Source of the DNA: Balamuthia mandrillaris
Lineage: Eukaryota
Assembly: GCA_031835245.2 (NCBI GenBank)
Contig: JAVKOQ020000024.1
Span: 310,001-340,629 of the forward strand
Length of the DNA: 30,629 nucleotides
Direction: 5' to 3'
Every line of letters begins with the position of its first letter. Position 1 is the stretch's first letter. Positions 1-30,629 of this stretch are shown here, piece by piece. The notes below the pieces were generated by a model. It had not been told where the DNA came from. It did no database searches and saw nothing but the letters and a program-made list of their open reading frames with translations. The position numbers and the translations under genes were made by a program.

Positions 1-1702
1 TTGCGGTACTATCAACACCTTGTGTGTTCTGGTGGGTGGAGTGAATAATCAGTAAACATAAACTAGAGGGAGAGGGAGAGAACTAAATGAGAAAGAAAAG
101 ACAGGCACGTACAAGACATAGATTGGTGTGAACTAAAACAGTTTCATCCGAGTCAGGCTTGGGAAGAGTACTGGGCAAAAGCCGGAAAAGCAAGGTTGTA
201 GTTTGCTTGGGTCCAATGGTCATGTCCTGCATTACGCGCGTGGAATCCTCTTGCGAGGAGTCTCGCTGAGTGGTTAAGGATTGAGCAAGTGCATCCTCCT
301 GGTAGGTCAAAGGCGTCAACGTCCAATAGGCAGAAATGAGGGAAATTTGAAGGCAACGAAAGAAGCAGGCCGTGCCGTCATTTACGTTGGCGAGATCCAG
401 CCCAAGCACGTAGGAGTTCACATCGGCAACGCTTTCCTTGACAAAGGAAGTCAATTGCAGCGAGGGTTTGACTTGAAAGGTTTCCGAAACTTTGGCGAGA
501 CGGTACTTCATTTCTGGGTTTTCCTTGATGGGTTCGTAGTAAAAGAGGAAGCGGAAGGCATGCCCTCCCGTGACTGCACCACGAACCCAAACAGGCACCG
601 TAACGGTGGCCCCAGGAGCCAACCCTTGCAGATATGGTAGCTCTATAATGCTAGGGTCAGTCAGTTGCCCTACAATAGAGGGTCCATTAATACTTCCATC
701 GGATCCTTCATTTCGCCCTGGCGTTGATAGCTTGTACTTGAAGGAGGGGTTGGGATGAAGCTGACTTTCTGTGGACGTGAAGCCATCCTCTTCTTGCTCC
801 TCCTCTTCCTTCTTTGTCTTACCGGTAGTCCACACATCTCCAAAAGGTAGCAGAGGAAGTGATCCATTGCCATCTGCCTGACTGGTCGCGGTGGAGGCAG
901 AAGAGGATGCTGCTGAACCAGAAACTACAGAGTCGTTTGGTGTGCCTAAAACAAAAAAGTGAGGGTGTGATAGCTTCACTTTGGCATTTTGCAGCGGCAT
1001 TTGGCCCTTGTTGCTGATTGTAAGGTCTAGCCGCCGCAGCTCTCCTTGTAGCATATAGTTGGGAAAGTGAGCAAAAGAAACCTGCAATAGTGGCATTGGC
1101 CGGGTCACCCGTATGCTCAACTGGTAACTTTCTCCGTCTGCACTAGAAGCTGAGGACTCAGCATTAGCTGCCCCCGAATTTTCCGTAGGAGAGGGTCCCG
1201 ATGTTGTTTGGGAGGCAGCCATGGCTATGTTGCGCCAGCTGCGGGGAAGTTTAAAGTATTGCTGTCCCCACACTAGACCGCACAGGTAGAATCCTATTCC
1301 TTTGATGTGTAGCGTCCCTCGCTTTAATGCTACCACCGGGAACAATAGCTACAACATTTAAATCATTTGGAAAAGAAAAATGTCGTGAGCGTTGACCACA
1401 AAGAGGGACAGGAATTAGTTGGCAGCACGTACCTTTTTCTTCTCTCCAGGTCGCAACACCAAGTCAAAAGGCTCAACCTCAAAGGCAACCTCGCCGCCAC
1501 TTTCCTCATCAGAGGGTTGCGCAGACGGAGTCGAGGGAAGTTCATGCTCGCATACCAATTGCAGCTGAGTAAATTGGATAGGCACCTGGAGAGGGTTTCT
1601 TACTTCTACTTCAACATAAATATATTCTACATTATAGTTGGGGTGGTATAATGGGTGGAGGCAAGAAGTTGGGGTGAGCACATGAAATGGTAATGTACAG
1701 AG

Positions 1703-1740
<38 letters not shown>

Positions 1741-4287
1741 TATGTAGGCACCTTCCACAACAGAAATGAGCTGACTGTCTAAAGAGGCCGAACCAGCAGC
1801 AGCAGCAAGAGCTTTCTTCCGTGCTTTTAGATCGCTACCAAATAGCAAGTCCTCAGTCATGGCCTGCCACTCACGAGTTTGAAGAGGCTGGTTGGCACTG
1901 TCAAAGTTGGTGAGGTAAACGCGGATAGAATTGCTGTTGATATAGGGGACGGGGAGATCAGATGCCGCCAAATGAGACTGTCCAGTTGTTGATGGTCCTG
2001 CGTGTGAAGAAGAAGAGGAAGAGAGAATAGTTGCATCAGATTGTTGGGAGGTAGTGGGAGCAGAGGTGGTAGTTTGCTTTGCCGCCATCAAGAACTGTTC
2101 TTGAAGGCGACGCCGTTCTAATGCTTCTTGGTATATGTGAAGAAACTCTCGGAGATAGGAGTTCTGTATGTGAGCTGGTTGATTGCTGTGCTGCAGTAGC
2201 CTTTTCATGAACGTAAGGGAATCTTCTACATCCCCTAATAGGAATTGATATCGCCCTAGCTTGAAATGAAGGGTATCTTCGATTAGACTCCATCCGCGTT
2301 CCTCGTAGACGCCGTAAGCTGTGTTACAACATCTCACCGCATGTTTCAGCTGTTGTACTGCTGCAAAATGTTCTGCTGCAGTTACCAAATGGTATGCAAA
2401 CCGCCGAAAGCTGTTCCCGTCATGCCGTCGTGTTTTGTTAAATTATTGGTTTAGAGAGATACAGAGAAAGAGAAACGACGAAAGAGAAAGAGAGAGTTAC
2501 CCTGGCGGTTGCGTGTAGAGGTGGCAAAAGGCAGCCTGTTCTTCCAAAAGGGCAGTACATAGATAAGTATTGTTGCTGTTGTAGGAGGACACCTGCTGCT
2601 GAGCCCAAGAGAGAGCATAATGCAGGGCCACGCAGCACCGCTTAAGGGTAAGAGAGGCATCATAGAAGGCCTGCTTACTCTTCAAAGTTTCAACAAGAAA
2701 AAGAGCACAGCGAACCATGTAAGGTCCTGCAATGTTGCAACGCTGATAACCAAGGAATGCCTGCTCCAAATTGCTTTCAACTTGCCTGGCTGTGGTTGTG
2801 TGTTGCATCTGAATACATAATGCGGTCATTTCGAGGACACCAGCATAACTGCGTTGCGCCAATGGGTCCTTCAAGGACTTGTACTCTATGCCCAATAGCT
2901 GTTTTTGGTGTAGTTTGGTAATGTTTAGTATTTTATGATTTCGAAATGAGGTGGAAAACGAATAGGGAACAGCGCAGGAAGCTAACCCGATAGTTTTCTT
3001 TGGCAAGGTCATACATGCCACACATGAACTGAAGGTCAGCTAGCTGGCGAACGGTCTTGTTGATGACATCCTGCTCCGTTTCAGCAGAGCCGGAGGAAGT
3101 ACCATGGCGAGTGGGTGGAGAAGCAGTCTTGGCTTTGGATCGTCCAAATTTGATGTTCAGAAGGGAGCTGACTTGAAAGCCAATACCTTTACGAGTCTGA
3201 GAGAGCTGCTCCTCGAGGCGCTGCATGACACCTTGCAAGTGCGGGACCACTGTTTTAATCGTGAGAGTGGAGACCCATTGTTGCAGTTCAGCCCAATCCT
3301 GCTGTGCCAGCAGAGTCCCATCCTCGTTTCTTTGTGCATCAGGCAATGAGTTCAGCTTCAGCAGATGACAATCTTTGCCAAAAGTTGTGCGAAGGTTGCT
3401 TATCGCTGTTTCTGCCCTGCACACATACGAGAATGGAATTAGAGATGGTAAGTATATAAAGACTGCGGTAGTGCCAAGATGTATAAAGTACGGACTGGCT
3501 TGTAGCAAAGTCTCTGGAGTCATGCAAAAGGAGATGAAACTTTGAGATGTTTGGATCACTAAATCCTCCTTGAAAGAGTGGTGGTGCTCCTTGTGGAGAG
3601 TACAGCTTCAGGAATGTGTTAGTGTGGTCCGCCTCCGCTGATGATATTGCGAAAACACCTTTTTCATACAGAATTGAGTAGGCCATGTTTAGTTCAGGGA
3701 GAGCAGAGAGAGCAGAGAAAGGAAAGAGAGCAGAGAAAGGACGAACAGGCAATAGGATAGTCGAAGTATTCATGGTGGTCGTGAAAACCGATCGAGTTAA
3801 GAAAGTGTTTACGGTAATTAATAAACCAAGGTGTTGGCTCCTGCCCTTTGCCGGCTGCATGCATCAGAATAGAGCATTGTAGCCGTGAGCAACAGCTTGT
3901 TAATAGAGAGTGAGAGAAAGAGAGAGAACCTTTGATAAAGAATGGCACATCAGTGCGATCCCTGATCTTGTAAAAGCTACCTTCGCCGTAGTGGTCAAGG
4001 TCAGCAGCACTTCTGTCGGCCACAATATCAAACAGCTCTTGAGCGATGACCTCTCTACTCTTGGAGTAGTGAGAGAGTTCGACGAAGCGGAACTGAAAGT
4101 CCCTGGGTTGGTAGACCTTATCGTTGGCGGCTTTGATGGAGGCTTGCAGGGGAGGGAACGGCACACAGTCCAACAGCTCCACGAGGGTGCGGTTGTTCCT
4201 GGCACACAGCTTCTCCGCTTCCTCGCTGCAAATCACCAGCACTACTGGCACAAAGGTCCTCCGTATGAGGTCGCACACTGGTTCCAT
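1..4287 (-). CDS. TRAPPC8: Trafficking protein particle complex subunit 8 (Trs85), multi-exon, 3' end outside the window
   Basis: ATG at 4287 gives MEPVCDLIRRTFVPVVLVICSEEAEKLCARNNRTLVELL, similar to the TRAPPC8 N-terminus. Family motifs: TPWF, HEYFDYPIAC, RQLADLQFM, ALLEEQAAFC, RRFAYHLVTA, GWSLIEDTLHFKLGR, YLREFL, NPLQVPI, GELRRL, FLFYYE. ORF pieces join through short GT-AG introns in consistent phase. Confidence 0.9.
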
Positions 4288-4715
4288 CGTTTCGGAAGTG
4301 TAGCTAAGCGCCTTCACCAAGCAAACAGGCAACCAACTAGTTCTTCGGTGGCACCAACAACTACCAAACACAGAGAAGGAAGAGCCGCGGTGGTTCGGTA
4401 GCAGAGGATCTAAGGCCAGAAAGAAAGAGGCGCCTCTTTCTTCACGCTTGCTTGCGCAAGTGTGTAGAACCTCTCTTCCCCCCCTTTTTTTTTTGTGTGT
4501 GTGCGTGGTTGGAGGAGATATGACCCCTCCAGCAGCAACCAAAAAAATGGCCAAACTCTTCTTTCTTTCTGGCCTTAGATCCTCTATCCTCTCTCTTCTC
4601 CGCCGCAGCAGCAATCATCGCGCTGCTGCTGCTGCTGCTGGAGAAACTTCAAAAAAGAAAGAAAGAAAGAAAGAACAAATAAGAGGTCAAAGACCTCATC
4701 TCATCACAACAACAC

Positions 4716-4932
4716 ATGTTGTCGCAGCTGTCTAACCTGCTGGGTCTGGAGCGAACGGGCTTACCACAACCAAAAACACACAGGTTCGTTGCTCTCTTGG
4801 GTTGTTGCTTGGCTTGCTTCGAGGTTTGACACTAATAGCCCTTCCTTTTCTTTTGGTTCACAACCCTCTGCTCAGCCTCTCTCCTTCTCTTTCTCGGTTA
4901 TCGGAGGAGCACGTGCGGGTCATCGTGCGTGT

Positions 4933-4967
<35 letters not shown>

Positions 4968-5776
4968 CTCGCTCTGCTGCTCCTCTCGCTGACGCCTGTG
5001 TGAACCTCTGCCGGTTTTTGCACCGGGTTGGCTGCATTTCTAACAACGCTGGCCATTCACACACAATGCAACTAAACAAACAGGTATATCAAGAAGGAGA
5101 CAGCAAAAACAACACGCTTCTCTTTGACTCTCACCAACAACAGACCACCACCGCCGACACCTCCCATAAAGACAAGTCACGGGGCAAGCCAACCGCCACC
5201 ACTTCGCATTCCTTTCCCTCTTTTCACGCTTATTCCCATGCTGTTTCTCCTTCTGCTCTGCCCTCCTCTCCTTCCCCTACCTCACATAAGGCCCGCCAAG
5301 CAAAGGTAATTCTCGTCTCTTCGTTGTTCTCCTCTTCTTTCTTGGCTATACTGTCTCTTCTCTCTCCCTTCCTAACCTCCTCGGTTCTGACGGGTGGTAT
5401 TTGTCATCTGAAGCTGCCCCCATGGTTGAGTGAAATGATGTTCGGAACAATGCCAATGGTATTCCTCGGCACTAACACGAAGTTGCATTTCATTTACAAC
5501 CCTCCTTCGCCAGATGCTACCTCTAGTTCCTCTTCCTCTGCTTCTTCTTCACGCTCTTCCTTTTCATCCTACGCTCCTCTTTCCACATCTACGATGCCAG
5601 GGCCGCAACCGCTCTCTCCCAGCAAGATATTGCTCACCAAAATAATCGCCTTTAGAGCTGCTGCTGCAACTGCTGCTGAGCCTCTTCATAACCACTCAGC
5701 TCAGCATCTCCACCAACATCGTTTACGCAGCCGAAGTGTACGTTTGCTTCTAACCGTTGAGTTTGGTTCAGCAAAA

Positions 5777-5807
<31 letters not shown>

Positions 5808-8038
5808 GAGAGAGAGAGAAGAGAAGAGAGAGAGAGAGAAGAGAGAGAGGAGAGAGAAGAGGAGAAGGGAGAGCACTGCAAAATGTTTGCTTGATTAAAT
5901 GCTCATTACTTGGAACCAGTTTCAACGCAGTGGCCACGGCGAAGAAAGGAGGAAGATCAAATTTTGTCTGGGAGTGTTCTTCTACATCCCAGAGGAGATT
6001 CCCTGTTTGAAGAGACTTATTTTGTCTCACTTTCCCATTTTGAACCATCACGCCAACAAACTGTTGAGTTCTCTGAAGGCCCGCTTGTGTGAGGAGGTCG
6101 CGAACGATTTTCGTCCTTTCAATAGTGAGGTATCAACATTTTACATTCTTATCACCCATTTGGTGTCTTAATTTTCCGGATCTGCAGAGTACGGGCAGTG
6201 GAGAAATATTGGTACCATCTGTCCCTCTGCTTGGGGTCTATGCTCTACAACAAGACCCAAAGATAACCTTCTCGGTCAGGTCTTACCAGCGGGCTTTCTG
6301 TGCACTGTTTGCCACCCCGCGGCTTCAAGTACCGTCGATAAATCTTTTCCCTCTCTTCTCTCTTCTCTCTTCTCTCTTCTCTCTTCTCTCTTCTCTCTTC
6401 TCTCTTCTCTCTTCTCTCTTCTCTCTCTTCTAACCACGCAATGAAGGATCCGTTATGGGCGGCCATCACAAGTCACAACGGTTGTGAGGAGCGGTTTAGT
6501 CAAAGCCTGGTGAAAGCCCTGCAAGAGCTGCACGACATGTGTGACAATTCCAAAAACAACTTCTTCCTCACCATGCTCATTACATCCCTGCTTTCAAACC
6601 ATCTTTCTTGGCTAACATCCATTTCCTCGCCCACTAGCCAAGCTCCCTCTCCCTCCTCACCTTCATCCCCAATCTTAACTCTGGAGTCACCACACAAGGA
6701 ATACGCCAACGGTACCATAGCTCATCAGCTCGACACTCTAAACGGTAGCTTTGGCAAGTGTACCAAGGCTACACGATTGATCATTGTGGGCAGTGATGAG
6801 CCTCTTATTAAGGCCCTCTTATTCGTGCTTACCTATTTTATTCGAGGCCACGACCTCACTGCTGTGTCGCGGCAACCTTGCTCTCCTACCTGCTTGTACT
6901 CCAACCGCAGCATCGAACACCTTTGCTCCTTATCTCCTTCTTCTCTTCCTCACCCTATAACCACCACAACTGCTACACCAACCTCTACCTCTCAAGAAAC
7001 TTCAGGAACAACATATAAGGGATTAAAAACCTGTGAATTAAGTGCGAATTGCAAGCTTGATGTGGTTCTAATGCCCGACAACGGAGGAGAGGACCACTTA
7101 TCCAATGGACACCAGAAAGCAGAAAGCAACAACACCAATGGCAACTCTAACAGAGGGAGGAGCAGTAGCGTCAGTGCTGCGAAGACAAAGCATCTACAGG
7201 ACGCTTCCTGCAGTTGTCTTTTTCGGTCTCTCTGTGCTGCCTACTCGAAACTAGGCTATTCCAGCGACTTTACATTGTTAGGTATTGCCGCAACCAAGAA
7301 TGAGGAGGCTCATGCCATCGCCTCTTCAGCTCAAATAGCAAAGGCTGATGCGAACTCGATGGACCATCACAGCTGGTTTCCAGCATTAGTAGACGACTTA
7401 AGGTCACAAGTTGCTCATCCTTTGCTGCCCTCCTCTCAAGCGCGAGCCACCGTTCGCTCCTCCTCCTGTATAATAGCCGACACTAACTCCTGGACCTGTA
7501 ACCTTGTAACTTATAATCCCTGGAATCTCACGAGGCAGCCCTTCAAATGGTTGTGGCCTCCCTCCTCTCCTCTCCCACGTTGCAGCCCATGACTTATAAC
7601 GATTGTCAAAGCAGGAAGGGCCGTGAATATAGGGGTGTGTTTGTTGACACAGTGGCCCACTCACAGTTTCTTCACTCTGTCATGTGGACCATCAGTGAGT
7701 TTCACAAAACAGGGTTATCCTCAGAGGCGTGTCTTCTCTACGTAGAAGACAAATTGCAGGAGCTATATGCGCATAGCAACGTGTTGTTGGAGTTCATTGG
7801 AAGCCAACAGTTACCAGAGACCTCATCTGCCCCTAGTGCCTCTGCCAGCGGCAGTATGAGTGGCGCGCCTCCAATGGTGACCTTGTCAGACATGTCAACA
7901 GCACTTGGCTTTGGGCTTGGTGACCTCATTCTTCTTCTTTCCATTGCTTGCACAAAAAACCCATCCATAGTGGACGCACTCCACCCTGTTGATATCTTGC
8001 GGGAGGGTACTCTCAACAACATCCTTCCTGTCTCTTGA
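4716..8038 (+). CDS. FNIP: Folliculin-interacting protein (FNIP/Lst4 family), multi-exon
   Basis: Spliced N-terminus MLSQLSNLLG...VRVI|VYQEGDSKNNTLLFDS. FNIP motifs: LSEMMFGTMPM..GTNTKLH, SHFPILNHHANKL, TPRL.DPLW, FLTMLITSLLSNHLSW, LLFVLTYFIR, CIIADTNSWT, LYVEDKLQELY. Stop at 8036-8038. The last intron is inferred at 7506-7585. Confidence 0.88.
5778..5872. repeat. (AG)n microsatellite in a FNIP intron; similar tracts at ~1706, 4934, 6351, 8083, 8499 and (CCTT)n at ~10407
   Basis: Simple repeats seen directly. Confidence 0.95.
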
Positions 8039-8129
8039 ATAGATATTTTGTTAACAAAATAGCCGTAAAGGCCTATTTCTGTTGAGAGAGAGAGAGAGAG
8101 AGAGAGAGTGAGAAAGAGAACAAGCTGTT

Positions 8130-9775
<1,646 letters not shown>

Positions 9776-10036
9776 CTCTCCGACCTGCAGCAGAGAGAAA
9801 CCGGTGCAAAACGAAGCAGGTTTGTTTGTTTGTTTGGCAAAGAGGCACGCCGCAGCCCACAACAGGAGCCAGCATGACGTCATGCGTCAATGAGGGGCCA
9901 AACACCACCGTGTCCTTGTAGCAACCCCTCAGGCGTAAAAAGGGAAAAGCGCTAATACAAAAAAAAAAATACATTTCTCCGCTAATCGCCGCAGCAGCGC
10001 TCAACTCTCTTCTCTGCTGTTTTGTAGTTAGTTACG

Positions 10037-10309
10037 ATGGTAAGCACAGCCCTCCCCCTTCATCCTGGCGTGATGATTAACGAAGCCCCGCTAATACTCT
10101 TTCTTTATCAGGCGCGCTGGACCACATACTACCTTTCGCCATTCCGTCAGAGGCTCTTCCACGGGTTCTTTTCCACAATGTTGCCCCGCTACACAAAGAA
10201 GGTCAAGACGAACGCTCCCATCGTCGCTCCTGCCTTTATCACTGGTGTATACATCTACAACTGGGCGCTTTCGGCGAACAAGGAGTACCACCGGTCCCAC
10301 TGGTATTGA
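10037..10309 (+). CDS. QCR8: Cytochrome bc1 complex subunit 8 (QCR8/UQCRQ), 66 aa after splicing
   Basis: ATG|gtaagc intron 10040-10111 ...tatcag|GCG gives MARWTTYYLSPFRQRLFHG...PAFITGVYIYNWA. The Y.LSPF.Q motif, single TM helix and small size fit UcrQ. Confidence 0.8.
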   Translation: MVSTALPLHPGVMINEAPLILFLYQARWTTYYLSPFRQRLFHGFFSTMLPRYTKKVKTNAPIVAPAFITGVYIYNWALSANKEYHRSHWY

Positions 10310-10625
10310 ACTAAGACGTTGGCAATTGTTTCCTTGTTCGTTGTGCTCTGCCACGTTTACACCCAACAAAAAAAAAGAATTTTTTTTTCAAAACCAAAAC
10401 GCACCCCTTCCTTCCTTCCTCCCTTCCTTCCTCCCTTCCTTCCGTTCTCCCTTCCCTCCCTCCCTCCCTTCCTTCCTTCCTTGACAAAAAGAAGAAAGCT
10501 CTCTCTTGCGCCAATTAAAAACAAATTGAAAACCAGTAAACGACAGGGTGGGTGGGTGGGTGGGGGAAGAACAAAGACGCTTAGAGAGAAAAAAGAGCCA
10601 ACAACAGAAACTTGGAGAAGCAGGC

Positions 10626-12981
10626 ATGGGTCTTTGCAAGTGCAGAACAATCACAGACCTCTATTGCTTTGTGCACAAGAAAGCTGTGTGTGAGCATTGC
10701 GTTTTTCCTGAGCACAAAGTGGTACGTTGAAAGGGGAGACCAAAGAAAGCTCCACCCACCACGCCTACACCTTTCTTCTTCAGCTGAATGAGGCTTGCTT
10801 TCCATCACAGTGCGTCGTTGGTACCTATGTAGAATGGCTTCAAGATCCAGACTATGAACCTCCCACCTGTGCAGTATGTAAGGAAGAGCTCACAGAAGAC
10901 AACGTGCTTCGACTTCTCTGTCTTGGTTAGGGCCTTCCTCTACCTCGTTTTTGTCGCAACTCAGTAATCCCTTGCTTCCCCTACGTAGATATGTTTCACC
11001 CGGAATGCATTGATGTTCATGCTGCTTCCTTTCCCCCCAACACTGCACAAGCTGGCTTCACCTGTCCATCCTGCCTTGTACGTCTCTCTTTCTCTTCCTC
11101 TTTCCCTCTCTAACCAGTTCAGCCCCAAACAGAAAGGCATTATACCCTCCAGCAGTGCTGATTTATCTTCCCCTCTTGCCCAACAATTGCTGCGCCACCT
11201 CAACAACGCTCCTTGGTACAAGGGCAACAACTTGAGTTCCTTGGTAGTTGTCCTTTTTTTTTGTATTCCCTTCATCTCCTCTGTTCACTCCTCTCTCTCG
11301 CTCTCTTCTCTCTCCCTCCCCTGCTCTGCTCTCTGCTCTGCTCTCCACTCTCCTCTTCGTGTTCACCAACAACAAATTGCAGCCTTTACATGATGCTGGG
11401 GAGAGTGCCGTTGCTGAACATGACTCACTTCATGCGCCAGAAAGCAGCAACAGACAAGCAGCCATTCCCCTTCCTCCTGTTCGCCAGGACACTGCATTAG
11501 AAGTAACTACCAGTATGCCAGTGGCTAACACAGGTAAGTGACATGTCGTTTTTCTGTTTTGTTTCCCAAACTACTACCATACAAGCCCCATGGGGTTCCC
11601 TTGAAGTTTTCACGGCCCATGACACCAAATACTACTTGGTTCTCGGGGCTGTGTGAAAACTATTTAAGCAACCGCTCTGTTCCTTCCAGTCGTATCCCAC
11701 AGTCCCTTCATGTCACAAACCACTCCTACTAGCACTGCAACTACTGTCACTACCGCTACCAACACAGTTACCCCTCAAGCCTAGCCGATGTCACTGTAGA
11801 CCTTGTGCTTCGGGTAGGCTTCTCGCATACGCTCAACCTCAGGTTTGAGGTGCTCTCGTTGTCCATGACTGGAGACTCTACAGTGACATCGGCTCGGGCA
11901 TCAACTGGAAGCGCAAGGACTTTGTCACCCTTCTGGAACAGGTCCTTGCTGGACGTGTCGAGGAGGTTGTGGTTGCCCACAGGGACCGCCTCTGCCGGAT
12001 CGCCTTCGAGCTCGTCGAACACATCTTCCGTAAGTGTGGAACCCGTCTCCTGGTGCACCGTCCGGACGACGTCAGTGGCGACGACGATGACCCAGCAGAG
12101 CCAAGCTACGTCCTCGCCGACAAAAAGACCGCCAGAATGCTTTATTCCTGGGGCCATTACCGATTCCGCCAGTGGTTGCTGCATAAGGCGAGGGAGTGGG
12201 GCACCAAGGTCTACGTTCGATCGGAGGCCTGGACCAGCAAGACCTGCACCTGGTGCCTCCGTGTGACCCACGAGCAGAAGAAACCCAACCAGAGAGAGAG
12301 GATCTTCGAGTGCGGGCATAGGGACTGTGGGATACGACTGGATCGAGACATAAATGGAGCGCGCAACATTCTTCTACGGAACCTTGTTGCGTAGCGTTGC
12401 CCGATGGAGCCATATGGGGACGCGCTGATGGGAAAGTGGATGGGCGCTTCTGTAGCCCTCTAGCCCACCCCATCCCCGCATTCTCGCAAGAACTTTCATT
12501 TGTGGGTTTACTCACTTGTGTGACTTTTAATCCATCAGGGGTGGCCTCTCGGAAAGCTCAAAGGAGTAACTACGGGTTTCTGCGTGGGGCAGGTTCTCAG
12601 GTTGAGGATGACGATGATGATGACAAATACCGAAAGCATAGTATCATGCAACTTTTTCGTGGAATCTCGTACGTTGTTGCCCTTTCCTCCTTTTAAACAT
12701 GAAGAACAAGAACGGGCAGAAGGACAGAAAAGAAGAACTAGAAGAACCGATTGGCAAGAGCAAGAGAGGCAAATGAAAGGCGACAAGCTGCTAACCATGG
12801 AGATACTTTCACACCATCACCTAAAAGGCCAAAACAGGAACTATTGCCACTCTCCAGCAAACGGTCTCGTGCATTTAAGTGCACTACTCAGAAAGTACTA
12901 ATTGTGGTGGCGTTGCTTTCAACCCTCGCCACTGTTCTCTTTCTAAGCATGAAACTTAGAGTGGAACCCCTCAACGAATGA
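10626..12981 (+). CDS. ZFPL1: Zinc finger protein-like 1 (Golgi B-box/RING-like, C-terminal TM), 7 exons
   Basis: Exons 10626-10721, 10811-10925, 10989-11077, 11133-11243, 11383-11533, 12539-12668, 12858-12981. Motifs MGLCKC..T.LYCFVHK..VCEHC, YVEWLQDPDY, FHPEC..PPNTAQAGFTCPSC, DDDKYR and a C-terminal hydrophobic anchor. Confidence 0.93.
11586..11661. repeat. Structured left end of the Fanzor element (palindrome plus long hairpin)
   Basis: CCCCATGGGG palindrome at 11586-95; AGTTTTCAC 11605-13 / GTGAAAACT 11653-61; GGCCC / GGGCT; ACCAA 11624-28 / TTGGT 11636-40. Confidence 0.7.
11783..12118 (+). pseudogene. tnpA: IS607 TnpA serine recombinase remnant (N-terminal wHTH missing; catalytic segment 11801-11876 inverted)
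   Basis: + frame from 11879: YSDIGSGINWKRKDFVTLLEQVLAGRVEEVVVAHRDRLCRIAFELVEHIFRKCG. The - strand over ~11885-11784 reads HCRVSSHGQREHLKPEVERMREAYPKHKVYSDIG. Confidence 0.88.
11865..12394 (+). pseudogene. Fanzor2 (eukaryotic TnpB) with large internal deletion: N-terminal overlap segment (11865-~12120) plus RuvC-II/ZnF/RuvC-III (~12120-12394) in a different frame
   Basis: C-terminus KKTARMLYSWGHYRFRQWLLHKAREWG..VRSEAWTSKTCTWC...FECGHRDC..LDRDINGARNILLR keeps catalytic E and D and four Cys. N-terminus SPFWNRSLLDVSRRLWLPTG...SWCTV. RuvC-I (D-x-G) and WED/REC are absent. Confidence 0.9.
12395..12510 (+). ncRNA. Putative Fanzor omegaRNA scaffold (to ~12490) followed by a flank-derived guide
   Basis: Lies directly 3' of the Fanzor stop. 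Long hairpin: GATGGG 12427-32 / CCCATC 12469-74, GTGG 12436-39 / CCAC 12465-68, GGGC 12442-45 / GCCC 12455-58, with a wobble extension 12415-24 / 12477-88. Identity is inferred from known TnpB/Fanzor locus architecture. Confidence 0.55.
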
Positions 12982-13062
12982 GCCAAAAGAAACAGAGAGT
13001 TGAATGAATTTGTACAGTTCAACGAAAAAAACAAATTAGTCCCTCCCTCCTTGACTATTATT

Positions 13063-15625
13063 TCATCGCCTGCCAGTAAGAAAGCGAGCAAGCAAGGAAC
13101 CTGGCCTGTTCTCGTTTATGAGACCAAGCAGCGCTTGCTCAAAATCGGAGAAGAGGTGCGCTAGTGGTGCTGGTTCACTCTAAAGATGTCACAACATTAA
13201 TATGCAGGCTTATGATGCTCCAGAGGAGAACTGACCTTTAATAGAAGATAAGAAGCTGTTCCTGTGGAGGACGAAGCAGGACAGGCCGGTAGAACGCTAA
13301 AGCTCACGCCGCCTAAAAACGCGGCCGTGTGATCACAACACTGTCAGTCACTTAAAACTGAAAGAAAGAAGAGGGCAAGATGAAATACCTGGCAAAGAGG
13401 CTGGGTATAGTATACGCAAGAAAATGCTATAGAATGGGAAGTGATGGAGGCAATGCAGTGCCGTGTAGAACGAGAGGTAAATCGCTAGAACTGCTAAGCG
13501 TGCACCCGTAAAGTAGAGGTAGTAGGCAAATGTGGTAGGCAACAAAAAGAACATAGTGGTGAATAGCAGGGTGCCAAGAATGAGCTGATCAATGTCATAA
13601 GCATAAGAGTCGATGCGCTGCTTTAAAACATTGCGTTTTTTGCCTGCAATGGTCACATTTAGTGGAGCAAAGGAGAGGAGAAAGGGAAAACGAGAAAAAC
13701 TTGCCCCTGAATAGTTTCCATAAAGAAGAGAGGATGTGAAATTGGAAAGCATAGCAGCGCACAGATACTGATAGATTCAAAATAACACAGGTGAGAAATC
13801 CCACGCAATGAATGTTTTAGCAGAGAGTGTGGTCAAGCGACGGGACAATGAGGCTTTGAAACGCCCACCCATCGCCCACCACATCCCTGGCTCCATCGGG
13901 CAACGCTAAACTCCATATGCATTGGCCATGGAGAAATACGAAATTTCACGTACCTGTATAACAATAGAATATGTGGATATGCAGCAATGATAAGATATCT
14001 AACACGAAACTGATCATCATAGATAAGCCGAACAAGCCGCTTAAGGCCACACCTTTCAGCAGCATAGGTATTAGTGGTACTGCAGCCCGCATAACCACTG
14101 TGAAGCAACTGTGAAAAAGAGGTACAGGATTAAAAAAAAAGTGATGGGATACAAACCTTGCCAAGAGCTCAGGAGATAGAGGAAGATGGAACCAAAGAAA
14201 TGAGCAAGTGTATGGTTAAGTTTAATGCCTGCAGGCTTGCCCCCCATCAGCCATTCCACCCCAGCTCTCAGCCGTGAATCACTGAGATGTGACATTTGGT
14301 AAATGAAGTGACAGTCTACTGCTCCTCCCCATTCTTCAGAACTGGCGGATAAAATCTGGCTGTGATTCCAGAGCAACCAAGCCACCAAACAACCCAAAAA
14401 AAGGTCAACAATCAATGACCACACACGGTGATAGCAGCGTTGTTCCAACACTCTCCATGTAGGTGTAGAAGTATTACAGGCGCACAATTGCTTCCATTCC
14501 GTTTGCCAGCTCTGTAGAAAGCAGCGCCTCCGTGCCACCTCCTGGCCTGTCGAGCAACAATATTCATGCGTCAGACAGCAGCAGCAAACGGGTATACGGC
14601 CAGACAAAAGGGTGAGAACGTGGTAACATACCGATGGCGGTGAGGCTTAGTGCGGTGAGGGAAGGGCCGTTGGTGGGATTAGAGAACAAGGAAGGAAACG
14701 GAATGTTGAGTAAGTGCAGTAAAGGCACTGTTAAGGGCTGTAAGAGCCATCCTGCTGTCAACAACAACGAAAGGAAGATGGTCATGCAGCTCTTTCCTCT
14801 TCCGACGGATCTTTCAATGGAGGGATGGCGGGATCCCCTGCTGTTGCGTTGCAAAAATTCACGACAAGGCCAGAGGCTGCTATTAAGGAGGCGGAGAGAC
14901 TCGTCCAGTTGCAAGGAGGGAATTGAGGTTTCTTCTGGTGGGCCAACCACCTGTGGTGTAATCTTGTGGTGCCCAACCACCTGTCGCTGTTGGTGCTGGT
15001 TGGGATGAGCAAATGCTTCTCCTTCTCCAACGTTGTAGCAGGAGGAGGAGAGGGTAAGCGGTTGGGTGGTGTAGAGGGAGTGGTGAAGAGCCGTGGGGTC
15101 GTAGAACAGCACTCGTTGCACCTCCTCTGTTGAATCAACAGCACTTTCAGAAGCTATGTTATACATTGTCAAGCGTCTAAAACGCGGCAGAGAACAGCGT
15201 TGCTTGTCGAGTGGTTCATTCGCCAGAATGTGCAGCCAAGGCTGCTGCCTGTTGGTTGTTGTTGTTGTTGTTGTTGTTGTTGGAGGTGTCCTTTCTGCCT
15301 CCAGTTGAAGTTGGCCCAAAAGCTGAGCACGCTTGGCCAAAGGTTGTTGTTGTAACGTTAAAAGCGCCCTCATTTCAGGTTCAGCACACTGCAAACAAAG
15401 AAGAAGAAGAAGAAGAAGAACAGCAGCAACAGCAGCAGCGAAAAAAAAACATGAGCACTACTGGGAAGAACAAGCTGCACTAGCTTTGTACGAAAAGAGG
15501 AGGACCTGCGAATAAGGGACCACGGCTATCACACATACAAAGCGCGGTGGTACCATCCAGCCAACTAACCAACCTCCTGCTGTAATGTTGTCTGTGGGCA
15601 CATCGACTGGCCAGAAGACCTCCAT
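13063..15625 (-). CDS. PIGQ: Phosphatidylinositol N-acetylglucosaminyltransferase subunit Q (GPI1), 8 exons
   Basis: Starts MEVFWPVDVP...GWLVGW at 15625. Gpi1 motifs DLFLG, WLMGGKPAGIKLN..L, LWKLFRGKKRNVLKQRIDS, DQLILGTLLFT..FFLLPT, LPGG. Ends LARFLTGRR* at 13063. Confidence 0.93.
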
Positions 15626-15789
15626 CTACGCTTTCCTCCGTCTCGGAGACCCCTGTATTTTTTTTTGCTATTCTTTTCTTTTCTGTCGACACAGGGTAAC
15701 CGTTCAACCACACAACACCCGGAATGGAGATAGAGAGAGGTGGTTTTTTTTGTTGTCCTTAGTTCTTATGATCTTTGCGCCGCCTTAGG

Positions 15790-18267
15790 GTTAGGGTAAT
15801 CATCTGTGAGCCTTACCTTGGTGAAGCGTTGCAAAAAACAGCCAAGACCTTGAACAGCTCTTTGTTGGAAGAAAACGAGAAAATAACGCTTATGCAAGGG
15901 CCACGAGAAGAAGAAGGAAATAAAGGCACTAAGAGAAAGTTTAGAGAAGGAGGAACCAAACGTGATGAGGAAGACAAAGTGCTGACTAAAATGCAGAGAC
16001 AAACCACTTGTGAGCCACATACTGACCTGGAAACCACGCCACCGAGCCTCCTCAGGTATTTTGAACGCTAATTATTTTCTACTTATCTTGTTTTTACAAT
16101 CTTTAAAACAGTGTTGCCTCTACTACCGAACCGGAGGAACCATCCCTCGATGCAATCGCAGAATCGGCTCGTAAATTTTGCGGGCAGTTCCTCTTTTCTC
16201 CATGGTACTTTGGAGGGGAAGAAGTGGAGGAAGTATTTCAAAGAATTAAAATATGCCAGCAGGCGTGCTTGCAGCAACGCGAATTCATCGCACTGGTGCA
16301 AGCCACCATGATGGGTGCGTAGGTTATTTTGCCAATTAGAACATTTCAAACAAGAAAAATTATTCAGCAATAATCCAGAGGAACTCTGCACAATCAACCA
16401 AGACATTGACCTCTTCAACGCTTCCTTATTCCATGGCGGAAACAAATACGTTAATTGGATTTTCAACAGGGAGGTTGCCAAGGTATGGCAGGACGACCAG
16501 GAAGCTGTTTCGAAGGAGATCCAAAGTCGTCATGAAAAGCTGACAAAAGAGTTGAGTGCACCAACATTTGCACTAGACGAGTGCCATGTCCTTCTTTCGC
16601 AACCTCGTGAGGCCAAGGCTTTGCTCTTCCATTCTGACTATAAGAACCACGATCAAAATGACGTGCTGCAATGGCAACGCCACGAACGGTTTTCCCTGTG
16701 TTCAGACACCTACCCTTATCCGTGTGAAACGACTCTGTTCTCCGGCTTTCGCTGGGTACTGGAAGAATACCTGTTGAAGCTTGCTCCCCACCAGACTGCC
16801 ATATTCGCATCCACCTTCTTATCTGTTTGGGAACCTCTTATGGACGAAAACCTGTATTCGAGAGAGAAACCTAGCATTGCAAAGGTGATCCTGAAACACA
16901 CACTGACCTCATCCAACCTGATACAGGTACTTATGGAAATGGGGGAAGACACAAGCAAGCTCAACGAAGACCATCCCATCTTATCATTATGGTGCGGCCG
17001 CCCTGGGTTGTTCTTTGACTTTTTCCTGTTCGAATTTCTGGTTCTGCGTAAGTCGGTGCAGGCCTCACCCCTGCAAGACGTTCTTCAACAAACACATGCA
17101 AAGGCCGAGCAACATCTGTACGAGAAGGTTTTGGATCCAGCCTTGCGCAAACTGGAGAAGCTGGACAAGCTCCAAATGTCAAACCTGAGCTTCGGTGTCA
17201 CCGGCAAAGAACTATGTTACTTCCTCGTCTTCAGCTCACGTATCTGCGGTGGAAACATCTTATGCCAGGGGTCATCCGCTCTATCCGAGCTCGTGGCAAA
17301 TGGTTTGGTTATTGTGGAAACATTCAATCACAACCACAAGAGCATCGGTATGATCAAGGAACCCATGATAGAACGTTTTTTGTTGGTGAGAGCCACCAGG
17401 AAGGATGCCCACGCGGCCTGTGACCAGTTTATCGCTGAAAGGATGAATACCGCCACTGGAAGCAACTTTGGCAACGAGGCTGAATATGCAGTGGCCAACC
17501 AGATTCTTGCCTTCTCTGGGCACAGCTTACGGAGTTTGCTCACAAAGTGGGGCTGTGTGGCAGCCGATAAACACATCCCCGAGGGCTTTTATGTCCTTGC
17601 CCAGCGCTCTGCTGCGCTCAACGACCTTAGCGTTGAGTCAACCGAGCTCCTGGGCGACGGATCCCTCCTCAGAGTAACTAGACCACGTGATAGGATCATC
17701 CTGCCAGGTGCCTTGTTCTTTGCTTCTACCGATGACGTTACATTGTGTCTTGTTTCAGTGCAAGTAAAGTGTGTTTCAAACAGGCTCTCTGCTGAAGATT
17801 TTGACCATGCCATCCATAGCTTATGTAGGTACCCTGTCTGTTTATTGGCCTTCTCAACAGACTCCTCACGCCTCAGTGTTTTTTTTCTCAAGGTATCGAT
17901 AAGTTCCTTTATTCTGCAAGCAGCAAAGGTGCATCAAATCCCTACTTTGTTCAAGCTTGTCTTTGCATTGACAGCCCTTCTGTTTTAAAAAGGTCCCCAG
18001 GATACATTCCAGCAAAAGTGGAAAGAATTTGTTGAAACAGACAAGCAGGTCTCCTTTGTTCGAGTGTTGATATGCACTGCTGGGTGGACATATAAACAAA
18101 AACAATCCATTCACACTTATAACTTGCAACATTCAAACCAACCCATACTATTAGCAGGAGCAAAGAAACAAAAGGCTATTTTTGGCTCCCTGTGTGCAAA
18201 GGCTATAAAACAACATGTTCAGAAAGAAGGAACACACATCCACAAAAAAAAAAAGGAAAGCCAATAG
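15790..18267 (+). pseudogene. Probable Crinkler-type NTPase + restriction-endonuclease-fold (CR-NTPase/REase) gene, damaged
   Basis: Exon 16112-16315 ends FIALVQATMMG (P-loop-like lead-in). The 557-aa ORF has LWCGRP, LVANGL, IKEPMI, GNEAE and LPGALFF...VSVQVK (PD-(D/E/Q)xK-like). The same frame continues past TAA at 17986-88 (KGPQDTFQQKW...FVRVLIC). Start exon uncertain. Confidence 0.5.
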
Positions 18268-19429
18268 CAAAACTTGAGTGAGTTTTCATTTTTCAACAAA
18301 TAATGATTTTTCTGAAATTTAATTATTTTCATTGTTTTTCCTCTATTCTCTTGAATAAACTTCTTTCATTATCCAAGGTTTCACTAACAATATAAAGAAT
18401 ACTCCGATTTTCATTCATCTTCTTTTGTGATTGTACTATGTTAAAACAGATACAGATTGAAGGCAGCTATCCTTGCAATGGACTCAACATTTACAATTTG
18501 TTCACACTTCACTTTCAACACCTTTCTTCTTCCTAAAAACCGCCAATGTCTAGAGCAGAGTCAAAAGTGGTTGTTGTTACAACCTAGCTTTGGGTTATGT
18601 CAATTCCTCTCTCTTATAACCCTGCTCCTAGACATAAAAGATTGATGACAGCTGACATGAGATCGTCAACAGAAAAGAGAAAAGAATAAAGAAAGAAACG
18701 AAGAATGAAAGATCTACTTCATGTGTATATTTTTTCTCTTTAATTCTGTTATTTTCTCCTTTTTCCATGTTATTCCTACTCCTTTAGGAATACAATACAT
18801 AGACATCAGCTGGGCTTGCCTGCCATCATCACTGTCCTTGCCCATGCTGTTGTTATTGCTCTTGTCATATTGTCTTTGTCCTTGCTATTGCTGCTGTTGG
18901 CGAGTCTGCATTGCCATGTTAGAAAACCAACAATTTACTTCATTATGACTTCCTATTGACACTCTCCCTAGATATCCCAAATTTTCTCACCTTTTTTATT
19001 TTCCCTTTTCCTCATGATACATTCAAAGCACACATTGCTCCATACCTTTTTCCTGTGAATAAACCCAGAGTTGCTTATATGCCATCCCTTTCTTGATCCA
19101 CTGGGTTTATTCCCCATCATATGTATAAGGAAGTGACTTGACAAAAAGGAGTGATAACAGGAACAAACCCAGTTATTGTTTAATAGCACTGTGACACTTT
19201 TACTTTTGGTTAAAGCTATCTTTCTGGATAGTTCTCTGCTTGCCTTTGCCCCTTGCTTTGTTTACTTACCTTCATAACAGTGAAATTCCTAAATGAGATA
19301 ACTTCACAGCCCTCAGCAAGGGCTGGGTAGAGTTGTTCAATGTGTTTCTTATGCAGAACATTGATCTTACTTTTTGCTTTGTTATTTCTAAAAGTAATAG
19401 TAGATATGTTTTTATAGTGCAGAGTTGGT

Positions 19430-19945
19430 TTGTCAGCGAGTTTGATATTTTTTTTTTGATTTTACTTTTTTTCCCACATAGTGATTCATACTCTTCTGTC
19501 ACCTCTTTCTCAGGTAGAAAATGAGCTTAGAAGGTGAAACTACTTGTGCTTGATGTGCCATAGTTCAGAGTAGTAGTGGGTATATGTTCATAGAGTTAAG
19601 TTGGTCTACAAAAGAGTTCACTATTTTTTTCTGACTTTTTTTTCCCAGGTAGCAACCCACAGTCTTCTGTCACCTCTATCTTGGGTAGGGAATGAGCTCA
19701 GAAGGAAAAACTACTTGCATTTAATGCACCATGGTTCAGAGTAGCTGCGGGTATACTCTTATTGTGTTGTTGATTTGCAAGAGAGTTTGCTATTTCTTTT
19801 TGACCTTTCTTTTTTTTCTCACATAGTGACCTATGCTCTTCTGCAATGTCTATCTCAGGTTCTTAGAAGGTAAAACTAGTGTTGCATATACCATGCCTCA
19901 GAATATTGTGGGTATGTGTTCATGGAGTGTTGTCGGTTTTGTCAC
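19430..19945. repeat. Degenerate tandem repeat, ~171-174 bp x3, plus a partial copy at ~20208-20237
   Basis: CTTCTG(TCACCTCT) recurs at 19493, 19664 and 19838, followed by AGAAGG..AACTA and GGGTAT. GAGAGTTTG.TATTTCTTTTTGACCTTTCT occurs at 19781 and 20208. Confidence 0.75.
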
Positions 19946-22478
19946 ACAGCGCAATCTGGGTCTGATCAATAGGATGACATCAACCAGCCAATCAACGGAA
20001 TCTCTAAGTATTGCATTACCACGGGAGAAGGGAAAAGAGGGGAAAAAGGAGAGAATAACAGAATTAGAGAGAGAAAACTGTACACATGAAGCAGGTCTTT
20101 TTAATAAGAGCAAACCAAGAACCACTCCAATCTTATCTCTCCTTTGTGAGCATTGTGTGAGAGAGAGGGATTGGCATGACCCAAGGCCGGGTTGTAGCAG
20201 TTTGTAGGAGAGTTTGTTATTTCTTTTTGACCTTTCTGTGTGCTTTGAGTGTGTCGTGAGGAAAAAGGGAAAATAAAAAGGAGTGAGAGAATTTGGGGTA
20301 TCCAGGGAAAGTGTCGACAGGAAGTCAAAATGATGCGAATTGTTGGTTTTCCAACATACTCCTTTGGGCTTACACTATCTTAGGTGAAGAATGGAACAAT
20401 GAAAGTTTCAACAATAAGGACTACCTTTGTGACCTTTGTACAACAGACTTCCAACTTCAATGAAAACAATGTTTATTAAAATAATACAACAGTTTTTAGT
20501 TAGCTATTGATGCAGATTATGAGTAGCCACTATCAAAAACTGCTTCATTAAAAACAGCAGTTATGGAAAAGACGTCAAAAACTGTTGAAAACTGCCAAAA
20601 CCTGCTCATAGTAAAATAGCTATGATTTGTCCAGTATAGACTACTGATCACCTAAAACTGCCATGAGTGCAGTTTTTCAACACAACATATGGCAAAGACA
20701 GCTAATGTCAATGCTAATGTGAATGTCAGACATTAACAATGAAGATATATGAAACTGTGCTAAGTTTGTTGGTTGTGTTTTCCTAGGCAGGTTTATAGTT
20801 TCCATCATTTTACATGACAAAAATTGATGGTTTTTCCATCAACCACCAAAAATTGCCAATATAAAGATATATCTCTTTCACTTCTCCTTCACATGTGTCA
20901 CTCCCTTGTCATTCTTTTCTATATCACACTCAGTATTCTTGCCAAAGCTGCGACGCTGAGTAACACTTTGGCTGCATTTTTCACTAAAAAGATCAGCACT
21001 TTTCTTCCTTTTACACATAGTTGTAATACACAATAACACATGGGGCATTGCCTTTGACCCTGGCAAGCTATTAACTTAATGCTCAACCTCCAAACCCCTC
21101 TTTTGCAGACTCATATCCTTGAACATCCTACTTCTTTTCCTCTATCCTTTTACCTTTTCCTTTTTCTAAAAGGGGAAGTATATTCGTTAAATGACCAACA
21201 CTTATCTCCGGACTCCTCATGTTGGATCTGTACTGGACCCTTAGTTCTGCTTTCTTTAGTATTCCCTCATTTTTCCTTTCTCCCTTTTTCCTTTTTTCTT
21301 GGTATACTTTGAAGTAATATCAGAGATTTACTCTCATTGTCCTTCTTCTATTCTTTTAAATACACTTCTTGTCTTGTCATTGACTCTTTTTTTATTCCTG
21401 AGCTTGGATTCAATCAACATTTTCTTGACTTACATAAGGGATTCAAATCCCTTTTTACACTACACACACACATTATAGAAGCTTCAGCTGTTCTTAACAT
21501 CAGTGAACAGCTTTGCAAGGCCAACAAGATTACTTCTACATGCTTTGATGATCCTTTCAGCTTGAACTTGATATTCCCAGCTGTCCTGAGACTGAATATA
21601 TCACCAAAGAAGAAGAACAGTGCAAGTTAGACAAAGCCACAGAACACACTAAAAAGGCCAGGGAAAGTTACAACAATATATAGACAACTTGTTTTCCTCA
21701 TATCCACCTTGACCACACTAGGCAATGCTTTCATGTGCACAACCTTTCAGACATCAAGGCCACAACAATTGAGGCTGTCACCTTGTGAAGCCTAGTAAAA
21801 GCATTTATCAGCTCATTGATCAGTACTTCGTACTCTGTAATTGTCTTCCAAACACTACATAGCTACAAGGAACACCATTGAGAAATATCTCTAGGAGAAT
21901 GGCTCTACTGAGAGGACCTTCCTTTACCCTCCTAATGCAGTGCTCCATTTAAACACTGGAGATCACTCTTTTGTCTTTCACAACTAATACCTCATTTCAC
22001 ACCATTTAACACTTATAATCAATTTGTAAGTGGCAGAATGGCTGTACACCAGCATCATCATGCTTGTCCTATCTAACAGTCCCTGGAACTGGTCTTATAT
22101 GCAATGCCTTAACATCCTTTTATCTTGCTTTTTTTTCATTTTTGCTTCAAAGTACATCCAAAGAAAGAGAAAAGAGAAAGGGAAAAGAAAGAAGACTATG
22201 GAGTTGTATATGAGGAGTTTTGAGATAAGCGTTGGTGATTTTACCAAGCATTATCACTTCCAGGCACAAAGAATAAAACTCTTCATGTAGAATGCTACTC
22301 TCTAGTAGTAATAAGAAGTTCATTTGCTCTAAGAACAACACCAATCTATACACCAAAGGTAAGTATTGTACATATATAGTGTACTCTTACTTTTCTTACC
22401 CTCATCCTTAATGCCTTCCCAATTGTTTTTAGTTTACAAGTGAAAGGTGTTGAATAAATTTTCAAACTATCTTTGTAT

Positions 22479-22617
22479 TGTGATAAGGCCGGTAGGGGAA
22501 CAACCTAACAGACACCAACTCGATGGGCGTAAGGAAAAAGACCTTTAATGAAATGAAAGAAAGAGATATATATACAAGGAGAGATAGGGATAGGTATTAT
22601 GAGAGAGTGGTATAACA
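22479..22617 (-). repeat. 3' LTR (139 bp)
   Basis: Direct repeat of 27208-27346, preceded on the - strand by the PPT. Confidence 0.95.
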
Positions 22618-22630
22618 CTTCCCCCTCCCA
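22618..22630 (-). promoter_or_regulatory. Polypurine tract (TGGGAGGGGGAAG)
   Basis: Purine run abutting the 3' LTR on the - strand. Confidence 0.85.
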
Positions 22631-22667
22631 GGCCAAAGTCATCTGTGATTGACTGTCAGGCCGATAA

Positions 22668-25600
22668 TCATGATACTGCTCTCCAATATGCCTGGACCAG
22701 GTCTGGCACATTGATAATGTTACGTTCAGGCTCCCAAGAGTTGTGGCAGTTGGAGAAACCTTTCCACTTCAACCTATATTCAAGTCCTCGACTGGTGTAG
22801 CGGTGATCTAAAACTTTCTCAACCTCATATTCGTCATTAGTGAGCTTTCTATCTTCATCGTTACATGGGATGAATCATTTGATGCGGTTTAGGTTTACCA
22901 CTTTATCCGTTTCAGGACCAGCAGTATTCTGCACCTTGATTGCCTGTGAAGAACAGCGCGGGCTTCTTCTGCAAGTTCACGCTGTGTCTCCTGCAGTTGC
23001 CTCACCCACGAATCATCGGACAGATGAGTAGTGTCCACCAAACTGGTACCATTGGACTTCCTCCCAAACATCAGCTCGTAAGGGGTAAATCATCGTCCTG
23101 GCAGTGGCGCGTAGTGATAAGAATAAAGTAGCATTGGAAGGTACGCACTCCAGGCTTGTTGCCTGCCATCCACAAATTTGCGAAGCTGCTCCTTAAGGGT
23201 GCGGTTGTATGCCGTTTCCTTGGAGATGCTCTGCCATGACGTATTTACACTTGATGCCCAGAAGAGTTGAAAGCTCATTGTTGAGTTTGTTAATGAACTC
23301 TCTTCCTTGATCAGACAGAAGCTCCTTCGGGAGGTCCATGCTCGCGAAGATCTCAAGTAAGGCCTTCACCACTTCCTTTGCTTGTTTCGTCTTCAATGGA
23401 CGAATGTCCGGCCAACACGTGAAGACGTCAATGGTGACCAAGGTGTATCAGTACCCTTCAGCCATCAAGGGCAACTCACCAATCAGGTCCATGCAGACCA
23501 ACTCGCCTGGCTCATTTGCAATAATGTGACCCAACGGCCCGTCAGCTTTCTTCCACGGAGCCTTCGCCTCCTGGCATTCCACAGCCCTTGACCCAATGTT
23601 CCACATCTTTGTGAATACCAGGCTACCAGTACTGCATGATGAGGCGGGAGTACATCTTTGTAAGGCCGAAATGCTCACCTGTAGGAACATCATGGAACTG
23701 ATGAAGTATCTCATTCCTAAGCTCCTTGGGCACGATTTGTTGGATGGTAGCTTGTTTGACCTTGGCTTTATCAGGCCAAATCACATGTAAAAGTTGTCCG
23801 TCTTGGAGGAAGCACTGCTCCATGAGTGCCAACTGATGGGGTGTCTTACATTGACATGCCTCCTCGTTGCCTTCAATGGCTTAGATGATCCATGAAAATT
23901 CATCATCATTATGCAGCAGCTCAAGCCATGAGTCAGAATCCAACTCCATATCCGGTAAAACCTGCAGGGAGCCACTTTCTTGTGACTGTATCTGATGGTC
24001 ATCTTCATCATCTGACTGGCTGCCTTCCCCTCCATCTGCAAAAGTAACCTGTTTGCAGTTCTTTGGACAAGTAACAGTGTTAACTGCACCAAGAGCGAAT
24101 GGTTCATGGCTGAGACTATCAGCATTTAAATGTTCTTTCCCTGGTCGGTGGGAAACTCAGACGTGGCCAAATTCCTGCAGCTTGGCAATCCACCTCACCA
24201 ACTTGCCCGAAGGGTTTTTCTGGGAGAACAGCCATTGCAGCGCTGAGTGGTCCGTGACGACACATTCAAGCTGCTGAAGAACATAATGTCTCCAATGCTG
24301 CAAGAAGACAATGGCGTAAGCCTCCTTCTCCGTAGCACTCCAATTGAGCTGCGGACCAGAAAGCTTCTTGCAGTAGGCTACAATGTGGTATAGCCCATCC
24401 TCTCCTTTCTGCTCCAGAGTTCTCCCAATGGTGTAATCACTGGCATCACAGCAGATCTGAAAGTCTTTTTCAGCATCGGGATAGGCAAGGACAGGAGAAC
24501 TGATAAGAGCCTCCTTTATCCCTTGGAAAGCCTGTTCCTGCTCATCGCTCCACACGAACTTCGTTTTGGGGCTCATGAAGTCGGTGAGGGGCTTCACCAT
24601 CTCAGCGAGATGATGAATGAACTTGCGATAGTAGTTTGCAAGTCCAAGGAAGCTTTGTAGTTGCTTCCTAGTGGTAGGGCGAGGGCAATCTTGCACCACC
24701 TTGACCTTGCTCTGCATGGGACTAATTCTGTCACTAGACACCATGTGTCCAAGGTACTCCATTATCTTCTTTACGAAGGTGCATTTGTTAATCTTCACAT
24801 AGAGTTGATACTCATGGAGATGCTCAAAGACCTTGTGTAAGTGAATGAGGTGGTCCTCAAATGTCTTGGAAAAAATGATGAGGTCATCAATGTGACACCA
24901 AGAAAATTTCCGCTTGAATTCGCTGAAGATCTCGTCCATTCCTCATTGGAACATAGCCGGAGTGTTGATAGGTCCGAAGGGCATAACTACAGGCTCAAAC
25001 TGGCCGGATTTCATAATGAAGGCTCACATATTTGCAATACGCTCCTCCATCAGGAAGTGCCAAAAACCACACGCTAGGTCAAACTTGGACCGGAACTTGG
25101 AGCCGTGGAGGCAATTCAGTCCGTCCTCAATGTTTGGCATAGGATAGGAGTCCTTCACTGTCTGTTTGTTTAGCTCTTTGTAATCAATACAGAAACATGG
25201 TTTTCTGTCCTTCTTAATGACGATGATTACTGAGTGTGCCCATTTGCTGACAGATTTGCGAATGACGCCCATGAGGAGCATGTCATCCGTGGCAGTGTCA
25301 ATGGTCTCCTGAACCTTGGTGCTTACCTTGTGAGGCTTCACACGGATGGGGGTATAATCTGTTAGGACTATCTTGTGGGGAGGAAGTTTAACACTTCTCG
25401 GCTCAGGAAGCTTGTAGCAAAAGACATCCTTGAATTCAAGGGCCAGCTCTAGAAGCTGTGCTTTCTGCCTGATATCCAGGTCCGTGTCATTCATGAGCTC
25501 TCTCAAGCCCATCATTGCCTCTTCCTTGGTGGAAAGCTCCACCAGGTAATTAACGTCCATGATGTCATGGGTCTCCTTTGTGACTGAGGTGCACACTTGG

Positions 25601-27086
25601 TCGTCATCAGAGTTGCAAGATGAACCTTCCACAGATTTGCTCTCAGTGAGAAGCAACCAGTGTTGTCATACTTCCAATGGCCAGTGGCACTTCTCCACAT
25701 ATCTCCATTATGTAGGCTACTCATTTTAACTTCTTTAGGTAGAAGTGTTTCTCAAACAAAGCTATTGGTGGCACAGGAATCCAGCGCGGCCTTGACTGTC
25801 TTTCTTCCAGAGATCCTCAATGTCATCCTCGGCAGACAATGTGTGTTCTTGACGACAATATTCATTGATCCTGTCCTTCCACCAGCACTGTCCTTCTGGG
25901 CTGGCGCCTGGCTTTGGCTTCCAGACTTGCCCTTTGTGTCCCGCAAAGCACCGCCAAAAGTATCCTTCTTCTTGCTTTGGTCAACACGTTTCTTTTCCAA
26001 GCACTCTCTTGTCCAGTGCTCTCTCAACTTGCAGTTGTAGCAAAAGGGTCTCTTTTTCCTCCTGTCATTGCCTGAACTGCTGTTATTGTTGTTCTTCTCC
26101 CACCTTGAGCTCTTTGACTGATGGTCCAAGCTCCGTTTCGCATGCTTGCGTCCTTCCAGTCTTTAGCGAGGTTCAGGGCATCAGCCATATTAGCGATATC
26201 TTCCTGCTGAAGGAATTTCTCCTTCAGGTCTGGAACAGCGCCTGTGACAAACTTCTCCAAGACCTGAGTCTCGCTGAAAACCGTGAGGAAAGCCTCTCAC
26301 AGTGCTGTACGCACTCACAAGTTCCAGGTGTCTACAGACTCATCAACATTCATCTGGAGGTTACCAAGCTTTATGATCTTAGCAGTTGCTCAGTCACAAT
26401 GCTGGAAGCAGTTGAGGAGCTGTGTTTTCGCCTCCATGGAGGTTAGTAGGACTCCACCTTTCGTTTGTTCTTGCTCAAGGAAGCAGTGAACAACATCAGT
26501 GTTGTCACGAAGTTGTCCTTCAAAGTGAAGGATATAGTCCTGATGACTCCAGCCAGTGTTGTGTTTGGCCATACATCGTTGTAAATCTTGATGGCATGCC
26601 ATAAGGTTGAGTGCAGGTTTTCTCTTCTCCTTCTCCTTTTCTTCCTCCTCTTCACTCAACAATGAAGAGCTGGACCCAGAGCCAAGATCATCATCTTTAT
26701 TCGCAAATTTGGCCTTAAGAAGGTTTTGCAGTTGAGAGATTGCATCGTTAAGAGCCACAAAAGCTACATCATGACTATCATTCACTTTTGATGTCATTTG
26801 AGAGCTCATCTGCAAAGGTTTCCAACTTTGCATTGATATGGTTGATATGGTCAGACAAAGAAGAAGTGTTGCTAGTCTGCTTGACCAAGAGCCTGTCGTG
26901 GTCCGCTTGGCTTGCGTGAAGCTCAGAGAGAGCCTGGTCGATGGCGTCTAGTCTGTCCATGGGAAGGGTTGTAGAAGTAGTAGGGGAAGGAGTGCTGGAA
27001 GCTGGAGGGATAGCACCACTGAAAGGTGGACCGCTCTGCACACCAAAAGAAGGAGTTGTACCAGACTGCAGCGAAGTTCCTGACAT
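22668..27086 (-). pseudogene. gag-pol of the Gypsy element (multiple frameshifts and stops)
   Basis: Fragment ORFs 26778-27086, 25752-26129, 25024-25656, 24157-24939 and 23193-23441. C-terminal chromodomain at 22832-22668: EYEVEKVLDHR...YRLKWKGFSNCHNSWEPERNI. Confidence 0.92.
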
Positions 27087-27192
27087 TTTACATCACCGAA
27101 CACTGCTATAGAAGTGCTCCAAGTTTCCTCCAAAAACCCCGAGTATCCAAAAATAGGTTAAACACCCAAAAACCGAACTTGCCAAGAAAAAA

Positions 27193-27205
27193 GCTGATGT
27201 CACCA
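27193..27205 (-). promoter_or_regulatory. Primer binding site (TGGTGACATCAGC)
   Basis: Begins TGG 2 nt after the 5' LTR on the - strand, complementary to a tRNA ending ...GUCACCA. The tRNA identity was not determined. Confidence 0.7.
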
Positions 27206-27207
27206 AG

Positions 27208-27346
27208 TGTGATAAGGCCAGTAGGAAAACAACCTAACAGACACCAACTCAATGGGCGTAGGGAAAAAGACCTTTAATGAAATGAAAGAAAGAGATATAT
27301 ATACAAGGAGAGATAGGGATAGGTATTATGGGAGAGTGGTATGACA
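27208..27346 (-). repeat. 5' LTR (139 bp)
   Basis: Direct repeat of 22479-22617 with 7 mismatches. Confidence 0.95.
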
Positions 27347-28321
27347 GTATCATCTAGCTATTCTTTTCTTTCCGTTTTCCTCTCTTATCTTTTCCTTACT
27401 TCTACATTACTTCCAAAGATAGATAAAATGCAGAAGAACTTCCATGCTTCCAACTTGCTCTTGCTGCCCATAATTTCCATACTCATTTTACAACTTTGCT
27501 TACATTGTTCTGTTTCTTGAGCTTTGTTGCATTTCTTTCCACTTGACAGAACAATGGCTTTGTTGTACAGTCTTCTATGATCAGCTTTCTGACTTGTTCT
27601 TCATCTCCATTGTCCACACTTCAGATAAAACGATCTAAAACGATCTTCCCAAGGATTTGGACATTTTAACAGGAAGTACTCTGCTGTTTCTTCCTCAGCA
27701 TTGCATGCAGGGCGCTTATTGAATACACTTAATAATTTCTTTATTGTTTTGGAATAGGAAACAAAGTTACAAAAAGGTATATAACTAGATATCCTCTCAA
27801 ATTAATCTCAAAATTAAAAGAGAAACCTGTTGGCAACCAACTCTTAATATATAACCAACTCTTTTCTCCTTGTTCTTCCTTCTTTCTTTCTCTTCGGTCT
27901 TTTTCCGCCGACAACTGACGTCATCTCTTCGATCAATCTTGTCAACACCGAAGATCAACTTGTTGTTTCCAGTCTTTTCCCCTGAAGTTTCTTCAAGCTC
28001 AGAAATTGAGAATTGGCAATTCCACTGACGAACTCTCGATCTCTGACCCTTAGGTTCCCTTCCTAACTATAAATTGGTTCTTTTTTCATTTTCTTCATGT
28101 GGGTTGCAGTTCACAAACACAGAGGACAAACACATACACAATCACACACTTATCTTTTCTCTTTCATGCATTAAATTACCTTGGGCTCTCATCACTCTGT
28201 TGTTTCTTTTCTTGGTTCTATTCTCTTTGTCTAACAAACCTACCTGCTTTTCAAATAAATTATAGGAAAGAAATCTGTGTAAAATTAAAGGCAACACACA
28301 CCTTCCCTCACCTGTCTCGCT

Positions 28322-28462
28322 TAGGGGCTCTGCCCCTAGGGGGCTGCTAATAGGCACTTTGCTGCTATAGCTCTATCTCACTGAGATCTTACTACAGAGC
28401 CCCTCCCCTGGGAAGCCCAGGGCTTAGAGACTTTAGAGGGGCTCTGTAGTAGTAGAGGGTAG
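28322..28462. repeat. GC-rich multi-hairpin island (16-bp perfect inverted repeat with nested hairpin)
   Basis: TACTACAGAGCCCCTC 28390-405 / GAGGGGCTCTGTAGTA 28436-51; CCCTGGG-aag-CCCAGGG 28406-22; TAGGGGC-tct-GCCCCTA 28322-38. Confidence 0.8.
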
Positions 28463-28489
28463 CTTTAGTCTTCCCTTACAATAATTCTT

Positions 28490-29360
28490 TTAAAAGAATA
28501 AAAGAGCAAAAAGGAAGAAGCTGCATTATATGACTTGGCCATACAGTGCCAGCCCCTGCTGGTCAGGCAAAAAATAATAAATGAGGAGAAAGAAGGTACT
28601 GTATCATATAGTACTGCTATTGTTGGCCAGCTAAAAAAAAATAAAACAAGGAGAGGAAAAGAGCTACAACATATGGTGCAGCTAGTGCAAAGCAATTGCC
28701 AGCCTGTCAAAAAAAAAATAAAAGTTGAAAGGAAAGGAGCTGCATCATATGGCAGCTGAATAAAAGAAAAAAGAGCATGAGGAAGAAGCTGCACCATATG
28801 CTACCATACATACAGCACAGCCACTGTCAGGCAAAAAAAGAATAAAAGCAAGAGAAGAAAAGAGCTGCATCATAGTTGGCAACTTCTAACATAGCCAACT
28901 TTTTCTTCATCAATCTTACCTGTCTGCTGTCATTAATCTTTTATATAACACAAAAGACACCTAGCCACTCAAGATCTTTTTTCTTCTTGTGAGAATCTGG
29001 ACAAGAACACACTTGCTTTCTTTCCTTTCAATAAATATGATTTATTCCTAGCTCTTTCTTTGTTTCTTTCTTGGTTCTATGCTCAAGCGCTAACACAGCC
29101 AGCCAAAATAAAATAAAAATAAAAATAAAAGAAGAAGGAACACACAGTACAACACAACAAATGCTAATCAGAAATAAGATAATAAAAGCAAAGGAAAGAG
29201 CTATGTCATACAGCACTAGCCTTTGCCACTAGACAAAAAGAAAAAAAGAGGAAAGGACAAAGTTGCACTATATGATGCAGCCACTGCTGACCAAAAAAAA
29301 AGAATAAAATAGGAAAGGGAAAGAACAGTGCTTACACTGTAGCCTTTGCCAGGTAGGCAA
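28490..29360. repeat. Degenerate minisatellite (~50-80 bp units; core GAARAGCTGCAYCATA preceded by A-rich runs)
   Basis: The core recurs near 28515, 28592, 28657, 28733, 28783, 28858, 29193, 29257 and 29320. Confidence 0.65.
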
Positions 29361-29639
29361 AACTGCAACAATAACAAAAGAAAAAGTGGACTTCTTGAGG
29401 GTATGCTATTGAGAGTATTTGTAAAAAAATGAAATAAAATCAGTTTGAAAATAAGTTTGAATTGGTTCTATTCTTATGATTATGGAATACATAATGAACA
29501 TATATTCTTTTCATCAAAATTCATTCAATTGACAGTAAAATTAATAGAAGGTAATTGTTGGAACCTAAGTATATTATATTCTGCCAGGAAAAACCAATTG
29601 AGTGTGAATCAGGACCTGCTGGACAAATAATACAAGAAG

Positions 29640-30240
29640 GAGTTTTGTATTGACATGGTGGCAAGAAAGCTACATGTGGCAGAGGAAATGGAAAGAGGAG
29701 ATAAAGCAAGGAATGTTTGCTTGTTGTTTGCAGATGATTTGGCAGTGGGCCAGTGATCCTTTTGAGCTTCAGAGAAGACTGAATGTGGCAGTGGAGGCAG
29801 TGAATGCTCTGGGACTTCATTCAATGCAAAGAAATCAGTGGTGCTAGTACAAGGAAAGAAGGCTTGCTTTCAAGAGTGGAGACTAAAGGGAGAAGCTATG
29901 AAATGTGTGAAGAAGGCCAAGTACCTGGGACTGTGGTTTGAAGAAAATGGTGAGTGGACAACACATGCCAAGGAGAGGATCAAGGCCAAGCAAGCCCTCT
30001 ACAGCCTTAGGCAGCAGGGAGCCATTGCTCAAGGCTTGGGTACATACTTCCCAGATTACTGCAGAGGCCATTGTCAAGTCTACTTTGTCATATGGACTTT
30101 GCATGACAGAGCTTTCCAAATCATGGTAGAAGAAGATTGAAGCTATGTGGAATGAGACAGCCAGAAGTGTATTGCAAGTTCATCAAAGGACTGTGACAGG
30201 AGATTATAGAGCAGAATTGGGCTGGGCTGGCACTATAGTA
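29640..30240 (+). mobile_element. Non-LTR retrotransposon (LINE) reverse transcriptase fragment, degenerate
   Basis: CIDMVARKL...VCLLFADDLA, ELQRRLN, KSVVL, KYLGLWF...W..H, with frameshifts between blocks. Confidence 0.85.
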
Positions 30241-30574
30241 TAGTGCTGAGCTTGTGTAATATACACAAAAAATGCTCTAAGATGGTACACTAATTTTGAG
30301 CATTTTGGTTTGTTCCTTTTCTTTTGCTCTCTTTCTTCCTTTTCTTTTGCTCTCTTTCTTCCTCTTTCTTTCTCTCTTTTCTCCCTTTTCCTTTTCACTT
30401 TTCTCACTGCTAAGCATAACTTGCTTCCTTCTCCCTTTTATTTATTGTTAACCTTTCTTTTTTCTAATCTTTGATTTGCCCTCTTTCCAGAAAAATTTGC
30501 TATATGTGCTCTTAGTAATCCAAGGTCCTACCAAAAAACATCTTACTTGTGAGCATCACTGTTATTGATTGAAT

Positions 30575-30629
30575 CATTATATCACTCTTCCATAATACTT
30601 ATTCCTATCTCCTTGTATATATATTTCTT
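30575..30629 (+). repeat. Start of a third, more diverged LTR copy in opposite orientation (truncated by the window end)
   Basis: TTATATCACTCTTCCATAATACTTATTCCTATCTCCTTGTATATATATTTCTT aligns to the reverse complement of the LTR (TGTTATACCACTCTCTCATAATACCTATCCCTATCTCTCCTTGTATATATATCTCTT). Confidence 0.85.

Follow-up and report, generated by a model that had tools for sequence, protein, structure and literature searches.

It has long been asked how spliceosomal introns can originate while the coding sequence stays unchanged. The introners known so far depend mostly on target-site duplications or on chance splice sites. Recombination in IS607 elements has been described as a crossover between matching dinucleotides at the element ends and in the target that leaves precise empty sites, and the omegaRNA scaffold of these elements is described as ending with the core (PMC10711439, PMC10690162). 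In IStrons, splicing severs this scaffold from the guide (PMC10690162). The Fanzor relatives of TnpB have been described as carrying a signature that consists of DPG, a Pro at RuvC-II, and an alternative Glu (PMC10530073, PMC10711439). Introners have been traced, in the accessible parts of three reports (PMC9860276, PMC12130899, PMC11282704), to TIR, LTR, non-LTR, Helitron, and tyrosine-recombinase elements. Here, a stretch of 30,629 nt from Balamuthia mandrillaris (contig JAVKOQ020000024.1, positions 310,001 to 340,629; hereafter the window) is described with respect to an IS607-Fanzor2 copy in the gene ZFPL1.

Removal of six GT-AG introns from the ZFPL1 model, starting at 10626, gives a protein identical at 281 of 281 residues to the database entry 'Zinc finger protein-like 1 [Balamuthia mandrillaris]' (P0136). 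Intron 5 has a length of 1,005 nt, as a sequence-only reading of this DNA had noted, and the five other modelled introns measure 55–159 nt. Its junctions read ACAG/GTAAG...CCATCAG/G, and translation with the intron retained reaches a stop after 189 aa. The open reading frame at 11849-12391 matches the Pfam domains Resolvase PF00239 (E 1.4e-7) and TnpB zinc finger PF07282 (E 1.1e-16), and the NCBIfam models NF033518 for IS607 transposase (E 7.5e-18) and NF040570 for guided TnpB (E 8.6e-19), the latter two matches both being under the whole-protein cut-offs because the ZFPL1 copy is truncated (Table 1).

Table 1. Coordinates of the element, its host gene, and the second copy in the window.
Feature	Position	Strand	Evidence or remark
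Host gene ZFPL1	10626..12980 (end approximate)	+	Seven exons, 281 aa; gene model and database protein
Exonic target motif ACAG, predicted TAM	11530..11533	+	Recombination core predicted at its AG or CAG; matches of other copies start at 11530
Whole element, equal to ZFPL1 intron 5	11534..12538	+	Non-autonomous derivative of IS607-Fanzor2; phase 1 intron, GT...CAG, behind codon 187
Left end, equal to the 5' splice site GTAAG	11534..11555	+	18/22 identical to the PIG-Q copy
23-nt exact antisense copy of 12320-12342 (Fanzor zinc-finger codons)	11685..11707	-	Directly upstream of the resolvase ATG
Resolvase N-terminus remnant	11710..11779	+	ATG at 11710; weak tblastn match to P0002 aa 1-14, 8/14 identical, E 6.6
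Inverted segment, P0002 aa 92-125, resolvase active-site region	11784..11885	-	88% identity; 21-nt inverted repeat at borders
Resolvase core remnant, P0002 aa 119 to ~195	11873..12121	+	77% identity over the HSP; PF00239, NF033518; ends at the large internal deletion
Fanzor2 C-terminus, P0002 aa 572-659	12122..12394	+	Alternative catalytic Glu, zinc finger, RuvC-III; 92% identity
Right end and predicted omegaRNA scaffold	12392..12538	+	Terminal ATCAG is the 3' splice site; 107/147 identical to the PIG-Q copy
First 20 nt of ZFPL1 exon 6	12539..12558	+	Predicted guide if unspliced RNA makes omegaRNA, from the IS607 omegaRNA architecture described in PMC10690162 and PMC10711439
Miniature copy, whole intron of PIG-Q/GPI1, 186 nt	13768..13953	-	ACAG/GTACG...CTATCAG/T; sense to the gene, phase 1

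These domain matches bear out the serine-recombinase and TnpB zinc-finger motifs proposed earlier. With respect to the RuvC and zinc-finger motifs claimed together, the zinc finger and RuvC-III are indeed present, but RuvC-I is missing, as are the N-terminal Fanzor domains; the Fanzor2 N-terminal motif that had also been proposed failed to appear, with no N-terminal Fanzor sequence found inside the element by tblastn with full-length P0001 and P0002 (E<=10), and an N-terminal Fanzor remnant in the 5' part was accordingly rejected. The MerR-type helix-turn-helix (HTH) region that follows the N-terminus in P0002 is missing as well, and the large internal deletion corresponds to ~375 codons of the predicted P0002 chain. 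The inversion is also found in other data, as an opposite-strand joint 11801/11877 in contigs of the public runs X6 and X7. For the 23-nt antisense repeat, 1,000 simulations gave 14 nt as the longest such repeat. No terminal inverted repeats link the two termini of the element, and such repeats were rejected as a feature of its ends. As read, the ZFPL1 copy cannot encode either enzyme. Judged from its sequence, intron 5 of ZFPL1 is a deleted and partly inverted, non-autonomous IS607-Fanzor2 copy that has kept both ends; the earlier proposal of such a derivative, lying sense to ZFPL1 and having full-length relatives in the species, holds.

The closest longer relatives of this reading frame are the Balamuthia mandrillaris transposases P0001 and P0002, two of 14 matches, which are 92% identical to it in the Fanzor C-terminus. 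P0002, a predicted protein, combines resolvase and Fanzor domains in one chain and has a MerR-type HTH match (E 8e-4). The IS607 arrangement, in which a serine-recombinase TnpA (MerR-type HTH and resolvase) precedes TnpB/Fanzor on one strand, is represented by remnants in the ZFPL1 copy and by both domain sets in P0002. The Fanzor signature (DPG, Pro at RuvC-II, and the alternative Glu before the zinc finger) is seen in the full-length Balamuthia proteins, with the rearranged RuvC site of P0001 aligning as ALDPG at 263, IIPTF at 352, E408, and DRD; of the Fanzor2 signature, the ZFPL1 copy retains just the Glu, the zinc finger, and RuvC-III. The best PDB match is 9B0L (ApmFz2, a mimivirus Fanzor2; E 3.8e-22), and a homologue from Naegleria lovaniensis, P0005, shows 51% identity over the C-terminus. 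In a tree of 41 rows, built from a hand-picked subset of loci, P0001, P0002, and P0003 form a Balamuthia clade with support of 100/100, the sister of which is not settled; relatives with an AG core are not sisters of the Balamuthia proteins in this tree, which is poorly resolved there. Alignment-based scans returned distant relative loci only, at <=44% identity, and a resolvase search among shorter proteins returned relatives at <=49% identity, with the name Balamuthia absent among the best 120 of 628 matches. The exact right-end motif had no copy in metagenome contigs, the exact left-end motif had none in viral contigs, and P0001 as the sole query gave zero matches in viral contigs.

Four public runs (X6, X7, X21, and X22) were mapped onto 10500-14700, with the DNA or RNA type of X6 and X7 read from intron content, and the figures that follow refer to the matches listed. 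Among these, matching to other copies of the element breaks off before 11530 in 5 reads of X21 and 4 contigs of X6, and behind 12538 in 7 reads of X21, 13 contigs of X6, and 3 contigs of X7; the flanks of the 13 X6 right-end contigs are discordant beyond 12538, with a consensus agreement of 0.42. Because the loose ends fall before 11530 and behind 12538, the unrelated flanks begin at the splice junctions, and because the matches of the other copies end there, the shared unit consists of ACAG and the intron from GT to CAG. The element is thus the whole of intron 5 and is not nested in a larger intron. The limits proposed from the sequence, 11586-12490, give way to the GT at 11534 and the AG at 12538, as set by the ends of the other copies, and the homologous copies sharing the same ends that were called for as a check have been found, both in the public runs and in PIG-Q. 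ACAG precedes both copies in the window (2/2) and none of seven other introns checked (0/7), and it is predicted to be the TAM from the insertion sites only.

The empty allele, proposed earlier as a further check, is found as a genomic contig in X6: record 2, of 980 nt, runs from 11291-11531 straight into 12537-13292, and since it retains intron 4 and intron 6 sequence, it represents a genomic empty allele. Its layout, seen at one locus in one run, is the same as that of the spliced junction. CAG stands at both junctions of the filled allele and once in the empty one. The element is polymorphic for presence or absence at ZFPL1, and its empty site is clean. The joint 11530>12536 is listed for X21 and X7, with the empty allele of X6 seen in contig pieces instead. 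The empty X6 haplotype differs from that of the window at 11141, 11428, and 12631, and the flanks of the two haplotypes differ by ~1–2% (9/737; 11/~750). No joint from right end to left end, as in a circle, is present among the joints listed. Summed contig depth was rejected as an unsafe measure of copy number, though the X6 depth at 12498 is ~100x that of the flank.

The second copy in the window, in PIG-Q, sits 1.2 kb from the ZFPL1 copy, and of the 3,337 GT sites of the window, the one in PIG-Q matches the left end of the ZFPL1 copy best, self-matches aside. The PIG-Q exons on both sides of this copy match PF05024 Gpi1, and the frame is open only with the copy removed exactly, a retained copy adding a stop. 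The copy is present in X6 DNA, where record 7 crosses the left junction, and one read of X22 and a contig of X7 show the spliced joint 13767>13954. In both window copies (2/2), the splice sites lie at the element ends and the whole intron is spanned. These two are the intronic copies demonstrated; the flanks of other copies, among them those of 13 or more X6 contigs that cross the right end into unassigned genomic context, could be non-coding. Minis that keep both ends are implied by four other joints of internal deletions, with sizes of 159, 119, 176, and no less than 182 nt. The sequence-only reading had overlooked both this second copy and the minus-strand inversion with the resolvase active-site segment. 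The mean intron length in Balamuthia mandrillaris has been given as 113 nt (10.1101/2025.02.25.640156), to which the implied sizes of the minis are close.

The right end was compared with that of 158 distant relative loci, 95 of which have a resolvase <=2 kb upstream. A right end was called in 29 of the 158, representing 11 groups, and by eye a C-N-G right end is seen in 10 of these groups (ATCAG in 2, ATCGG in 4, ATCTG in 2, AACGG in 1, and AGCGG in 1; 1 unclear). The element end at 12538 is independently placed by this comparison, because the terminal ATCAG fits the ATC-N-G pattern of the relatives. The acceptor AG is, on these end sequences, likely to be the recombinase core. Of the relative loci with an AG core, six have a left end, and GT follows AG in none of these versus both of the window copies; in this small sample, the acceptor looks to be inherited and the donor to be family-specific.

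The structured ends proposed earlier were not recovered, with neither end of the ZFPL1 copy folding better than shuffles (right end, z −1.08; left end, z −0.64); the right end of the PIG-Q copy gave z −2.40. In a two-sequence fold of the right end, both partners differ in 3 of 31 pairs. An 8-bp helix of 12425-12432 with 12531-12538, the latter at the 3' splice site, reaches p 0.01 versus shuffles in the ZFPL1 copy but lacks significance in the PIG-Q copy and in each of 21 relative loci (1/23 ends overall), so that a general terminal pseudoknot was rejected (0/21 relative loci significant). If the family works like other IS607 elements, the excised intron could not be used as a functional omegaRNA, because the scaffold would stop at the last base of the element and the guide would lie in the downstream exon; the earlier suggestion that the excised intron is a source of omegaRNA would fall for the same reason. 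A guide would be supplied by unspliced pre-mRNA only, and only such RNA could direct an intact Fanzor2, because splicing would part the scaffold from the exon-encoded guide.

That the filled ZFPL1 allele is spliced is probable, though short of proof, on evidence from separate samples: a spliced ZFPL1 contig of X7 agrees with the window haplotype without a difference over three exons, and the annotated protein P0136 equals the spliced window model. X7 has no contig matching the inverted segment of the ZFPL1 copy, so the contig could also derive from a window-like empty haplotype. The three joint reads of X21 were rejected as proof of splicing, since they carry the letters of the empty haplotype (11428, 4/4 reads; 12631, 3/3).

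Taken together, these observations make it probable that the element is an IS607/serine-recombinase introner, the spliceosomal counterpart of bacterial IStrons, belonging to a multi-copy family that generates new introns in exons. By analogy with IS607 biochemistry, the recombinase of an intact copy would excise the element as a circle, which would integrate at ACAG by exchange at the shared AG core, giving target-AG/GT...element...AG. In the sense orientation, the product would be a perfect intron, the removal of which would restore the coding sequence to the exact base. Exons would tolerate sense insertions, which could then shrink to minis of 119–186 nt resembling ordinary introns.

The most serious competing explanation, though an unlikely one, is that this is an ordinary eukaryotic IS607-Fanzor2 family whose ends are GT and AG by chance and have not been shaped by splicing, with most copies being non-exonic, the two introns being lucky survivors, and the family being no significant source of introns. 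Such an account is helped by the ATCAG ends already present in viral and metagenomic relatives, from which an acceptor needs no adaptation, by a prior of ~1 in 16 for GT after an AG core, and by the consensus flanks at the loose ends, which are not assignable to exons. It fits poorly, however, with two of two window copies being exact sense introns in coding regions 1.2 kb apart, with a left end that is a good donor in both of these diverged copies, and with at least four further intron-sized minis that keep both ends. A smaller probability still attaches to an old, fixed insertion, for which the empty allele would represent a later precise loss, either by recombinase acting in trans or mediated by cDNA, in a family that may no longer make introns. 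The heavy decay of the ZFPL1 copy (two deletions and one inversion), its ~8% protein divergence from full-length copies versus the ~1–2% between haplotype flanks, and the precise joints described for serine-recombinase excision (PMC10690162) would all suit this course of events. On the other hand, an X6 piece with 3 differences over 12138-12405 suggests young relatives, X21 and X22 contain RNA reads of longer copies, and even under loss the element would be the origin of the intron.

The sequence-only reading had taken the element to be a mini-element inserted into a pre-existing ZFPL1 intron, using host splice sites and releasing an excised intron as the omegaRNA source; this has become very improbable. 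The length of the intron and the sense orientation of the element agree with it, but the element's own ends are the splice sites, which are common to the other copies, the guide would sit in an exon, and the genomic allele without the element is intron-less, which contradicts nesting unless the X6 contig is chimeric.

Generation of whole introns by an IS607-Fanzor2 family hence remains the preferred reading, and it can be extended, as a tentative and rather doubtful proposal, to a mobile and homing family of spliceosomal introns, in which scarless IS607 insertion at exonic ACAG is hidden by the spliceosome, omegaRNA-guided Fanzor2 drives the intron into the population, and shrunken copies make up a sizeable, unrecognised share of the introns of this amoeba. 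Under the preferred reading itself, unspliced RNA reaching into the next exon is predicted to act as omegaRNA and to direct an intact Fanzor2 against ACAG plus exon sequence in the empty allele, where the nuclease would promote restoration or homing; from the geometry, splicing would compete with this by cutting the scaffold from the guide, as in IStrons. If the preferred reading is true, a core that serves as acceptor together with a donor in the left end would yield exact introns by construction, always after ACAG, and would permit exact removal too. ACAG resembles the context of a proto-splice site. With filled and empty alleles and full-length Fanzor2 in one species, gain, precise loss, and RNA-guided homing can be tested in public data.

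In the full-text literature, IS607 or Fanzor elements were not found described as spliceosomal introns, although subscription journals, Repbase, and two survey supplements could hold one; nor was any literature found linking Fanzor with introners or Balamuthia with Fanzor, the related texts being papers on IStrons and introners and reviews. In the main texts of PMC9860276, PMC12130899, and PMC11282704, as far as accessible, IS607 is absent and serine recombinases are not mentioned, TnpB having been looked for in two of them. The 2025 introner survey names no serine-recombinase class, and Balamuthia has no entry in 12 of its 14 supplement files; the accessible text of the 2026 OMEGA review contains neither 'spliceosom' nor 'introner'. 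Accessible parts of PMC11512509 and PMC11832414 were also compared.

Like the introners described in PMC9860276, PMC12130899, and PMC11282704, the present element is a transposon forming a whole spliceosomal intron, in a form that is mostly non-autonomous among introners too, and it recurs at an unrelated gene of the window, PIG-Q, and varies in presence and absence; in spanning the whole intron and in its clean empty site, it behaves as an introner. It differs in having no terminal inverted repeat, in that CAG is read as a recombination core and not as a duplicated target, and in belonging to a family that encodes an RNA-guided nuclease. With IS607 elements it shares a matching short core at both ends, the lack of terminal inverted repeats, and a scarless empty site. 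We regard a new class of introner, derived from IS607-Fanzor2, polymorphic, and spanning the whole intron, as the likely assignment. With eukaryotic and viral IS607-Fanzor2 elements (ApmFz2; P0005), the family has in common a resolvase upstream of Fanzor, DPG, the RuvC-II Pro, and the alternative Glu. However, the introns published for these elements, in the sources compared, sit inside Fanzor genes, as opposed to elements being introns themselves, and the predicted TAM is ACAG here versus GGG.

The closest functional parallel is with the IS607-family IStrons (group B, e.g., CboIStron), for which the accessible parts of PMC10690162 and PMC13565253 describe the same combination of a serine recombinase and a TnpB-type nuclease. 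In both, the splice sites are the transposon ends, many copies are degenerate, and the 3' splice site coincides with the end of the omegaRNA scaffold, a predicted one in the present case; splicing gives back the intact gene in IStrons and probably does so here. Unlike in IStrons, a group I ribozyme is absent here (0 Rfam matches at the gathering score in the window), and a group I intron was rejected on this ground and on that of the 186-nt copy, which is too small for a ribozyme. Moreover, the element has GT...AG ends of the spliceosomal type and resides in a eukaryotic nucleus, and the predicted core and target are AG and ACAG as against GG and TGGG in IStrons. In its mode of action, the element resembles an IS607 IStron, yet without a ribozyme it does not count as one; if the preferred reading is true, it would have arrived convergently, by way of the spliceosome, at the stealth strategy that bacterial IStrons use.

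RNA reads from two public sequencing runs, X21 and X22, align at about 90% identity with positions 11769–12538 of the element that makes up intron 5 of ZFPL1, and their loose ends run into sequence that is absent from the element copy in the window. These reads show that longer members of the IS607-Fanzor2 family are transcribed. Within 11026–12631, the X22 reads also mix letters of the window type with those of the empty haplotype, which lacks the element (2/8 reads at 11026, 2/6 at 11141, and 1/3 at 11428). At very low depth, this hints that the sample is heterozygous or a mixture, where alleles with and without the element could come together. The codon-100 change of the empty-allele run is also present in P0135, the annotated ZFPL1 "variant 2" of 186 aa, in which intron 4 is read through.

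An inversion and an exact inverted repeat lie within the element (see table). The inversion in the resolvase gene is consistent with an origin by replication template switch. The exact inverted repeat is 23 nt long, versus at most 14 nt for chance repeats in 1,000 simulations; template switching may have left it as a scar, or it may be an antisense or hairpin feature of the IS607-Fanzor2 family.

Features of the window (window coordinates)
Feature	Position	Strand	Remarks
TRAPPC8/Trs85	within 83–10309	−	housekeeping neighbour
Folliculin-interacting protein	within 83–10309	+	housekeeping neighbour
Protein kinase	within 83–10309	−	housekeeping neighbour
Cytochrome b-c1 subunit UcrQ	within 83–10309	+	housekeeping neighbour
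Inverted repeat, exact, 23 nt	11685–11707 and 12320–12342		arms: element's 5′ untranslated part / Fanzor zinc-finger codons
Inversion	11780–11897		duplicated arm of 18–21 nt; around 8-bp inverted repeat, inside resolvase gene
Open frame, 558 aa	16312–17988	+	intronless
LTR-retrotransposon, decayed	about 23000–27100	−	reverse transcriptase and RNase H matches at 24160–24942

Elsewhere in the window, a Pfam search of the 558-aa frame gave no match at E ≤ 0.1; its layout may resemble that of ATPase-plus-nuclease proteins of protists. Gag- and integrase-like fragments, judged by eye, lie near the reverse transcriptase and RNase H matches of the LTR-retrotransposon.

The canonical terminal dinucleotide of IS607 is GG, whereas several groups of distant IS607 relatives in viral and metagenomic contigs carry non-canonical AG or TG (loci L007, L089, L094, L111, L126, L138, and L143; L085, L092, L106, and L124).

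Follow-up and report, generated by a model that had tools for sequence, protein, structure and literature searches.

Inverted repeat around the recombinase catalytic motif

The window, the 30,629-bp stretch of Balamuthia mandrillaris DNA analysed here, contains an inverted recombinase catalytic motif between the arms of a perfect inverted repeat, which raises the question of whether the segment is a reversible switch or the scar of a past event. The features concerned were located as follows.

11783..11800, plus strand: left arm of the inverted repeat (11783–11792 newly duplicated; 11793–11800, natural 8-bp repeat)
11877..11894, plus strand: right arm, native tnpA sequence with the YSDIGS codons
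11783..11884, minus strand: fragment of 102 nt, very probably reverse-copied, with TnpA residues 92–125 including the catalytic Ser motif; opposite-strand joint in native copies, sides of 102 and 84
11835..11845, no strand: perfect 11-nt micro-palindrome; native copies differ at 11838, 11840, 11842 and 11844

The two arms are exact reverse complements of 18 bp, separated by a spacer of 76 bp, and pairing stops at both arm ends. The minus strand from 11885 to 11784 encodes HCRVSSHGQREHLKPEVERMREAYPKHKVYSDIG without any flipping and was 88% identical to residues 92–125 of P0002, a B. mandrillaris protein taken as the parent TnpA/Fanzor reference, and residues 119–203 and 572–659 of P0002 were matched on the plus strand. 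The exact match of the arms and this alignment confirmed what a preliminary description of the locus had proposed, namely a perfect 18-bp repeat with an inverted TnpA catalytic motif; the TGA that it placed at 11846 in the plus-strand TnpA frame agrees with a stop found before 11849. When the element was resampled 200 times under a Markov model, its longest perfect inverted repeat measured 7–11 bp, as against the 18 bp observed, and a repeat of 8 bp is at chance level (at least 8 bp in 184 of the 200 resamples). The DNA fold had a z of -5.17, with none of 200 shuffles equally good. For the palindrome at 11835–11845 a second, small template switch is possible, which would fit if the ancestor had C at both 11837 and 11838, an ancestral state that is itself inferred.

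Native copies and viral relatives

Eight of 21 public runs were compared as contigs or reads; those left out included X14, X15 and X17, with small shares. Contigs in native orientation were found in X3 (depth 192), X6 (114) and X7 (42); they were deeper than the window-type contigs and about 7% diverged from the window (12 of 176 letters in the X3 record, 13 of 195 in the X6 record). Their joint, written 11783/11895 or 11801/11877, is one junction, with 18 letters that fit either side. The preliminary description had asked whether other copies carry the 18-bp repeat: the native-orientation contigs have no long left arm and hold only the 8-bp repeat, which in intact copies sits between the Tyr-Cys-Arg and Val-Tyr-Ser codons, so that the left arm is new. 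In loose ends of X1, the match to the window stops at 11884 and continues into parent sequence absent from the window, which encodes EATEKIKAI, residues 83–91 of P0002 (one loose end, read by hand). The alignment with the parent tnpA, also called for earlier, showed in P0002 the segment in native order and the lost upstream codons. Compared with intact copies, the window copy is about 76 codons shorter, has gained a 10-bp inverted duplication and has its spacer inverted.

The motif was present in 71 of 80 viral tnpA loci, and the longest local inverted repeat in those 71 was 6–9 bp; a repeat linking the two codon sites measured 5–6 bp in 15 of them and was absent in the other 56. Inverted segment pairs numbered 0 of 109 across all 160 viral loci. 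No loci close to P0002 were found in viral or metagenome contigs, and the right-end motif had no exact match in viral contigs.

Coding capacity of the copy

Four remnants of coding sequence were recognised in the copy.

11710..11784, plus strand: start remnant of tnpA, 24 codons (MSQTT..., as P0002 begins), ended by a junction-made TAG (11782–11784)
11876..12121, plus strand: rest of the TnpA catalytic domain (Pfam Resolvase, E 1.8e-6), cut at the start of helix E
11865..12266, plus strand: overlapping Fanzor N-terminal frame (PFWN...LWLPT), 42% to P0005 residues 42–114, E 8e-11
12122..12394, plus strand: Fanzor2 C-terminal remnant with zinc finger and RuvC-III, 92% to P0002 572–659; PF07282, E 1e-16

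The native tnpA ATG at 11710 is kept, but its frame differs from that of the catalytic domain. The codons lost correspond approximately to P0002 residues 16–91 and include the MerR-like HTH at 32–72, in line with the earlier remark that the wHTH was lost at the left repeat; of the two domains of the parent, MerR-like HTH and Resolvase, the window copy retains the catalytic part only. A separate internal deletion near 12121, the junction of which was spanned by contigs of X2 (12077–12150) and X4 (12015–12150), takes out helix E and most of Fanzor and fuses the Fanzor2 C-terminal remnant in frame to TnpA. Since the TnpA part of P0002 is likewise left at helix E, the TnpA-Fanzor "fusion" of that protein is probably a gene-model artefact.

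It had been proposed that flipping the spacer restores the open reading frame. Locally this is so, but downstream of the stop at 11654 the restored frame offers no ATG (the absence of a nearby upstream ATG had been noted before), both the DNA-binding domain and helix E have been lost, and the frame runs on into the last 91 Fanzor codons. Moreover, the left arm encodes His at the position occupied by Tyr in 119 of 120 homologues, a count in which the search pattern, Y.RVS, itself demands Tyr. Similarly, the Fanzor frame described as beginning with MTGD does correspond to an overlapping Fanzor N-terminal frame, but the deletion at about 12121 puts it out of frame with the C-terminus and it stops at 12266. 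Judged from its coding sequence, neither orientation can yield a working protein, as the wHTH, helix E, an in-frame start and most of Fanzor are missing; deletion of helix E impairs assembly of the paired-end complex (PMC6188088, in the part available).

These results bear on the possibility of a reversible intragenic inversion switch toggling the transposase or Fanzor. Phase-variable DNA invertons, such as Hin/hix, fimS and the intragenic invertons, have inverted repeats around a segment whose orientation alters a reading frame. Perfect 18-bp arms around a catalytic motif, with the serine recombinase family at hand, would suit such a system; the Balamuthia copy differs from it in that the repeat is not ancestral, the second orientation was not seen among the joints listed and neither state gives a product. 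The arm is missing from intact copies and is not conserved in the 71 viral relatives, which have at most 6 bp at the site. A joint of the flipped locus was absent among those listed from eight runs (15 of 28 in the first run set; 3 of 3 in the second, in which X4 carries the derivative), a comparison in which rare variants can drop out of contigs. As no working product is made in either orientation, the switch would toggle nothing. We therefore regard this alternative of the preliminary description as extremely improbable, and the locus serves as a warning that perfect repeats around a catalytic motif need not be switches.

Probable origin of the inversion by a template switch

Very probably, the inverted segment was left behind by one inter-strand template switch, and the IS607/Fanzor2 copy that carries this scar is dead. 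On this view the polymerase would have jumped to the opposite strand once 11782 had been copied, run backwards along it for 102 nt and rejoined its original template at the natural 8-bp repeat, the order of the switch being 1-3-4-2; the same single event would account for the new arm, the inverted spacer and the loss of about 76 codons. Events of type 1-3-4-2 yield exactly an inverted repeat with an inverted spacer, and this order made up 23% of the filtered human-chimp events in the accessible part of Loytynoja and Goldman (2017, PMC5453318); with 102 nt copied and about 230 nt lost, the event here is larger than the short clusters typical there. In comparison with the native contigs and P0002, one reverse-copied fragment, 11783–11884, was found to explain both the repeat and the spacer. 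In native copies the agreement with the right arm ends at 11884, beyond which parent sequence follows, and this supports the reading preferred earlier, a one-off template switch that extended an 8-bp quasi-palindrome. The separate internal deletion would have joined TnpA to the Fanzor tail, and both lesions would probably stem from error-prone repair of gaps left by excision or by the Fanzor nuclease; restorative homing by Fanzor-type nucleases has been reviewed (PMC13565253, seen in part). The copy would persist because its ends are intact, and probably also through splicing that conceals it from the host gene. The element family is prone to rearrangement, with many deletion joints from left end to right end. 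It was also noticed that an opposite-strand joint, 12221/12359, in X1 and X6 represents another inverted derivative elsewhere in the family.

The same structure could also be reached in two steps, by a recombinational inversion between the 8-bp repeats, possibly with TnpA acting in trans, followed by hairpin-guided extension of the arms and an upstream deletion. The 8-bp repeat is indeed natural, and the left-junction contig of X4 stops at 11822, where a contig sharing the sequence from 11793 onward would branch, although low depth or an indel explains the stop equally well. Two events are needed where one suffices, however, and no contig linking parent upstream sequence to the inverted spacer was found among the joints listed. 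We consider this course unlikely. The inversion alone is ordinary, very probably a clean template-switch scar.

Support for the junctions outside the assembly

The preliminary description had raised the concern that the structure might be an assembly chimera unsupported by spanning reads. The left junction was crossed with 0 differences by contigs of X6 (11660–11837) and X4 (11660–11822), which belong to two studies. Support for the right junction was weaker: a contig of X4, 11823–11895, has the window's own letters with 0 differences, extends 19 letters past 11876 with 8 clipped letters beyond, and exceeds the natural 8-bp match by 11 letters; the bridge is shorter than 31 letters.

In study P1 (X1 and X2), in which the site is filled at both ends, no listed piece lay over either inversion junction. 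X1 carries only parent letters at 11838–11844, and in X2 the region 11674–11997 was uncovered at 97%, yet the internal deletion junction was present. The gap in P1 may reflect contig filtering or another state of the copy. Likewise X3 had no listed piece over the inversion junctions; such holes in contig coverage prove nothing. None of the raw RNA reads of X19 (16 reads) and X21 (6 reads) fell in the element interior.

An assembly artefact or a fold-back chimera of the library would be in keeping with the P1 runs and with the second long perfect inverted repeat of the window (26 bp, 4403–4585). It is very unlikely, since two studies, one of them represented by an RNA-like run, yielded contigs with the identical left junction and 0 differences over 163–178 letters, with the caveat that one of the two could be the source of the assembly.

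Boundaries of the element and its host gene

The surrounding element matters more than the inversion. Its start, at 11534, lies about 250 bp to the left of the repeat; its true ends and their splice-site form had been overlooked.

11534..12538, plus strand: whole non-autonomous IS607/Fanzor2 derivative, 1005 bp, with GT...AG ends (joint 11530->12536)
10626..12978, plus strand: host gene ZFPL1 with five ordinary introns (P0025, B. mandrillaris ZFPL1, 100% over the exons)
11531..11539, plus strand: left end, of the 5′ splice-site form CAG/GTAAGT; read-through meets an in-frame TGA two codons in
12395..12538, plus strand: right-end non-coding region, with ACTCAC 24 nt before the end and a terminal CAG; by analogy, the expected omega-RNA scaffold

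The joint 11530->12536, which skips 1005 letters with GT and AG at their ends, was found in X3, X6, X7 (record 24), X4 and X19; CAGG fits either side of it (11531–11534 or 12536–12539). In X3, X4 and X7 the contigs with 11530 joined to 12536 represent an empty site, as they retain the neighbouring intron sequence and are hence DNA-like, and in X1 and X2 contigs pass from flanking sequence into the element on either side, so that the element varies in presence (filled in X1 and X2, empty in X3, X4 and X7). It splits a coding exon of ZFPL1 at a Gly codon (VANT-G-VASRK), and its removal restores the host frame exactly.

Contigs of the public runs also contained loose ends in which different sequence flanks the element ahead of 11530 or beyond 12538; the latter numbered 13 in X1, 17 in X3 and 14 in X7, and in these other family copies the right end is the same AG, followed by varied flanks. 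The summed contig depth at the right end was at least 100-fold above that of the flanks in X1, X3 and X7, a value that does not represent copy number. The right flanks after 12538 start with A, C or G, and this variation points to a shared core of AG or CAG. Short copies keep both ends, as in the joint 11552->12490, which leaves about 70 nt; the introns of ZFPL1 itself measure 55–159 nt. No second copy of either element end was found in the window.

GTAAGT is the U1 consensus. At the right end, a branch-like ACTCAC lies upstream of the CAG acceptor, and the five introns of ZFPL1 end in AG acceptors and begin with GT donors that fit the consensus less well. The RNA fold of the right end was not significant, with a z of only -1.23, and no Rfam match was found there. 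It was also noticed that AG dinucleotides at 11688–11689 and 11701–11702 form acceptor-like sites upstream of the tnpA ATG (region 11676–11710); by hand count, use of the first would place tnpA in frame behind the host exon, a possible route to transposase expression from the host promoter.

Predicted removal of the element from mRNA

Based on its ends, removal of the element from mRNA by splicing is predicted. In X6, recorded as "DNA?", the neighbouring introns are spliced, i.e. the run is RNA-like, and the depths were 206 for the joined form, 13.5 for the element piece and 9–10 for the neighbouring intron, which fits splicing and equally an empty allele combined with decay of the filled transcript. 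Heterozygosity at intron sites was seen in X6, and the species has been characterised as diploid-like, its haplotypes being uneven (10.1101/2025.02.25.640156, in part). X19 departs from the window sequence at 11421 and 11428, and its 3 joined reads probably derive from an empty site. P0025 joins both exon halves, but its source could carry an empty site, so this does not prove splicing.

The wider proposal, for which we see an even chance, is that the Balamuthia IS607/Fanzor2 family acts as a generator of spliceosomal introns: crossover at the AG core would give each insertion a perfect donor at the left and a branch point and acceptor at the right, and exonic insertions in sense orientation would be removed exactly. 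If true, a eukaryotic element would have converged, by way of the spliceosome, on the arrangement of the bacterial IStron, and the splicing step would also sever the scaffold of the Fanzor guide RNA from its guide. If the element is spliced, transposons with a serine recombinase and an RNA-guided nuclease would join the known sources of new spliceosomal introns, the locus would offer a polymorphic system in which to watch intron gain, and the IStron-type conflict between splicing and guide RNA would become testable in a eukaryote.

Comparison with known systems

Eukaryotic IS607 elements with Fanzor2 (Bao and Jurka 2013, PMC3627910; "IS607EU", PMC13565253), as far as the consulted parts of these sources describe them, share with the present family a serine-recombinase TnpA with an N-terminal wHTH, an overlapping Fanzor2, the lack of terminal inverted repeats and a precise empty site. 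Here, the N-terminal wHTH was found in the parent P0002, Fanzor2/TnpB downstream of tnpA was recognised by the C-terminal remnant and the N-terminal overlap frame, and the precise empty site came with a short shared core as in IS607-type insertion. The window element differs by its ends, which have the form of a spliceosomal donor and acceptor, and the window copy is dead. IS607 inserts at GG (PMC6188088 and PMC10711439, in part), and this GG core (PMC6188088) differs from the apparent AG of the Balamuthia element. Among the viral relatives, L025–L027, L043/L057 and L098/L109 have end pairs with an AG core, and none with placeable ends has a GTAAGT left end (few pairs, read by eye in both cases). 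The TnpB-bearing loci L025–L027, L043 and L057 have ends that share the AG core and finish in ATCAG, like the right end of the Balamuthia family.

In IStrons, which combine IS607 or IS605 with a group I intron (PMC10690162, in the part available), the whole IS607 element would leave the host mRNA, as proposed here, and by analogy the 3′ splice site lies at the right end, the source of the guide RNA. The Balamuthia element, in a eukaryotic host, has no group I ribozyme (0 Rfam matches at E up to 1 in 11450–12650), and the host spliceosome would do the removal. With introners (Gozashti et al. 2025, PMC12130899, seen in part) the family has in common multiple, mostly non-autonomous copies, GT-AG ends and presence/absence variation, and the window copy, like introners, lies in a coding exon; in the present data, removal of the GT-AG element restored the frame, and many copies lay at different sites with presence/absence variation. 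The introner classes named in that paper are TIR, LTR, non-LTR, helitron and Crypton; Fanzor and TnpB have 0 occurrences in its main text, and IS607, Fanzor and Balamuthia have 0 in 12 of its 14 supplements, of which the other two may bear on the point. The available text of PMC10530073 and PMC3627910 mentions introns only inside Fanzor genes, or none. Introners linked to IS607 or Balamuthia were not found in the literature searched, a body of work that most subscription papers lie outside. The family may represent the spliceosomal equivalent of IStrons, a type of introner of which we found no description.

Other features of the window

The 26-bp perfect inverted repeat mentioned above has its arms at 4403–4428 and 4560–4585, with a spacer of 131 bp, and lies between divergent TRAPPC8-like and FNIP-like genes; it is possibly another template-switch scar. 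AT-rich DNA at 18575–20357 and 28492–29336 holds long, imperfect repeats, both inverted and direct, that are likely remnants of other transposons. On the minus strand, 24157–25656 contains fragments of a retrotransposon that encode parts of reverse transcriptase and RNase H.
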